A DNA stretch of 64,000 nucleotides from an uncultured delta proteobacterium (GTDB lineage Bacteria; Desulfobacterota; Desulfomonilia; UBA1062). The translations under genes and the position numbers were made by a program. Numbering within the stretch: the first letter of the stretch is position 1; each line of letters starts with the position of its first letter. The stretch is taken from the NCBI GenBank assembly GCA_963798485.1, contig CAWCTR010000004.1, positions 160,001-224,000 on the forward strand. Reading direction: 5' to 3'. Shown one piece after another: positions 1 through 64,000 of the stretch. The notes under the pieces were generated by a model, which saw nothing but the letters and a program-made list of their open reading frames with translations, was not told the origin of the DNA and did not search any database.

Positions 1-2
1 AG

Positions 3-1418
3 TGGCAGAAACAAGCAACCGTAGAATTCTCCGGCAACAAAGAGCAGGCGGAGAAGGCCCTGGAAATGTACCACGACCATGGACACATCCATGAACTCCA
101 GACCAGGCAAGACGCCAAGGATCAGATGCTGAAAGAGTGGGCAGAGCAGCAACATCTTTCAAAACAGAAGCACGAGACCAGCCTCATGATGGCCTACACG
201 AACAAGGACGTTCATGATTTGAACCAGGGGGCGAGACAGTACAGAAAACTCTATGGAGAGCTCCGAGAACCCGAACACACCTTCATGACCGAGAAAGGAG
301 AACGAAACTTCTGCACCGGAGACCGGATCATCTTTCTCAGAAACGAGCATTCTTTAGGAGTTCGTAATGGTTCCCTTGGTACAGTTAAGAATATCAATCG
401 GGGAGCCATGACAGTAAAACTCGATAAAGGCGATAGAGTCGCTATCGATACGAGCATGTATAAAGATTTCGACCACGGATATGCAGCAACCGTGCATAAG
501 ACTCAAGGCTCCACCCTGGATCATACTTTTGTCCTAGGCTCACGGCATTTTGATAAACATACCACCTACGTTGCCATGAGCAGGCATAGAGAAAATGTGG
601 CCATGTACTACGGAAAGGAAGATTTCAAAAACCTTGAGGACCTGCAGAGAGTCATGGGGAGAGAACGCCCAAAGATTCTGGTTATAGACTATGGATTGCC
701 TAGAGGCATAGAGCCCGATAACAGAGTTATCGAAGCAGAGAGAGTTCTGACTCACGAAGAAAGACGCATCCAGGAACAAGAATGGCAACGGCCAAGGGAT
801 GAAGAGAAGTATGTCGAGCAAATGAAAGAGAAGGGAATCCAGGTTGAATTCCCCAAGGATAAAACTGTTGAAGGGTATTATATTGGGATTCAGGAGGTCT
901 CTGGCAGAAAGTACGCCATGATCGATACCCATGCCGTTACAACACAAGGAACCCGCTACATGGTGCCTTATGACTGTGACAAGCGGAAGGATGAAGTAAT
1001 GAAATTCCGTCGCGTGGAATATGACGGTCAGAGGATTGAAGAGATGTGGAGGAAGGATTTAGAAAAGGAGAGACAGCAAAAGCTCGCTCAACAAAATCGA
1101 GAACCGAAACACGAAAGAGAGCTCAATGCGTCAGAGATCCTCTACTGCCAGCAGATGAAGGACCGGGGCCTCCAAACAGAATTTATAAATGAAAGATCAG
1201 TGGAAGGGTACTTTACCAAAATAGAAACGATTGGCGAGAATAAGTTTGCTGTGATCGAGAATAAAGGAACTCGGTATATGGTGCCCTGCAATAACGAATA
1301 TGATCAAATGCAGATGCACCGCTATGTAGCTTATAACGGACAAAACATGTCTCCTGCCAAACCAAAGACCTCTGACCTTGCTCAAGATATCGGCAAAGGC
1401 CTTGGGCGTGAGAGGTAA
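3..1418 (+). CDS. traA: TraA-like conjugative relaxase/helicase, C-terminal part (5' end outside window)
   Basis: Frame is open from base 3. Has helicase motifs HGYAATVHKTQGSTLD and YVAMSR, and is a close paralogue of the 3' half of 56297..59215. Confidence 0.9.
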   Translation, partial: WQKQATVEFSGNKEQAEKALEMYHDHGHIHELQTRQDAKDQMLKEWAEQQHLSKQKHETSLMMAYTNKDVHDLNQGARQYRKLYGELREPEHTFMTEKGERNFCTGDRIIFLRNEHSLGVRNGSLGTVKNINRGAMTVKLDKGDRVAIDTSMYKDFDHGYAATVHKTQGSTLDHTFVLGSRHFDKHTTYVAMSRHRENVAMYYGKEDFKNLEDLQRVMGRERPKILVIDYGLPRGIEPDNRVIEAERVLTHEERRIQEQEWQRPRDEEKYVEQMKEKGIQVEFPKDKTVEGYYIGIQEVSGRKYAMIDTHAVTTQGTRYMVPYDCDKRKDEVMKFRRVEYDGQRIEEMWRKDLEKERQQKLAQQNREPKHERELNASEILYCQQMKDRGLQTEFINERSVEGYFTKIETIGENKFAVIENKGTRYMVPCNNEYDQMQMHRYVAYNGQNMSPAKPKTSDLAQDIGKGLGRER

Positions 1419-1596
1419 AATCCATCTGAGACATTATCTTATCTTACAGTCTGGAGAGCATATAATCGTCTAGTGATATATTCAATCCAGGCTGATCTTT
1501 GCTATCCTCACGCTATGTGTACTTCTTGAGAGAATAAACTAGTAGAACAATCGTTGATTTATAGAAGAATCATCACTATGGGCAAACCGTTGCGTA

Positions 1597-1662
1597 TGGT
1601 ATGTAATCTATGGTCTTGCTTGCCCCTCTTTTTCGTATGTTATGAAAAATAATCTATGGTCT
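1597..1662 (+). repeat. Dispersed intergenic repeat family A, copy
   Basis: 58/66 ungapped identity to 22007..22072 by manual alignment; two TAATCTATGGT motifs. Confidence 0.85.
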
Positions 1663-1987
1663 GGGATCACCTTTGATCATGGCAAAAATTCAACGGTTTC
1701 TAAGGGTTTGTGAAAGCACCGATTTTATCGCAGAGATCAACGCTTTCATTGTATAAAGAAAAGGAAATGAAATTCAGCCTCATCAAAGAGAGAGAGCAAT
1801 CAACTATCGCATTTACCAAGGAACTCAAGATATGCACTTTTTTTAGAGTATATTCATCAATCGCCATTTGCCAGATGGGTTAACGGGTGAATAATCGAGG
1901 ATGTGATTCGCGGTATAGGATTACTGTAGATTGAGTCTGTCACTTTTTTATGACATGATGGGATAATATTAAATCAAAGGGAATATA

Positions 1988-2524
1988 ATGCCGGAAGAGA
2001 TCGAAGATCCGACCGAAAAATTGCATGAAGCGCTCCAAGAGGAAGCGCGGGAGGCGAGGGAACAGTGGGTGCTTTGGGTGGCTCTCAGCACAGCTATTCT
2101 CGCCGTACTTGCCGCTGTATCTTCCCTCCTGGCGGGCCATCATTCCAACGAAGCCTTGATAGAGCAGATTCAAGCATCGGATCAATGGGCATATTATCAG
2201 TCAAAGGGCGTCAAATCAGTAGTGCTTGAAAGTCGAATCGCAACGCTGGAGGCCCTCGGCAGACAGGCATTTGCCAAAGACCAGGAAAAGGTTGTGGCCT
2301 ATAAGCAGGAACAGCAGCAGATCGAAGAAAAAGCGCACGAGAAAGAGAAAGCCTCATCCCTGCATCTGATGGCGCATAACATGCTAGCCAAAGGGGTCAC
2401 CGCCTTCCAGATTGCCATTGCCATCTCAGCGATTGCCGTTCTGACCAGAAGGAAATGGTTGTGGTATGGTGCCGGCGTTTTGGGACTGATTGGTCTGATC
2501 TATTTGGTGCAGGGGCTGTTGTAA
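1988..2524 (+). CDS. DUF4337-like membrane protein
   Basis: 178 aa with TM helix, ASDQWAYYQSK motif, coiled coil and two C-terminal TM helices. Confidence 0.75.
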   Translation: MPEEIEDPTEKLHEALQEEAREAREQWVLWVALSTAILAVLAAVSSLLAGHHSNEALIEQIQASDQWAYYQSKGVKSVVLESRIATLEALGRQAFAKDQEKVVAYKQEQQQIEEKAHEKEKASSLHLMAHNMLAKGVTAFQIAIAISAIAVLTRRKWLWYGAGVLGLIGLIYLVQGLL

Positions 2525-2708
2525 GGTCACTCAGGAAAGGGATAGGTCAAGCATAAGTCAACCCTTTCTTCCAATGCTTATTAAACATGAACTGAATGAA
2601 TCATAAATATAGCGTGCCAAAATCGTTATACTTTGAGGTTGGCCCCAGAAAGTATAACTATCATCTCAAGAGTTACACTTTGCCTACACCGAAGATTTGG
2701 AAACAAAA

Positions 2709-3487
2709 GTGTGACACGAATGCCGGGAGGCAATGCTGTGTAGGAGATGAGGGAAGGCCCCTCGGAGCCGCCATGCAGGTGGAGGCTTCAAACCGCCCTA
2801 AGCTGCGATGGTAAAGAGCCATGGTGGTGAGCGTTAGGGAAAAGGCGCAAAGAATGTGTCAGGTGAGTATCGGAGAGACGAGCGAAAGCGAACCAGTCGA
2901 TGAGGCATCGAAACAAATCTATAGACGATGTCAAAACCAGGATCTTTTGTTATCCTGGGAAGAGCTCAGAGGGAGCCTGTTTACTGTCTGAGCGGCATCC
3001 GGTGTAGAGATGGCGTGAATCCGATATGGGCTTCTGCACAGAACGTGTGAACCTGTCGTCCGGATGACAAGGGAGAAATCCAAGGGGGAAGGCCCCCCGA
3101 GGGCGAGAGTACCGATGCCGGGCACAGGGGCGGGACAGCTCGTAGTAGTGATGAAGCTCCTGTAATGGGAGTGGAGCTGAACAGGTCAAGGATTCCATCA
3201 AGAAAAGGTTAGCAGAGTGCAAACTCGAAATGCACCCAGACAAAACCAAGGTCGTATACTGTAAAGACGGCTCGCGGAGGGGGACTCACTCTACTGTCTG
3301 TTTTGATTTCCTTGGTTTCACATTCCAGCCCAGGAAAGCTATTAACAAGAAAGGCCAGAACTTTACAGGATTTCTACCGGCCATCAGTAACAAAGCCCTC
3401 AAGCGAATCGGTGATGTAGTTCGCAGTTGGAAGTTGCGGAGCTGGATCGGGTACGACATTGAGGAATTGGCCACAGCTTTAAATCCG
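2709..3487 (+). mobile_element. Group II intron remnant (IIB, bacterial class D-like), internally deleted and 3'-truncated
   Basis: GTGTG 5' end; typical AGCGAAAGCGAACC and GAGAGTACCGATGC...GGGGCGGGACAGCTCGTAGTAGTGATGAAGCTCCTGTAATGGGAGTGGAGC RNA motifs. These are fused to an RT/maturase fragment; no domain V/VI recognised. Confidence 0.85.
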
Positions 3488-3538
3488 GGACGAGTTATAT
3501 TCGCCCGTCTTGACAACCATACCCTGCAGTCCATATAG
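3176..3538 (+). pseudogene. ltrA: Group II intron reverse transcriptase/maturase fragment (after YADD, RT6-7 and start of domain X)
   Basis: AEQVKDSIKKRLAECKLEMHPDKTKVVYCKD...FDFLGFTFQPR...FLPAISNKALKRI...LNP; lacks YADD and the N-terminus. Confidence 0.85.
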
Positions 3539-3670
3539 TGTGCCGGAGATCTACGCATGAATTGAATATAATTGAGAACGTACAAACTCATCTTCCCGGA
3601 TGGACCGAACGGCCTTGAGCTTCGGATGAAGGACTCTTCCTGTCCATCTTTTTTGCAAAAGGATTAGGAA

Positions 3671-5503
3671 ATGAGATTCCTTACAGGCCTGTTGAACGGT
3701 TTCAGCCATATCATAAAGTTCGTTACTGTGGGATTTCTGCTTACCCTCGTATTCCTGGCTTTCTATTTCAGAGGGACCGGGATCCCCCATAATTTTCTTA
3801 CCTGGTTGTATGCTCTGTCCATCCCGGCATATTATTATCTGGCCATTCTGCTGCTGACCTGCCTCCTTGCACCGCTGTACTTCATTCCATACGTGAGATA
3901 TCTCGTTATCGTTCCAAAGATATTCCTGGATTTTTATCTGTTTGTGAATCTATTTGTGTTCAATATCTTCAGGCTGCACATTGATATGATTTATATTAAT
4001 ATCATGCTGCACGACTTTAACGGCATAGGATTACCATTTTACATCATCTGCCTGGCGGCTGGAGCGTTCGTGTGCATTCTCCTGATAAATCTCCTTGCAT
4101 TCCTTGCAGCGGTCCGTTTCGGGAAACGGACTGTCATAACCTCCCTGGCCGTCATCTTTCTGCTTATCTCTGGCCAATTGGTGCACATATGGGGTATCGA
4201 ATACAATCAGAAATACATAACCAGGTATACCACCAATTTTCCCTATTTCTTCCCGACCAAGGCACATGATTTCATAGCCAAGATGGCACGGGCCTATCCG
4301 GCTATAGTACCCGTGCATTCCGATGCCCAGGCATATGCCCTGGACCCCGACACAGACAGATATACCCATCTTCAGTATCCACTTAAAAAGATGGAATGCG
4401 ACACCCCTGTCAGGAGCAGGTACAACATCATCTATTTCATTCTGGAAAGCTGGCGCAGCGACTCGATGAACGAGCACATCACGCCCGTGATGTATCGTTT
4501 CGGACAGAAAAGTTATGTATTCACCAATCATATCAGCGGAGGAAATTGTACACCTACAGGTCTCTTCAGCATCATGTACGGCCTCCATCCCACATACATG
4601 AAATATGCAGCAACCGACCCGGTGGGAAACCCACCGGTGCTGATACGCATGCTGAAGGATAACGGGTACACCATAAAAGCGTACACGTCTTCCAATTTTG
4701 ACGGATTTTCCCTGAAGACCATGTTCTTTCATGGGATCGCCGAGACCGATTATGTGGAGGAACTCAAAGAAGACAGCCTGAAGGATGACCGGACCGTCAT
4801 ATCGAAGCTGAAGGAGTCGATCAAGAGCGAACGGAATGGTCCCCCGTTCTTTAAATTTGTTTTTCTCACATCGTCTCATTATGGGTACGAGTACCCTGAA
4901 AGTCATGAAATATTCCGTCCGATCTCTATGAAAGGCTCATTCCTGTTCAATAAAAACGCCGACCCGACCCCGCTCTTCAACAGGTACAAAAATTCGTTGC
5001 ATTATAATGACGCCCTTTTCGGCGAAGTCCTCTCGACCCTCAAAGAGGCGGGTCTGGAAGAGAAGACAATCATAGTAGTCACATCCGACCACGGTGAAGA
5101 ATTCAATGACAAGGGCGACGGGTATTGGGGACATATGAGCAACTACACACGCTATCAGACCTCAGTCCCCTTGATCCTGTATCTTCCGGAGAACAAGACC
5201 GAGCACGTCATCAACACCCGGTCGTCACACTGCGATATTGCGCCCACCATCCTCAATTATCTGTTTGGCTGCAACGATTTCAGTAGCTACAGCTCCGGGA
5301 CGGACCTGCTGCATCTTCCTGATCACAGGGGCCTCATCGTACAGAGCTATAAGAACAAGGCCTTTATCATTGACAATATAGTGTACTCGGAGGGCATCAC
5401 GCTGGACAGCTATGACCTGAGCGACATTAATAAGAAGAACACCCAATTCGACTATAAGGGCCTGGAGCTGGTGAAGAAATCGGAGAGAACCTTCCTCAGA
5501 TGA
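3671..5503 (+). CDS. Membrane-anchored sulfatase-like protein (YejM/PbgA-like)
   Basis: About five N-terminal TM helices; ESWRSD, SGGNCT, TSDHGEEF, WGH and SSHCDIAPT motifs. Confidence 0.8.
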   Translation: MRFLTGLLNGFSHIIKFVTVGFLLTLVFLAFYFRGTGIPHNFLTWLYALSIPAYYYLAILLLTCLLAPLYFIPYVRYLVIVPKIFLDFYLFVNLFVFNIFRLHIDMIYINIMLHDFNGIGLPFYIICLAAGAFVCILLINLLAFLAAVRFGKRTVITSLAVIFLLISGQLVHIWGIEYNQKYITRYTTNFPYFFPTKAHDFIAKMARAYPAIVPVHSDAQAYALDPDTDRYTHLQYPLKKMECDTPVRSRYNIIYFILESWRSDSMNEHITPVMYRFGQKSYVFTNHISGGNCTPTGLFSIMYGLHPTYMKYAATDPVGNPPVLIRMLKDNGYTIKAYTSSNFDGFSLKTMFFHGIAETDYVEELKEDSLKDDRTVISKLKESIKSERNGPPFFKFVFLTSSHYGYEYPESHEIFRPISMKGSFLFNKNADPTPLFNRYKNSLHYNDALFGEVLSTLKEAGLEEKTIIVVTSDHGEEFNDKGDGYWGHMSNYTRYQTSVPLILYLPENKTEHVINTRSSHCDIAPTILNYLFGCNDFSSYSSGTDLLHLPDHRGLIVQSYKNKAFIIDNIVYSEGITLDSYDLSDINKKNTQFDYKGLELVKKSERTFLR

Positions 5504-5515
5504 TATTGATCACCT

Positions 5516-5615
5516 ATGGAATATTCTTCCACTCTGAGCAATGAAAGATTATTACACTTCTATACATCATTCCCTTTATCCAAACAGTTGAAGATCCCTT
5601 GGGGCGGAAGTAGTT
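5516..5615 (-). repeat. Dispersed intergenic repeat family B, copy 1
   Basis: Reverse complement matches 33902..34001 at 84/100 ungapped positions. Confidence 0.9.
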
Positions 5616-5720
5616 TGGGTATGAGGTTTAAGAAAAATGCAATCTCACAATCTGACCCTTCTATGAGTCTTAATAGATTATATCTTCAGTACAAATAAAA
5701 TCATAGGAATCTTATTTATA

Positions 5721-6941
5721 TTACGCCTGGTTATATGATTTATTATGCCTACCCTTATGTATTACCTGAACCACATCCATATCTTTAGAAAAGTATTTCC
5801 TGATGACTAATCTAGAAAGCATATCTGCCTTAATATGGAAATGGTCTTTGAGAACCAGGAGACATCCAATGGTTATTCCTTCACCGGTTTCTTTGTTTTG
5901 AGCAAAGCCCACAAACCAGTTCCTTTTCCCTTTTGGTTGATCTCCATTAATACTTCCACTCTTTGCTCCTATGGCAAGATATTTGAGCACCCTGTCTGAT
6001 GAGATCCTCCTGAAAGATTTTGCGACGGTACCCGATTTGACTGTCCTTTCCATCATGGTACTCAGGTTTTGAGCAGTTTCTTTTTTCATAACCGGTATCT
6101 TTGTAGCATTCGTATTCTGAGTCCGTACAAGCCTGGGAGTAACCATAGTGCCATTATTCGTAACCGCTGTGACTATCTGTGCTGCATGGAGAGGTGACAT
6201 CCGTGTCTCTTTATTGTACCCGCAGGCGAGTTCGGCAAGGTTATAATCATCCTTAGGCATTAACATTGTACTTGGTGTGCTCTCCAATTCCTTCACAGGT
6301 GACTTCCAGAACCCCATTTTCTTGGCTGTGAGTTCAATAGGAGCCTCTCCAAGATAGATTGTTCCGAGTTTGGCAAAAACTATGTTGTTGGAGCGAGCAA
6401 AGGCATCGGCCAGTGATATATCCATGCACCATTTATTCCTCTTATTGGCGAGCTGTCTCTTGTAAAGGGTATGAGCATTGCCGGAGTAAGAGAATTTACT
6501 CTCAGGTGAAAATCTTTTCTGATCCATAGCAGCTGTAGCGGTTACCAGCTTAAAAATGCTTGCAGCAGGCTCTGCATCCAGACCGATACTGCAATCCTCT
6601 CCCGATGTATTTTGTCCATAAAGGGCAAGGACATCTCCGGTATGAGAATCTATAACGACAATGGAACCGTAATACAGTTTATACTTGGCTGCCATTTCAG
6701 CGATGAACTGCTGAATATCCCAGTCAATAGTTAGGTTATGGGTTTTTATGGTGTTCTGATCTATGTGGACAAGATCCTGCTTTTTAAGGGCACTTGTATT
6801 CTCGTTTGCCGGGACAACCTTTGATTGTACAACCTTAGCTGGTACAACCTTTTGAGCAACGACAGGTGTTTTAACGATTTTCGTTCCTGCTCTGTGTTCA
6901 TGAAAAAAGAAAAACGGCATCATGATTAGAATGAGAAGCAC
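5721..6941 (-). CDS. Penicillin-binding protein, transpeptidase domain; true start may be ATG 7020 with a +1 frameshift near 6980
   Basis: Catalytic motifs SIFK, SNN, KSG and an N-terminal TM. Upstream MDRQFLFDTYPLLKK is one base out of frame with RKRRVFRLRYLVLLIL. Confidence 0.85.
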   Translation of the reverse strand: MLLILIMMPFFFFHEHRAGTKIVKTPVVAQKVVPAKVVQSKVVPANENTSALKKQDLVHIDQNTIKTHNLTIDWDIQQFIAEMAAKYKLYYGSIVVIDSHTGDVLALYGQNTSGEDCSIGLDAEPAASIFKLVTATAAMDQKRFSPESKFSYSGNAHTLYKRQLANKRNKWCMDISLADAFARSNNIVFAKLGTIYLGEAPIELTAKKMGFWKSPVKELESTPSTMLMPKDDYNLAELACGYNKETRMSPLHAAQIVTAVTNNGTMVTPRLVRTQNTNATKIPVMKKETAQNLSTMMERTVKSGTVAKSFRRISSDRVLKYLAIGAKSGSINGDQPKGKRNWFVGFAQNKETGEGITIGCLLVLKDHFHIKADMLSRLVIRKYFSKDMDVVQVIHKGRHNKSYNQA

Positions 6942-7270
6942 AAGGTAGCGAAGACGGAAAACCCTCCGTTTCCGTTTTCTTCAATAACGGGTAAGTATCA
7001 AATAGAAATTGTCTATCCATCAATAAATAATAATCCTGCCCAGTTATTTGTTCAAGTTTTTACATAAGTGGCTAATGGAAGTCAATTCAGATATCCATGG
7101 ATAGAAGCCCATCTGGTTATTATAAAACCTATGTTTACATAGATTGATCAATGACGAGTATAGGTGAGTCAGCCTTTCATTCTGTTCAATGTATATGATA
7201 CTGAACACATAGCCTGATCAAGGATATTTAAGGCTGTTACGAAGGGAGGAATCTTGAAGGAGGTTTTACA

Positions 7271-8143
7271 TTGAATCTTAACTTCATGGTCATGATTCTG
7301 GCGATCATTCAGGGTCTCGCGGAACTGCTGCCTGTATCAAGTTCCGCCCATGTCATCATAGCAGAGAAGCTCCTTGGGTTAGATCCTACCACACCGGAAA
7401 TGACTCTTCTCCTGGTGACGCTGCACACAGGCACGATGCTGGCTGTAATTGTTTACTTCTGGAGATCCTGGAAGCTAGCATATTTTTCTTCATGGAATGA
7501 GACATGGCATTATGCAAAGCTGCTCTTCCTCGCGACTGTACTGACGGGAATAGTAGGGATGTCCATTAAGAACGTCATCGAGAGATATGCATTTCACAAT
7601 GTTCCAAAGGCTGTGATAGAACTTCTGTTTGGGAACCTTTTGTTAATCGCTATAGCGCTGGCAGCTGCAGGAGCCCTCATCGTATACACAGGACTTCGGT
7701 ATCACCGTTGCATTAATAATCAAGAAATCACGGTAAAGACAAATCATGCAGTCTGGATAGGTCTTGTGCAGGGTCTTTGCCTTCCGTTCCGCGGATTTTC
7801 CAGATCCGGTGCTACAATTTCATGTGGTTTATTGACAGGTGCATCAAAGCGACCAGTAGAGGAATTCAGCTTTGCACTGGCTGTCATTCTCACACCACCG
7901 GTTGTTATGCGCGAGGTTATGCGTCTCATCCAATCGCATAAATCTCTCACAGCTCCTGGCACTGATCTATCCATGAGTCTTTTTTTGCCTGGATTGCTGG
8001 GTCTTGTCTGTAGCTTTATAGCTGGTCTCCTGGCCTTGCGATGGTTATCAAGTTGGCTTGAGCGAGGCCGTTGGCATTATTTCGGCTACTACTGCTTATT
8101 TGTATCAGTGGTTGTACTGATATTGTATGTCTTGGGATACTGA
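7271..8143 (+). CDS. uppP: Undecaprenyl-diphosphate phosphatase
   Basis: IQGLAELLPVSSSAH and PFRGFSRSGATI motifs; polytopic membrane protein. Confidence 0.93.
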   Translation: MNLNFMVMILAIIQGLAELLPVSSSAHVIIAEKLLGLDPTTPEMTLLLVTLHTGTMLAVIVYFWRSWKLAYFSSWNETWHYAKLLFLATVLTGIVGMSIKNVIERYAFHNVPKAVIELLFGNLLLIAIALAAAGALIVYTGLRYHRCINNQEITVKTNHAVWIGLVQGLCLPFRGFSRSGATISCGLLTGASKRPVEEFSFALAVILTPPVVMREVMRLIQSHKSLTAPGTDLSMSLFLPGLLGLVCSFIAGLLALRWLSSWLERGRWHYFGYYCLFVSVVVLILYVLGY

Positions 8144-8325
8144 TAAAATCAAGTCCCCGAACAAATGACCATACTGGCATTGAGGCATGATGATTCATGA
8201 CAATAGTAGACAATACAATGGATACTTGTCTGCAAGGGTAGAGATGAATAAAAGTATTATCAAGATCGTAGTGAGTACTTATGACATTTGATTTGTATGC
8301 CTTGCTCAGCTTTTTTCTCGAATGA

Positions 8326-9426
8326 TCATTCGTGAATAAGTTTTGAAACACGTTCGAGAGTTATCCCTTCAGCTTTGAGCTTCGGCACCTCCCTCTGTAA
8401 TACAGCTATGGTCTCAGGGTGCGGATGGCAGATACCAATAGCGCTCGAATGTTTTACAGCTTTTCTTTTCAGCTCATCAAGCTGGCCCATGATATACGCA
8501 TCATTCTGCTCATCATCAAGGAACACATCACGTTTATTCCATGGAAGGCCGATCTCCTGGGCAACTTTAAATCCCACTGATTTACCGGAGGTAAGGCTAT
8601 CGATGTAGAAGAGCCCCTTATTTTTAAGCTCTGTTTCAACAAGCATCATGATCTCCCGGTCCTGGGTTACTTCAGAGCCCATATGATTGTTCACACCAGA
8701 TATATATGGTACGGCCCTGATATCACCCAGCAGGATAGTTCGGATCTGATCAGGAGCCATGCCCTTGAAGATCGCTCCCTTACCGGGCTCATGACCGGCA
8801 GCACCTTGCATAGGTAGATGTAACATGACCTCATGGCCCTTTGTATGGAGATATTGTGCAACTTCTTGTGAGTGTGGACGCATAGGCATTACAGAGAAGG
8901 TAAGGTCCCCATCGATTGTCGCGAGCTGTTCTGCTGGTTTCATATCCGGTCCCATATCGTCCACTATGATGGCTATATAGCCTGTTGGAAGAGTAGGGAC
9001 GATAAACTTGGGAGGAATCACGGCTGCTGCTCCCTTCTTCGGATAAATGAATTCGATCACCCATGTCTCATCACCAACTTCTATTGTAGCATGCCCGATA
9101 TCCTTGACATTGATGCTGCCATATTTCTCGACTGGTTTGAATGCAAAGGACAACTGATCAGGGGTGAAGTTTTCACGGGACTCCACCTTGATTGTGTGAT
9201 TGTGGGTTGTTGTCTGGTCTTTATGAATTCCGAGATCGAACAGACAGCCCTTGATGATTAATTCCGTTTTCACCAGTTTCTGAGGAACCGAAGGTACTAT
9301 TGGTGCTACCCTTCTGTGCATACCCTTTTCCAGATATACGACTACCCCCGCCAGGACCAGGATGATTGCAAATATGGCAAAGAGAGTAGCTTGATTGAAC
9401 TTGATCTTTTTCTTTCTCTTCCTCAT
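8326..9426 (-). CDS. Divergent polysaccharide deacetylase family protein
   Basis: IAIIVDDMG, HEVMLHLPM, GVNNHMGS, YIDSLT, RDVFLD and AIGICHP motifs. Confidence 0.9.
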   Translation of the reverse strand: MRKRKKKIKFNQATLFAIFAIILVLAGVVVYLEKGMHRRVAPIVPSVPQKLVKTELIIKGCLFDLGIHKDQTTTHNHTIKVESRENFTPDQLSFAFKPVEKYGSINVKDIGHATIEVGDETWVIEFIYPKKGAAAVIPPKFIVPTLPTGYIAIIVDDMGPDMKPAEQLATIDGDLTFSVMPMRPHSQEVAQYLHTKGHEVMLHLPMQGAAGHEPGKGAIFKGMAPDQIRTILLGDIRAVPYISGVNNHMGSEVTQDREIMMLVETELKNKGLFYIDSLTSGKSVGFKVAQEIGLPWNKRDVFLDDEQNDAYIMGQLDELKRKAVKHSSAIGICHPHPETIAVLQREVPKLKAEGITLERVSKLIHE

Positions 9427-10886
9427 TCGTTGGCCGACCCTTTCTTTTTCAGGTTCGAGTGATTACTTCTGATTGCATTCACTGCCTTGTCAGTATCATT
9501 ATTGGCATATGCATTTACGCCATGGATGATGCCGTCAATAATGCTATTCTGGTAAGACTCTTGCTGCAGGATTTTGCATTCGGTAGGGTTGGTGATGAAC
9601 CCAGTCTCGATCAGGATAGCCGGCATTTGCGCACCTACCAGGACATAAAAAAGGGCCTGCTTGACACTATGGTTTTGGCAGGTATGGTCAGATTCCTTGT
9701 TAGATGAGATAATGGAGTTCTGAACATATGTGGCAAACTTTGATGATTCATTTATTTTGCTGTTGAGCTCCAGGTCCTGGATGATGAACTGGAGATCGCT
9801 TATAGATTTTGTAGTTGTCTCATTCTCCTTCGCCGCCACCTTAATGGCATAGTCATCTTTGGTCATATTGAGAAAGTAGGTCTCAACCCCATCTAAAGTT
9901 TTGTTAGGGTTAGAATTCACATGGATAGAAATAAAGAGGTCTGCTTTCTTCTTGTTTGCAAAGGCTGTTCGCTCCTCAAGAGGGATAAATACATCTTCAT
10001 CCCTGGTGAGGAAGACTTCGAAGCCTTCTTCTGTCAGACGTTTTGCAAGCTTCTTACCAATCTCCAAGGTGATATCTTTTTCCTTCTCACCATGTGGTCC
10101 TGTTGCTCCGGGGTCCCTCCCTCCATGGCCTGGATCAATGACGATCTTTGATATTTTGTGAGAGAGCTGCTTTGTTGCAGAAGACTGATCACCCGTTATT
10201 TGTGAAGGTGTATCATCCTTGTTCCCATCGATCACATGCCCAGCCCGGTCAAGCGTCTTATCGGATTGCTTTGCCTCCTTGTGCGTGAGATCGGTCCCTT
10301 CCTGATTATCCACATTGGGAGTCTTCTCTTCACCCCCGCTCTTGTTTTTATTGATGCTGTTAAGAGCCTCTCTCGCCTTCAAAGAAATATCACCTGTTGG
10401 ATACTTCATCACGATCTCATGATATAGTTCAATGGCCTTCTTTTTCTCTCCTAGCCTGACCTCGTAAACTTTGGCCTCCCTGAGAAGGGCATCAGCTGCA
10501 ATCGTAGAATCCGGATATTTATTGATAACTGTTTCATATGCTTCGAGTGAACTCTTAAGGTCATGTTTTTTCGAGAAGTAGCCATAGATCTGCTCGAAGA
10601 GTTTTCCCTCCATGTATAAGGCTTTCGGGGCAAAAGACGATTTAGGGTATCCTGTTGCAACATCATCAAACTTTTGCACCACCTTCAACCAGTTGGCTTT
10701 GTCCTTACGGAGGCTTGCATCTCCTGATAGCTCAATGTATGCCGCATTAGCTTCCCGATATTTTTCTTTTGCACCAGAGGTGGCGGCAAAACCAGTCTTC
10801 TGCATGTCGGGGAGTAAAAGAAGTATACCGATTGTAATGATTACGGGTATGATCCTGGCTATAGTCATATTCATGGTGTTTATCAA
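9423..10886 (-). CDS. N-acetylmuramoyl-L-alanine amidase (Amidase_3) with N-terminal TPR region
   Basis: IDPGHGGRDPGA, EKDITL, FISIHVN and ILIETGF motifs; BamD-like TPRs (YPKS..APKAL, YPDS..AADAL). Confidence 0.92.
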   Translation of the reverse strand: MINTMNMTIARIIPVIITIGILLLLPDMQKTGFAATSGAKEKYREANAAYIELSGDASLRKDKANWLKVVQKFDDVATGYPKSSFAPKALYMEGKLFEQIYGYFSKKHDLKSSLEAYETVINKYPDSTIAADALLREAKVYEVRLGEKKKAIELYHEIVMKYPTGDISLKAREALNSINKNKSGGEEKTPNVDNQEGTDLTHKEAKQSDKTLDRAGHVIDGNKDDTPSQITGDQSSATKQLSHKISKIVIDPGHGGRDPGATGPHGEKEKDITLEIGKKLAKRLTEEGFEVFLTRDEDVFIPLEERTAFANKKKADLFISIHVNSNPNKTLDGVETYFLNMTKDDYAIKVAAKENETTTKSISDLQFIIQDLELNSKINESSKFATYVQNSIISSNKESDHTCQNHSVKQALFYVLVGAQMPAILIETGFITNPTECKILQQESYQNSIIDGIIHGVNAYANNDTDKAVNAIRSNHSNLKKKGSANE

Positions 10887-10912
10887 TGCCCCTTGTAAAA
10901 TACTCTTATTGC

Positions 10913-11101
10913 CTATCCGAGAGGAGGGAGCCCTAATTGGGCCGGGGTCCCATGGGGGTGCTTATTCCCTAGGAAGTAATGATAACAGAGTACGAATACC
11001 TTCTGATCTGCTGCGTATGCTTGGTTCGATCCTCCAGCAAGGCAGGGCGCTATCAGAATCACCAGGGCCGGAATATAGGTTAGCAATCTATGTCTGTTCA
11101 T
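10913..11101 (-). pseudogene. N-terminal fragment of an exported NodB-type polysaccharide deacetylase
   Basis: Signal peptide followed by VFVLCYH, then the frame ends after about 20 codons. Confidence 0.5.
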
Positions 11102-11164
11102 AGCTCGATCCTTAAGCATGAAGTGGGAAGCAATGCAAGAGATAGGAACTCTTGAAATCCTGAC

Positions 11165-11848
11165 ATGCCCAGTATAAGAATTGCTATTATGAAGATATCT
11201 ATGACATTGTACACCGCAATCATAACAATAATCCTTACACTCAATCTTGTTTCCTACGCTTATACCAATAAGAATCAGGTACAAGGGCCTTCGGTCCTGG
11301 TTCAGACTACAGTGAATTATCCACCTGTTTCTGAACAGATGAATGACACTGTATCCCGGGCATTAGTGGAGGACCTCCTCGTGCAAAAAGGGATCGACCG
11401 GGGAAAAATCCACAGTATGATTTATGACCCCAGGATTGTCATCAATCCCCAGTTCATTCTCAGTAGCCTCTTTTACACGACGCCCGGGGTAACGACATCT
11501 AAATCTGACTACATGTATTACAACCCAAGATTCATCCCCAAAGGAAGGGACTTCATCGATGAGAATCGTGTATTGTTCGACCGTATCAAGGAGCATTATA
11601 ATATCTCTCCAGAGATCATTACTTCGATACTCATAATAGAATCCAAGCTTGGCACCTACACCGGTGAGTATCATGCATTTCAGGTGTACACTAACCTCGC
11701 CCTTGCAAATGATCCGTATGTGCTTTCTCTTCTGAAGGTCTCTCAGGGTGCAAAATATCCCGGGTTATACGATACGGAGCTAATCAAGAAGGCGCAGGCA
11801 AAAGGAAAATGGGCACTGGAAGAGCTATATAATCTCGCATACACGTGA
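11165..11848 (+). pseudogene. Lytic murein transglycosylase B (SLT_2), C-terminally truncated
   Basis: YNISPEIITSILIIESKLG catalytic motif and WALEEL. Lacks the downstream GSxAGAxGxxQF motif and ends at a chimeric junction. Confidence 0.75.
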
Positions 11849-11933
11849 TCATCTTGACCATGCTCTGGATGCGCTTAAACAGTTCTCAACCGATATGAAA
11901 TACGAACACAGGGTAAAAGGGCAATACAGATAA
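11838..11933 (+). pseudogene. 3' end fragment of an alpha-oxoamine synthase paralogue
   Basis: 42/44 nt identical to 18412..18455; reads HTRDHLDHALDALKQ versus HTRDHLDRALDALKQ. Confidence 0.85.
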
Positions 11934-11962
11934 TTATCATATCCTCAGCACCCGTTAAACGG

Positions 11963-11991
11963 CTGGGGCGTGCAGTGTATGCACGCCCCGG
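11963..11991. terminator. GC-rich hairpin between convergent genes
   Basis: CTGGGGCGTGCA-gtgta-TGCACGCCCCGG. Confidence 0.6.
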
Positions 11992-12015
11992 TATAAGCCA
12001 AAAGGTATTTAGCTG

Positions 12016-13926
12016 TTAGTTAAGTATTACCTGAAGGGAAGAAGCTGAAAAGGTTACACTTGCGTCATTGAAAGTGCCCCACCCATTAAGGTGCTTTATC
12101 TTCGCACCAGCAGTGCACGCAGTGTTGAGGGCGTTGATGAAGTTAGCATAGGTATCGTATACAGTGGAGACTCCTCCCTGATTAATGCTGAACTTATCAG
12201 TGCTCGCACCATCAGCCTGGACTATAGGGTCTATACCAGGATAATCGAGCACAAAATCAGTTATATCATTTCCCCTGTTCACTCGATGTAATTTCCCGAC
12301 GTTGCCTATGGTGCTCCCATTCAGAATGAGGCCTGTTGATGTTGTCGGCGTACTGGTGAAAACAACACTCTCCAGTCTCCCGGCACCCCATCCTACATTC
12401 AAGAAAGCTTTCGCATCGGAAAGGTTCATGATGGTCTGAGCATCAAAGTCCTCAGGGGCAGCCCCGAATGGTGCCATAAATCCTTTCATCCTGAGTGGCA
12501 TATGATTCGTAATCAGGGCTGAGGTATCAAGGCCTGCCGCAGGTTCTATCGCATAATCCAATATCGTTGCATCATTGGAAGAATTTGTGCCTGTACCTGC
12601 AAAATTGAATGGAGTTGTTGCGTCTACTATCTTTATCCCGTCGATTCTCTGCAGGGACATGGACAACCACCCACTCGACTGTTCGGTGCTAGAGGCAGGA
12701 TAATTCAGTTTCCCCAGGATGGTGGTAATATACATACGAGCATAACCGCTCGTGGCATCCAAGGTAGTGGTGCTGGAATTATAAGTCCCCAATACCCCGA
12801 TGTGCTGTCCTACAGAGATGTCGTTTATCGTGAAGTTATTTTTTGAGAATTGCTTGCTCACCTTGGTCGTGGAGGCAAGTGTGACGGTCATCGTGGGATT
12901 AAACGTGACCGTTCCTGTTGACCTAGTCAGCGTTGCACCTTTGATGGTCAGAGTATCGCCTGAACGACTGAGCACCGTACCACTGGCAGCATCCAAAGTT
13001 CCTCCCGGCACACTCGACCCGGCAAGAACTTCTTTTGCAGTAAAGTTGAGGCTTGAATCGAAAGTACCGTGGGCAATGACCGCTGTGTATGCAGGCTTTG
13101 CTGCGAGCGCCTGGAGTCCTGCGGTTGTGTAGGTTACCCCGTCTATATTAATAGCGGTGTTGCTATCGACATTGACCGTCATGGTGCCGAACGATGTGTC
13201 ATGAGACAGGGCATTGGCAAAGGGTCGCAGGATCATAACGAACGAATTACCGCTCACGTTCACACTCTGTAGCGGCCCTCTGAAGCGTTGGATCTTGTCA
13301 GTATCGGGCTTAAGTGAGGCATTGAGAACTGGAGATACCGCCAACGAAGGTGTATCTCCTGAGAATGTCACAACATTCGTAGAGCCAAGGTTGAAATCAA
13401 GGGCCATATGCACTGGGCCACCAACAGCAACGGTAAGATTGGAGTCAAGATCGACGGTAAGATCAATGGTCGATGTTATCGCAGTCCCATTTTCATCAGT
13501 AATGTTCGCAACGGGTATCGGTATTACATTCCCATTGTTATCATATACTTCGATATCGGCATTGGAATAATCAAGCGTCATGATGACCTTGTCATACGTT
13601 CCGACTCCAACCGTTCCGGATGTCAGGAATTCGGTCATGTTGGTCAATTGAGCGAAGTCGACCATCGTTGTCCCGGTAGTGGGAAGTGCATCGACAAATG
13701 TTCCGTCTTTCTTATAAAGTTTAATGGCTGTTACATTAACCGCATACCGGACGAAATCACCTGGTGCATCCGTAAGACCGATCAGCGCCTGGGCAGAGCT
13801 TGAAGAGCTACTTCCGTCTGAGTTCGATCCTCCTCCTCCACCTCCGCACCCCTGGATGATAAAGATCAGGGATAAAAGCAGGATAAAACTAATTCCCTTC
13901 CTTGCTGTAGATAATCCCTCTTTCAT
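12016..13926 (-). CDS. Large surface lipoprotein, DUF4382-like N-terminal domain
   Basis: Lipobox IQGC, Gly/Ser linker, IGLTDAPGDF and LDFNL motifs; Thr/Gly-rich beta repeats; RBS AGGAGG. Confidence 0.75.
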   Translation of the reverse strand: MKEGLSTARKGISFILLLSLIFIIQGCGGGGGGSNSDGSSSSSSAQALIGLTDAPGDFVRYAVNVTAIKLYKKDGTFVDALPTTGTTMVDFAQLTNMTEFLTSGTVGVGTYDKVIMTLDYSNADIEVYDNNGNVIPIPVANITDENGTAITSTIDLTVDLDSNLTVAVGGPVHMALDFNLGSTNVVTFSGDTPSLAVSPVLNASLKPDTDKIQRFRGPLQSVNVSGNSFVMILRPFANALSHDTSFGTMTVNVDSNTAINIDGVTYTTAGLQALAAKPAYTAVIAHGTFDSSLNFTAKEVLAGSSVPGGTLDAASGTVLSRSGDTLTIKGATLTRSTGTVTFNPTMTVTLASTTKVSKQFSKNNFTINDISVGQHIGVLGTYNSSTTTLDATSGYARMYITTILGKLNYPASSTEQSSGWLSMSLQRIDGIKIVDATTPFNFAGTGTNSSNDATILDYAIEPAAGLDTSALITNHMPLRMKGFMAPFGAAPEDFDAQTIMNLSDAKAFLNVGWGAGRLESVVFTSTPTTSTGLILNGSTIGNVGKLHRVNRGNDITDFVLDYPGIDPIVQADGASTDKFSINQGGVSTVYDTYANFINALNTACTAGAKIKHLNGWGTFNDASVTFSASSLQVILN

Positions 13927-14168
13927 ACAGATATCCTCCTACTGGTAACTATTTATATTTCTTTTCGTTATGGTTATTTATTAATTGTTCTCTTATCGGT
14001 TAACCCACAGGGCTGCTTAAGCCTAATTACTATTAAGAATTGTTAAGAATTAATTTGCCCTGATTGGATCCATATATGCCCTTGAAAACTGTAATATTGC
14101 GTAAGACGTCTGATGCATGGAATTTGTTTACAGAGACTCTGAATGATGTGAATTCCATTTATCACAAT

Positions 14169-14609
14169 TCATTTAGTCTTGACTCCATTAGTGAATTTAT
14201 TAGCCAACCTCAAGAAATGAAATTTTTCCACATTACTTATGACCACATAGATTCGTATATTATTGCTGTTAGGATCTACAGGTATTAAGAAAAATCCGGG
14301 ACGCTGCGGGTCATAGCCTAACGCAGAGCCTTGAAGCACTTCCCCATCCTTGAAAGTAACTTCTACCCTGCGGCCTTGAGAATGATCACCCTCATTAAAC
14401 AATTTCCGCTCGCTGTATTCCTTATTACCTTCAAGAGTCTTCACAAAGAACAAAGCCTTGAGGTCTACCGTCTTTACCAGAATTGGTTTAGTGCCGGGTG
14501 TCATATCGTTAAGGAGATGGAAATAAGGGTTGGATGGATTGAAATCCTGTACATAGCCTTTGAGAAAAGTGCCATCTATGAAGTGCGCAACGACCTTGAT
14601 CGGCTCCAA
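14169..14609 (-). CDS. DUF6982-like hypothetical protein
   Basis: Two internal repeats: KVVAHFIDGTFLKGY...LKALFFVK and VEVTFKDGEVLQG...GFFLIPVD..SNNIR. Confidence 0.7.
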   Translation of the reverse strand: MEPIKVVAHFIDGTFLKGYVQDFNPSNPYFHLLNDMTPGTKPILVKTVDLKALFFVKTLEGNKEYSERKLFNEGDHSQGRRVEVTFKDGEVLQGSALGYDPQRPGFFLIPVDPNSNNIRIYVVISNVEKFHFLRLANKFTNGVKTK

Positions 14610-14734
14610 CTTTCCCCGGCAGATTATTTTAAACTATACGACGTTTGAAGCACAGCATTTGTTTACAGAGAGGTGGCCCCGGTTGTTTGGACAGGGGATG
14701 GCGTTTTATAAGTGAAGCCTTGCCGCTATTCCCA

Positions 14735-15565
14735 TTAAGCCGCATCGGGCATCTCCTCCCGACAACCAAAATAGACCTCATCCGGTGTTGATCTGTCAAG
14801 CTTCGAGTGTGGCCGTTGATGATTGTAAAAAGTTAGATAGCGTTCCAGCCCGCTTCTGGCTTCACTGACGCTATCATAGGCGTGCAGATAGACCTCCTCA
14901 TATTTGATGCTTTTCCAGAGCCTCTCTACAAATACATTGTCACGCCAGCATCCTCTCCCGTCCACGCTGATGGCAATTCCTTTTCCCTTCAAAAGCGCTG
15001 TAAACTCCATGCCGGTGAACTGGCTGCCCTGGTCGGTATTGAAGATGTCCGGTGTCCCATATAGATCTAGGGCTTCTTGAACCGCCTCGATACAAAAATC
15101 TGTGCTCAGGGTGTTTGACAACCGCCATGAGAGTACCCGCCGTGTTGCCCAGTCCATCACCACGAAGAGATAGACAAAACCTCGCTTCATCGGAATATAG
15201 GTGATGTCTGCTGCCCAGACATGGTTAGGTCTCTCGATCTTCAAATTTCTAAGCAGATAGGGGTAGACCTGATGACTTGGGTGACGCCTGCTGGTATTGG
15301 GCTTGCGGTAGATGGCACCAATCCGCATGCGTCTCATCAGGGTGCTCACATGTCGGCGACCGATCAGATGTCCTTCGCGTCTGAGCAGATCCCTAAGCAT
15401 TCGGGCTCCGGCAAAAGGATAATCAAGATGCAACTTATCTATCCGACGCATCAGCTCAAGATCGGCTGGCAATACCGGTCGTGGCCGGTAATATACGCTC
15501 GAACGCGAAAGCTTCAAGGTGCGGCACTGCCTCGTTATAGGCAGTTTGCGGCTGGGGTTTATCAT
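14735..15565 (-). CDS. IS3 transposase OrfB (DDE)
   Basis: WAADITYI, NTDQGSQF and DNVFVERLWKSIKYE motifs. Confidence 0.95.
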   Translation of the reverse strand: MINPSRKLPITRQCRTLKLSRSSVYYRPRPVLPADLELMRRIDKLHLDYPFAGARMLRDLLRREGHLIGRRHVSTLMRRMRIGAIYRKPNTSRRHPSHQVYPYLLRNLKIERPNHVWAADITYIPMKRGFVYLFVVMDWATRRVLSWRLSNTLSTDFCIEAVQEALDLYGTPDIFNTDQGSQFTGMEFTALLKGKGIAISVDGRGCWRDNVFVERLWKSIKYEEVYLHAYDSVSEARSGLERYLTFYNHQRPHSKLDRSTPDEVYFGCREEMPDAA

Positions 15566-15858
15566 TTCCTTGCGCTCAGTCGACCCACTTTGATGAGCGC
15601 CTGTTCTAAAAAATCGTTCTCCAGGGTCAGCTCACCGATCTTGGCATGCATCTCCTTCAGGTCCGGCTCCTTGCCCTTCCTGGGGCCGTCAAAGACTGTA
15701 GCGGCACCATCCAACATCTGCTGCTTCCAGTCCGATATCTGGTTGGGGTGTACATCGAACTGCTCAGCTATCTCTGCGAGAGTTCTATCACCCTTGATTG
15801 CTGATAATGCCACTTTCGCCTTAAAACTTGCCGAGTGATTCCGTCTTGTCCTTCTCAT
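15562..15858 (-). CDS. IS3 transposase OrfA
   Basis: RRNHSASFKAKVAL HTH; LHAKIGELTLENDFL-type zipper with T TTT TTA slippery site. Confidence 0.93.
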   Translation of the reverse strand: MRRTRRNHSASFKAKVALSAIKGDRTLAEIAEQFDVHPNQISDWKQQMLDGAATVFDGPRKGKEPDLKEMHAKIGELTLENDFLEQALIKVGRLSARK

Positions 15859-16125
15859 ACTCTTGCTCCTTTCTTTGACCGTATTCCATCGGTCTCTTTA
15901 GAGCAAGGTTTTCACTTATAGACCTGTCCGAATTTCCGGAGCCACTTCTCAGGGAGGATAATATAATCCTACTCTTGGTGAAATCTCTGAACTTAGGATA
16001 AAACGATTTTTCTATTTGTTTAAGTGCACTAGCTGATTATCCGAGGTTCTCGAAAGAGATCTATACAGAGGCAGGTCTATTTAAGATCTTGCAACATAGT
16101 ATATAGCATTTGAAAAAGCCTTCAA

Positions 16126-16221
16126 CAAAACTATAGAGTTCATGCCAGGTGTCACACTCTGATTACATGTGATTGGTTTCGAATGTTTCAACTCCAGATC
16201 TTCAGTATCTTCAGTTTCCAA
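16126..16221 (-). repeat. Dispersed intergenic repeat family A, copy
   Basis: Reverse complement matches 21933..22028 at 72/96 ungapped positions. Confidence 0.85.
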
Positions 16222-16566
16222 GCATCATAAAACCGATATGAAATCGAAGAGAATCTATAATGTTTGAAAAATCTTTACAGACCACATTTTTTCTTTTCAT
16301 ATACTTATGAACTACATAACCACGAAATATGACCTGGAGCTAAATCCCTTCACATGTCTTTCATCATTGTGCTCTAAAGTAAATTTATGGAAAATCTATA
16401 CGATCAATAATGGATAACACTTGACGGGAAGTGCTGCTGCACCGTACCATCAACTCAATATTCCTTGTGGGTTTGCTTGTTTTGCTGACAAAACAACCTT
16501 ACCCTCCAAGAGGATTTTCACAAAGATTTTCGGTTCATGCTATTTTAAACAAGTGTAGATGGACAT

Positions 16567-17046
16567 ATGAATTTAAGCGAGACTATTAAACTGCTTATCA
16601 ATATCACGACAATGATAACGATAGCTATTGTTATCATTATAAGCTTTTATTTATTTAGGAGGCGGAAAGTCCTAAATGAAAAAGCTGGAGTATCCGTAAA
16701 GACATACTTATGGATAGTAGGAATCGTAGAAGTGATTTATGACGTGGGTATTATTTTAATTCTCTATGCCATGGGAGTGAATGTGCTTCAACATCTTAAA
16801 CATCTTGAGTTTGGTAAGTTTTTTAGTGCCATTGATTCTGTTGATATTTCAAAGATGAAGTATGTTGGCACAATCGGATGGATTGGTTTTTCCATGAATT
16901 GCGCAGTTACATACATTGCTCCTGTTTATCTTTTGATAAAGGGAGGCAAAAAACTCCCCCCATTAATTTATAGTGCTGCTTGGACAGAAATAGGGCTAGA
17001 GACAGTTGTACGGACTCTGGTCTTTATATCTCTTTTCTTGGGATGA
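16567..17046 (+). CDS. Hypothetical membrane protein
   Basis: 159 aa ORF with about four hydrophobic segments. Confidence 0.65.
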   Translation: MNLSETIKLLINITTMITIAIVIIISFYLFRRRKVLNEKAGVSVKTYLWIVGIVEVIYDVGIILILYAMGVNVLQHLKHLEFGKFFSAIDSVDISKMKYVGTIGWIGFSMNCAVTYIAPVYLLIKGGKKLPPLIYSAAWTEIGLETVVRTLVFISLFLG

Positions 17047-17268
17047 ACTAATAATACTAAAACGCTATTCGATGCAATAAATGAAACATCTATGAGGAAT
17101 TGAACAAGAAATGATTATTTGTTAATGCTGTTTACAACTTGAGTCATCCTAGTATAATGAAAATCAAACTCATATCTTTTTGCTGCGAGTCATCGATTAA
17201 TCGGCGGCACAAGTGTATGAAACTTAAGAAGAGGAAAAAATTGTTATATTAATAAATTAGGTGGTTTC

Positions 17269-18513
17269 ATGCAGGAATATAAAGAAATTTACAAATGGTT
17301 TTCTCCTCTTAAAGAGATACTACATACCATCCCCTGTGCCAGTAGCCTTCCATCGCCAACCTTTGTTATTGATGGAAGAGAATATATTTCATTTAGCTCT
17401 AATAACTACCTAGGGCTGGCTTCACACCCACGCATGATAAACAAAGCCAGGGAAGGCCTTGAGAAATATGGCATCGCAAATTGTGAATCAAGACTGCTTG
17501 GCGGCGACATGGATTTATATTTGAACCTGGAGGCAAAGATCGCCCAGCTCAAGCATAAAGAATCGGCAATGCTCTTTGCTACAGGATACCTCACGAATCT
17601 AGGTGTCCTCTCTGCTCTAGTAAACTCAGGAAAGATGGCTCGCTTTTTCGGCCATACCCCCTCAAAGATCTATAGATATACCTATTTCACGGACCAATAT
17701 AATCATGTGAGTATTCGTGAGGGCATCGCATTGTCTGGTATACACAGTGTCAGATACAGGCATTGTGACATGAATGATTTGGAACAGAAGCTCAAAACCT
17801 ATAACGATAATATACCGATTATTGTGAGCGACGGCGTTTTCAGTATGGATGGAGATATAATTCCTCTGCCGGATATGCTTCAACTAGCAGAACGTTACGG
17901 AGGCATGATCTATATCGATGATGCACATGGAACTGGTATTCTTGGAAAAACCGGTGCTGGCACAACGGAACACTTTGATATTGACAGTCCATGCATAATA
18001 TCCATGGGCACTCTGAGTAAGGCATATGGCGCAATAGGGGGCTTTATTGCTGCTGATTCCTGTATTACGGAGTGCTTGCGATTTTCCTGCAAATCATATG
18101 GGTTCACTTCCACCCTTCCGCCGGATCAGGCATATGCTGTATCCGAGGCTATTGATATTGTACATGATGAGCCGGGGTTGCGACAACAGATCTGGGAAAA
18201 TCAACGCTATTTTGTGGCTGGTGTAGAATCGCGAGGTTACAGTGTTATGAGCAAGGAGTGCTGCATAATTCCGGTGGAGATTGGTGATGAGATGCAGTGT
18301 GAGTCGATGGCCCGAATATTAGGAAATGACTATGGTATACATGTTGATTCTATAGTGTTCCCCGCAGTTCCACAAAAACAGGCCAGGTTACGCTTTAGTA
18401 TGAACGCCAAACATACACGTGATCATCTTGACCGTGCTCTAGATGCGCTTAAACAATGCTCGGCTAATATAAATTTCGAAAATAAGCAGAGATTAGTCAT
18501 GGATAATTGTTAG
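17269..18513 (+). CDS. PLP-dependent alpha-oxoamine synthase (BioF/KBL/SPT family)
   Basis: SSNNYLGL, FATGYLTN, NHVSI, DGVFSMDGD, DDAHG and GTLSKAYG (PLP Lys) motifs. Confidence 0.92.
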   Translation: MQEYKEIYKWFSPLKEILHTIPCASSLPSPTFVIDGREYISFSSNNYLGLASHPRMINKAREGLEKYGIANCESRLLGGDMDLYLNLEAKIAQLKHKESAMLFATGYLTNLGVLSALVNSGKMARFFGHTPSKIYRYTYFTDQYNHVSIREGIALSGIHSVRYRHCDMNDLEQKLKTYNDNIPIIVSDGVFSMDGDIIPLPDMLQLAERYGGMIYIDDAHGTGILGKTGAGTTEHFDIDSPCIISMGTLSKAYGAIGGFIAADSCITECLRFSCKSYGFTSTLPPDQAYAVSEAIDIVHDEPGLRQQIWENQRYFVAGVESRGYSVMSKECCIIPVEIGDEMQCESMARILGNDYGIHVDSIVFPAVPQKQARLRFSMNAKHTRDHLDRALDALKQCSANINFENKQRLVMDNC

Positions 18514-18638
18514 TTCTTAGTCTTCGCATCGTCCATGATAGCTTCATGTTCCTTATTAAAGTATAACTTACCTTATTCTTTTTTTGAGGATATTGAATGG
18601 TCACCCGATAACTATATCCTCAAAATGGAGAACTCTGC

Positions 18639-19619
18639 ATGAAATGTTTAGTTACCGGTGCAACCGGCTTTCTAGGTACCAACCTTGTTCATGAACTCAC
18701 AAAAAAAGGATGGGACTCACGGGCGTTACGTCGGCAAGGATCAGAGATAAAATATCTCAAGGAGCTGCCTGTTGAGATAGTTTTCGGTGATGTTACAAGC
18801 CAGGATGATATGGATAAGGCAGTTCAGGGAATGGATGTTGTCTTCCATGTTGCGGGTGATACATCCTGGTGGAAGAAGAACTTTGACAGGCAGAGAAGAA
18901 CTAATGTCGATGGTCCTACGAATGTTGCCCGATCCTGCCTTAAACATGGCGTGAAGAGGCTTATCCACACAAGCACATGTGATACCCTTGGATACAACCC
19001 TTACGGAGTAGCTGATGAGACCTGGGGCCATTACAATTTTCAGGGAATGAACTATAACTATGGTGACACAAAGCGTGAAGGCGAGAACAGGGTGCGTGGA
19101 TTCATAGATAAGGGCCTTGAGTTGATTGTGATCCATCCGGGAGGCATGATAGGGCCATATGATTTCACTCTTCAGTACGGCAGGCTTTTTTTTGATCTCA
19201 GGGATGGAAAGCTTCCCGGCTGTCCTATCGGGGGTGATTCTGTTAATCATGTGTGTGAAGTGGCAAAGGCACATATAGCTGCTGCGGAGAAGGGAAAGCC
19301 CGGAGAAAGTTATATCTGCGCAGGGGTAAACCTTACCCATAGAGAGCTCTTCCAGGCTTTTGCTGAAAAAGTTGGCAAATCCGCTCCTATGCTGAACATC
19401 CCTCGATGGGCGACAGTTGCTTATGGTTATATCATGGAATTTATATCAAACATTACCAATAAACCCCCTGAAATCAACCCTGGTATGGCACGTTATATGT
19501 CGGTCTATTCTTACTACGATTCATCCAAGGCCATCAGGGAGTTGGATTATAAAATCGTTCCCCTCTCAGGGATGATCGATGATGCCTATAATTGGTATAA
19601 GGAGAATGGTTACTTGTAA
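18639..19619 (+). CDS. NAD-dependent epimerase/dehydratase (extended SDR, HpnA/DFR-like)
   Basis: VTGATGFLG, FHVAG, YGDTK (YxxxK) and GESYI motifs. Confidence 0.9.
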   Translation: MKCLVTGATGFLGTNLVHELTKKGWDSRALRRQGSEIKYLKELPVEIVFGDVTSQDDMDKAVQGMDVVFHVAGDTSWWKKNFDRQRRTNVDGPTNVARSCLKHGVKRLIHTSTCDTLGYNPYGVADETWGHYNFQGMNYNYGDTKREGENRVRGFIDKGLELIVIHPGGMIGPYDFTLQYGRLFFDLRDGKLPGCPIGGDSVNHVCEVAKAHIAAAEKGKPGESYICAGVNLTHRELFQAFAEKVGKSAPMLNIPRWATVAYGYIMEFISNITNKPPEINPGMARYMSVYSYYDSSKAIRELDYKIVPLSGMIDDAYNWYKENGYL

Positions 19620-19624
19620 TAGTG

Positions 19625-20539
19625 TTAGGACCCTATATCGAAGTCACAGCCTAAGCCCAGGATGAGGTAGATTTGCCCTTTGGTGTCAGCATCCTGAAGG
19701 TAATACCCAACTCTTATTTCCACTCTCGGCCTATCAAACCCCCAGATAGATCTGAAGGGTACCCAATAAAGTTGTCCACCTATTTTCTGCTGGGTAATCC
19801 TGGCATCAATTGCTCGTTCAACTTCATAATATGGTCCCATGAGCAGGGTCTCTTCATGTAATCCTTTCCAAGATTCGTACATCACCTGTGTAATGTTGGT
19901 TATCAGCCAATCATCGTTTTTCAAGAGGGTGTGATTATCGAGTTCCAGGAAAAAGGGACCTCGGCCAGAAAAGTTATAATGAGCAAAATCCGTCTGGCTC
20001 TGCAGTAAAATTGGACCAATTTTGCCCTGAAGTGTAGGTTGAAACATAAACCGTTGACCATTGGCGACTTCTTCATCATGACGATTTTTTATGGCACGTT
20101 CACTTATCGAAGCATTAGCGGAGTTGAAGGAAAGCAGGCCTTGGTTTACCCCATAATAATGATAGTAATCATATTGTACACGAAGCGGCAGAATAATCCA
20201 GGGCATCCATTCGAAATGTACAGTTGCATTCCCATATGCAGGTGATAAGCCTAGGCCCAAACCAGTCTGCCAGTAAGAACTTTCTGCACCAATATTTTCA
20301 TCATACCTGTAAACATCATGATAATTTATACCACCATAAAGGCCGATACCAAGGGGATTCCGAATACTGATCAGATCTCCATAGAGAAGAAAATGACCGC
20401 CAGTTCTTTCTTCAGCGAGGGCTTTATCTGTCTGCTGTGTTGAAGATCGATCTTGGGCTGGTGCAACAGTAATATTGACAAACAGGATAAATAAACTAAG
20501 AATAAGTACAGCAGGATATAATAATCGATTTTTTTCCAC
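19625..20539 (-). CDS. Exported hypothetical protein, probable outer-membrane beta-barrel
   Basis: Signal peptide, aromatic-rich alternating strands, C-terminal LGLGCDFDI. Confidence 0.6.
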   Translation of the reverse strand: MEKNRLLYPAVLILSLFILFVNITVAPAQDRSSTQQTDKALAEERTGGHFLLYGDLISIRNPLGIGLYGGINYHDVYRYDENIGAESSYWQTGLGLGLSPAYGNATVHFEWMPWIILPLRVQYDYYHYYGVNQGLLSFNSANASISERAIKNRHDEEVANGQRFMFQPTLQGKIGPILLQSQTDFAHYNFSGRGPFFLELDNHTLLKNDDWLITNITQVMYESWKGLHEETLLMGPYYEVERAIDARITQQKIGGQLYWVPFRSIWGFDRPRVEIRVGYYLQDADTKGQIYLILGLGCDFDIGS

Positions 20540-20747
20540 TTGCTAATCTCTTATCCCACCATCTTATGATAAATCTAATTTTATTAACATATTAATCTCG
20601 TTTGGGGTTAATTCCCCTTAGCTTGCTACGAAAGGCCGATTCCATATAGAGGCTTTTGATTGTTCAAAAGGATCTATAAAATTGCTTTAACCCTTTTATG
20701 TTCACTGTTCCATTTATGAAAAATCTTATTCCTTGAGGTAATTTCTA

Positions 20748-21854
20748 TACATAGCGTCTTAATATATTGCGTATAGACGACGGAGATCATCGTTCGGTTT
20801 TTTCCAAGCATCAAACTGTTCTTCCACAGTCTCAATTACATCTTCAAGCCTTGGCATATAACGATTGTGGAGACACATTCTCCTTGTCAGTTTCCATACA
20901 CGTTCGCTCGGATTCAGATCAGGGCTGTATGGAGGCAGATACTCGAAGGTGATAAGTTCAGCATGATCGTTTCTCCACTTCTTATGGAGTTTGGCATGAT
21001 GGTATCGTGCGTTGTCAAGGATGACAACCACCTTTCTTTCAGTCTCCATGACCTTCTCCAACAACATCCTAAAGAACTCAAAGGTGGTCAGAGCGTTGAA
21101 TTTTTCATGCTCTCGCGCATAGACGAAAGCCCCGTCATTCAGGCGTACCGCCCCAAAATATCCAACGCCCTTTCGCGTGGGATGATGGAGAAGTACAGGA
21201 TCCTTATCTTCCGGTGGCACCCACATGCGAAGCCGTGATCCATGCTGCTGGAAATGAACCTCATCCATGGCCCACACATCAACATCACCTCGCCCCATAA
21301 TCATCTTCAGTTTTTTTATATCCTGCCTGCTGTTCGGGGTCTGCATGGGCAATTACAGGTCGGGGCTTCCTGAGGCGAAACCCCAATTGACTAAACATCC
21401 GCTGGCATTGCCTCACCCCTAAAGGAATACTATATCGCTTCATAATGTATGCAGAAAGTGTCTTCCCATCCCATATATGACCGCGTAATCCTGCTTCCTT
21501 TGGAGTACCTCGAAGAACAGCACCTATATCTTGCATCTGTTTCTCGCTCAGACGCCTGGGCCGGCCTGGCTTCTCAGCGTCATACAATCCAGCAAATCCT
21601 TCCTTCTCAAACCGCTGAACCCAATACTGCACTGTTCTCTGGGCATCACCAAAAAGCTCGGCTACTTCGGAACACTTCTTCCCCTGCGCAACCATCAACA
21701 GCGTGTGGAGGCGATGATCATATCTCGCTTCCTCCGTTCGCCGTATCTCATCCTGCAATCCCAATATTACTTCTGGCTTCGATAGGGTATGCATCCTCAT
21801 GAACATATGGTATCATATCAGCATATAAAGCGCAATTATTTATGACGCTGTGTA
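20748..21854 (-). mobile_element. IS630 family insertion sequence
   Basis: Terminal IRs TACATAGCGTCTTAAATATATTGCG and TACACAGCGTCATAAATAATTGCG, flanked by TA. Confidence 0.92.
20759..21806 (-). CDS. IS630 transposase in two ORFs (21285..21806 and 20759..21352) joined by a +1 shift at an A7 run
   Basis: HTH ORF with PGRP; DDE ORF with MDE, ILDNARYH and LPPYSPDLNPSERVW; TAT AAA AAA ACT at about 21311-21320. Confidence 0.9.
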
Positions 21855-21932
21855 TAGTTGACACCAAGTGAAGATTTCGTGCCATGATCAATGGTTTGAA
21901 ATTAATGAATATTATTCAATTTCATCTTGGTT

Positions 21933-22072
21933 TTGAAATCTCTGGATACTGATGATCTTGTGCTGAAACATACGAAACTTATCACGTGATATCAGAGCGT
22001 AATATCTGGTATGTAATCTATGGTATTGCATGACCCTATTTTTTGTAGATTATGGAAAATAATCTATGGTCT
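21933..22072 (+). repeat. Dispersed intergenic repeat family A, longest copy
   Basis: Aligns with 16126..16221(-) and 1597..1662(+); contains IR TAGATTAT-ggaaa-ATAATCTA at 22046..22066. Confidence 0.85.
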
Positions 22073-22221
22073 AGAGTACCTATTAGCCTTGGTACAGTAA
22101 TCTTCATAAGCAATTATTTAAAAAATATGGGTGGTGAGATGATTGTTTACTGACGTCATAAATACAGAGCCCATGCAATCTTTAAATCTTGAATTACCTA
22201 TCAGATATGTTATAATAGATC

Positions 22222-22530
22222 ATGGCTGAAAGGAAGATCCGTGATGAAAGATATTTCCTCTCCAAAAAGAAGGGAAACGGACAAATACGCCGTGAGGTTT
22301 GGGTTGATGAAAGAGGGAGAGTAACTCGCTATAATCTTGCATACATTAATCACCGGACTTTCCAGGGAGATAATGGCAGAGTTCTTGGATATGACAACAA
22401 GCACGGCAGCCACCACAAACATCTTATGGGAACTACTAATTATATCGATTTTTCATCTCTTGAGGAGTTGGAAGATCAATTCGATAAGGAATGGAACAGA
22501 CTGAGAAAAAGCGGGGCAAAGAGGATATAG
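22222..22530 (+). CDS. DUF6516/TumE-like putative toxin
   Basis: YNLAYI...GRVLGYDNKHGSHHKHLMG...FSSLEELEDQF pattern; paired with an HTH gene. Confidence 0.7.
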   Translation: MAERKIRDERYFLSKKKGNGQIRREVWVDERGRVTRYNLAYINHRTFQGDNGRVLGYDNKHGSHHKHLMGTTNYIDFSSLEELEDQFDKEWNRLRKSGAKRI

Positions 22531-22533
22531 ACG

Positions 22534-22908
22534 ATGATAAAATTGACGATAACAACCGGAACTCCGGAAGATTTTTTCGCACGAGGCAAAGAGCTTGCCC
22601 GCAAGTTGGACAGGGGTGAACTGGTAGAGCCTGAAAATCTTATCATGTTTGAGGATCCGGGAGACCTTCTTGGGTTGGTAACAACAGCCCGAATTGATTT
22701 ATTTAAGGCTGTCAAGGATGAGCCTGGATCAATTACCGATATCGCAAGGCGTTTACATCGGGATCGGAGTGCAGTAAAGCGCGATGTTGACATTCTGACT
22801 GCTGCAGGTCTCTTACAAGTCGAAGAAAAGCCCTTCCAAGGCCATGGTCGAATGAAATGGGTAAAGGCTTCTGCAAAGAGATTCAATCTCATGGCCCAGG
22901 TTGGGTGA
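22534..22908 (+). CDS. HVO_A0114-like HTH regulator, putative antitoxin
   Basis: PGSITDIARRLHRDRSAVKRDVDILTAAGLL...GHG winged HTH. Confidence 0.75.
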   Translation: MIKLTITTGTPEDFFARGKELARKLDRGELVEPENLIMFEDPGDLLGLVTTARIDLFKAVKDEPGSITDIARRLHRDRSAVKRDVDILTAAGLLQVEEKPFQGHGRMKWVKASAKRFNLMAQVG

Positions 22909-23025
22909 TAGGGTTTTAATATTACTTGTATGTCATCACGGTTTTTAATCTCTGAAACTGATGATCTTGGATTGAACCCTATGCAACAATACTCTCCATA
23001 GCAGTGTGTATTAAATGGTATGTTA

Positions 23026-23835
23026 TCATCGCTTTTCGGACAGGGTATTCCGGCACATCAGACAATGAATAGTAGAAGGGTTGAAAGATGTATTGAGGGC
23101 ATGCATATAATCTTCGAAGTTCTCCGATCGGATGAGATAGTCGAGATACCTGCCCACTGGTGAGTTGACCAGGCAGTAGAGGGTATTGAAGACGACCCCA
23201 TGCTCGTTTTCCAGCCTGGTTTTATATTCATGCTCCAGGGCCTGCTGCGCCCCTGGCAGGAAGGTACCCACAGGATTGTAGACCAGATCCAGCACCAGGC
23301 CGCATTTCGGTTTGCCATAGCCCCTCTTATTGAGCAGCCGCATCACTTCCAGGATTCGCTTGAAAACACCTTCCCCCCTCTGTCTGTTGACCCGTTCTTC
23401 GTGGTAATCGGGCAGGGAGGCAATGATCTCAACCTTATTATCTGCATAGAGGTCAATGAGGTGTTCATAGGGCTTCTCAAGGAGGATCACGAGGTTCGAG
23501 CGAACCATCAGTCTGCGCTTCAATCCGGCAGCTTCCTGAATAAACCAGGGAAGCTCAGGGTTCATTTCCGGAGCACCACCGGTAATATCTATGGTGCAGA
23601 TCGGGTGATCTTGGAGCACTTGAAGACACTTCTCGAAAACCTTCCTGCCCATTACCTCTGACCGGTGAGGACCGGCCTCAACATGGCAGTGCCTGCACGA
23701 GAGGTTGCACCGCTTGCCCACATTCACCTGGAGTATGTCGATGGCATCAGCGCATAAGGGTGAGCTGATCCTCTTGTGAAACGATATGTTCAATGGATTG
23801 TTATTGAGCAGTTTGATCTGCTCAGAAGATGTCAT
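23026..23835 (-). pseudogene. arsS: ArsS-like (arsenosugar biosynthesis-type) radical SAM protein, C-terminally truncated
   Basis: LQVNVGKRCNLSCRHCHVEAGP, DITGGAPEMNP, QRGEGVF and LDLVYNP motifs. Stops right after LMCRNTLS, lacking the YDCDFNQ and Cys-rich tail. Confidence 0.85.
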
Positions 23836-23836
23836 G

Positions 23837-24170
23837 CTACATTTCCTTCTTCTTGATGATCTTTCTCATCTGGGTGGAATGGGCCAGGACATCACCGGCT
23901 GTCATGGCAGCTCCAACATGTACTGCTTCCATCATCTCATCGCTTGAAACGCCAAGCGAGAGGCACTTATTGGTGTATGCATCAATGCAATAGGGACAAT
24001 GGCGTACGGTTGCCACGGTAAGGGCGATCAATGCCTTTTCCCGTTCGGTCAGTACACCAGACAGTGGCCTGGGTGTAGTACTCAAAGAACTTCTTGCCCT
24101 GTTCCGGCGCATACTCTGTGATGTTCGGGAAGTCCGCCAGATCCTTGGGCTCATAGTAGTTATCCGACAT
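23837..24170 (-). pseudogene. ArsS-associated peroxidase-like (AhpD/CMD family) protein, +1 frameshift near 24062
   Basis: MSDNYYEPKDLADFPNITEYAPEQGKKFFEYY joins LTEREKALIALTVATVRHCPYCIDAY...EMMEAVHV in another frame; RBS AAGGAGG. Confidence 0.85.
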
Positions 24171-24344
24171 TCACGTGTCCTCCTTAAAAGGTATATGTTC
24201 CACTGGAAGGCCTCCGCATGAGGCTATTAATCGTTCCCTTCTTCTTATTTCATTTACTATATTCCCCGCTTTAAGATCATCAAAAAAACAAGTGTCGAGG
24301 ACACTATCCCATGGCGTATTAATATTAATCACGAGTGAAGGCTA

Positions 24345-25817
24345 TCAGCCACCAACTTCAGGCAGGCTGCACGCCCTGCCTTTGAGGTTGAAGAGCAGGC
24401 GGAGTACGGTCTTGGTCTTTTCCGAAAAGATCTTCGATGCGAATAGGTCGCCTGCAACGCGCTTGGAGATTTCAGACATGGTAGGGTAGATATGCACTGT
24501 GCCCGCCATGGTTGAAAGTTTAATACCAGCAGCCATGGACACTATCCACTCATGGATGAGCTCTCCCGCATGCGCCCCGATGATTTGACAGCCAAGCAGA
24601 GAGCCTTTCGGGCTCACGAGCATCTTAATCTTGCCCAACGTCTCTCCCTCTGCAAGTGCCCGGTCGTTATCTACAAAGTGCTCTTCGATGACGCGGTACC
24701 CGGTGCCTTCTTTCTGGGCGCGTTTTTCATTGAGCCCGATGCTCGCGACCTCAGGGTCTGTGTAGGTGCACCACCCGATCTTTGAATAGTCCGCCTTCCT
24801 AGGCAGGCGGAGCACGGCGTTGGTGAGAGCGATCCCGCCTTCATAGCCAGCAACGTGGGTGAATGGCATGACCCCGTTGATGTCTCCGCACGCATAGATA
24901 TGGCCGATGTTGGTCTTCAGTCGGTCGTTTGTGAGGATGCCCCTGGAGGTATACTTCACCCCAGCGGCATCGAGATTAAGACCTTCAATATTTGGTTTGC
25001 GTCCAGCTGCCACGAGAATGGCATCCCCTTCGATGACTTGGGTTGGTCCCTCCCCCTTTGAAGGCCCAACAGTCAGTGCAATCATTCCGCCATTTGATTC
25101 TGCTCTGATAGCCTTGGTATCGGTGTGGATTTCCACACCCTCGGCAACAAGTCGCTCTTTCAGGATGTCAGCGAGGTCAGCATCTTCAGGGCCTAGGATC
25201 TGGCCCATGAATTCAACAACGATAACTTTCGCTCCCAGACGTGCAAATGACTGGGCCAGCTCCAGGCCGATAGGTCCACCACCCAGCACGATGAGGCACC
25301 TGGGGAGCTTCCTCTGAGAGAATACGGTCTCGTTGGTCCAGAACGCCACACTACTCAATCCCTCTACCGGAGGCAGGGCAGGGCTCGACCCGGTGGCGAT
25401 GATCCAGCTCTTTGCCGAGATGCGTTCACCATCAAGGTTTATTACATGGTCATCCACAAAGGCAGGGCTCCCGAAGCGGACGAGCGCCCCGAGAGAGCAG
25501 AACCGTTCGGCAGAATCGTGCTGCTGGATCTTCTCGATGACCGCGTATACCCGGTCCATGACTGCACCGAGATCGACAGGGGGAAGCAACAGTTCCGGCA
25601 GACCGAATTCTTTGGATCTTTTTGCCTGTGCCCATACCCGTGCAGTGCGGATGAGTGTCTTTGACGGAACGCAGCCCACATGGAGGCAATCTCCCCCAAG
25701 CTTGTCTGTTTTCTCTATAAGGATGGTCTTTGCCCCGAACTGTGCGCTGCCTGCCGCGGCTGTCAGCCCTGCAGCGCCTCCGCCAATAATCCCGAGATCA
25801 TAATCAAAGTTTGGCAT
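24345..25817 (-). CDS. MerA/dihydrolipoyl dehydrogenase-like pyridine nucleotide-disulfide oxidoreductase
   Basis: GGGAAG, GGDCLHVGCVPSK, GGGPIG, GDING and HIYPT motifs. Has a single C-terminal Cys (GRAC), not the MerA CC pair. Confidence 0.9.
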   Translation of the reverse strand: MPNFDYDLGIIGGGAAGLTAAAGSAQFGAKTILIEKTDKLGGDCLHVGCVPSKTLIRTARVWAQAKRSKEFGLPELLLPPVDLGAVMDRVYAVIEKIQQHDSAERFCSLGALVRFGSPAFVDDHVINLDGERISAKSWIIATGSSPALPPVEGLSSVAFWTNETVFSQRKLPRCLIVLGGGPIGLELAQSFARLGAKVIVVEFMGQILGPEDADLADILKERLVAEGVEIHTDTKAIRAESNGGMIALTVGPSKGEGPTQVIEGDAILVAAGRKPNIEGLNLDAAGVKYTSRGILTNDRLKTNIGHIYACGDINGVMPFTHVAGYEGGIALTNAVLRLPRKADYSKIGWCTYTDPEVASIGLNEKRAQKEGTGYRVIEEHFVDNDRALAEGETLGKIKMLVSPKGSLLGCQIIGAHAGELIHEWIVSMAAGIKLSTMAGTVHIYPTMSEISKRVAGDLFASKIFSEKTKTVLRLLFNLKGRACSLPEVGG

Positions 25818-26024
25818 CTTCTGTCCTCCCTAACTCAAGATGATACCGTGTTTATGAAGTTTGTTTTTTGCTTAGGATTTTTTCTCAGCAAATTGGTAGA
25901 TTATGATAGGGAGATATAAGAATTAAACAAGGACTCAGGGGATGATAAAAATATCAACCTCTTTGATTCCTGACATTAGAAGCTTATCATTATACAGAAG
26001 ATAATCCAATCTTGGAGGAAAAAC

Positions 26025-26177
26025 ATGGCCAGGGTGAGTTCAAATGCATTGGATACTGGTGATCAATTCCCTTTATTAAATCTGCAGATGGTAAATGGAG
26101 ATATTTTCAAACTCCCGGATGATCATGATTATTCTGTCTCTCTCAATGGAGAAGAAGCGATAGCGGAGAACCAATGA
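26025..26177 (+). pseudogene. Internally deleted AhpC/TSA (redoxin) family gene remnant
   Basis: GGAGG RBS; MARVSSNALDTGDQFPLLNLQMVNGDIFKLPDD resembles a redoxin N-terminus. Its stop overlaps the next start (ATGA). Confidence 0.55.
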
Positions 26178-26875
26178 AAAAGAAGATAGCATTACTCATT
26201 ATCATTGCCCTCGCGATCGGCATATTTTACTATTTGGATCTCGGAAGATACCTCACACTTGAAAGCCTCAAGACAAACAGAGATTACCTCCTTAATTACT
26301 ATTCAAACCACATGCTCATCTTCATAGTGAGCTACATCGCCATCTATACTATGCAGACCGCTTTTTCCCTGCCTGGGGCGGCCATTCTTACTCTGGCTGG
26401 TGGAGCCGTATTCGGGGCGCTAATGGGAACGATATGGGTGAATATAGGGGCCACGATAGGGGCTGTCTTGGCATTTCTCCTGGCTCGCAATCTGCTGCGG
26501 GACTGGGTGGTAAAAAAATTCGGCAAACAAATGGAGGCCCTGGATAAGGGACTCAGTGAAAGTGGGATGTCATACCTTCTTTTTTTGCGACTAGTCCCAC
26601 TCTTTCCGTTTTTCCTCGTCAACCTTGCCTGCGGGATCACGGGCCTGCAGCTGAGGACCTACATCATAGGTACCATGGTGGGGATTCTTCCAGGAAGCTT
26701 CGTCTATGCGAATGCAGGTGCGAGCATTGCATCCATCAATACCATGCGCGATGTTGCGAGCCCCCGTGTTCTCATCTCATTTGCGCTCCTTGGGTTTTTT
26801 GCATTGCTCCCAACAGTCTACAAGAAGATCAAGGCATCCCTTCAAATGAAGGGGCGGTCGGGACCTTCTACTTGA
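26174..26875 (+). CDS. TVP38/TMEM64 (VTT/DedA) family membrane protein
   Basis: SLPGAAILTLAGGAVFG, YLLFLRLVPLFPFFLVNL and GILPGSFVYANAG motifs. Confidence 0.92.
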   Translation: MKKKIALLIIIALAIGIFYYLDLGRYLTLESLKTNRDYLLNYYSNHMLIFIVSYIAIYTMQTAFSLPGAAILTLAGGAVFGALMGTIWVNIGATIGAVLAFLLARNLLRDWVVKKFGKQMEALDKGLSESGMSYLLFLRLVPLFPFFLVNLACGITGLQLRTYIIGTMVGILPGSFVYANAGASIASINTMRDVASPRVLISFALLGFFALLPTVYKKIKASLQMKGRSGPST

Positions 26876-26940
26876 GCATATTTGAGTCTCAGGGAATCAA
26901 CCTATGAAAAGAATCATCCAACTTATCAGGGAAATTCATT

Positions 26941-28013
26941 TTATTTTTCAAACAGTTTAAGGTACTGGCCGTATCCCTCCTTTTGCAGGTCTTCCTTGGG
27001 GATGAACCGCAAGGCAGCCGAGTTCATGCAATAGCGCAGTCCCGTAGGAGGTGGGCCATCATTGAATACATGCCCAATATGAGAATCTGCATGTTTGCTC
27101 CTGACCTCTGTCCTTGTCGTGAACAGGGTATTGTCCTGCTTCTCCACGATATTGCCGGGCTCCAGAGGCCGGGTAAAGCTTGGCCAGCCCGTACCTGAAT
27201 CATACTTGTCCTTTGAGCTGAACAGGGGCTCACCTGAGAGATATCAACATAGATCCCTTCATGTTTGTTGTTCCAATATGCATTATCAAAGGCCGGTTCC
27301 GTACCTTTTTTCTGGGTTACCTTGAACTGCATCGGGGTGAGCTTCTTTTTCAGGACCTCTACACTCGGCTTGGTGTACGAACCTGTTTCGGCCTTTGCGG
27401 GCACATATTCCCTGTCTTTCCCCCAGGCCTTGTCAAGGAACTGGTCACGACCTGATCTGTACCGGTAGTACTTATACCGGATGGGGTTTTTCTTATAGTA
27501 ATACTGGTGGTATTCTTCTGCCTTATAGAATGGGCCAGCCTTCACGATCTCGGTGACGATGGGTTTTGTGAACCTGCCGGATTTTGCCAGCCGATCCCTG
27601 GACTCCTCGGCGAGCCTCTTTTGCTCATCGTTATGGTAAAAGATGGCGCTTCTATACTGGTTTCCCCTGTCCACAAACTGCCCTCCGGCATCGGTCGGGT
27701 CTATCTGCCGCCAGAACACCTCCAGCAGGTCTGCATACGATATCTTTGATGGATCATAGGTTATCTGGATGGATTCGGCGTGGCCCGTTGTCCCTGATGA
27801 GTTCTCCTTATAGGTGGGGTTAACGGTATGTCCCCCGGTATATCCCGAGAGAACCTCCTTCACTCCAGGGAGCTTATCAAAAGGATGCACCATGCACCAG
27901 AAACATCCCCCGGCAAAGGTGGCCAGTTCATATTTTGTGTTAGCTGCGTTCCCGGTATATATTGGCAATACAAGCAACATGGCTATAAATCCTTTCATGA
28001 TTTTACTGACCAT
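26941..28013 (-). pseudogene. msrAB: Exported bifunctional methionine sulfoxide reductase MsrA-MsrB, 1-nt deletion near 27240
   Basis: Signal peptide; GGCFWC, AEEYHQ and GTEPAF...EGIYVDI. After a -1 shift the frame reads [21 protein letters not shown]...[22 protein letters not shown]. Confidence 0.93.
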
Positions 28014-28180
28014 CTTTTATTCCTCCTCAATCATTGGAAACTTATATATGTTTATATAAGGTTGCCTTGTGTAAAAAGAAACCCATACCTTAACTATATT
28101 TAACTTTCAGAGATCATAAAACTGAGATGATACGCCCCGGACATTCATTCACCCCATTCCCAGTTTGACAGGAATGATGC

Positions 28181-28489
28181 TCACGGATTTCCTCCCAGTG
28201 TCTTCTTATATGTTCCTGCCTTCTTCAACGCCCTTTCCATTTCGTCAATGGTTACCTTTGTCGGGTCATAGAAAACGGTGTTTATTTCTCGAAAAAAATG
28301 GAATCCTTTTTCAACCCTTTTTACACCTGGAAGCCTCTCCAAGGCCTCTTTGCCTACGTCATATCAAGCCACGACAAATACCACTTTTTTCTCTGCATCA
28401 GAAGCCTGCGCAGTCCAATGTACCCCGCACAGAAGTAAAAGCAGTACCCCAGCGATGGCAAACTTCCTCATAAGAACGTCCTTATTCAT
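28181..28489 (-). CDS. Putative exported selenoprotein (102 aa, Sec42), HMA/MsrA-like small fold
   Basis: AAGGAG RBS, signal peptide ending AQA and in-frame TGA at 28364-28366. The frame then stays open for 60 codons: KVVFVVA-U-YDVGKEALERLPGVKRVEKGFHFFREINTVFYDPTKVTIDEMERALKKAGTY. SECIS-like hairpin follows the UGA. Confidence 0.75.
28330..28348 (-). promoter_or_regulatory. Candidate bacterial SECIS element
   Basis: GAGGCCU-UGGAG-AGGCUUC stem-loop starting 16 nt 3' of the UGA; G-containing loop. Confidence 0.6.
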
Positions 28490-28742
28490 GGATCACGCTC
28501 CTTTTGTTCGGGTTTCGGAGTCTCCCTAAAAGAATAATGTTCTTATTTGAAAAAACCAGAGAGAATAAAGACGTCCATTAATATTGCAGGACTTCAGCTA
28601 TACTATTAATTGCAGTTGATGCCTATTCCGTATTTCCCAATTCGCAAAAGGTAATTCTTGTTAATAAAAAAGAGGCAATGATACTAACTATCTGAGGGGT
28701 ATCTTGACAATCAAGAAGTCATCATTAATTTATACTCATTCT

Positions 28743-30067
28743 CACTACTGTCCCAACGTTAATCGAATAAAGTCAATTGGTTGCTGGGTGCTATGTCTGG
28801 AATCATGCAATCTGAATCTGTAAGTGCTTGTATTATAGGAGTCTTCTCGAAAAGAGTGACACTCAGAATCTGTAGAATTGTGTAGAGGCTGCTGTGGATT
28901 TTCAGGGTTTTCTTGACGATCGCTACAAGCACATAAACCGAGATGGCGATCCAGATCTGAGTTTTCACGGCATTCTCTGTAGTACCGTAGAAAGCCTTGA
29001 TCCTGAGATGCTGCTTGATCCATTTGAAAAACAACTCGATCTGCCAGCGACATCGATACAGTTCCGCAATGGTCAATGCCGACAGGGTGAAGTTGTTGGT
29101 CAGAAATACAAGGCGTCTGTTGTTGGCCTTGTCGAAGAAGCGTATCCGACGAAGCTTTCCCGGATAGTCCTTCCGAGCATAAAAATTCTTTGTGGTGATA
29201 ACCTGGTCGCACTGCATCCCGATGGACTTGTCGACGGGTAGAGAATAGAGGCGTCTGAACCGGAAGTTGTCTTTGGCTCTGATGAGAAAGAAGGCCCCAG
29301 ACTGATGAATTGCATGAAGTCTGGTAAAGTCGATATAGCCCCGATCCATGATATAGATGGCTCCTGCTTCGATAAGAAGATGGTCGAGGATGTTCACTTC
29401 GTGAACCTTGCCATGGGTAATAATCACCACTGTAGGTATGCTTCCCCGGAGATCCAGGAGGGTATGGAGCTTTATTGCTCCTTTGTGCTTTCTGAACTCT
29501 GCCCATGGAAAGAGTGACTGGCAGAGGTCTATGACCGTTGCGTCCAGTGCGTACACCGTTTGATCCAGTTCCACACCGAAGGACTCGCCTGTATAGAGCT
29601 TTCTGGCTCTGGCAATCAGAATCTGGGCGAAATCGGCATAGATCCTCCAGTCCCGCACTTGGTTGGCATTGGCCAAGGTATTTCTTGAGACCTTGCTGCG
29701 GATACCCAGGTGATACAGCTTGGTCTGTGCCGCCCGCAAACATGCTTGGATGTCTCGCAGGCTTTCTCGGTAGGTCAACTGAGCAAAGGCCATGCAGAGA
29801 TACTGGTCCCAGCAGGAGAAGCTCTTGATCTTGTAGTTGCCGTTGTAGCGTTTTACGCATTGGCGAAAATCGTGGATAGGCACAAAGTCCATCAATTGGG
29901 AAAACATGGTGCGACCAGAGTTCATCAGCCATCTCCTTCTGCAGGGATGCAGAAGTATGGCCTTCTCCAGAAATTATTTCCAAATCGATTACAATCATTT
30001 CTCCCCGTTAACCTTCTTCATGACTTGATCTACATCCTTTTACCTGTTAAACGTTGGGACAGTAGTG
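28743..30067 (-). mobile_element. IS4 family insertion sequence
   Basis: Perfect 18-bp IR CACTACTGTCCCAACGTT; 9-bp target duplication ACTCATTCT (28734..28742 and 30068..30076). Confidence 0.97.
28759..29925 (-). CDS. IS4 family transposase (DUF4372 + DDE)
   Basis: AQLTYRESLRDI, LDATVIDL, MDRGY and YRCRWQIELFFKWIKQ (YREK) motifs. Confidence 0.96.
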   Translation of the reverse strand: MNSGRTMFSQLMDFVPIHDFRQCVKRYNGNYKIKSFSCWDQYLCMAFAQLTYRESLRDIQACLRAAQTKLYHLGIRSKVSRNTLANANQVRDWRIYADFAQILIARARKLYTGESFGVELDQTVYALDATVIDLCQSLFPWAEFRKHKGAIKLHTLLDLRGSIPTVVIITHGKVHEVNILDHLLIEAGAIYIMDRGYIDFTRLHAIHQSGAFFLIRAKDNFRFRRLYSLPVDKSIGMQCDQVITTKNFYARKDYPGKLRRIRFFDKANNRRLVFLTNNFTLSALTIAELYRCRWQIELFFKWIKQHLRIKAFYGTTENAVKTQIWIAISVYVLVAIVKKTLKIHSSLYTILQILSVTLFEKTPIIQALTDSDCMIPDIAPSNQLTLFD

Positions 30068-30112
30068 ACTCATTCTTAATAAATAACTAACCTCAATGAT
30101 TGGACTTGCACA

Positions 30113-30574
30113 GTGAAACGCCAAGGAAAAACATCATCACCTCAGGAAAGATTGGACCAGATGCTCTCAAAGCTCAAGGGCCGTGATTTCCGTATGACAC
30201 CACAGCGAATAGCTGTGCTTACCATTCTGGCCGACAGAGAAGAACATCCCAGTGTAGAGGAGATCTACAAGAAGGTGAGTTCTCAATTTCCTACTACGAG
30301 CCTTGCTACTGTATATAAGACCGTATCTCTACTCAAGGAGCTTAATGAGGTCCTGGAGCTCGGGTTTACTGATGGAAGCAACCGTTATGATGGTAATAAA
30401 CCTTATCCCCACCCTCATGTGATCTGCACGAAGTGCAAGAAGATCATGGACCCTGAGTTTGTCCATCTTGGGGAAATCAGCGAGGAGATGAGCATGAAGA
30501 CAGGGTACAAGATATTCTCCCATCGCCTCGACTTTTTCGGTCTCTGTCCAAAGTGTAATAAGAAGGAAGTGTAA
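30113..30574 (+). CDS. perR: Fur-family regulator, PerR-like
   Basis: RMTPQR, HPSVEE, SLATVYK, HPHVICTKC and CPKC motifs; directly upstream of katG. Confidence 0.85.
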   Translation: MKRQGKTSSPQERLDQMLSKLKGRDFRMTPQRIAVLTILADREEHPSVEEIYKKVSSQFPTTSLATVYKTVSLLKELNEVLELGFTDGSNRYDGNKPYPHPHVICTKCKKIMDPEFVHLGEISEEMSMKTGYKIFSHRLDFFGLCPKCNKKEV

Positions 30575-30651
30575 AAAGGAGGATTCGGGAAGGTAAAGAA
30601 AAAAGGAAACAAGCTGACAACGGCTTGGCAGCCAAACGCTATTATTCATAG

Positions 30652-32862
<2,211 letters not shown>

Positions 32863-32999
32863 CATAAACGTCTTCGAGGGTTTCTGACAGGGCGACTGAA
32901 AAAATAGTCATATAATACTTATTTTTATTAATTAGATGAATCACGCCATTGTTTAGATGGAATGATGAACGACTGTTAATAAATGAAAGGAGCTTGGTT

Positions 33000-33719
33000 A
33001 TGCCTGAAGAAATCAAGGCAGGATGTGCAAGACCTACAGGTGGGCCTGTGGGCGAGGAACCCAAGACAGCACCTCCCGAGGAGGAGGGTATCAGAAAGGA
33101 GGCAAAGGTTATGATCAAGGTCGGAGGCAAGGCCCCTGATTTCACTGCCCCAGCGTATCTTAAGGGCAAGTTCGTACAGATCAAACTATCGGAGTACCTC
33201 GGCAAGTGGGTGGTTCTCTGCTTCTATCCGGGTGACTTCACCTTTGTCTGAGCCACCGAGATCTCGGCAGTTGCCGAGAAATATGGAGAGTTCCAAAAGC
33301 TGGGCGTTGAAGTCTTTTCCATGAGCATCGACAGCGTGTTCGTCCATAAGATGTGGAACGACCATGAGCTTTCCAAGATGGTCAAGGATGGCGTACCCTT
33401 TACCATGCTCTCCGACGGCGGTGGCAGAGTGGGCAGCGTGTACGGTGTGTATGATCCGGATGCAGGGGTGGAGATGCGGGGCCGGTTCCTCATCGACCCA
33501 GACGGTGTGATACAAGGGTATGAGGTACTTACCCCACCTGTTGGTCGGAACGTGAGCGAAACGCTTCGCCAGATCCAGGCCTTCCAGCTTGTAAGAAACA
33601 GCAAAGGAACCGAAGCAACTCCATCTGGGTGGAGGCCGGGCAAAATCACGCTCAAGCCGGGACCGGATCTCGTGGGCAAGGTCTGGGAGGTATGGAAGAC
33701 CTCCATGGCATTTGACTGA
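33000..33719 (+). CDS. prxU: Selenocysteine-containing peroxiredoxin (AhpC-type, Sec84)
   Basis: [16 protein letters not shown] places UGA (33249-33251) at the peroxidatic Cys position. The two track ORFs are in one frame and a SECIS hairpin follows. Confidence 0.95.
33263..33278 (+). promoter_or_regulatory. Bacterial SECIS element
   Basis: CUCGGC-AGUU-GCCGAG hairpin after an 11-nt spacer from the UGA. Confidence 0.85.
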
Positions 33720-33744
33720 TTCAGATTTTTGTTCGTTTCATGTG

Positions 33745-33775
33745 AAGGCAGGGACGATATTGCCCCTGCCTTTTT
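33745..33775 (+). terminator. Rho-independent terminator after prxU
   Basis: AAGGCAGGG...CCCTGCCTT followed by a T run. Confidence 0.8.
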
Positions 33776-33901
33776 ATATGTGCGCCCTAACAATCAAACT
33801 ATACATTCCTATGAAAGAATGTCACGCTTAAGACACAAAAATATTATGACCCAAGTACAGGCCCAATTAAAGGATAGCATCCACATTTATCCTCCCATTG
33901 G

Positions 33902-34001
33902 AACTACTCCCGCCTCAAGGGATCTCCAACAGGTTGGATAAAGGGAATCATGTATAATTGTATAATAATCTTTCATTGATCGGGGTGGAAGACCATTACA
34001 T
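33902..34001 (+). repeat. Dispersed intergenic repeat family B, copy 2
   Basis: 84/100 identity to the reverse complement of 5516..5615. Confidence 0.9.
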
Positions 34002-34074
34002 GTGGGATTACTTCGATAAAAACTCACTAAGCTAAAACACTGATGCGGTTTCTCAGGCGCTTACGAATCTGCAC

Positions 34075-34183
34075 TGTAGATTATGTTCATAACTATACAT
34101 ATTGGCTAAAGTGTAGGTTATGCAATATAATCATCACGTCCATGCATACAAACTCGACCAGAGATTATGAAACATAATCTCTG
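34075..34183. other. Array of three palindromic sites resembling a resolvase res site
   Basis: TGTAGATTATG-tt-CATAACTATACA; TGTAGGTTATG-caa-TATAATCATCA; CAGAGATTATG-aaa-CATAATCTCTG. Confidence 0.55.
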
Positions 34184-34245
34184 ATTGCTAATCATGTCCC
34201 AAGATCGGCTGCAGGAGATTTTTCTTGGGCTAGTTCTTCACTGTC

Positions 34246-34521
34246 CTACTTATTCACCACATCCTTGAAAGCTTTCCCTGCCTTGAATCGAGGAGCCTTG
34301 CTTGCCTTGATCTTTATCTTCTGTCTGGTCTGGGGATTTACTCCTTCTCTGGCTGCCCTTTTAGCTATATCGAAGGTCCCAAAACCTATCAGGGTAACCT
34401 TATCACCCTTCTTGAGAGCACCAGTTATTGACTCTGTGAGAGCATCTACGGCGTCCAGTGCAGCTGACTTTGATATCTTTACTTTGCCTGCAATAACATC
34501 AACCAGATTTGTTTTTGTCAT
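34246..34521 (-). CDS. hup: HU family DNA-binding protein
   Basis: MTKTNLVD...VTLIGFGTF...RAAREGVNPQT...PRFKAGK; RBS GAGGAGG before ATG 34521. Confidence 0.95.
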   Translation of the reverse strand: MTKTNLVDVIAGKVKISKSAALDAVDALTESITGALKKGDKVTLIGFGTFDIAKRAAREGVNPQTRQKIKIKASKAPRFKAGKAFKDVVNK

Positions 34522-34681
34522 GACTTCCTCCTCGTATTTACCAAACCACCTATTATCATGCTCTGTCCCTATTAAAGAGATGTGTTCATGAAGAATGGCT
34601 CTTACTGTGGTTTGAGCATTATCATCTCTATAATATATCAACAGGACAATGTCATCTCTATCATGAATAGGATGACAGATT

Positions 34682-35053
34682 TTATCTCCGTCCTGCTCCT
34701 GATACTCTGCCAGTCTTTCTCTTGCCTGGAGCCCCCTGTTCCTGGATTGATCTCATTTCCTTTTCAACCCTCTCAGCTAGAAAGCTCTTCAAAAGTGTCT
34801 GATAGGGTATATCTCTCTTGTTAGCCAAGGACTTAACATTGGCTATCAACAGCTCAGGCAGCCTCAATGATATTGATCTGAGCGATGGTTTCAGGTCTGG
34901 GAATATAGATCTTTTTGCTTTATTCCAATCTATGTACCTGGTGGAATCGGCAGTTGCCCAGAATTCACGTTCGTCTTCTTCAGAGGTAAACTTCGGGACT
35001 GGGATCTTAGAGGTCTTTTTCATGACTGCATCACTCTCCTTGTAATCTCTCAA
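34682..35053 (-). CDS. BrnA/CopG-like antitoxin
   Basis: PKFTSEEDEREFWATADS...SISLRLP...RDIPYQTLLK; overlaps brnT. Confidence 0.85.
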   Translation of the reverse strand: MRDYKESDAVMKKTSKIPVPKFTSEEDEREFWATADSTRYIDWNKAKRSIFPDLKPSLRSISLRLPELLIANVKSLANKRDIPYQTLLKSFLAERVEKEMRSIQEQGAPGKRKTGRVSGAGRR

Positions 35054-35342
35054 ATTCTCTTTTCTCGTTTCTGTTCATGTCCCTTGCCGATATGATCCTG
35101 ATGAGTTGATTCCGTATGGTGTAAACAACGAATAACCTTCTTCCTGAATCTGTTTTCCCCAGTGCATAGTACCTGGGCTCATCATGTGAGTGACGTACAT
35201 CCGATCCACTGATAAACGGTTGATTAAAGAATACCTGCTCACATTCACTGTCCGAAACCTTATGTTTTGTTAGGTTCTTGTTGCTGTTCCCATCATCCCA
35301 TTCAAACCCTATGCAATCCAATACCTCATCGGCAACTTTCAT
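35031..35342 (-). CDS. BrnT family toxin
   Basis: FEWDDGN..KN..KH, RYYALGKT and IRIISARDMNRNE motifs. Confidence 0.92.
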   Translation of the reverse strand: MKVADEVLDCIGFEWDDGNSNKNLTKHKVSDSECEQVFFNQPFISGSDVRHSHDEPRYYALGKTDSGRRLFVVYTIRNQLIRIISARDMNRNEKREFERLQGE

Positions 35343-35569
35343 AGTAACTGTATATAGATGACATATACATTAGTCAAGTGATTCATGAGACAGTCTTGAG
35401 ATATTGGCACCTAAAGTTAGCATATTGATTCATGATAACAATGCCTTCAAACTCTCATGTAATCTCCTATCTCTCCGATACAATTCTATAATAAGAGCTA
35501 CCAGATTCAATACAGACCGGCTTATCCATATATATCCATTTACAACTTAGACATCAGGAGAGAGGTTGC

Positions 35570-35833
35570 ATGAAAAAAGTCGATGCTATAAAAGAGTTGT
35601 GCTTGGATCTGCTGTACGATTCGGGAATCCATAACCAGGAGATCATGAAGCACCTGACTTTCTCTACAGGTCTGATTGAGAATGATATTACCCAAGAAGG
35701 GTGTGATGACTGGTTTGAACGGAGTATGAATGAAACTGCCAGGTATATCAGGGGAAAAGTGTGTTTATGCAGTAATAAGACTCTTGATGATGTACATTTC
35801 CTGCTGTTGGAGATATCAGGAATAGTGCATTGA
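35570..35833 (+). CDS. Hypothetical protein
   Basis: 87-aa ORF with GAGG RBS; no recognised motif. Confidence 0.5.
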   Translation: MKKVDAIKELCLDLLYDSGIHNQEIMKHLTFSTGLIENDITQEGCDDWFERSMNETARYIRGKVCLCSNKTLDDVHFLLLEISGIVH

Positions 35834-36094
35834 ATCATCCATTGTACTGATTCCATTGATCACTGTTGGCATCCAACCAATGAATCACATGCAGAAATAC
35901 TCTCTCACGCTGTGTCGTATGGATGTTCCCCTATACCCTCATGTTTGAATTCTGAGTGTCACTATAGATGCGGGAACGATTCTGATAACTTCGAAAATTA
36001 ATATATTGAATAAAGACTAGTTGGTGTGGAAGAGCATGGGAATTTAACCCATGAATGTATGGGAGCATTAGCACCATCATTCTGCAAAGCAAAA

Positions 36095-36126
36095 ATCCCC
36101 GGTACACCAAACGGTACACCGGGGAT
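36095..36126. repeat. Direct repeat CGGTACACC x2 inside an inverted repeat, next to the tRNA-Glu 3' end (possible integrase arm sites or terminator)
   Basis: ATCCCCGGTACACCAAACGGTACACCGGGGAT. Confidence 0.55.
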
Positions 36127-36147
36127 CTTCTGAAAACCTGTAAGTCC

Positions 36148-36223
36148 TGGTAGTCCCAAGGGGAATTGAACCCCTGTTTACGGCGTGAGAGGCCGTTGTC
36201 CTAGGCCACTAGACGATGGGACC
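36148..36223 (-). tRNA. tRNA-Glu(CTC)
   Basis: GGTCCCA acceptor; ACGGC-CTCTCAC-GCCGT anticodon arm; GGTTCAATTCC T arm; encoded CCA. Confidence 0.97.
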
Positions 36224-36231
36224 GCAAAATC

Positions 36232-36305
36232 TGACTGGGGGACTAGGATTCGAACCTAGATAAACGGAGTCAGAGTCCGCTGTCTTACCATTGGACGATC
36301 CCCCA
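36232..36305 (-). tRNA. tRNA-Gln(CTG)
   Basis: TGGGGGA acceptor; GCGGA-CTCTGAC-TCCGT anticodon arm; GGTTCGAATCC T arm; ends in GTCA rather than GCCA. Confidence 0.96.
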
Positions 36306-36508
36306 GTGCATCTAGTTCTTCTAACGGCTGAACAAAGGCTTGTCAAGGTGTTTTTCTCTTGTCGTGATCCCGGGTGGAGCATGCCCTGGAGCGGGTTTAA
36401 AGACATTGTAGGGCTGGGGTATGCAAGGTGATAGGAACCGGTTAGTCCCCATTTTTGATATGAGCAAAAGGCCTTGTATTGCTCATTCGCGAATGTTATT
36501 CAACTTAT

Positions 36509-37729
36509 ATGACCATCAAGGACGACAAGCTCTATATTGTGATGGTGGGCCTGCCTTCCCAGGGCAAGTCCACCGTGGCCTTTCGGATGCAGGACATCTT
36601 CAAGAAGAACTCCATCCCCACCATGATCTACAACAATGGGGAGTTGCGGAGGAAGTACGCACCCGCAGACACCTGGATGTCGGACTTCTACAACCCCCAG
36701 AACAAAGAGGCCATGGAATTGAGAAAACAGTTTGCCCTTATGAATATCAAACGCGCAAGGCAATACCTGAGAAATAAAGGCCAGGTGGCCATACTGGATG
36801 CAACGAACGTCAGCCGGACCAGGCGCGAGCTCATCGAGGAGAACCTGAAGGAACACCCTATACTCTATATCGAATGTATCAACAATGATGATGATATCGT
36901 GGATGTAAGCATCAGCCACAAGGTGCGCGCACCCGAATTTTCATCGCTCAGCGAAGAGCTGGCGATCAAGGAGTTCAAGAAGAGGATTGAATATTACCGG
37001 ATGATCTACAAGCCCCTTCATGTGGAGCGGAACTTTATCACCATGGACTCCCTGCACAACCGGGTCCTGTCCGAGCAGATCGAAGACCAGCTTCCGCTCT
37101 ATTCCCGCATCAGGGACTGCCTGGTGACCGACGTGGTGAAAAGCCTCTTCCTCATCCGTCACACCGAGACCTTCTTCAATGTGGAAGACCGCATCGGGGG
37201 CGATCCCGACCTCACCCCCAGGGGAAGGGAACAGGCAAATGCGCTGGGCCGGTTCTTTAAGAACAAGAAGATAGCCTATATCTTCACCAGCGAGATGAAG
37301 CGGACATTCCAGACGGCCAAGGCCATCAAGGCCCTCCAGCATGATTGCACTATCGTACGTTTGAAAGAGTTTAACGAGATCCATGCCGGTAACTGCGAGG
37401 GCATGACCTATGACGAGATCCAGCGTTTCAAGCCTGATATCCACTCTGCACGCAAGGCGGACAAGTACAACTATATCTACCCCGGCGGCGAGGGTTACGG
37501 TACCATGAAGGAGCGGATCAAGATCGGCATTAAAAAGGCCTTCTACCTGAACCAGAGGCCTGACAAAATCATGATTATTGGGCATAGGGCCGTTAACCGC
37601 ATGATCCTCTCGCACTTTCTTTACCGCAGGGAAGAGGATGTGCCCTACATCTACATACCCCAGGACAAGTTCTACCATATTGTGGCGACCCAGGATCGCA
37701 AGGTGTTCGAGCTGAAAAAGTACGAGTAG
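36509..37729 (+). CDS. Bifunctional 6-phosphofructo-2-kinase/fructose-2,6-bisphosphatase-like protein
   Basis: IVMVGLPSQGKST, NNGELRR, AILDATN and F.KRI.YY kinase motifs; RHTET...RIGGD.DLT..G, NEIHAG.CEGMTY, YPGGEGY and IIGHRAVNR phosphatase motifs. Confidence 0.88.
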   Translation: MTIKDDKLYIVMVGLPSQGKSTVAFRMQDIFKKNSIPTMIYNNGELRRKYAPADTWMSDFYNPQNKEAMELRKQFALMNIKRARQYLRNKGQVAILDATNVSRTRRELIEENLKEHPILYIECINNDDDIVDVSISHKVRAPEFSSLSEELAIKEFKKRIEYYRMIYKPLHVERNFITMDSLHNRVLSEQIEDQLPLYSRIRDCLVTDVVKSLFLIRHTETFFNVEDRIGGDPDLTPRGREQANALGRFFKNKKIAYIFTSEMKRTFQTAKAIKALQHDCTIVRLKEFNEIHAGNCEGMTYDEIQRFKPDIHSARKADKYNYIYPGGEGYGTMKERIKIGIKKAFYLNQRPDKIMIIGHRAVNRMILSHFLYRREEDVPYIYIPQDKFYHIVATQDRKVFELKKYE

Positions 37730-37739
37730 GTGCTTGGGC

Positions 37740-38769
37740 TCAGGGCGCCTTTTCCATGGATTCAAGCGTCTTCACCATGGTGGCTGCCGTCTCAAAATCA
37801 GGATTGATTTTCAGGGCTTTAATAAAGCATTCCTTTGCCAGAAGGGTTTGGCCCATTTCGAGATAGGCCCTGCCCATGTTGAAGTGGATATTCTCATCTT
37901 TCGGATCGATCTTCACGGCCTTCTGATAAACCTTCACGGCATCCGCATGCCGGTTCTGCCTCCGATAGATAATCCCTAAGCTGTTGTATACGTTCGTGGT
38001 GTCGGGGTTCAGCGAGATGATCTCATTAAAGATGCCCTCCGCCTTTTCATGCATGTCGCGCTCCAGGAATATCTCACCCGCCATATTGAGATATCTTTCA
38101 GCCATATGCGTTGTTGCCCATTTTTATAAAGACTTCAGCCATGGCCTGGTAAGCCTTGGCGAAGAGCTGGTTGATCTGGGTAGCCTTCCTGAAGGCTGCA
38201 AGGGCTTCATCATATTCAGATTTTGCCGTATGGATATACCCGATGTTGTAATAGACCTCAGCCGACTCCAGAACCGCCAGGACGCTTTGATATTCCTTTA
38301 TTGCGAGGTCGAACAGACCTGCCTTTGTATAGGTATCGCCCTTCTCCAGGTAGGCCTTTGCCTTTTTGGTTGACGGGGTCATGTCGAATTCCAGGATCAG
38401 GCTTATCTTTTTCTCAAGGATATCCATACTGAGCGGTTCCACAAGGATGGCGTTCACCCCTGACTCACCTGCCTTGATGACATCGCTTTTGGTTATCTCG
38501 GCAGTCCAGAGGACAACGGGCGTATCCGAATATTGTGAATCCGAACGGATAAGTCTGAGCAGGGCCATGCCGTTCATCTCAGGCATATGCCACTGGGCAA
38601 TGACAATGCCGGGGTTGATCCTTTTCTTCATGAGCTCCCATCCGCGTGGTCCGTCATCGGCATGCTCCATATTGGTGAAGCCGAGCTTTGCCAGCATGGT
38701 TGATACGTTCTTGTGGTAGAAGGTATTGGGTCCGATGATGAGGATTCGAACCCCCGGGGCAATGGCCAT
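37740..38769 (-). CDS. Receiver-domain/TPR protein, apparently one gene split by a +1 frameshift near 38106
   Basis: REC fold (WHMPEMNG..LL, EP) followed by TPRs. One TPR is split between ORFs 38098..38769 and 37740..38105 (KMGNNA|MAERYL). Confidence 0.75.
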
Positions 38770-38786
38770 ATACGATCCTCCTTAGC

Positions 38787-39824
38787 CTAAAAACGCCTGG
38801 TTAAGCCAATGCCGGCATCAGAGCACTCCTGTTTGATCTTTGCCTTGATGGATATACTGTCACCTGTATCGTTACCGGTAGTGCCAGGGTCGTCTCCATA
38901 CCAGTACTGATCCTCATGGCCGTCCGTAGCGATCCTGATAAAGGAGTACCGGGAGGAGATGAACCAGTTGCCGGTGATCTTAAAGAGGCTTGAAATAGAG
39001 GCTTGATAGCCTCCCCCTGAAGCGGACGTGTGTGAGACCCTGTTGCGTTCGAGGTGTATGTCCTCATCCTTTGCATAAACAAGGGGGAGAGCAGAGGCTT
39101 CAAGGGTGATGATTAAAGTGTCTTCGACCCTGGACTGCAGTGCAAGGCCTAGGGAGAATATATTATAGTTTACCGTGTAGGTAGAGGTAAGCCCTGATAG
39201 TGAACTTGTCTGGTTCTGCCAGGGGCCATACCCGATCTGGCGTGTATTATAAGCCCTGTAATCGAACTTCTCATACTGGTAGCCGGCTGTAAAACCCGCA
39301 GAGATGAACCTCGTGCGCAATGGGAAGATACGAGATTGAAGTGCAAAGACAAGTGCCTTGGAATCGAGGTCACTCTCCGAATAGATATCAACACCATCAT
39401 GCTGGATTTGCGCACCGGTTTCATCGAGGTAATCGTAATCCTTCATGGGATTGTGATTTGACTCCCAGGGCGATGCCGCGATGTTGAACTCAGCTTCAAA
39501 GATGTCTTGGGCCGACAGACCGAGCCTTATGCCGATGGTCCTTGCATCGATGGGCCACTCCAGTTTGCTGCGTCCGCCATCGAAGGTCGTTAGAATAGAG
39601 TTATTCCCTGTTATGTCGAGGGCCTCAAGTGAGCCTGTTCCGTGATAGTCAAAGGCATGAACAGTTGAATCTAAAGATGCAACCGCGAGCACCGAGGAAA
39701 CCAGGACAAGGATTGAAAGCGAGAAGGCCGTTCGCACCTTGAATAGTATGAGTCTTCCAATGTTATCAGAAGGGATGGATTTGGTCCTCGTGGTAATGGG
39801 TCCCGATGGAGAATTTTGATTCAA
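38787..39824 (-). CDS. Omptin family outer-membrane protease
   Basis: SKLEWP, MKDYDY and DEDIHLER motifs; C-terminal Phe. True start uncertain. Confidence 0.75.
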   Translation of the reverse strand: MNQNSPSGPITTRTKSIPSDNIGRLILFKVRTAFSLSILVLVSSVLAVASLDSTVHAFDYHGTGSLEALDITGNNSILTTFDGGRSKLEWPIDARTIGIRLGLSAQDIFEAEFNIAASPWESNHNPMKDYDYLDETGAQIQHDGVDIYSESDLDSKALVFALQSRIFPLRTRFISAGFTAGYQYEKFDYRAYNTRQIGYGPWQNQTSSLSGLTSTYTVNYNIFSLGLALQSRVEDTLIITLEASALPLVYAKDEDIHLERNRVSHTSASGGGYQASISSLFKITGNWFISSRYSFIRIATDGHEDQYWYGDDPGTTGNDTGDSISIKAKIKQECSDAGIGLTRRF

Positions 39825-39931
39825 GTCGGATTCCGTTTTACTTTTTTATACCAGGGTTAGCATGATCGGTTTTTGTCAGGCAAGAAAATTCAGGTTCTTC
39901 TTAAGTACTCTGATGTCAATCGATCAAGGAT

Positions 39932-42376
39932 TTGATTTTTATGTGCCGGATTCCGAGAAGAACCATAGTGAATACTTACCGGGCAGACACAATAACAATG
40001 GATCATATTCGACAGCTCATAGCCTCCTGTCGGGATGGATGTTCCGGGCTCTCTGAAGGATTTGCCTTGAGCGGCCTGGAGAGACTCCTTATCCAGCTTG
40101 TTGACTGCCAGCCTGATGCCTCCTTTGCCATTGATACCAAAGGTAGGATTATTGCGTGGAACAGGGCAATGGAAGACCTTACCGGTTTAAGGAAATCCGA
40201 AATCCTGGGCAAGGCCGGTTATGAATATGCAGTGCCTTTCTATAAAGACAGGAGGCCTATACTCATTGACTATGTGGTAAGCAGGGATGAGGAGATCATG
40301 AAGCACTACCCCCAGGCAGAGCTTGAGGGCAATGCAGTGGTTGCGGAGATAGAAGCCACGCTCAAGCATGACAAACAGGTGGTGTTGTGGATCAAGGCAC
40401 AGCCCGTGTACGACTTTGACGGGAATATTATCGGCTCCATCGAGTCGGTCAGGGACATCACTGCATACAGAAAGACCCAGAAAGAGTTCAGGGAGGTCGA
40501 GGATCGGTATCGGGCACTCTTCGATCGATCTCTTTTTTGTGTCTATGTGCATGACTTCGAGGGTAATTATATTGATGCAAACAGGGCCACATTGGATGCC
40601 CTGGGCTATACCCTCGACGAGCTCAAGGGGCTTCAGTTCAGATCGCTCATCACAAAGGATCAGTATCCCCTCGCGCTCAAAGTCCGTGAAGAGATTATGA
40701 ACAACGGCACCCAGGAGGGGTTGAGCGAGTTTATTCTTACCAGGAAAGACGGGACAACGCTTACGATCGAATCCAATGGCGCGCTGATCTTCCGTGACGG
40801 CAAGCCCTATGCCATCCAGGGTATGGCAAGGGATATCACCGAGCGCAAGCTGGCTGAAGAGGCCCTGCTGGAGAGCGAGAACAGGTACCGCACCGTGTTC
40901 GAAAACGTCAGCGACTTCCTCATCATCCATGGACTGGACGGCACCATCATGGAGACCAATAGTGCATCGATCAGGCGCAGTGGATACACGTCCGATGACC
41001 TCAAGGGCATGAACATACGGGACCTCATCCCGGGGAAGTACCGTGAGGGGTTTGATGAATACCTGCACAGGATTGTGAAGAACGGCCGTGACGACGGGCT
41101 CCTGCGCGTCAGGACAAAAGACGGTGACGACAGGGTTGTAGAATACAAGAACGTCCTTATCCGCCGTACGGACGGGACCCCGTGGTATATCCAGGGGTCG
41201 GCCAGGGACATCACGGAACAGGTCAAGGCACAGAAGGCCCTCAAGGAGAGCACCGAAAAGTACCGGAATATCCTTGAAAACATGCAGGAGGGCTATTTCG
41301 AGGTGGATCTGGCCGGCAGCTTCACCTTCTTCAACCATGTGATATGCGACAACCTCGGATATACCGAAGATGAGCTCTCCAGTATGAATTACCAGGACTA
41401 CATGGATGAGGAGAATGCCCGGAAGGTCTTCGAGCAGTTTCACCAGGTCTTCCAGACGGGTAAGTCCACCAAGGCCTTTGAGTGGGAGCAGATACGAAAG
41501 AACGGCAACCCCATGTATGTTGAGGCATCCATCATGCTCATCAGGAATGCACAGGGAGAGCCGGTCGGCTTCCAGGGCATTGTCCGCGACATCACCGAGC
41601 GTAAGGAGGCGGAGAATGAGCGGGTCCGTCAGGAGATACGCCTTATGCAGGCCCAGAAGATGGAGGCCATCGGTACGCTGTCCAGCGGCATAGCCCATGA
41701 CTTCAATAACATGCTCTCGGGCATCCTGGGCTACGGCGAGCTCCTCAAGCGTGAACTGGAAGATGGCAGCCGTACACGGGCATACTGCGAGCAGATACTC
41801 AGTGCGAGTATGCGGGCACGGGACCTTGTTTCGCAGATCCTCTCGTTCAGCCGCTCCTATAAGGCCACCAGAGAGCCCATAGAGGTTTATCCCCTTGTCG
41901 AGGATGCACTCAAGCTCCTTCAGGCAAGCATACCCACGACCATTGAAATAGTGAGCTCCATTGATGCCCATGCAGGAATGGTTTGCGGCGATCCTACGGA
42001 GATCCACCAGATCGTCATGAATCTCTGCACGAACGCCTTCCATTCCATGGAAACCAGAGGGGGGATTTTAAGCGTGGGTTTGTATCCTTTAACCCTTGAT
42101 GGGCATTTTACTGCCCGCTATCCCAGGCTTAATCCCGGTCCCCATGTGGTGCTCTCGGTGAGTGACACGGGATGCGGTATTGATGAGGAGACCAGCAAGC
42201 ATATCTTCGAGCCGTTTTTCACCACCAAGGAGCAGGGAAAAGGCACGGGGCTCGGCCTGGCGACGGTGCAACGCATCGTGAGCGCCCTCAATGGGGAGAT
42301 CACCCTTGAGAGCGCCTTGAACAAAGGGAGCACCTTCACCATATACCTGCCGTGCGTGGGGAATGGGCACAAATAG
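39932..42376 (+). CDS. Multi-PAS sensor histidine kinase (likely start ATG 39998)
   Basis: Four PAS/PAC repeats ending RDIT; AHDFNN H-box; NLCTNA, DTGCG, FEPFFTTK and GTGLGL motifs. Confidence 0.95.
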   Translation: MIFMCRIPRRTIVNTYRADTITMDHIRQLIASCRDGCSGLSEGFALSGLERLLIQLVDCQPDASFAIDTKGRIIAWNRAMEDLTGLRKSEILGKAGYEYAVPFYKDRRPILIDYVVSRDEEIMKHYPQAELEGNAVVAEIEATLKHDKQVVLWIKAQPVYDFDGNIIGSIESVRDITAYRKTQKEFREVEDRYRALFDRSLFCVYVHDFEGNYIDANRATLDALGYTLDELKGLQFRSLITKDQYPLALKVREEIMNNGTQEGLSEFILTRKDGTTLTIESNGALIFRDGKPYAIQGMARDITERKLAEEALLESENRYRTVFENVSDFLIIHGLDGTIMETNSASIRRSGYTSDDLKGMNIRDLIPGKYREGFDEYLHRIVKNGRDDGLLRVRTKDGDDRVVEYKNVLIRRTDGTPWYIQGSARDITEQVKAQKALKESTEKYRNILENMQEGYFEVDLAGSFTFFNHVICDNLGYTEDELSSMNYQDYMDEENARKVFEQFHQVFQTGKSTKAFEWEQIRKNGNPMYVEASIMLIRNAQGEPVGFQGIVRDITERKEAENERVRQEIRLMQAQKMEAIGTLSSGIAHDFNNMLSGILGYGELLKRELEDGSRTRAYCEQILSASMRARDLVSQILSFSRSYKATREPIEVYPLVEDALKLLQASIPTTIEIVSSIDAHAGMVCGDPTEIHQIVMNLCTNAFHSMETRGGILSVGLYPLTLDGHFTARYPRLNPGPHVVLSVSDTGCGIDEETSKHIFEPFFTTKEQGKGTGLGLATVQRIVSALNGEITLESALNKGSTFTIYLPCVGNGHK

Positions 42377-42419
42377 GTTTCAGGCTCCAAACGAAATAGT
42401 CTGATTGCGCGCTTCAATC

Positions 42420-43265
42420 TCAGTCGGTCTTGTTCACTGCGACTGAGGGAAAGCTGATGATCTTTTTCCCATTAATCAGATCCTCTGGTTTCCGGGAATA
42501 TCCGAAGGTGTCTGTTTCATGTTCATGGATAATATTGGCCCGGTGGAGAAGTTCATGATCAGAAATAACTTCGGCGGGTGTCCCGTCGGCGATGATACCA
42601 TGGTCTTCGCCCAGCACGATTACCCGTGATGAGATCTGTTTCACCAGGGAGATGTCGTGGGTTGTAGTGATGATGGTCTTGCCCGCCTTTCTGATTTCGC
42701 TCATGAGCCCTATCAGCCAGTGGCGGGTTCTCAGGTCAAGGGAGCTGGTGGGCTCATCTAGGAGCAGGACTTGTGGGTTCAATGATAATACCGATCCTAT
42801 GGCGACCCGTTTTTTTTCCCCACCCGAGAGCTGGTTGGGGGTGCGGTCCTTGAGGGAAGAGATACCGAGCATGTCAAGGACATCATCAACCCGTTTTATC
42901 ACCTCTCCTTCAGGCAGGCCGAGCTGCAACGGGCCGAATGCGATCTCATCATAGACCTTGGGACAAAAGAGCTGGATGTCCGGGTTCTGGAATACGAATC
43001 CCACCCTGCTCCGGAAGAAATGGCGGAAGATATCCGTTTCGAGCTTGTCTTCCGTCAGGACCTCGCCGAATGCCGTGATGGCCCCTGAGCTCGGGAAGAT
43101 GAGTCCGTCCAGCATATGCAGAAGGGTTGATTTGCCAGAACCATTGGCACCAAGTATCGCCAGGGATTCACCAGTGTGGATTGAAAGGCTGATCCTGTCG
43201 ATGGCCGGGATGGAGGCATGGTAGCGGTAACTTACAGCCGATAGCTCGTAGATGGAGTTTCTCAT
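42420..43265 (-). CDS. cbiO: ECF transporter ATPase (NikO/CbiO)
   Basis: GANGSGKST, FQNPD, LSGGEKKR and LLLDEPT motifs. Confidence 0.92.
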   Translation of the reverse strand: MRNSIYELSAVSYRYHASIPAIDRISLSIHTGESLAILGANGSGKSTLLHMLDGLIFPSSGAITAFGEVLTEDKLETDIFRHFFRSRVGFVFQNPDIQLFCPKVYDEIAFGPLQLGLPEGEVIKRVDDVLDMLGISSLKDRTPNQLSGGEKKRVAIGSVLSLNPQVLLLDEPTSSLDLRTRHWLIGLMSEIRKAGKTIITTTHDISLVKQISSRVIVLGEDHGIIADGTPAEVISDHELLHRANIIHEHETDTFGYSRKPEDLINGKKIISFPSVAVNKTD

Positions 43266-43275
43266 TTACACTCCC

Positions 43276-44214
43276 TTACCAAGTAACCACGGTACGGTCG
43301 ATGACAAGCGCAACTGCACAGATGAATATGACGAACAACGACCACGCATAATCGTAGCCTCTTATCGTGGATGCATTGAGCGTTCTCACATCCCCGGAAA
43401 ACCCCCTGGATAGCATGGCGTCGTGCACGTCTTGGCTCATCATATAGGTTCTTTTCAAGAGGTAACCCATTCTCGAAGCAACCCAGCGCTGCTCGCTCCC
43501 GGTAGGGCCGTAATGGAGGGTCCTGCTCTTCCGGGCCACGTGGATATCATAGACCGTATGCACCAGGAGGATGATATACCGGTATGTCATGCCGAGGATA
43601 AGGATGAATATCCTCGGGACTCTTAAGACCCTGAGCGCCTGTAACAGGTCGCTCCACAGGGTTGTGAGCGTCAGCAGCACCGCCAGAGAGACCGAGGCAG
43701 AGACCCTGCCGATGAATGTGACCGCAGTGAGCACGCCCTGGCGGGTGACGGTGATCGTGTCGGGGATGTGGTATGGGCCGAGGTCATAGCTGTGTGCAAG
43801 ATGAAACACGGTCCAGATAGGAACTCCTGGCGTCACCACATTGAACAGTGCCGGGATGACGATGACGGCCGAGAACAACGGGATAAAGAGCCATACCCGC
43901 TTGATGAAGAATATGAGGGGAATGGATGAGGCAACAGCAAGCAGAAGCGTGAACACATAAACGCCCCAGATGGTAATCGAAGACCTCATGATGCTCACAC
44001 TGACAATGATGACGAGAAGGGTTATGAGCTTTATTCGTGGGTCTATAGCCTGCAGGAGACCGCTGTGCCTGGCAACGGACTCGGACACCATGGTATCCCT
44101 GAGAAAGTGCGCAGCATTACCTATAGTCTTTTCCACAAAACCGGACCTGCCCTTATGGTGCGGGGCAGGCAGCGGTACTGAAAATGAGTCTTGTGCAAGC
44201 CAGTCTGGAATCAT
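43276..44214 (-). CDS. cbiQ: ECF transporter T component (NikQ/CbiQ)
   Basis: DPRIKL, MTYRYI, ARKSR and AMLSRGF motifs. Confidence 0.92.
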   Translation of the reverse strand: MIPDWLAQDSFSVPLPAPHHKGRSGFVEKTIGNAAHFLRDTMVSESVARHSGLLQAIDPRIKLITLLVIIVSVSIMRSSITIWGVYVFTLLLAVASSIPLIFFIKRVWLFIPLFSAVIVIPALFNVVTPGVPIWTVFHLAHSYDLGPYHIPDTITVTRQGVLTAVTFIGRVSASVSLAVLLTLTTLWSDLLQALRVLRVPRIFILILGMTYRYIILLVHTVYDIHVARKSRTLHYGPTGSEQRWVASRMGYLLKRTYMMSQDVHDAMLSRGFSGDVRTLNASTIRGYDYAWSLFVIFICAVALVIDRTVVTW

Positions 44215-44559
44215 CTATTCCTTCTTATTCACGATCTTTCCGAAGAGCAGGGTAATAGCTGAGATGATACCTATACCCACGGCTGCCGAGATAACGTAAG
44301 CCAGGCTCAGCATGCCGAGGCCCTTCTCTTCCCAGCCCTTGAAGGCGTAATCCGGCATGGGGGCCTGCCAGATATCTGCGAGTTTCTGCATGCCCTGGGG
44401 GACAAAGCCCACCATCTTCTGGATCTCATCCGTACCCCATTCCCCCCAGGCGGAGCCGGCCTTCAGCTTATCAGGGATGATGATGCCCACAGGGGACAAA
44501 AGGGCAAGGACAATAAGACCTATCCACAGTTTTTTCGTTGTAGACATTTCGTTGCTCAT
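44215..44559 (-). CDS. PDGLE-domain ECF accessory component (NikN-like)
   Basis: AWGEWG and APMPDYAF motifs; two TM helices. Confidence 0.85.
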   Translation of the reverse strand: MSNEMSTTKKLWIGLIVLALLSPVGIIIPDKLKAGSAWGEWGTDEIQKMVGFVPQGMQKLADIWQAPMPDYAFKGWEEKGLGMLSLAYVISAAVGIGIISAITLLFGKIVNKKE

Positions 44560-45242
44560 CCGGCGCCTCCGTAGATGGTGAGGAGGGATTGATCAGACTT
44601 TTGGAGATACTTGATAATCAACGCGGTGACCAGTGCCTCCACCAGCCCGAAGAGGATAAGATGCTCTATGGCCATGGCCGGTACGGCGACGGAGAGCGGG
44701 TACGGTGCATAAAGCGGATGGCCGTCAGGACCGGAGGCTATCATGGGCTGGATGCCGAATTCAACCCCGGCCAGAACCGCAGCCACGTTAATCCCTATGT
44801 ACCCAGCTATGGCACCCGCCACCCAGCGGCGAGGTGATGTTATTTCCGAGCTGCCGGAGATAAGCTTGTAAATGTAGTATCCGACAAAGGGTATGACAAC
44901 ACCCATGTTGAAGCAGTTTGCGCCGATGGCCGTGATGCCTCCATCACCGAACAGGAGTGCCTGAACGATCAGTGCGATGGACACGGCTATGCTAGCGGCC
45001 CAGGGACCGAGGATAATAGCCACTATCACGGCACCTACGGCATGGCCGGTGGTGCCGCCGGGGATGGGGACATTAAACATCATGATTACAAAGGAGAATG
45101 CCGCGCCCAAAGCCAGAAGCGGCACATAACGCGAACGGATGGATTTACTGACCTTCCGGGCTGCTATGCCCAGGTAGGGGATGATAAAGGCATAAAAGGG
45201 CACATAGGTTTGCGGGGATAGGTAGCCATCCGGGATGTGCAT
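44556..45242 (-). CDS. cbiM: ECF S component NikM/CbiM
   Basis: MHIPDGYL N-terminus; GGTTGH and QALLFGDGGITA motifs. Confidence 0.95.
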   Translation of the reverse strand: MHIPDGYLSPQTYVPFYAFIIPYLGIAARKVSKSIRSRYVPLLALGAAFSFVIMMFNVPIPGGTTGHAVGAVIVAIILGPWAASIAVSIALIVQALLFGDGGITAIGANCFNMGVVIPFVGYYIYKLISGSSEITSPRRWVAGAIAGYIGINVAAVLAGVEFGIQPMIASGPDGHPLYAPYPLSVAVPAMAIEHLILFGLVEALVTALIIKYLQKSDQSLLTIYGGAG

Positions 45243-45280
45243 AGCAGTCTAACTCCTCTCTTATAAGATTTATTCCGCAT

Positions 45281-45307
45281 GTAGCACAAATATAAATATT
45301 GTGCTAC
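45281..45307. promoter_or_regulatory. Candidate NikR operator
   Basis: Palindrome GTAGCAC-N13-GTGCTAC between the divergent nikM and porin genes, near nikR. Confidence 0.7.
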
Positions 45308-45470
45308 TATAAAATAATGAAAATACAATTCGTAACACTGTTATTTTATCATAATTTGTGCGGGTTGGATAGAAAGCATTTTCAGATAGGTAGGAGAAGT
45401 CCAAGGGATATCATGGTCCAGAATCTATGGGTTAGGGCATAGCATTATAAAACAATAATGGGAGAATAGA

Positions 45471-46619
45471 ATGAGGGGTGTATTAATCTTGGTAATAGCC
45501 GTAGGGCTTATCTTTGCCGGTTCCGTTCCAGCACCGGCTGCTGAAAAGACGGTTGAAGAACGGATAAAGGCGTTAGAGGACACCATAGGCGTTTGGTCGT
45601 TCTATGGGAGTGCACGGTTTGCAACCTTTTATGAGAAATCAGATAGCAATGCCTTCAATGATACTGATGGCATTACGGATCTTAACGGACCTCACCAGAA
45701 AACAACAAGATGGGGTATAAGTGATTCATACGTAGGTGCAACGGCTACAAAAGGTGATTTCGGAGGCAAGATTGAGATCGAGTTTGAGGAAAATCAGACG
45801 CTTGAAACACGCTTGATGTATGGCACCTATACCTCTCATGATGTCATCCTTTTTCTGGGGCAGGATTATACACCACTTGGAGACTGGAGTTACAGCAACC
45901 AGGTATTTGCCGAAGACAACGCCATGCAAGGTTGGGGCATGATCTATGAAGACACCATTCCTCAACTTAAGCTTAAATGGAAGGGACTCCAGGTGGCATT
46001 TGTCGAAAATATGCGTGTGAATACCGCGGGCTTGAATGCATCAGACGTAAGGACCGAGATTGTGCTGCCGCATCTTGAGATGAAGTACCACTTTGAGGCG
46101 GATAAGTTCTTCGGTGATGTATTCGGCGGAGCCAATACCTATAAGGTCAAAGTGGCCAGTTTGAATATCGACAAGACCATAAATTCCTATGCACTGGGTG
46201 CCGGATGCGGAGTCACTATTGACCCGGTCTATGCAAACACGATGGTGTGGATGGCCCGCAACGGGATGCAGATGGGCCTGCACCAGGCTGATGCCCAGGG
46301 TGCCCAGATCGATCCTGAGACAGGCAGGCTCACCAATGACAATGATCTGGGATGGGTCTTCATCGTCGGCGCACATATCACCAAGGTGACCCTTGAGGCA
46401 GGGTATGGTTATGTAAAATCGAAACTTGATGCAAGCGGCGCCAGGAAAGATGATGCGCAGAACTGCTATCTGCAGGCTGTCATTCCTGTTGCACAGACGG
46501 ATTCAGCGAAATTCAGCCTCACCCCTGAAATAGGGGTTGTTGATTATAAGAGGGATTCGAAGGGTGACTATCAGGGAAAGGCGATATATGCAGGGGCCAG
46601 GTGGCAGATCGACTTCTAG
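45471..46619 (+). CDS. Outer-membrane porin-like protein
   Basis: Signal peptide, short coiled coil, FYGSARF, LGQDYTP and C-terminal GARWQIDF. Confidence 0.8.
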   Translation: MRGVLILVIAVGLIFAGSVPAPAAEKTVEERIKALEDTIGVWSFYGSARFATFYEKSDSNAFNDTDGITDLNGPHQKTTRWGISDSYVGATATKGDFGGKIEIEFEENQTLETRLMYGTYTSHDVILFLGQDYTPLGDWSYSNQVFAEDNAMQGWGMIYEDTIPQLKLKWKGLQVAFVENMRVNTAGLNASDVRTEIVLPHLEMKYHFEADKFFGDVFGGANTYKVKVASLNIDKTINSYALGAGCGVTIDPVYANTMVWMARNGMQMGLHQADAQGAQIDPETGRLTNDNDLGWVFIVGAHITKVTLEAGYGYVKSKLDASGARKDDAQNCYLQAVIPVAQTDSAKFSLTPEIGVVDYKRDSKGDYQGKAIYAGARWQIDF

Positions 46620-46647
46620 AACTTCTTAATCGAGGGCACGGGCTCTC

Positions 46648-47064
46648 TTATTCGATGTCTTTGCCCGTGCTGGTCATGCTGAGAGCCCCGTGGCGCACGC
46701 CCTTGACTGACTTTAGGGCATTTGCAAGATTCTGCACTTTACTGGCTTTACTTTTTACAGCCACGATCTCCAGGCAGTTGTGATGGTCGAGGTGGATATG
46801 CTGGGTAGAGATGATGGTATCCTGGTGATCATGCTGGAGGTCTGTGAGCTGGCTTGACAGTCCACGGGTATGATGGTCGTAGATGAAGGTGATGGTTCCG
46901 GCAACTTCCTGGTCCTCCTCCCATTCCTTTTTGACCAGTTCCTGGCGGATAAGGTCTCGCAATGCCTCGGAACGGGTCGAATAACCCCTTTTGCCGATAA
47001 GCCGGTCGAATTTTTTGAGCAGACTGTCTTCAAGCGATACACCGAATCTCACGAGTTCTGACAT
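46648..47064 (-). CDS. nikR: Nickel-responsive regulator
   Basis: RFGVSL, RSEALRDLIR, YDHH and HIHLDHHNCLE motifs. Confidence 0.96.
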   Translation of the reverse strand: MSELVRFGVSLEDSLLKKFDRLIGKRGYSTRSEALRDLIRQELVKKEWEEDQEVAGTITFIYDHHTRGLSSQLTDLQHDHQDTIISTQHIHLDHHNCLEIVAVKSKASKVQNLANALKSVKGVRHGALSMTSTGKDIE

Positions 47065-47193
47065 AACCCACCTATAGTTTATCTTTGCTGCATGGTGCCA
47101 CAGTGAGCAGGGGGAGTCAAACGCTATTCAAACCCAACTCATGCTTATGAAAACAGGTATCATCATCCGATAGAGAGAGAAGCAAACGAGGGC

Positions 47194-48684
47194 ATGAAAG
47201 GATCAACAAAGGCCATGTCTCCAGAGAATAGTGAGGATAGACGGCTGCAAATAAGGAGCGGGCTGTCATTGAGGACCAAGGGCCTGCTCTTGGCGGCTTT
47301 ACTCAATATAATCTCGACGATTATCTTCTCGGCATATTGCTATCAGATCCAGAAATCCTCTATTATGAGGGATATCGACGATAGGCTCCTTTCAAGCGCA
47401 CATGCAATCAGGTATCTTCTCCCCGAGGGATTCCATGGGAATATCAGCTCCGAGGCTTCCGTCTCCCCCAAAGAGTATGAGCGTAACCTGAGAAAGCTCT
47501 CGGAGTATGCAAGGTATGCCGGGGTGACCTATCTCTATACCATGATGGAGTCAGGGAATAAAATTGTATTCACCTCCACGAGCGCCACAACTGAGGAGTT
47601 CAAGAAGGGTACGTTTGATCATTTCTTTTCCGTCTGCGAAGATGCCTCCCCGAAGCTGAAACAGGTCTTTCGTGACCATAAGGTTTTCTTTGAAGAATCC
47701 CATGATAAATATGGAGACTACAGAACTCTCATCGTGCCGGTGATAATGCCTTCCGGAAAGGTCTATCTAATGGGGGCCGACCTCGACATCCGTTTTATCA
47801 AGGCCTTGCTAAACCAGGGTTTGTATCGCTCGCTCATGATAGGCGGCGTACTGTTCATACTAACCATGACTGTGTCTTTCCTTTTCCTCAGGCGGCTCAC
47901 AGGCCCCTTTATCACAAGGGATATTATAGCCGGGGTGATGGATTCATCCGGCAAAATCATAAAGACTTCCCAAGACCTTGTGGGTAACTGCGCCGAACTG
48001 GCCTCCTACGCCCAGGATCAAAACGAGGTAGTAAGTGAGACATCAAAGACCCTTGAAGACCTTGCCTTGGTTATCGGACAGGGCACTGAAGGTTCCGTAT
48101 CTGTTGAAACAGAGCTCAAGTCCTTCAATGATACCGTTTGCGCCCGGATGAGTCTTATCAATGAGATGAACGATTCCATGAAAGAGATCGACATATCGAG
48201 CGTTCAGATCGAAAAGATCATTGGTGTTATGAATGAGATTGCATTCCAGACAAACCTGCTTGAATTGAATGCCTCAGTAGAGGTTGACAGGGCGGGTAAT
48301 GCCGGGAAGGGCTTTTCTGTTGTGGCCGAAGAGGTGCGAAATCTTGCCCGCAAGACGGCCGAATCTTCACGGGACATAGAGCGGATTGTCCATAAGAACA
48401 TAAACGTCACCAGGAGGGGCCTGGAGTCTGTTATTGACACATCCGATTTCTTCCGGGTGATTATTGAGCGGATCAAGGAAATCGCCTCAAGGATATCTGA
48501 AATAACCGAAAGCAGCAAAGAACAGAGCGCCGGCATCGAATATATCAACGGGGCCATAGCAAGGACAAAGGATATACTTGAACACAATACCGACTTTGCA
48601 GGGATACTTTCTGAAAGCTCCAGGGAGCTCCAGGCGAGCGTGTCTTCTCTGGAGGAGATCCTAGAGCCTTTCAAGGGTAAATGA
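47194..48684 (+). CDS. Methyl-accepting chemotaxis protein
   Basis: Two TM helices flanking a periplasmic sensor; IAFQTNLL.LNA..E..RAG..GKGFSVVAEEVRNLA signalling hairpin. Confidence 0.9.
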   Translation: MKGSTKAMSPENSEDRRLQIRSGLSLRTKGLLLAALLNIISTIIFSAYCYQIQKSSIMRDIDDRLLSSAHAIRYLLPEGFHGNISSEASVSPKEYERNLRKLSEYARYAGVTYLYTMMESGNKIVFTSTSATTEEFKKGTFDHFFSVCEDASPKLKQVFRDHKVFFEESHDKYGDYRTLIVPVIMPSGKVYLMGADLDIRFIKALLNQGLYRSLMIGGVLFILTMTVSFLFLRRLTGPFITRDIIAGVMDSSGKIIKTSQDLVGNCAELASYAQDQNEVVSETSKTLEDLALVIGQGTEGSVSVETELKSFNDTVCARMSLINEMNDSMKEIDISSVQIEKIIGVMNEIAFQTNLLELNASVEVDRAGNAGKGFSVVAEEVRNLARKTAESSRDIERIVHKNINVTRRGLESVIDTSDFFRVIIERIKEIASRISEITESSKEQSAGIEYINGAIARTKDILEHNTDFAGILSESSRELQASVSSLEEILEPFKGK

Positions 48685-48743
48685 AGAATAGCCCTCTGAT
48701 CTTTTAAAAGAAATTGTGGTATCTTCTCTGGAGATCAAAAAGG

Positions 48744-48763
48744 GCACCATGAGGACATGGTGC
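48744..48763. terminator. Hairpin between convergent genes
   Basis: GCACCATG-agga-CATGGTGC preceded by an A run. Confidence 0.55.
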
Positions 48764-48772
48764 TTGAATCCC

Positions 48773-49012
48773 TTAATCTCTCTTTGGGATTGTTTTCAAT
48801 CTGAGAAGATTAATTTCAGTCATGGGCTGATACTTTTTTATGAGCTCGCCAATGGCCTCATTCACCAAGAGTGACAGCTCTTTCCCCGTCAATGCGGAGA
48901 GTACGGTGAGCGCCCTTGCATGACCCTCTTCGATGTAGTAATTCCTTTTCACCAATACACCGGCCGGGTTATTTTTCCTTAATTCGAGTGGCTTTCTTCC
49001 TCTTTCCCCCAT
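48773..49012 (-). CDS. Small hypothetical protein, possible ribbon-helix-helix
   Basis: RBS GAGAGG; KRNYYI...ALTVLSALTGKELSLLVNEAI pattern. Confidence 0.5.
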   Translation of the reverse strand: MGERGRKPLELRKNNPAGVLVKRNYYIEEGHARALTVLSALTGKELSLLVNEAIGELIKKYQPMTEINLLRLKTIPKRD

Positions 49013-49119
49013 GCATCCCTCTCTGATAATTTATTTTACTGCTGGTTAATAATTACTTTTAATAATTTAACCAAGTTCATAACAAACCTTTTTACTCGTA
49101 AAGGGAATGGCTCAAAAAC

Positions 49120-49169
49120 TGGAGGCGGCAACCGGATTTGAACCGGTGAATAACGGTTTTGCAGACCGT
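49120..49169 (-). repeat. att site: 3' 50 bp of a tRNA-Cys(GCA) gene
   Basis: ACGGT-CTGCAAA-ACCGT TATTC ACCGG TTCAAAT CCGGT TGCCGCCT CCA with no D arm or 5' acceptor strand; about 30 bp from the integrase stop. Confidence 0.92.
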
Positions 49170-49202
49170 ATATCTAACTTAATATCCTTTATAATCAATA
49201 TA

Positions 49203-50438
49203 TTAGTTATTGCCGCTAGAGACATTCTCTACCATATTTTCAGGTTTATTCTCTAGTAATTCTCTAGTAGGTTTTTTATCCAGCTCGTCTATATTACTCG
49301 TACTCATCTGGGGTATCCAGTGGTAGTAAGTCTTGTATGTGATCATTGGTGAGCTATGTCCCAACTCTTTTGATACCTCATGGATTGGATGTCCAATACT
49401 GAGTCTAAATGTTGCATAGCTGTGTCTCATGTCATGCGGGGTTCTGTGAGAGAGCTTTGATTTCTCCATGCAGAAATTCCATACACGATCAAGAAAATTG
49501 CCATAGTTAATCCTATTCCCTGTTTCCCCTATGAATACCAACTCTGGTGTTTTCTTCCAGCCCTTGCGCAATGTTTCTTCCTTAACAGCTGCAATCTGCT
49601 TATGTATGATGGCTTTAAGGTCGTTTGTCAAGCGCACTTTACGCCTACTCGATTCACTCTTGGGAGTAGTTTTTCTCCCCCTTGTAATATTGTTTCTCAC
49701 GCTGATATAGTTGTTGACAAAATCTATGTCTGATACTTTCAGCCCGATGATCTCGCCAATACGGAGGCCAGACCTAAATCCCATTGCCACAAGGGCATAA
49801 TATCTTGGCCTATGCTCCTTAACTTTAGATTCAAAAGTTGATCTATCTTCCCAGGTAAAAGGATTCATATCGTCATGGTTCTCATCAGGATTATCTTTGG
49901 GAATAATACTTCCATGAATGGGATTTGATTCAATATACTTGGGTACTGCGGATTCAAGTATGCCTGAAAGGCAATTTTTAATATTGGCAAGAGTATTGTA
50001 TTTTAGCCCCTTTGGCTTTAACTCTGAAAGCTCAAAGAGATAGTTTTCAAACTCTTCCTTGTCAAATTGATCAAGTGGCTTGTCTCCATACTTTGGTATA
50101 AGCCTCTGATTGATAAGATTCTCATACCCCTTATAGGTGCTGTATTTGAGGCGTTTCTTGTTTTTTATAAGCCAGCCTGGATTATCATCAAACCCATTTA
50201 GATATTGCTCGAGAGTGGGTGCCTGTGATTTGATCTCAAAGAGCCTGTTGAGAGCCTTATGTCCTTGCTCTTTGATCTTCTGATTGATTAGCTCTTTCTT
50301 CTGGTTTGCGATAACACGGTTTACCTTTGTGTTCTTGCCAACATGGATGTACTTTTTCTTGTATTGATGGCAGACCAATAAATATAATTCACCAGAGCCC
50401 TTCGGATGTTCAACAACGCTTACGCCCATTTTACGCAT
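49203..50438 (-). CDS. int: Tyrosine recombinase/integrase
   Basis: SGLRIGE, PK, HDMRHSYAT and LGHSSPMITYKTY motifs. Confidence 0.96.
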   Translation of the reverse strand: MRKMGVSVVEHPKGSGELYLLVCHQYKKKYIHVGKNTKVNRVIANQKKELINQKIKEQGHKALNRLFEIKSQAPTLEQYLNGFDDNPGWLIKNKKRLKYSTYKGYENLINQRLIPKYGDKPLDQFDKEEFENYLFELSELKPKGLKYNTLANIKNCLSGILESAVPKYIESNPIHGSIIPKDNPDENHDDMNPFTWEDRSTFESKVKEHRPRYYALVAMGFRSGLRIGEIIGLKVSDIDFVNNYISVRNNITRGRKTTPKSESSRRKVRLTNDLKAIIHKQIAAVKEETLRKGWKKTPELVFIGETGNRINYGNFLDRVWNFCMEKSKLSHRTPHDMRHSYATFRLSIGHPIHEVSKELGHSSPMITYKTYYHWIPQMSTSNIDELDKKPTRELLENKPENMVENVSSGNN

Positions 50439-50679
50439 TAAAAACGTCCTTCAAGATATTGTCAATCTTATTGTCTAAAACAGCTCCACCCTTTACTTCC
50501 CTGCTCTCAAGATATTCATCTATCCATTCCTTCTTGGTGACCATCTGTCCAAGGTCAGGCTTAGAGTATCGCATCAAGCCCCTTGCCCATAATTCACGGA
50601 TATACTTCTCGTTGATACCACCCGCATAGTCGGATGCTTGCTTTGCTGTGAGCCATACTGATGAGCTAAGGGAAGCCAA
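50431..50679 (-). CDS. Excisionase-like HTH protein
   Basis: WLTAKQASDY...KEWIDEYLE; overlaps the int start; RBS AAGGAG. Confidence 0.75.
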   Translation of the reverse strand: MASLSSSVWLTAKQASDYAGGINEKYIRELWARGLMRYSKPDLGQMVTKKEWIDEYLESREVKGGAVLDNKIDNILKDVFNA

Positions 50680-50684
50680 GTCTT

Positions 50685-50907
50685 TTTCTCCTTTGTCCTT
50701 AATAAATAAAAACCAACTTTTCCTCCCTTGCCCCTTTCACAAACGACTGAAGGGGAAGGGAGGAACGACCGGAGAAAGGAAAGCCTGGAAGGCTCACCAT
50801 ATAGAAGTGGTCTCATTTGAGACCACAGGAGACACCCGAAGCTCTGCAAGCAGCATGACAACATGCTCACATGTTGGCGTGCTGCTTTCGGAGCAAGCGG
50901 AGGGGGT
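50685..50907 (-). repeat. Conserved upstream leader element, copy A (before xis-int)
   Basis: Hairpins 50848..50887 and 50720..50765; aligns with 52139..52340 and 52762..52935. Confidence 0.85.
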
Positions 50908-51261
50908 CTTTTATATCCTGTGGTTTTCAGTCTTGGTTATTGGTTAGATATGAACCGATCTTCAAAAGAGTTACATTTCGCCAGTGCCATCTGTGGCGAT
51001 TTACTCTTTTTGAAGGTTTCATTTAAAAATCCCTACTCAGGGATTTGGCTATCTCTGCAAGCCAGCAGAACGCCCCTTCTGCTCGCCCTCTGCAATAATC
51101 ATCGTTCAACAATATTGCTGAAAGGGTTGGTACTTCATCATCGATTGGTATTGGAGTAAGATTACCATCGAGTTCATGCCTCAGAGCATCAGTTTTATTG
51201 ACAGGTTGAAAACTTGACAATATATATGGTTATGGCTATATGGATATGTATCCCCTAGGAG

Positions 51262-51507
51262 GTGATGTTCATGCACCGAACAACTATCATGCTTCCGGAC
51301 GATCTCAAAGCAAAGGCAGAAGATGTGTCGAGGAAAAAGGGGTTTTCTCTGAGTGAATTTGTGAGAGAGGCGATGAAAGATATGCTGAAGAAGTATGAGG
51401 GCAGCAAAGGAGATTCTTTCTTCACAGATACAGTGGTATATACTGGGTCGGCACCCAAAGACATATCTAAAAATCATGATGATTATCTTTATGGAAGCAA
51501 GGCATGA
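51262..51507 (+). CDS. CopG/RHH antitoxin (VapB-like)
   Basis: RTTIMLPDDL...SLSEFVREA and SKNHDDYLYG motifs; overlaps vapC. Confidence 0.85.
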   Translation: MMFMHRTTIMLPDDLKAKAEDVSRKKGFSLSEFVREAMKDMLKKYEGSKGDSFFTDTVVYTGSAPKDISKNHDDYLYGSKA

Positions 51508-51905
51508 TCTATATTGATACAGGAGCACTGATAGCAAGATATATTGCCAAGGACGATTATCACACTGAAGCAAAATCTAGCTGGAAAGCCCTTGAGAAGA
51601 ACAAAGACAGGCTCTTTACCAGTAACTTTGTTTTGGATGAAACGTTCACCCTTTTAGGCAGAAGGGCCGGATATAAATTTGCCGCCGAGAGAGCAAGAGC
51701 CATATATTCATCGGAGGCACTCACCATCTTAAGACCCGATAAATCAAACGAGCTTGAAGCACTACGTTTTTTCGAAAAATACTCAGACCAAATGGTAAGC
51801 TATACGGATTGCATTTCCTTTGCCTTAATGCGGGAACACAAGATTAAGAGGGTGTTTACTTTCGATAAGCATTTCGATCTGGCCGGGTTTCAAATAATAC
51901 CTTAG
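51504..51905 (+). CDS. vapC: PIN-domain toxin VapC
   Basis: IYIDTGA, VLDETFTLL, SYTDCISF and FTFDKHF motifs. Confidence 0.93.
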   Translation: MIYIDTGALIARYIAKDDYHTEAKSSWKALEKNKDRLFTSNFVLDETFTLLGRRAGYKFAAERARAIYSSEALTILRPDKSNELEALRFFEKYSDQMVSYTDCISFALMREHKIKRVFTFDKHFDLAGFQIIP

Positions 51906-52138
51906 CATTTCCCAGTTCCAATAGATGATCTGGTTGCATTGGTCTCCTATGCAAATCGGGTCCATATATACCAACAAAGGATGCCCTGACTGCCATCAGA
52001 TTACTGTGATTGGAATACCCAGAACATTCTCAAGGCATTTCATAAAAGCTGGGACAATATTATTTTAATTGCACAATATTAACATCGGTTATGCACAGTA
52101 ACATCCATAATGTTAGTTAGCGAAATTTTCAAAATAAG

Positions 52139-52340
52139 CGCCCTCTCCGCTCGTCTTCTAAGCGTCCCGCCATGCTGATAAGCCTGTCATGCCGCTTGCA
52201 GCGCTGCAAGGGCTTCTTTAAGGAAGAAAATAAAACCTTCCTTTCTTTCGGTCGTTCCTCCCTCCCCCTTCAATCTCTGGTGAAAGGGGGAGGGAGGAAA
52301 AATTGTTTTTTACACACATCAGACCAAATCAAAGGAGGGC
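52139..52340 (+). repeat. Conserved upstream leader element, copy B (before DUF2958)
   Basis: Hairpins 52160..52197 and 52255..52299; homologous to copies A and C. Confidence 0.85.
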
Positions 52341-52343
52341 TTT

Positions 52344-52661
52344 ATGAAGCTTTTAACAGTTGAGTTGATCAATCAGTTTCCGAGGCTTTACGAGACCGAT
52401 GGTAAACCGAAGGACCAGGTGAAAATAGTCGCCAAGTTTTTTCACCCTATGTCCGCTGCCACTTGGTACGCAATCGAGTATGATCCGGAGGAAAGGATGT
52501 TCTTTGGCTTCGTGAATCTGGGTAATCCCTTGTACGCTGAACTGGGATATTTCTCTCTTGATGAACTTGAAAGTGTAAAGGTGATGGGACTCGGCATTGA
52601 GAGAGATCTGCATTACGGAGAGCATTACTTATCCGAGGTTCTTGAAAGTAAAAATATTTGA
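52344..52661 (+). CDS. DUF2958 family protein
   Basis: [26 protein letters not shown] and IERDLHY motifs. Confidence 0.88.
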
Positions 52662-52665
52662 TAAC

Positions 52666-52699
52666 GCCCGCGTCCGCCGGGCAACCGGCGGACGCGGGC
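52666..52699 (+). terminator. Perfect 15-bp GC hairpin after DUF2958
   Basis: GCCCGCGTCCGCCGG-gcaa-CCGGCGGACGCGGGC. Confidence 0.7.
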
Positions 52700-52761
52700 T
52701 TAAAAACATACAGGACGTATACCGAACAATTGAGTCTCCAAGACCTTTCATAAGCAATTCG

Positions 52762-52935
52762 CGCCCCTTTCTCTCGCTTTATAAGCATCGTGCCAACAAA
52801 AACACGTTGTCACGCTGCTTGCAACGTTCCAGGGGCTTTCTACAAGGAGGCTTCGCGGTCTTTTATCTCCGATTTTTCTCAACCCATGAATCAGGGGTGA
52901 ACGGGTTGAAAAAATTAATTTATTAGAGGAGGAAA
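52762..52935 (+). repeat. Conserved upstream leader element, copy C (before ardC)
   Basis: Hairpins 52783..52820 and about 52873..52914; homologous to copies A and B. Confidence 0.8.
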
Positions 52936-52940
52936 GACCA

Positions 52941-53822
52941 ATGGCAAACGTATTCGAGATCGTGACTGAGCAGATTTTAAATCATTTATGTGCTGGTGTT
53001 ATCCCCTGGAGAAAACCCTGGACCAGCAAAATCCTGCTTCCCCTTAACCTGGTGACAGGCAAGAAGTATAGAGGCATCAATGTATGGTTGCTCCTTGCTT
53101 CCAGTTATGCCTCTCCCTACTGGCTCACCTTCAACCAGGTCAAGACCCTCGGGGGGACCATCAAGAAGGGTGAGAAAAGCTCTATCGTGGTTTTCTGGAA
53201 CTTCAAGGAAGTAGACGAGCTCAACGAGGCAACAGGTGCGATGGAAAAGAAAAATATACCTTTCTTGAAGTACTATCGGGTATTCAATGCCGTTCAGTGT
53301 GAAGGGATAACCTGCCCTGACCAGCCGGAAGAGGCTCACGCGGACCCCATAGCCGAAGCGGAGGCAATTATAGAAGGATACAAGGGAAGACCTGAAATAA
53401 AGCATGGTTTTGTCAAGGCATGCTATAATCTGGCAGAGGATCTGATAAAGATGCCCAACAAGGCTGCATTTGTGAACCAGGAAAATTATTTCAGTACCAT
53501 TTACCATGAGCTAACCCACGCCACTGGCGCAATATCCAGGCTCAACCGTGAAACACTCACGACACCAGCGGCTTTCGGATCGAAGAACTACGCAAGAGAA
53601 GAGCTTATAGCCGAGATGGGGGCTGCCTACCTGTGCGCGATCACCGGCATTGCCCATGCCACCATTGAGAACTCAGCGGCATATATTCAGGGATGGAGGG
53701 ACACTATCAGCAAGGACTCTAAGCTTGTCGTCCTGGCCGCAGCCCAAGCACAGAAGGCAGTCAATCACATCATCGGTCAGCAAGATGATGATTACCACGA
53801 GGATAAAGAGGGGCAGGGGTAA
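52941..53822 (+). CDS. ardC: Antirestriction ssDNA-binding protein ArdC
   Basis: PWRKPW, YRGIN, WLTFNQ, KGEK, VFN..Q, HELTHATG and YAREELIAE motifs. Confidence 0.95.
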   Translation: MANVFEIVTEQILNHLCAGVIPWRKPWTSKILLPLNLVTGKKYRGINVWLLLASSYASPYWLTFNQVKTLGGTIKKGEKSSIVVFWNFKEVDELNEATGAMEKKNIPFLKYYRVFNAVQCEGITCPDQPEEAHADPIAEAEAIIEGYKGRPEIKHGFVKACYNLAEDLIKMPNKAAFVNQENYFSTIYHELTHATGAISRLNRETLTTPAAFGSKNYAREELIAEMGAAYLCAITGIAHATIENSAAYIQGWRDTISKDSKLVVLAAAQAQKAVNHIIGQQDDDYHEDKEGQG

Positions 53823-53926
53823 TATCCTGCCCCCCGGGCCGCCGGGCTTCGCCCGGTTTATGGGAAAACTGAACAACCAGGGAAAAAATCCCCATAGGAT
53901 TTTTATCAATAGGCCTTTATCATACC

Positions 53927-53969
53927 GTCACATGCCGGTAAATCTTGGAGGGAATACCGGCATGTGACA
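53927..53969. terminator. Hairpin between convergent ardC and hup
   Basis: GTCACATGCCGGTA...TACCGGCATGTGAC. Confidence 0.6.
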
Positions 53970-53981
53970 CGAGGAGGGTTG

Positions 53982-54254
53982 TCATTTTACGGCATCCTTT
54001 AAAGCTTTCCCAGCCTTGAATCTTGGGGTCTTGCTGGCTTTGATCTTTATCTTCTGTCTGGTCTGTGGGTTCACGCCCTCACGGGCCGCTCGATTGGCCA
54101 CATCAAAAGTACCGAACCCTACCAAGGTGACCTTGTCGCCTTTCTTGACTGCGCCCTGAATCGCATCCGTAAGTGCATCGATTGCTTCTGAGACTTTTGC
54201 CTTTGGGAGTCCTGCTTTGTTAGAAACTACATCAACCAATTCAGTTTTCGTCAT
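53982..54254 (-). CDS. hup: HU family DNA-binding protein
   Basis: MTKTELVD...VTLVGFGTF...RAAREGVNPQT; paralogue of 34246..34521. Confidence 0.95.
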   Translation of the reverse strand: MTKTELVDVVSNKAGLPKAKVSEAIDALTDAIQGAVKKGDKVTLVGFGTFDVANRAAREGVNPQTRQKIKIKASKTPRFKAGKALKDAVK

Positions 54255-54700
54255 GATAGATCCTCCTCATTTATATACCGGCATCCTTGCTGTAGGCTGA
54301 CCGGTTTGTATTTCTGAATATATCGATAGCGAAAAGATGTCATCTGTTTCTTTCAACTGATGAGATGGGGTCAATACCCTGTTATTGATTATCGATTTAT
54401 CATTATGATGATATCAATAACGATATTTCGCGAGTTTGCCTTCTATACAGCTTCACTGGAGCAAGCCCTAAATGATAATCGCCTGGACAGGAGGATTGTT
54501 TTTCCCGACCAGGCGATGAAGATATGAAATTAAGTTTATGGCTTGATCTTTTATTTGGGGTAAATCTCTTCTCGCCTTAATGGGCCATGCGGCTGTGTCA
54601 TTTGAACAAGAACCTACGGTTGTGTCATTTTTTAATTCTTAACTGTAGGTTCTTGTACGCTCGCTCCCGCTAGTCAACTAGGGTCGTTTCTTCGTTGGGC

Positions 54701-54934
54701 TCATTTTGGTTTTTTGCTATCTGCCGCAGCTTTCTTACTTCCCTTTTCCACCACATCTTTAGAAACTGTTTTTGCTGAGGAAGCCTTTTTTGCCTTAACT
54801 GAAACGGCAGGCGCAAGCCTGGAATGCACTATCTTTTCAGCTTCCAACCAATGCTCTATTTCACGGCCAGAAACGCAGCCACCCTTCTCATAAAGCTCAT
54901 AAGCAGTTTTCTCGATCTCTTGCCTCTTGTCCAT
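54701..54934 (-). CDS. DUF2934 domain protein
   Basis: IEKTAYELYEKGG...G...EHWLEAE with a Lys/Ala tail; RBS AGGAGG. Confidence 0.85.
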   Translation of the reverse strand: MDKRQEIEKTAYELYEKGGCVSGREIEHWLEAEKIVHSRLAPAVSVKAKKASSAKTVSKDVVEKGSKKAAADSKKPK

Positions 54935-54949
54935 TTGAAAACCTCCTTT

Positions 54950-55225
54950 TCATAAAATTACTGTCCTAGATCCTTCCATCCGCTTTCTCTCAATCCATTG
55001 AAGTGCATCCTGAGGACTGTCAAACTCCTTCCCCGTATTCTCTTCTTTTCCGTCCTTATCAACCAACGCTAGATATTTATCTCCGGACAAACCTTTCTGC
55101 TTCCGGATATGCCCTATGAGCTTGTCATCATCGTAGACATGAAAAGTGGAACCACCATCACGAGAGTTTAATGCGATCATTATTTCCCTTTCAGCAGAAT
55201 ATCTATCTGCTCTGCATTGCATCAA
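54950..55225 (-). CDS. Hypothetical protein (likely start at MIALNSRD)
   Basis: ORF with AAGGGA RBS before the internal ATG. Confidence 0.5.
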   Translation of the reverse strand: MMQCRADRYSAEREIMIALNSRDGGSTFHVYDDDKLIGHIRKQKGLSGDKYLALVDKDGKEENTGKEFDSPQDALQWIERKRMEGSRTVIL

Positions 55226-55497
55226 TCACGTACCTGGGCGCAATGTGCCTGAGATACCTGTTCGTAGGCTGCAGGGACATATGCCCACTCATTTGACATG
55301 ACCTTCTGAAATATTAACAGTAGGTTTCCAGATTCTCCAAACAACCTGTTTCTATAAGAATAGACGAAACTAAAGAACAGACGATACAGAAACAAGGCAA
55401 ATAATTCTACCATTGCAGCAATCCCGTACACCGTCTGGAAAAGATAATGATAAGACGATGAGAGATTTTGCTGGTGTTGGGTTGAGATCTTTTTCAT
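55222..55497 (-). CDS. Hypothetical membrane protein
   Basis: 91-aa ORF with one hydrophobic segment. Confidence 0.35.
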   Translation of the reverse strand: MKKISTQHQQNLSSSYHYLFQTVYGIAAMVELFALFLYRLFFSFVYSYRNRLFGESGNLLLIFQKVMSNEWAYVPAAYEQVSQAHCAQVRD

Positions 55498-55787
55498 ATT
55501 TTAGGTTCTGCTACCTATGTCTTTATAAAGGGAATTGGATTCATCCGTGATTTTCATATGCTCGTCAAGGCCGCTTCTTCAAAGAGTCGGCATAGTTTTG
55601 CTGATTTCAGCTCGTGAGAGTAACACAATGAAGAACTCATCCATCTCATCGATCTTCTGATTCTGTTGATCAAGAATGGTTTCGTGACTCTCCTTGCGGA
55701 AGTATATCTCCTGCATGTCACTGATCAGGGCAGATCTTATATCTTACCGTATAATCTCACTCACCTGAGACGATAATTCCTGCTCAT

Positions 55788-56051
55788 TCATGAGGCATCA
55801 CCCTTTGGTGGTAGGTTAAAGAGAGCCCGGTCAATATCACGGACAAGGAAGCCGTCTATAAGCTTTACCAGTTCATCTTCTTTGTCTTTGTACTTCACAT
55901 CCAGGAAGTAAGCGCCCACAAGGATCTTCTTCCGAGTGTCCTCGGCCCGTTCCTTCTTCTTCACGCGGGATTTAGCGCTGGCAATCTGTTGTTCGAGCTT
56001 TTCTTTTTTCTGCAGAAGTTTACTGAGAGAATCTGATTTTTTCGGTTGCAT
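55788..56051 (-). CDS. Mobilization accessory protein (TraD/MobC-like)
   Basis: KKKERAEDTRKKILVGA...L...DRALF; divergent from traA across oriT. Confidence 0.85.
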   Translation of the reverse strand: MQPKKSDSLSKLLQKKEKLEQQIASAKSRVKKKERAEDTRKKILVGAYFLDVKYKDKEDELVKLIDGFLVRDIDRALFNLPPKGDAS

Positions 56052-56230
56052 TCTGCCCTCACTAGTATTAAATTCATAACAGTTTGATATGTAATACCTT
56101 ATGAGAGGTTAGAAGTCAATGATAAGAAAACCAACGCCCTCCTTTACAACTCGGACGCGAAATTTACGAACGAACCGTAAGGACTAAAACCAACGTGAGA
56201 ATGAGCACTGAGCTAAAACTGAGTGAAGCG

Positions 56231-56260
56231 AAAGGCGCACATACATGTCGCAAGCGACAT
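56231..56260 (-). other. oriT: oriT, MOBQ (RSF1010/Ti-type); predicted nic between 56238 and 56237 on the minus strand
   Basis: Minus strand ATGTCGC-tt-GCGACAT-GTATGTG^CGCCTTT parallels the IR + TAAGTG^CGCCCT pattern of the MOBQ family. Confidence 0.8.
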
Positions 56261-56296
56261 ATGCGCTTAGTGCAGAAGCTGAGGAAGTGGCAATAA

Positions 56297-59215
56297 ATGG
56301 CGTGTTATCATATCCAGGTTAAAATAATCAGCAGAGGAGGAGGCAAATGCGCCATCTCCGCCGCCGCATACCGCTCGCGGGATAAACTCTATGATGAACG
56401 CCTGGACATGACATTCGATTATACGAAGAAGAAGGACCTCGCCTATGAAGAGATCCTCCTTCCGGAAAACGCACCGGAAAGACTGAAAGACCGGCAGACT
56501 CTCTGGAATGAAGTTGAAAGAGTCGAGAAGAGAAAAGACGCACGCCTCTCCCGGGAAGTCGAGTTAGCTCTTCCCAAAGAGTTAAACTTCGAACAACAGG
56601 TAGCTCTCGTAAAAGAATATGCACAGTCCCAATTCGTGGATAAAGGCATGATAGCCGACATCTGCATTCACAAGAGCGATAAAAATCCTCATGTTCATAT
56701 CATGCTTACCACAAGAGAAGTCACCAGGGATGGCTTCGGGAAAAAAGTAACCGCCTGGAATGATAAAGCAGAACTACTGAAATGGCGGGAAGAGTGGGCG
56801 AATATCCAGAACAGGAAATTGCTGGAAGCAGGTCATGATATCCAGGTTGACCATAGGAGCTTTGCAGATAGAGGCATTGACCTTGAGCCTACATCGAAGA
56901 TCGGGATCGCAGCAAAATACCTGCCCAAAGGCTACCTCCATCTGCAAGAAACCCGAGGACTTGATCGCCTCGAAGAGTACCAGAGGATATGCAGAGAGAA
57001 TGGGGAACGGATTATCAACGATCCGGCAAAAGCCTTGAAGCTTGTTGGGCATTACGATGCAGTATTCAAGCGGGAAGACATCATGGATTTTGCTTTCCGG
57101 CACAGTGCGGATGCAGATCAGTTCAACCGGGTTTTCTCTGCCCTTGAGAACAGTCCCGAGCTTATCAAGATCGGGAAGAACGAGAAGGGAGAAGACCTGT
57201 TCTCCACCCGAACCATGATGATAAGCGAGAAGACCATGCTCGATAATGCAAGGGCTATGAAATCTTCAAACGAACACGTCCTGGAGCAGGCTATCATCAA
57301 CCAGACAGCGAAGAACTACACCATGAGCGAGGAGCAGGAAAAGGCATTCAGAAACATTGCAGAGGGCGGCGATATCTCCGTCATGATCGGTCGTGCGGGA
57401 ACAGGAAAAAGCTATACTCTCGGAGCTGTCAAAGAAGCATATGAAGCAGGAGGATATCGGGTAAGAGGCCTTGCACTTTCAGGCATCGCAGCAGAGGGAC
57501 TTCAGAATGAAAGCGGCATCGAAAGCACAACCATCTTCAGGCAGTTGGATGACTGGGAAAATGAGAGAAATGTACTGAGCAAAGACCTGATCCTGGTGAT
57601 AGATGAAGCCGGTATGGTTGGCACCCGGCAGATGCATAAGATCTTGGAACAAGCCCATGAAGTAGGATCAAAAGTGATCCTTGTGGGAGACAATGAACAG
57701 CTTCAGTCAATCGAGGCAGGAGGATCATTCAGAGGTATCATCCAGAGAACCGGATACGTGGAACTTGCAGAAGTGAGAAGACAACATATCGATTGGCAGA
57801 AACAGGCAACCGTAGAATTCTCCGGCAACAAAGAACAATCAGAGAAAGCCCTGGAAATGTACCACGACCATGGTCATATCCATGAACTCCAGACCAGGCA
57901 GGATGCCAAGGATAAGATGCTCAAAGAGTGGGCGGATCAACAACAACTCTCAAAACAGAAACACGAAACCAGCCTCATGATGGCTTACACGAATAGGGAT
58001 GTAAATGAACTGAACCAGGGGGCGAGAGAACACAGAAAAATGCACGGAGAACTTCGAGGCTACGAACACACATTCATGACAGAAAAAGGAGAGAGAAAAT
58101 TCTGCACCGGAGACAGGATTATCTTCCTCAGGAATGAGCATTCTTTAGGAGTAAGAAATGGTTCTCTCGGCACAGTAGAGATCATCAACCGGGGAGCCAT
58201 ATCCGTCAAACTCGATAAAGGAGACAGAGTCGCTATCGATACTTCCATGTACAAAGATTTCGATCACGGTTATGCAGCCACCGTGCATAAAACTCAAGGC
58301 TCAACCCTTGACCATACCTTTGTGCTCGGCTCACGTCATTTTGATAAGCATACAGCGTACGTTGCCATGAGCAGACAGAGAGAGAATGTGACCATGTACT
58401 ATGGCAAGGATGAGTTCAGGAATTTTGAAGACCTGCAGAGGGTCATGAGCAGAGAACGGCCTAAGAGTCTGGTCGTGGATTATGGGCTACCGAGAGGCAT
58501 TGAGGTAGATAACAGAGTCATCGAGGCTGAGAAAGTTCTGACTCATGAAGAAAGACGCATCCAGGCCCAGGAATGGCAACAGCAAAGAGACCAGGAACAG
58601 TATGTCAAACAAATGAAGGAAAGGGGCATTCAAGTTGAATTCCCCAAGGATAAATCTGTATCCGGATATTTTGAGAGAGTGAAAGAAGTCGGAGGTAAGA
58701 GTTATGCTGTTATCGATACGCACGCCAATCCGACTAAGGGAATTCGTTACCTGATACCCTACGAGAAGCAATACGATCAAATGCAGAGGCACCACTATGT
58801 AGCCTATGATGGGAAGGAAATGGGATATGCTAAAAAGAGCAGAACTCCTGAGAAGGAAATACAACAGCAAGTTTCTCAGGAGAAGCAGGGAGAAAAAGGC
58901 ATATCGACACCTGACCGGAAGCTTACTCCGGAAGAATTTAATTACTGCCAGCGAATGCAGGATAGAGGGCTTAAGGTTGACTTTCCAAGAGAAAGTGCTG
59001 TGGAAGGCTATTACACAAAAATAGAAGAACTCGGCGGCAATAAATATGCAGTGATTGAATCGAAGGGTGTTCGCTACATGGTGTCCTATGACAAGCAATA
59101 CGATCAGATGCAGATGCACCGGTATGTTTCATATGACGGGCAAACGATACATTCTGCAAAGGCCCCCTCGATAAAAATAGAAAAAAATCAGGGGCTGGAA
59201 CTTGGAAAGAAGTAA
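56297..59215 (+). CDS. traA: Ti-type conjugative relaxase TraA (MobA/MobL + RecD-like helicase)
   Basis: MACYH, AAAYRS, E.ELALP.EL, CIH...NPHVH, VDHRS, GRAGTGKS, IDEAGM and GD..QL motifs. Confidence 0.97.
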   Translation: MACYHIQVKIISRGGGKCAISAAAYRSRDKLYDERLDMTFDYTKKKDLAYEEILLPENAPERLKDRQTLWNEVERVEKRKDARLSREVELALPKELNFEQQVALVKEYAQSQFVDKGMIADICIHKSDKNPHVHIMLTTREVTRDGFGKKVTAWNDKAELLKWREEWANIQNRKLLEAGHDIQVDHRSFADRGIDLEPTSKIGIAAKYLPKGYLHLQETRGLDRLEEYQRICRENGERIINDPAKALKLVGHYDAVFKREDIMDFAFRHSADADQFNRVFSALENSPELIKIGKNEKGEDLFSTRTMMISEKTMLDNARAMKSSNEHVLEQAIINQTAKNYTMSEEQEKAFRNIAEGGDISVMIGRAGTGKSYTLGAVKEAYEAGGYRVRGLALSGIAAEGLQNESGIESTTIFRQLDDWENERNVLSKDLILVIDEAGMVGTRQMHKILEQAHEVGSKVILVGDNEQLQSIEAGGSFRGIIQRTGYVELAEVRRQHIDWQKQATVEFSGNKEQSEKALEMYHDHGHIHELQTRQDAKDKMLKEWADQQQLSKQKHETSLMMAYTNRDVNELNQGAREHRKMHGELRGYEHTFMTEKGERKFCTGDRIIFLRNEHSLGVRNGSLGTVEIINRGAISVKLDKGDRVAIDTSMYKDFDHGYAATVHKTQGSTLDHTFVLGSRHFDKHTAYVAMSRQRENVTMYYGKDEFRNFEDLQRVMSRERPKSLVVDYGLPRGIEVDNRVIEAEKVLTHEERRIQAQEWQQQRDQEQYVKQMKERGIQVEFPKDKSVSGYFERVKEVGGKSYAVIDTHANPTKGIRYLIPYEKQYDQMQRHHYVAYDGKEMGYAKKSRTPEKEIQQQVSQEKQGEKGISTPDRKLTPEEFNYCQRMQDRGLKVDFPRESAVEGYYTKIEELGGNKYAVIESKGVRYMVSYDKQYDQMQMHRYVSYDGQTIHSAKAPSIKIEKNQGLELGKK

Positions 59216-59325
59216 GTCGGAGAGGTTTAACTGAAGATCGTATCTGGTGGCACAAGATCATCACTTTCTCCGGGCTTTTGGAAGCGATGATTTTATTGCA
59301 TAATTTTCATTATATTTATTAGGAG

Positions 59326-59354
59326 CATTCGTGAATAAGTTTTGAAACACGTTC
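59326..59354 (+). repeat. 29-bp exact copy of 8327..8355 (3' end of the divergent polysaccharide deacetylase)
   Basis: CATTCGTGAATAAGTTTTGAAACACGTTC occurs at both positions. Confidence 0.9.
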
Positions 59355-59547
59355 AAGTAAAAGTAATCAACCATTGAAGAATTGGTTATATGAAAGTCCT
59401 ATATAGGACTCTTATGAAGCTGGGGACAAACACCAGTATAGTTTATGTCTTACATTTCAATAACTTTTTGTAAAATTCTGATTTTTCTCGATTATTACTA
59501 GGGTCTTCCTAGAGACAATCTGGTGAAAGTTATGTATAGGACCATGC

Positions 59548-60156
59548 ATGAAACATCGGATATCTCTCTGTGCCAGTGTGATATGTTTCGCATTTTTTCT
59601 TTTTGTGCCCTTCGCATGGTCCCATCCCCATGTCTTTCTTGATGCCACTGCGAGGATGGTCTTTGATAATAAAGGACTTGCAGGGTTCCGTATCCAGTGG
59701 GTTTTCGATGAAATGTTCAGCAGCATGATCATCCTTGATTTCGACAAGAACGGAACTGGACGTTTTGATCCTCAGGAGATGGCACGTTTGCAGAAAGACG
59801 TCTTCATGAAGCTGCGGGATCTCGACTTCTTCACCCATATCAAGATAGACGGAAAGGCCTTCAAGATAAGCTCCGTAAATGATTTCACCGCTGAAATCAG
59901 AGACGGCACAGTGGTCTACCGTTTCTTTGTACCTTGCCATGTTCCAGCGAGTGGTTCGTTCCACGAGGTGAAGCTGTCCCTCTATGACCTGTCGTACTAT
60001 CACAGTGTGACCCTGGGAAAAGATCCCGTCACCTATGAAAACAATCTCTTGTATGATATAACCCAGCGAATCGAAACGAACAAGAATGAGGCATATTATT
60101 ACGACCAGATCTATCCAGAAGAGATCACACTGAGGTTCAGGAAAAAAAATGGTTAG
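59548..60156 (+). CDS. DUF1007 family periplasmic protein
   Basis: Signal peptide, then HPHVF, WVFDEMFS and YD..YY motifs. Confidence 0.9.
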   Translation: MKHRISLCASVICFAFFLFVPFAWSHPHVFLDATARMVFDNKGLAGFRIQWVFDEMFSSMIILDFDKNGTGRFDPQEMARLQKDVFMKLRDLDFFTHIKIDGKAFKISSVNDFTAEIRDGTVVYRFFVPCHVPASGSFHEVKLSLYDLSYYHSVTLGKDPVTYENNLLYDITQRIETNKNEAYYYDQIYPEEITLRFRKKNG

Positions 60157-61048
60157 GCCTGTCATCTACCTGCTGTGCCTCATTTTCCTGATCCTGTCGG
60201 TTCAGCAGGGCATGGCCAGGTACCCTTTTCATCATCCCGGGGCCACTGAACAGCTTGTCTCCAGCAATTCGCCTCAGAGTTCATTTTTAGAGACGATCAT
60301 CCACTGGCAACAGCAACTAAAGGAGAAGATGGTACCCATGATCCGGGGCGCCAGAACAACGCATAATGTCGGACCGCTGCTGGTGGCATTCATGATAGCC
60401 TTCGTATACGGTGTTCTCCACGCGGCTGGTCCCGGACACGGCAAGGTGGTGACGATGTCGTACGTCCTGTCAAGGAACGCATCCATGGTTAGTGGGCTTT
60501 TGTTTGGGACCTTGACCGCTTTTTCCCATGGATTTTCTGCTGTGATCTGCGTCTTTGGGATACGATACGTTCTTCAGAAAGGATTTTTTGGGACATTCGA
60601 GACTATTTCCCACACAACACAGATCGTGAGTTTCAGCCTCATTGCCCTTATCGGGTTTGGTATACTCCTAAAGAGCGGCTATTCGCTGTTCGGTAAGGCC
60701 GGACAAGGGGCAAGACTCGATGAAATAAAACCGGCTGAACCTAAAAGGGCATTCGTGCCATGGGCCGTTACAATAGGCTTGGTGCCCTGTCCTGCGGTAG
60801 TGATGGTACTCCTCTTCTGTCTTTCCATGAACATGCTGTCCCTCGGTATTCTCTTGGCCGGATTCATCTCTCTCGGTATGGCATGCACGATCTCAGCAGT
60901 GGTCATTGCAGTAATCATGGGGAAGGATTTCTCTCTGAACAGGTTCCCGGAGAAACGGGTGAAAACGGTTGAAGGAATCCTTAGTATGGGCTCAGGGATA
61001 GCGATGATGGCCCTTGGGCTGCTCTTTCTCGGTGCGGTCATAGTGTGA
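60149..61048 (+). CDS. Nickel/cobalt transporter (NicO/RcnA-like)
   Basis: YGVLHAAGPGHGK, GLVPCP and SLGMA motifs; overlaps the DUF1007 gene. Confidence 0.9.
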   Translation: MVRPVIYLLCLIFLILSVQQGMARYPFHHPGATEQLVSSNSPQSSFLETIIHWQQQLKEKMVPMIRGARTTHNVGPLLVAFMIAFVYGVLHAAGPGHGKVVTMSYVLSRNASMVSGLLFGTLTAFSHGFSAVICVFGIRYVLQKGFFGTFETISHTTQIVSFSLIALIGFGILLKSGYSLFGKAGQGARLDEIKPAEPKRAFVPWAVTIGLVPCPAVVMVLLFCLSMNMLSLGILLAGFISLGMACTISAVVIAVIMGKDFSLNRFPEKRVKTVEGILSMGSGIAMMALGLLFLGAVIV

Positions 61049-61225
61049 AACCGATGCCGGATAATACGACAGGGTTGCATACATACCCGCCCAGGATAAG
61101 ACGTCGAGGATGAAAACCCCTGAACAGAGGGCGGTGATAGCCCGACATATGGCCCCTCATTGCAGGAGGGTTGGGGTTAGGCCAATAGCTATATATCCCT
61201 CAAGGTATTCCTGATCGATCTAACC

Positions 61226-61314
61226 GTTAGATTATGCCATGTGTCACAATGCTGAGCTGGTCCGATCTTTTCATATATCTTATGTCGATATCACCAGTTT
61301 TAGGCATTTCAAAA
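61226..61314 (-). repeat. Dispersed intergenic repeat family A, degenerate copy
   Basis: Reverse complement TTTTGAAATGCCTAAAACTGGTGAT...TCAGCATTGTGACACATGGCATAATCTA aligns loosely with the copies at 16.1 and 21.9 kb. Confidence 0.55.
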
Positions 61315-61361
61315 GCACTCATCTATGGAAGATTATATACTGATAGCTTCTGACTGGTGGA

Positions 61362-62699
61362 TCACAGCGTATTGGCGATCTCGAATTTGTCCTGGACATT
61401 GTCTCTGATCCAGTGGGGGTCCCACCACTCCTTGGGATCAACAAAGACTCCCCCGACGAGTATACTGAAGTGAAGATGGTCGCCCCCGGCAAACCCCGTT
61501 ACTCCAGTATTACCTATGATCTGACCTTTCGTAACCTGTTGCCCTTCTTTCACGGCAATCGAGCTCATGTGGCCGTACTGGCTGGATATCCCCTGGCCGT
61601 GGTCGATGATCACACAATTGCCATAGATCCCCATGTTGTCAGCATACAGGACAATCCCGCTGTTAGCCGCCTCTATGGGGGCCTGGGCGGTGGATGCGAG
61701 ATCAATTCCGAGATGCACGCTGGTCCCCATGGATTTTCCCTGGTATTGATAGGTCCGCTGGTCGCCGAAGAGTGCCTTGGGTGCCCCGTTTTTCAATCTA
61801 AGAAAAGTCCCCTGCCAGAGCTGTTTGCTGCTGGTCTTCGCACAGACTGTTTGTATCTTTTTATCGTTATCTGTACGAAGCTGGGTATTTACGTAGGTAA
61901 AGACCTCTTCAGCGGATTTACCGACCAATTTTGAAACCTGTTCCTGAAATTCTACTGCCTTTTGCTGTACAAAAGAATCACTCACCTTAACCGTGTCCCT
62001 GCGGAAAGGTCTTACGCTGCGGATATAGAAGGGGATACCGACAATAGCATGATTCCCTGCCTTGTCCTCAACAGTTACTGCCATGGGCGTGCTGGTACTC
62101 ACCTCCATTGGTATTGCAAAAAAGCATACATAGTATGGCTTGGACTTCCCTTGTACGAGGTAGCCGGGGAAGAATGTATTACCACACTTTACCCCGCTTA
62201 CCTGGACTGTCTTGGTTACCCGGTATACAGTCAGGCATGTCCCTCCGGGATTTATATTATGTGCCCTCGTCAATAGAGCTATGCGTGGAGGGATGGAGTC
62301 GATGGTGACCTTGGCCTGCAATAAAGACGAATTTCTCAAAGGGGAGAAGTCCGTGACCTTTATCTTGAAGAGAGCCTCGCCATCTTTGATCTTGAGGTCT
62401 TTGGGTATGATTTTTACTACGACCAACTTCTCAAGGGTCCCCTTCGCGGGAATCTGCTCGGAGGCTAATACGAATTCATGTTTGTTCTGTTCAATGGTCA
62501 CAGTATAATTCCTGATGCCGATCCGGCCATCCCTCAGGGTTATGGTTACATCCTTTTCCTTTCCAATGGTGTCAAAGGGTTTATCCTGGCTGATCGTCGG
62601 TTTCTCCCATTCAAGGTAATGGTACACTGCTCCAATGATCGACACAACAAGCACAAACAAGAGTACAAGCTGGATAGTTGTCCTTTTTGAACCTTTCAT
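61362..62699 (-). CDS. M23 family metallopeptidase
   Basis: HLGIDLA, YGNCVIIDHG, YGHMS and GDHLHF motifs; N-terminal TM; RBS AGGAAGGA before ATG 62699. Confidence 0.93.
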   Translation of the reverse strand: MKGSKRTTIQLVLLFVLVVSIIGAVYHYLEWEKPTISQDKPFDTIGKEKDVTITLRDGRIGIRNYTVTIEQNKHEFVLASEQIPAKGTLEKLVVVKIIPKDLKIKDGEALFKIKVTDFSPLRNSSLLQAKVTIDSIPPRIALLTRAHNINPGGTCLTVYRVTKTVQVSGVKCGNTFFPGYLVQGKSKPYYVCFFAIPMEVSTSTPMAVTVEDKAGNHAIVGIPFYIRSVRPFRRDTVKVSDSFVQQKAVEFQEQVSKLVGKSAEEVFTYVNTQLRTDNDKKIQTVCAKTSSKQLWQGTFLRLKNGAPKALFGDQRTYQYQGKSMGTSVHLGIDLASTAQAPIEAANSGIVLYADNMGIYGNCVIIDHGQGISSQYGHMSSIAVKEGQQVTKGQIIGNTGVTGFAGGDHLHFSILVGGVFVDPKEWWDPHWIRDNVQDKFEIANTL

Positions 62700-62967
62700 G
62701 AATTCCTTCCTCTGTTGGAACTTCCCCGGAACATGCGTACTAAAAGCGGAAAGAATATTCAAGGGGATTAACAATTAATACCCATGCACATTAGATCAAG
62801 GTTGATGAGCTTGAGTCGAATAGCTACTTACCCATGATTGTAGAGGCAAGAAGGATACTTGAGAATCAACAATGATCGAATGCTGTATCGGATCATACAT
62901 CCCAAGAAGTATGAATCTTTAGAAGGCCTCGAATAACAAGAACATCTGAGGCAATCAGTTATTTCCG

Positions 62968-63190
62968 TTATTGTTCACGCTGTTCGTCGGGATGGGTGGA
63001 CAACAAACGCCACAAAAGAATCAGAGACGACAAGATTTCTATCAGGGTGTCAACACCAAATCCGACGAGTGCAATACTCCCGGCAACAATTCCAGCTCCA
63101 AGAGCAACGCCCGCCTCGATAAGATTCCAGCCAATCGTTAAATATTCGAGCTTTCGCGCGTGACGGGTGTCATCCAGTAGATTCTTTCAT
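62968..63190 (-). pseudogene. Cation efflux (CDF-like) transporter N-terminal fragment
   Basis: LEYLTIGWNLIEAGVALGAGIVAGSIALVGFGVDTLIEILSSLILLWRL; frameshift just after the ATG and an early stop. Confidence 0.75.
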
Positions 63191-63497
63191 AGACTTTTCC
63201 TTAAGCGTTTTTTTAAAAAAGCGGATAAGCCAAATCCGAGATTGCTTATTGTAAGCCTATTTCAAGCGGGTCGTCCTAAATCTTTACTCCGGTGATGCCT
63301 CTTTTATAGGCATGCTTGGCAGGTATCCGTCAATGAGAGGATTGAACTCTGCTATTGGGCTGATTTTACGATTCCTGGGGATGGAGAATAATAGTGATAA
63401 TGGATTTCATAATATCTTCTTTTGTGTTTTTAATACCCCAAATAAGCAATTGATAAAGCTTTAGCGTGAGAAATCATACCCAATGCTCATAGTACAC

Positions 63498-64000
63498 TTA
63501 CAGCAGGATTCTTAAGATATGCGCCAGACCACCGGCAATAACGAGAGCCACAGTCGTGTTCAACGCTATTGAATACAGGGCGACCTTCCATCCACCTTCT
63601 TTCCAGAGTGTGGAGATAGTTGCTATGCACGGGATATACAGAACTGTAAATACCACAAGCACGAGGATCTGAACGTGTGTAAGGACAGATCCGACATCCG
63701 ATGTTCCAAGAGCCTGGTTGAGCATCACAAGCGTGAGCTCTTTCCTGAAGATGCCAAGAAACAGGGTAATGCCTGTCTGGCTGGGAAGCTTCAGGATGCC
63801 TGAAGTCAGGGGCGCGAGCATGCTGTTCACTATCCTGTCGATCCCAACATGGTTAAGGAATGCAAGAGCTAAGCTCGAAATAACGATCACCGGCCATGCG
63901 AACATGAGGAACTCCCGCAGCCTCCACCACACCTTATTTGCGACAAGGTGCAGATATGGCTTTCTGAGGGGAGGCACATCCATTATGATGCCCGGAGCCA
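63498..64000 (-). CDS. feoB: Ferrous iron transporter FeoB, C-terminal part
   Basis: IMDVPPLRKP, GIFRKE and LYIPCIAT motifs; runs off the window. Confidence 0.85.
   Translation of the reverse strand, partial: APGIIMDVPPLRKPYLHLVANKVWWRLREFLMFAWPVIVISSLALAFLNHVGIDRIVNSMLAPLTSGILKLPSQTGITLFLGIFRKELTLVMLNQALGTSDVGSVLTHVQILVLVVFTVLYIPCIATISTLWKEGGWKVALYSIALNTTVALVIAGGLAHILRILL

What the first reader, a model, noticed from the sequence alone, without database searches (positions are those of the whole stretch)
28181..28489. Unannotated exported selenoprotein candidate (VA-U-YDVG) upstream of periplasmic MsrAB
Seen: the ORF track misses this gene because of an in-frame TGA at 28364-28366. It has an AAGGAG RBS and a signal peptide ending AQA. 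It then reads SDAEKKVVFVVA-U-YDVGKEALERLPGVKRVEKGFHFFREINTVFYDPTKVTIDEMERALKKAGTYKKTLGGNP, with a 7-bp hairpin and G-rich loop starting 16 nt after the UGA. Known: bacterial SECIS hairpins lie just 3' of the UGA. The pattern strand-C-helix-LPGV..V..G...V.YDP..T is shared by HMA domains and the MsrA N-terminus. The neighbouring MsrA reads ATFAGGCFW...[12 protein letters not shown]...ITYDPSKIS, which puts Sec at the catalytic or metal-binding Cys position. Inference: a minimal periplasmic Sec redox or metal-handling protein co-transcribed with msrAB. I cannot name a described family for it.
Basis: partly seen in the sequence, partly recalled or inferred. Interest (0 to 1): 0.9.

Follow-up and report, generated by a model that had tools for sequence, protein, structure and literature searches.

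The report
Exported mini selenoprotein beside MsrAB
This is a real but uncatalogued gene for a small exported selenium-containing protein, built like a stripped-down methionine-sulfoxide reductase or metal chaperone, that travels with enzymes repairing oxidised proteins outside the cytoplasm.

Summary
A 102-codon gene on the minus strand (28489..28181) has an AAGGAG ribosome site, a signal peptide ending AQA and an in-frame TGA at codon 42.

The TGA is not damage:
- A second copy in the same genome and copies in two congeners keep it.
- In 64 genes from public genomes the column is TGA in 50, Cys in 13, CGA in 1 and never TGG. All 31 metagenome loci that hold the column read TGA.
- A 6-8 bp hairpin with a G-first loop follows the TGA in Sec forms (6.5 of 8 pairs) but not in Cys forms (3.1 of 8), with compensatory changes.
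- The genome has selA, selB, selD and tRNA-Sec.

The mature ~70-residue domain folds as a beta-alpha-beta-beta-alpha-beta unit. Its best structural matches are HMA metallochaperones (Z 10.9). Profile comparison relates it equally to HMA and to the N-terminal core of MsrA, with Sec on MsrA's catalytic Cys.

No Pfam or NCBIfam model reaches its cut-off, and the family is not in a 2026 inventory of 119 selenoprotein families.

In 41 of 64 loci an exported MsrA/MsrB or sulfite-oxidase-family gene lies within 300 bp.

Most likely it is a periplasmic redox selenoprotein working with these reductases. A metal-handling role is the main rival.

The parts
28498..28503 (-). Shine-Dalgarno AAGGAG, 8 nt upstream of the ATG
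   Evidence: Read directly from the sequence. It is conserved in the second genomic copy.
28181..28489 (-). Whole coding sequence: 102 codons plus stop TGA, with Sec at codon 42
   Evidence: Translation with TGA=U. The second copy is 82% identical and keeps the same TGA. There are 62 further homologous genes. dN/dS is 0.28-0.36.
28403..28489 (-). Predicted signal peptide (residues 1-29, ending AQA)
   Evidence: Sequence features. AF2 gives a low-confidence N-terminal helix at residues 4-21. Every family member has a comparable hydrophobic N-terminus. This is an inference; no predictor was run.
28364..28366 (-). In-frame UGA read as selenocysteine (residue 42)
   Evidence: In 64 genome genes the column is TGA 50, TGT/TGC 13, CGA 1. 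It is TGA in 31 of 31 metagenome loci that hold the column. It aligns with the catalytic Cys of MsrA.
28330..28348 (-). SECIS-like hairpin: 8-bp stem and GGA loop, starting 15 nt after the UGA
   Evidence: Folds. In alignment A3, 81% of cells pair, against 27-58% when the partners are slid, with compensatory changes at three pairs. Sec forms pair 6.5 of 8 positions and Cys forms 3.1 of 8. The selD gene of the same genome has a like hairpin.
28184..28402 (-). Mature domain (residues 30-102): beta1 34-40, Sec42 at the N-cap of alpha1 43-51, beta2 56-64, beta3 67-74, alpha2 81-91, beta4 94-99
   Evidence: AF2 model with pLDDT above 90 over residues 31-100. Foldseek and VIA-align match HMA domains, Z up to 10.9. 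hhalign relates it to MsrA and to HMA.
26941..28013 (-). Downstream exported msrAB (MsrA plus MsrB fusion), 167 nt after the selenoprotein stop. In this window it is broken by a 1-nt deletion near 27240.
   Evidence: ORFs. Comparison with the intact copies in L002 and L031. Pfam PMSR and SelR match the orthologous neighbours.

Best explanation
The locus encodes a genuine selenoprotein of a family that is not yet curated.

Shown: UGA codon 42 is decoded as selenocysteine with the help of a small hairpin 15-37 nt downstream, in a host that has the full Sec machinery.

Inferred from sequence: the product is exported by a cleavable signal peptide.

Shown by model and profile comparison: the mature ~70-residue domain is a compact beta-alpha-beta-beta-alpha-beta (ferredoxin-like) unit, remotely related both to HMA metallochaperone domains and to the N-terminal core of MsrA. 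The single Sec (Cys in some lineages) sits at the N-cap of helix 1. That is the position of MsrA's catalytic Cys and of the second Cys of the HMA CxxC.

Inferred mechanism, about 0.5: the selenol is a redox-active nucleophile. It cycles between selenol and selenenic acid, selenenylsulfide or diselenide. It works in the periplasm with the exported MsrA/MsrB or sulfite-oxidase-family molybdoenzyme encoded next to it. It could be a trans-acting reductant or resolving group for their oxidised states, or a minimal sulfoxide or oxidant-reactive module of its own. The module belongs to an oxidative-stress regulon: PerR, katG and a peroxiredoxin-like ORF (named from its sequence, no family scan) here, and a two-component system in many other genomes.
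For: Sec decoding:
- The TGA is conserved in the paralogue and in congeners.
- In 64 genome genes the column is TGA 50, Cys 13, CGA 1. It is TGA in 31 of 31 metagenome loci that hold it.
- The hairpin is conserved and covaries. It is present in Sec forms and largely missing in Cys forms. Geometry is similar to the selD hairpin of the same genome.
- No nucleotide difference occurs in codons 40-58 between the window copy and its two nearest relatives.
- selA, selB, selD and tRNA-Sec all score above their cut-offs.

Fold and kinship:
- AF2 gives pLDDT above 90 for the domain.
- HMA domains match at Z 9-10.9, rmsd 1.7-2.0 A over 61-70 residues.
- hhalign against MsrA: probability 96-97%, P 2.6e-9 to 2.4e-11, with Sec on the catalytic Cys.
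- hhalign against HMA: probability 95-96%, P 3e-9 to 4e-8.

Link to sulfoxide repair:
- An MsrA, MsrB or PF00174 molybdoenzyme gene lies within 300 bp in 41 of 64 loci (40 on the same strand) and within 1.5 kb in 48 of 64. This holds across Desulfomonilia, Nitrospirota, Syntrophales, Desulfobacterales and Geobacter-like lineages.
- Genomes of the window's genus that have the gene carry extra msrAB copies flanking it, on top of the single msrAB found in their congeners.
- PerR, katG and a peroxiredoxin-like ORF (named from its sequence, no family scan) lie beside it here.

His often precedes Cys in Cys forms (HCYD) and rarely precedes Sec. That would fit a nucleophile needing activation only when it is sulfur, but the pattern is confounded by phylogeny.
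Against: - No expression, selenium-incorporation or activity data exist, and no RNA run holds the locus.
- The best structural matches are metallochaperones, not enzymes.
- A known metal-domain neighbour, the YHS (seleno)protein NF041384, lies within 1.5 kb in 8 of 64 loci.
- The MsrA segment carrying the sulfoxide-binding residues, and the whole C-terminal half of MsrA, are missing. MsrA-type catalysis is therefore unlikely as such.
- A single Sec or Cys cannot perform a classical dithiol-disulfide exchange, and no upstream reductant was identified.
- 51 of 61 related genomes have MsrB (mostly exported MsrAB) but only 3 of 61 have this gene. It is not generally required by periplasmic MsrAB.
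- 14 of 64 loci show no Msr or molybdoenzyme gene in the DNA fetched; some of these loci are cut short by contig ends.
- In this window the partner msrAB is frameshifted.
Confidence: 0.6

Rival explanations
1. It is a periplasmic metal-handling protein: an HMA-type chaperone or scavenger in which one selenolate binds a soft metal such as Cu(I) or Hg(II). Binding would probably use two copies, or a partner such as the YHS-domain protein. The msr genes are merely co-regulated envelope-stress genes.
For: - Top structural matches are MerP, CopZ and CopA HMA domains, with Foldseek E 3.8e-4 and VIA Z up to 10.9.
- Weak HMM matches: MerP 11 of 62 members, CopZ 10 of 62, and the UxxU metal-binding (seleno)protein NF041115 53 of 62. 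The PDB profile search gives MerP E 0.0026.
- A YHS (seleno)protein lies directly downstream in several Nitrospirota loci.
- The neighbouring histidine kinases score on heavy-metal sensor models, though below the cut-offs and alongside many other kinase models.
Against: - Pfam HMA matches 0 of 62 members.
- The GMxCxxC loop is replaced by a loop three residues shorter with a single Sec or Cys.
- hhalign against HMA covers only K47-G92 and not the Sec region.
- No copper ATPase or efflux gene turned up among the neighbours. Pfam-scanned: the two nearest ORFs on each side for 30 of the 64 loci, 119 of 238 ORFs. The only P-type ATPase fragment was in L038.
- The dominant neighbours are sulfoxide reductases.
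- Here the island is PerR, katG and a peroxiredoxin-like ORF, which points to peroxide stress.
Confidence: 0.25
2. It is a periplasmic redox sensor or accessory protein of the adjacent two-component system. Oxidation of the Sec or Cys would modulate the histidine kinase, which then switches on the msr genes.
For: - A response regulator plus histidine kinase pair lies within 1.5 kb in 26 of 64 loci.
- In 10 of 13 Cys-form loci the gene follows the kinase gene, by 56-170 nt in the loci listed.
Against: - Thirty-eight of 64 loci have no such pair within 1.5 kb, including this window and its paralogue, where a PerR-type regulator is nearby instead.
- No contact with the kinase was tested.
Confidence: 0.1
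3. It is not a selenoprotein. Either the TGA is a nonsense mutation or sequencing error in a decaying gene, or TGA is read as Trp or read through.
For: - The window's copy of the island looks damaged: a 1-nt deletion in msrAB, a 2-nt deletion in the CMD/AhpD-like gene and an IS transposase just upstream.
- Some database proteins show W at the column.
Against: - TGA sits at the same codon in 50 genome genes and 31 metagenome loci, TGG in none, and Cys in 13.
- Both flanks are under purifying selection.
- The hairpin is conserved and the Sec machinery is complete.
- The gene's own terminator is also TGA, and relatives end with TAG or TAA at the same place, so TGA is an ordinary stop in this host.
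Confidence: 0.03

Closest known systems
HMA (heavy-metal-associated) domains: MerP, CopZ, N-terminal domains of CopA (Pfam PF00403)
   Same: Same compact beta-alpha-beta-beta-alpha-beta fold over the whole domain, with Z 9-10.9 and rmsd 1.7-2.0 A. Remote profile similarity over alpha1 to beta4. The reactive residue lies at the start of helix 1. MerP is likewise an exported stand-alone domain (entry title).
   Different: The Pfam HMA model matches none of the 62 members. The GMxCxxC motif is absent: there is one Sec or Cys in a conserved U[YF]DVG, and the loop is three residues shorter. The genomic company is sulfoxide reductases rather than metal pumps.
MsrA, peptide methionine-S-sulfoxide reductase (PF01625), including its known selenoprotein form (GUFWG)
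   Same: hhalign probability is 96-97%. The alignment runs beta1, catalytic Cys, alpha1, LPGV, beta2, then E.....YDP. Sec42 lies on the catalytic Cys, and invariant Glu68 on the Glu of GHAE. The spacing from the Cys or Sec to LPGV is identical. The gene is physically adjacent to MsrA in many genomes. An exported Sec-MsrA exists in one of the same genomes.
   Different: The domain is about 70 residues instead of about 150. The 17-residue segment (GGHTVNPTY...TGHA) and the whole C-terminal half of MsrA are missing. FW after the Cys is replaced by [YF]D. Pfam PMSR matches 1 of 62 members, at E 0.005 only. The aligned Glu is also common in HMA domains, so it does not prove MsrA-type chemistry.
NF041115, UxxU metal-binding (seleno)protein, listed as 'putative mercuric reductase' in the 2026 inventory
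   Same: A small selenoprotein of HMA type. 53 of 62 members match weakly, best E 4.7e-9.
   Different: The score is 28.8 bits against a cut-off of 95. That family has two Sec residues in UxxU (Table 1 of PMC13188914); this one has a single Sec and no second Cys or Sec.
NF041383, VPGUxxT family thioredoxin-like (seleno)protein, type 2 (OS_HP5)
   Same: All 62 members match profile positions about 141-207 of 287, best E 1.1e-11. The same profile region also matches MsrA genes. A related domain therefore seems to be embedded in that curated selenoprotein family.
   Different: The score is 29.9 bits against a cut-off of 275. There is no thioredoxin-like part and no VPGUxxT motif. I could not fetch a true member to inspect: none in 301 genomes of the phylum or in 5 host genomes.

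Membership tests
Bacterial selenoprotein gene (UGA decoded as Sec) | In-frame UGA conserved at the same column in orthologues | tested here: met
   The paralogue and congeners each show 1 TGA. 50 of 64 genome genes read TGA, as do 31 of 31 metagenome loci that hold the column.
Bacterial selenoprotein gene (UGA decoded as Sec) | Cys-containing homologues at the Sec column, with conservation on both sides | tested here: met
   13 of 64 genome genes read TGT or TGC. 40 of the best 150 representatives have Cys. The alignment is invariant at F38, V40, G46, G55, E68, V72, L88 and T93. dN/dS is 0.28-0.36.
Bacterial selenoprotein gene (UGA decoded as Sec) | SECIS hairpin shortly 3' of the UGA with G in the apical loop (the distance and loop rule is recalled from bSECISearch, not taken from a call) | tested here: met
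   An 8-bp stem starts 15 nt after the UGA, with loop GGA. 81% of cells pair, against 27-58% when slid, and three pairs show compensatory changes. Sec forms pair 6.5 of 8 positions and Cys forms 3.1 of 8. The selD control hairpin in the same genome is similar. bSECISearch itself was not available. Rfam has no matching family: 5 chance-level hits.
Bacterial selenoprotein gene (UGA decoded as Sec) | Host encodes selA, selB, selD and tRNA-Sec | tested here: met
   selA scores 519.5 bits (cut-off 267.9). selB scores 323.9 and 322.6 bits (cut-off 242.25). selD scores 383.3 bits and has its own TGA. tRNA-Sec scores 75.9 bits (gathering score 47).
Bacterial selenoprotein gene (UGA decoded as Sec) | Selenium shown in the protein (75Se labelling or mass spectrometry) | not testable with these tools
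   Needs an experiment.
HMA domain (PF00403) | Match to the family model above its gathering score | tested here: not met
   0 of 62 members match at E <= 0.01. The window protein has no HMA hit even at E <= 10.
HMA domain (PF00403) | GMxCxxC metal-binding loop | tested here: not met
   A single U or C sits in [FY].V.U[YF]DVG, with no second Cys or Sec. For comparison, the HMA alignment A6 is invariant at G, M, C..C.
HMA domain (PF00403) | beta-alpha-beta-beta-alpha-beta fold | tested here: met
   AF2 secondary structure. VIA Z 10.9, rmsd 1.7-2.0 A over 66-68 residues to MerP and HMA7.
MsrA (PF01625) | Match to the family model above its gathering score | tested here: not met
   1 of 62 members matches, at E 0.005. 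There is only remote profile-profile similarity, probability 96-97%.
MsrA (PF01625) | Catalytic Cys or Sec at the N-terminus of helix 1 (GCFWG-type motif) | tested here: inconclusive
   Sec42 aligns with the catalytic Cys, but the motif is AU[YF]DVG, not G[CU]FW.
MsrA (PF01625) | Segment with the sulfoxide-binding Tyr/Glu/Tyr residues, and the C-terminal half of the ~150-residue domain (the residue roles are recalled) | tested here: not met
   A 17-residue gap falls opposite GGHTVNPTY...TGHA. The alignment ends at MsrA residue ~100 of 200, and the protein itself ends about 15 residues later.
NF041115 UxxU metal-binding (seleno)protein | Score above the curated cut-off, and a UxxU motif | tested here: not met
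   28.8 bits against a cut-off of 95. There is one Sec only.
NF041383 VPGUxxT thioredoxin-like (seleno)protein type 2 | Score above the curated cut-off over the full-length profile | tested here: not met
   29.9 bits against a cut-off of 275. Only profile positions 141-207 of 287 are matched.
MerP (TIGR02052) | Score above the curated cut-off | tested here: not met
   21.6 bits against a cut-off of 92.55.

The most novel reading that the evidence does not exclude
The family is a minimal, ~70-residue selenol module derived from the common ancestor of MsrA and HMA domains. It acts in the periplasm of anaerobes as the missing redox partner of exported sulfoxide reductases. It would either resolve or reduce their oxidised catalytic centres in trans, or itself reduce sulfoxides or quench oxidants and be recycled by them. 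It would then be both a new catalytic or relay selenoprotein and a living sequence bridge between a metallochaperone fold and an enzyme fold.
Probability: 0.3. Interest if true: 0.85.

Novelty: new variant of a known kind. Interest (0 to 1): 0.72.

Why it matters
Gene callers miss this gene systematically:
- Many of the best 150 database representatives are 41-60-residue C-terminal fragments that begin just after the Sec codon.
- 17 of the 57 that hold the motif show a spurious Trp at the Sec column.

It matches no curated model above its cut-off. Its domain IDs are not among the 119 families of the May 2026 inventory, whose Table 1 I read in full.

The family is not rare. At least 394 clusters at 50% identity match at E <= 0.001. 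It occurs in Desulfobacterota and Nitrospirota (record titles).

Its tight linkage to exported MsrA/MsrB and sulfite-oxidase-family enzymes gives a concrete, testable candidate for an open question. How periplasmic methionine-sulfoxide repair is organised in bacteria whose Msr enzymes have no fused thioredoxin domain is not settled (statement of the open question is from my own knowledge).

Its equal profile distance to HMA and to MsrA also makes it a useful bridge for the evolution of the ferredoxin-like fold.

Tried and rejected
1. Thermodynamic test of the hairpin alone: the 71-nt fold scores z = -0.03 against shuffles. I relied on comparative evidence instead.
2. Rfam scan of 28000-28700: five matches, all far below their gathering scores and none a SECIS family.
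3. 'W' homologues as evidence of a Trp codon: rejected. They are nearest to loci whose DNA reads TGA, and no TGG locus was found. I did not see the DNA of the W proteins themselves.
4. Fused forms: none among proteins of 299-2000 residues (the tool itself calls this weak evidence). Lengths of 182-298 residues were not searched.
5. True NF041383 members, to inspect the shared domain: none in 301 genomes of the phylum or in 5 genomes that hold the family.
6. The idea that the partner MsrB is a special one-Cys type needing an external resolving group: 37 of 37 adjacent MsrB domains read TGWPSF with a catalytic RxC. But so do 30 of 30 MsrB domains from relatives, most of which lack the family. The feature is not discriminating.
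8. Sequencing runs: no RNA holder listed, and the best DNA holder has only 0.16 of the sampled words. No reads were laid.
9. ESM Atlas with a natural Cys homologue: the nearest clusters are unnamed hypothetical proteins, and an HMA cluster scores only 0.78.
11. Literature searches found no description of the family. Supplementary tables of the selenoproteome papers were not examined and might list it under a generic name.
Full report
**Observation.** The gene lies on the minus strand.
- Under table 11 the region gives two fragments, 28364..28489 (41 aa) and 28181..28342 (53 aa).
- Reading TGA as U joins them into one 102-codon frame from ATG 28489 to the stop TGA at 28183-28181, with U at codon 42 (28366-28364).
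- AAGGAG sits 8 nt before the ATG.
- Residues 1-29 have a basic head, a Leu-rich run and AQA, which I read as a signal peptide. That is an inference; no predictor was available.
- After the UGA the RNA forms an 8-bp stem with a GGA loop, starting 15 nt downstream.
- On its own the fold is no better than shuffled sequence (z -0.03).

**Is the TGA real and decoded?**
- The same genome (4.3 Mb, 32 contigs, 97.5% complete, 7% contamination) holds a second copy on another contig. It is 82% identical in protein, has TGA at the same codon, and again lies next to msrAB.
- For about 55 nt after the TGA the two copies are identical in DNA, while the rest differs. Codons 40-58 show no difference from either of the two nearest relatives.
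- Among 61 related genomes, 3 have the gene (5 copies), each with one TGA.
- A scan of one genome per species returned 64 loci. Counting one gene per locus plus the two copies of this genome gives 64 genes. The column is TGA in 50, TGT or TGC in 13 and CGA in 1 (L046, which also has other changes in the motif). Left out of this count are a second, Cys-type gene in L036 and the truncated L091 and L092.
- A metagenome scan returned 37 loci. 31 hold the column and all 31 read TGA.
- TGG was never seen. The W in some database proteins (2 of 6; 17 of the 57 motif-bearing proteins among the best 150) belongs to near relatives of TGA loci. It is best explained by gene calling under a code that reads TGA as Trp. 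I did not see their DNA.
- dN/dS over the whole gene is 0.28-0.36.

**The hairpin.**
- In 49 TGA sequences aligned from the UGA (A3), the helix at columns 19-26 with 30-37 has 81% of cells paired. Sliding the partner by 1-3 columns gives 27-58%.
- Double changes occur at three pairs: C-G to U-A at 25/31 in the window's clade, C-G/A-U at 20/36, and G-C/U-A at 19/37.
- In the window's clade the 25/31 change couples a Gly-to-Arg replacement with a synonymous Leu change. An RNA constraint explains that and a protein constraint does not.
- Sec forms pair 6.5 of 8 positions on average, Cys forms 3.1 of 8.
- The selD gene of the same genome, itself a selenoprotein gene, has a 7-bp stem starting 13 nt after its UGA, with a G-first triloop.
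- selA, selB (two copies), selD and tRNA-Sec all score above their cut-offs.

**What the protein is.**
- *Family scans.* Pfam gives nothing for the window protein. Across all 62 aligned members it gives one PMSR hit at E 0.005. NCBIfam gives only sub-threshold matches:
  - NF041383 in 62 of 62 members (profile positions 141-207 only; 29.9 bits against a cut-off of 275 for the window protein)
  - NF041115 in 53 of 62
  - MerP in 11, CopZ in 10 and 7
  - an MsrB/A model in 4
- *Structure.* AlphaFold2 on the 62-sequence alignment gives pLDDT above 90 for residues 31-100. The order is beta1 34-40, alpha1 43-51, beta2 56-64, beta3 67-74, alpha2 81-91, beta4 94-99, with Sec42 at the N-cap of alpha1. 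Foldseek ranks MerP, CopA and CopZ domains first (E 3.8e-4 and weaker); MsrA entries appear at ranks 25, 45 and 48. VIA-align gives Z 9-10.9 and rmsd 1.7-2.0 A over 61-70 residues for HMA domains.
- *Profile against MsrA.* Against an MsrA alignment built from the neighbouring genes, probability is 97.3% and P 2.4e-11 over 66 columns. After removing signal peptides it is 96.2% and P 2.6e-9 over 54 columns. In both, Sec42 lies on the catalytic Cys of GGCFWC. In the trimmed run the invariant Glu68 lies on the Glu of GHAE, and a 17-residue MsrA segment is absent.
- *Profile against HMA.* Against an HMA alignment from relatives' CopA and CopZ genes, probability is 95-96% and P 3.6e-8 to 3.1e-9 over 44 columns, K47 to G92. 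This does not reach the Sec.
- *MsrA against HMA.* Probability is 69-71%, with MsrA's catalytic Cys on the second Cys of CxxC.
- *Conclusion.* The family sits between the two and belongs to neither by its defining model or motif. The aligned Glu also occurs in HMA domains, so it does not by itself argue for MsrA chemistry.

**Size and annotation state of the family.** A profile search of 1.84 billion representatives found 394 proteins at E <= 0.001 and 116 at <= 1e-10. Of the best 150:
- 57 hold the motif, 40 with Cys and 17 with W.
- 93 do not fit the strict motif. Many of these are 41-60-residue pieces that begin just after the Sec codon.

**Genomic company.**
- Pfam on 119 neighbouring ORFs (of 238 collected: the two nearest on each side, for the first 30 loci) showed the following:
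  - MsrA (PMSR) and MsrB (SelR) again and again
  - sulfite-oxidase-family molybdoenzymes (one with a cytochrome b561 gene)
  - response regulator and histidine kinase pairs
  - YHS-domain proteins
  - VTT/DedA membrane proteins
  - a lactonase-like beta-propeller, DUF7482 and GH15
- A tblastn tally over all 64 genes gives an MsrA, MsrB or PF00174 gene within 300 bp in 41 (40 on the same strand), within 1.5 kb in 48, and within the fetched locus in 50. A two-component pair lies within 1.5 kb in 26.
- The molybdoenzymes stay below the cut-offs of SorA, SoxC, SorT and MsrP. The YHS neighbour passes NF041384, a known (seleno)protein family.
- In this window the neighbours are as follows:
  - msrAB, 167 nt downstream
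  - a DedA/VTT gene
  - a MerA/RclA-like flavoprotein disulfide reductase
  - a CMD/AhpD-like gene
  - upstream, an IS transposase, a PerR-type regulator, katG and a peroxiredoxin-like ORF (named from its sequence; no family scan)
- No terminator-like site was found between the gene and msrAB, but co-transcription is not shown.

**Limits on the functional reading.**
- 51 of 61 related genomes have MsrB, nearly all as exported MsrAB, yet only 3 have this gene.
- In those three, the gene comes with extra msrAB copies flanking it, besides the msrAB that their congeners carry. It is therefore an accessory module with its own reductases, not a general requirement.
- A tree of 62 sequences (67 columns, many forks unresolved) puts the Cys forms in two clades. 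It nests the window's clade among Nitrospirota sequences. With the patchy occurrence and the IS element, this suggests horizontal spread.
- The adjacent MsrB domains all lack a Cys in the GWPSF motif (37 of 37), but so do 30 of 30 control MsrB domains. That says nothing specific.

**Mechanism.**
- Shown: Sec decoding signals, fold, kinship and linkage.
- Inferred: export, and a redox role of Sec42.
- I favour (about 0.5) a redox-active selenol that works with the neighbouring exported sulfoxide or S-oxide enzymes. The reasons are as follows:
  - the linkage holds across phyla
  - Sec occupies MsrA's catalytic position
  - the island here is a peroxide-stress island
  - Cys forms often have a His just before the Cys
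- A metal-handling role (about 0.25) is kept alive by the HMA-like structure and the YHS neighbours.
- A sensor role for the two-component system is about 0.1. Damage or recoding is about 0.03.

**Novelty.** I read Table 1 of a May 2026 review in full (PMC13188914, section 7, parts 1 and 2). It lists 119 prokaryotic selenoprotein families with their domain IDs. The only IDs that touch this protein are NF041383 and NF041115, both far below their cut-offs.

The 2007 Olavius symbiont paper names six new families (PMC1976440, section 12 and passages). Its figures and supplements were not available, so I cannot exclude that OS_HP1 or OS_HP2 is this family. One of my loci (L064) is from an Olavius Delta 1 symbiont.

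Two full-text searches found no description. I therefore rate it a new family-level variant of known kinds (bacterial selenoproteins; HMA- and MsrA-like ferredoxin folds).

**Organism.** The nearest public loci are titled Desulfomonilia bacterium and uncultured delta proteobacterium.

Noticed in passing
window 26941-28013 (-), near 27240: The msrAB downstream of the selenoprotein gene has a 1-nt deletion relative to the intact copies in L002 and L031. This shifts the frame of the MsrB half. It could be a pseudogene or an assembly indel; I could not tell which.
   Followed up: partly
window 23837-24170 (-), near 24062: The CMD/AhpD-like gene (CPYC motif) is split over two frames by a 2-nt deletion relative to the intact orthologue in L029.
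   Followed up: partly
window 28759-29925 (-): A 388-aa transposase-like ORF lies about 270 nt upstream of the selenoprotein gene. Its identity was judged from the ORF alone; no family scan was run on it. In the paralogue and in L031 a second msrAB occupies that side instead.
   Followed up: no
window 24345-25817 (-) and 26174-26875 (+): A MerA/RclA-like flavoprotein disulfide reductase lies beside a VTT/DedA membrane protein. The same pair follows the family gene in L052, and a VTT gene lies within 5 kb in 11 of 64 loci. This might be a route for reducing power, but that is pure speculation.
   Followed up: partly
whole genome G000 and 14 congeners: No Pfam HMA domain was found at E <= 0.001 in any of the 15 genomes of the window's genus that were searched. 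All 16 genomes of a sister family have several.
   Followed up: partly
L112 1222-2142 (-): An exported MsrA with Sec in the catalytic motif (GUFWG) occurs in a genome that also holds the new family. The NF041383 profile region 141-245 matches it.
   Followed up: partly
L035 3314-3793, and likewise L038, L039, L041: A YHS domain (seleno)protein (NF041384, 171.7 bits against a cut-off of 70) lies directly downstream of the family gene in several Nitrospirota loci.
   Followed up: partly
protein P0133 (865 aa): One long protein matched the family profile in 15 separate stretches, all to the part around the Cys motif (KCHCYDV...). It may be a repeat protein built from this motif, or a low-complexity artefact.
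   Followed up: no
G000 contigs C27 and C28: Two selB genes with nearly equal scores (323.9 and 322.6 bits, both 648-aa frames) lie on different contigs. With 7% contamination this may be a duplicated or second-strain contig.
   Followed up: no
L046 4956-5261: This is the only homologue with neither TGA nor Cys. It has CGA (Arg) at the column, the motif is altered to RFGVG, and no msr gene is adjacent. It is probably a decaying copy.
   Followed up: no
L036: One Nitrospirota locus carries both a Sec-type and a Cys-type gene of the family within about 5 kb.
   Followed up: no
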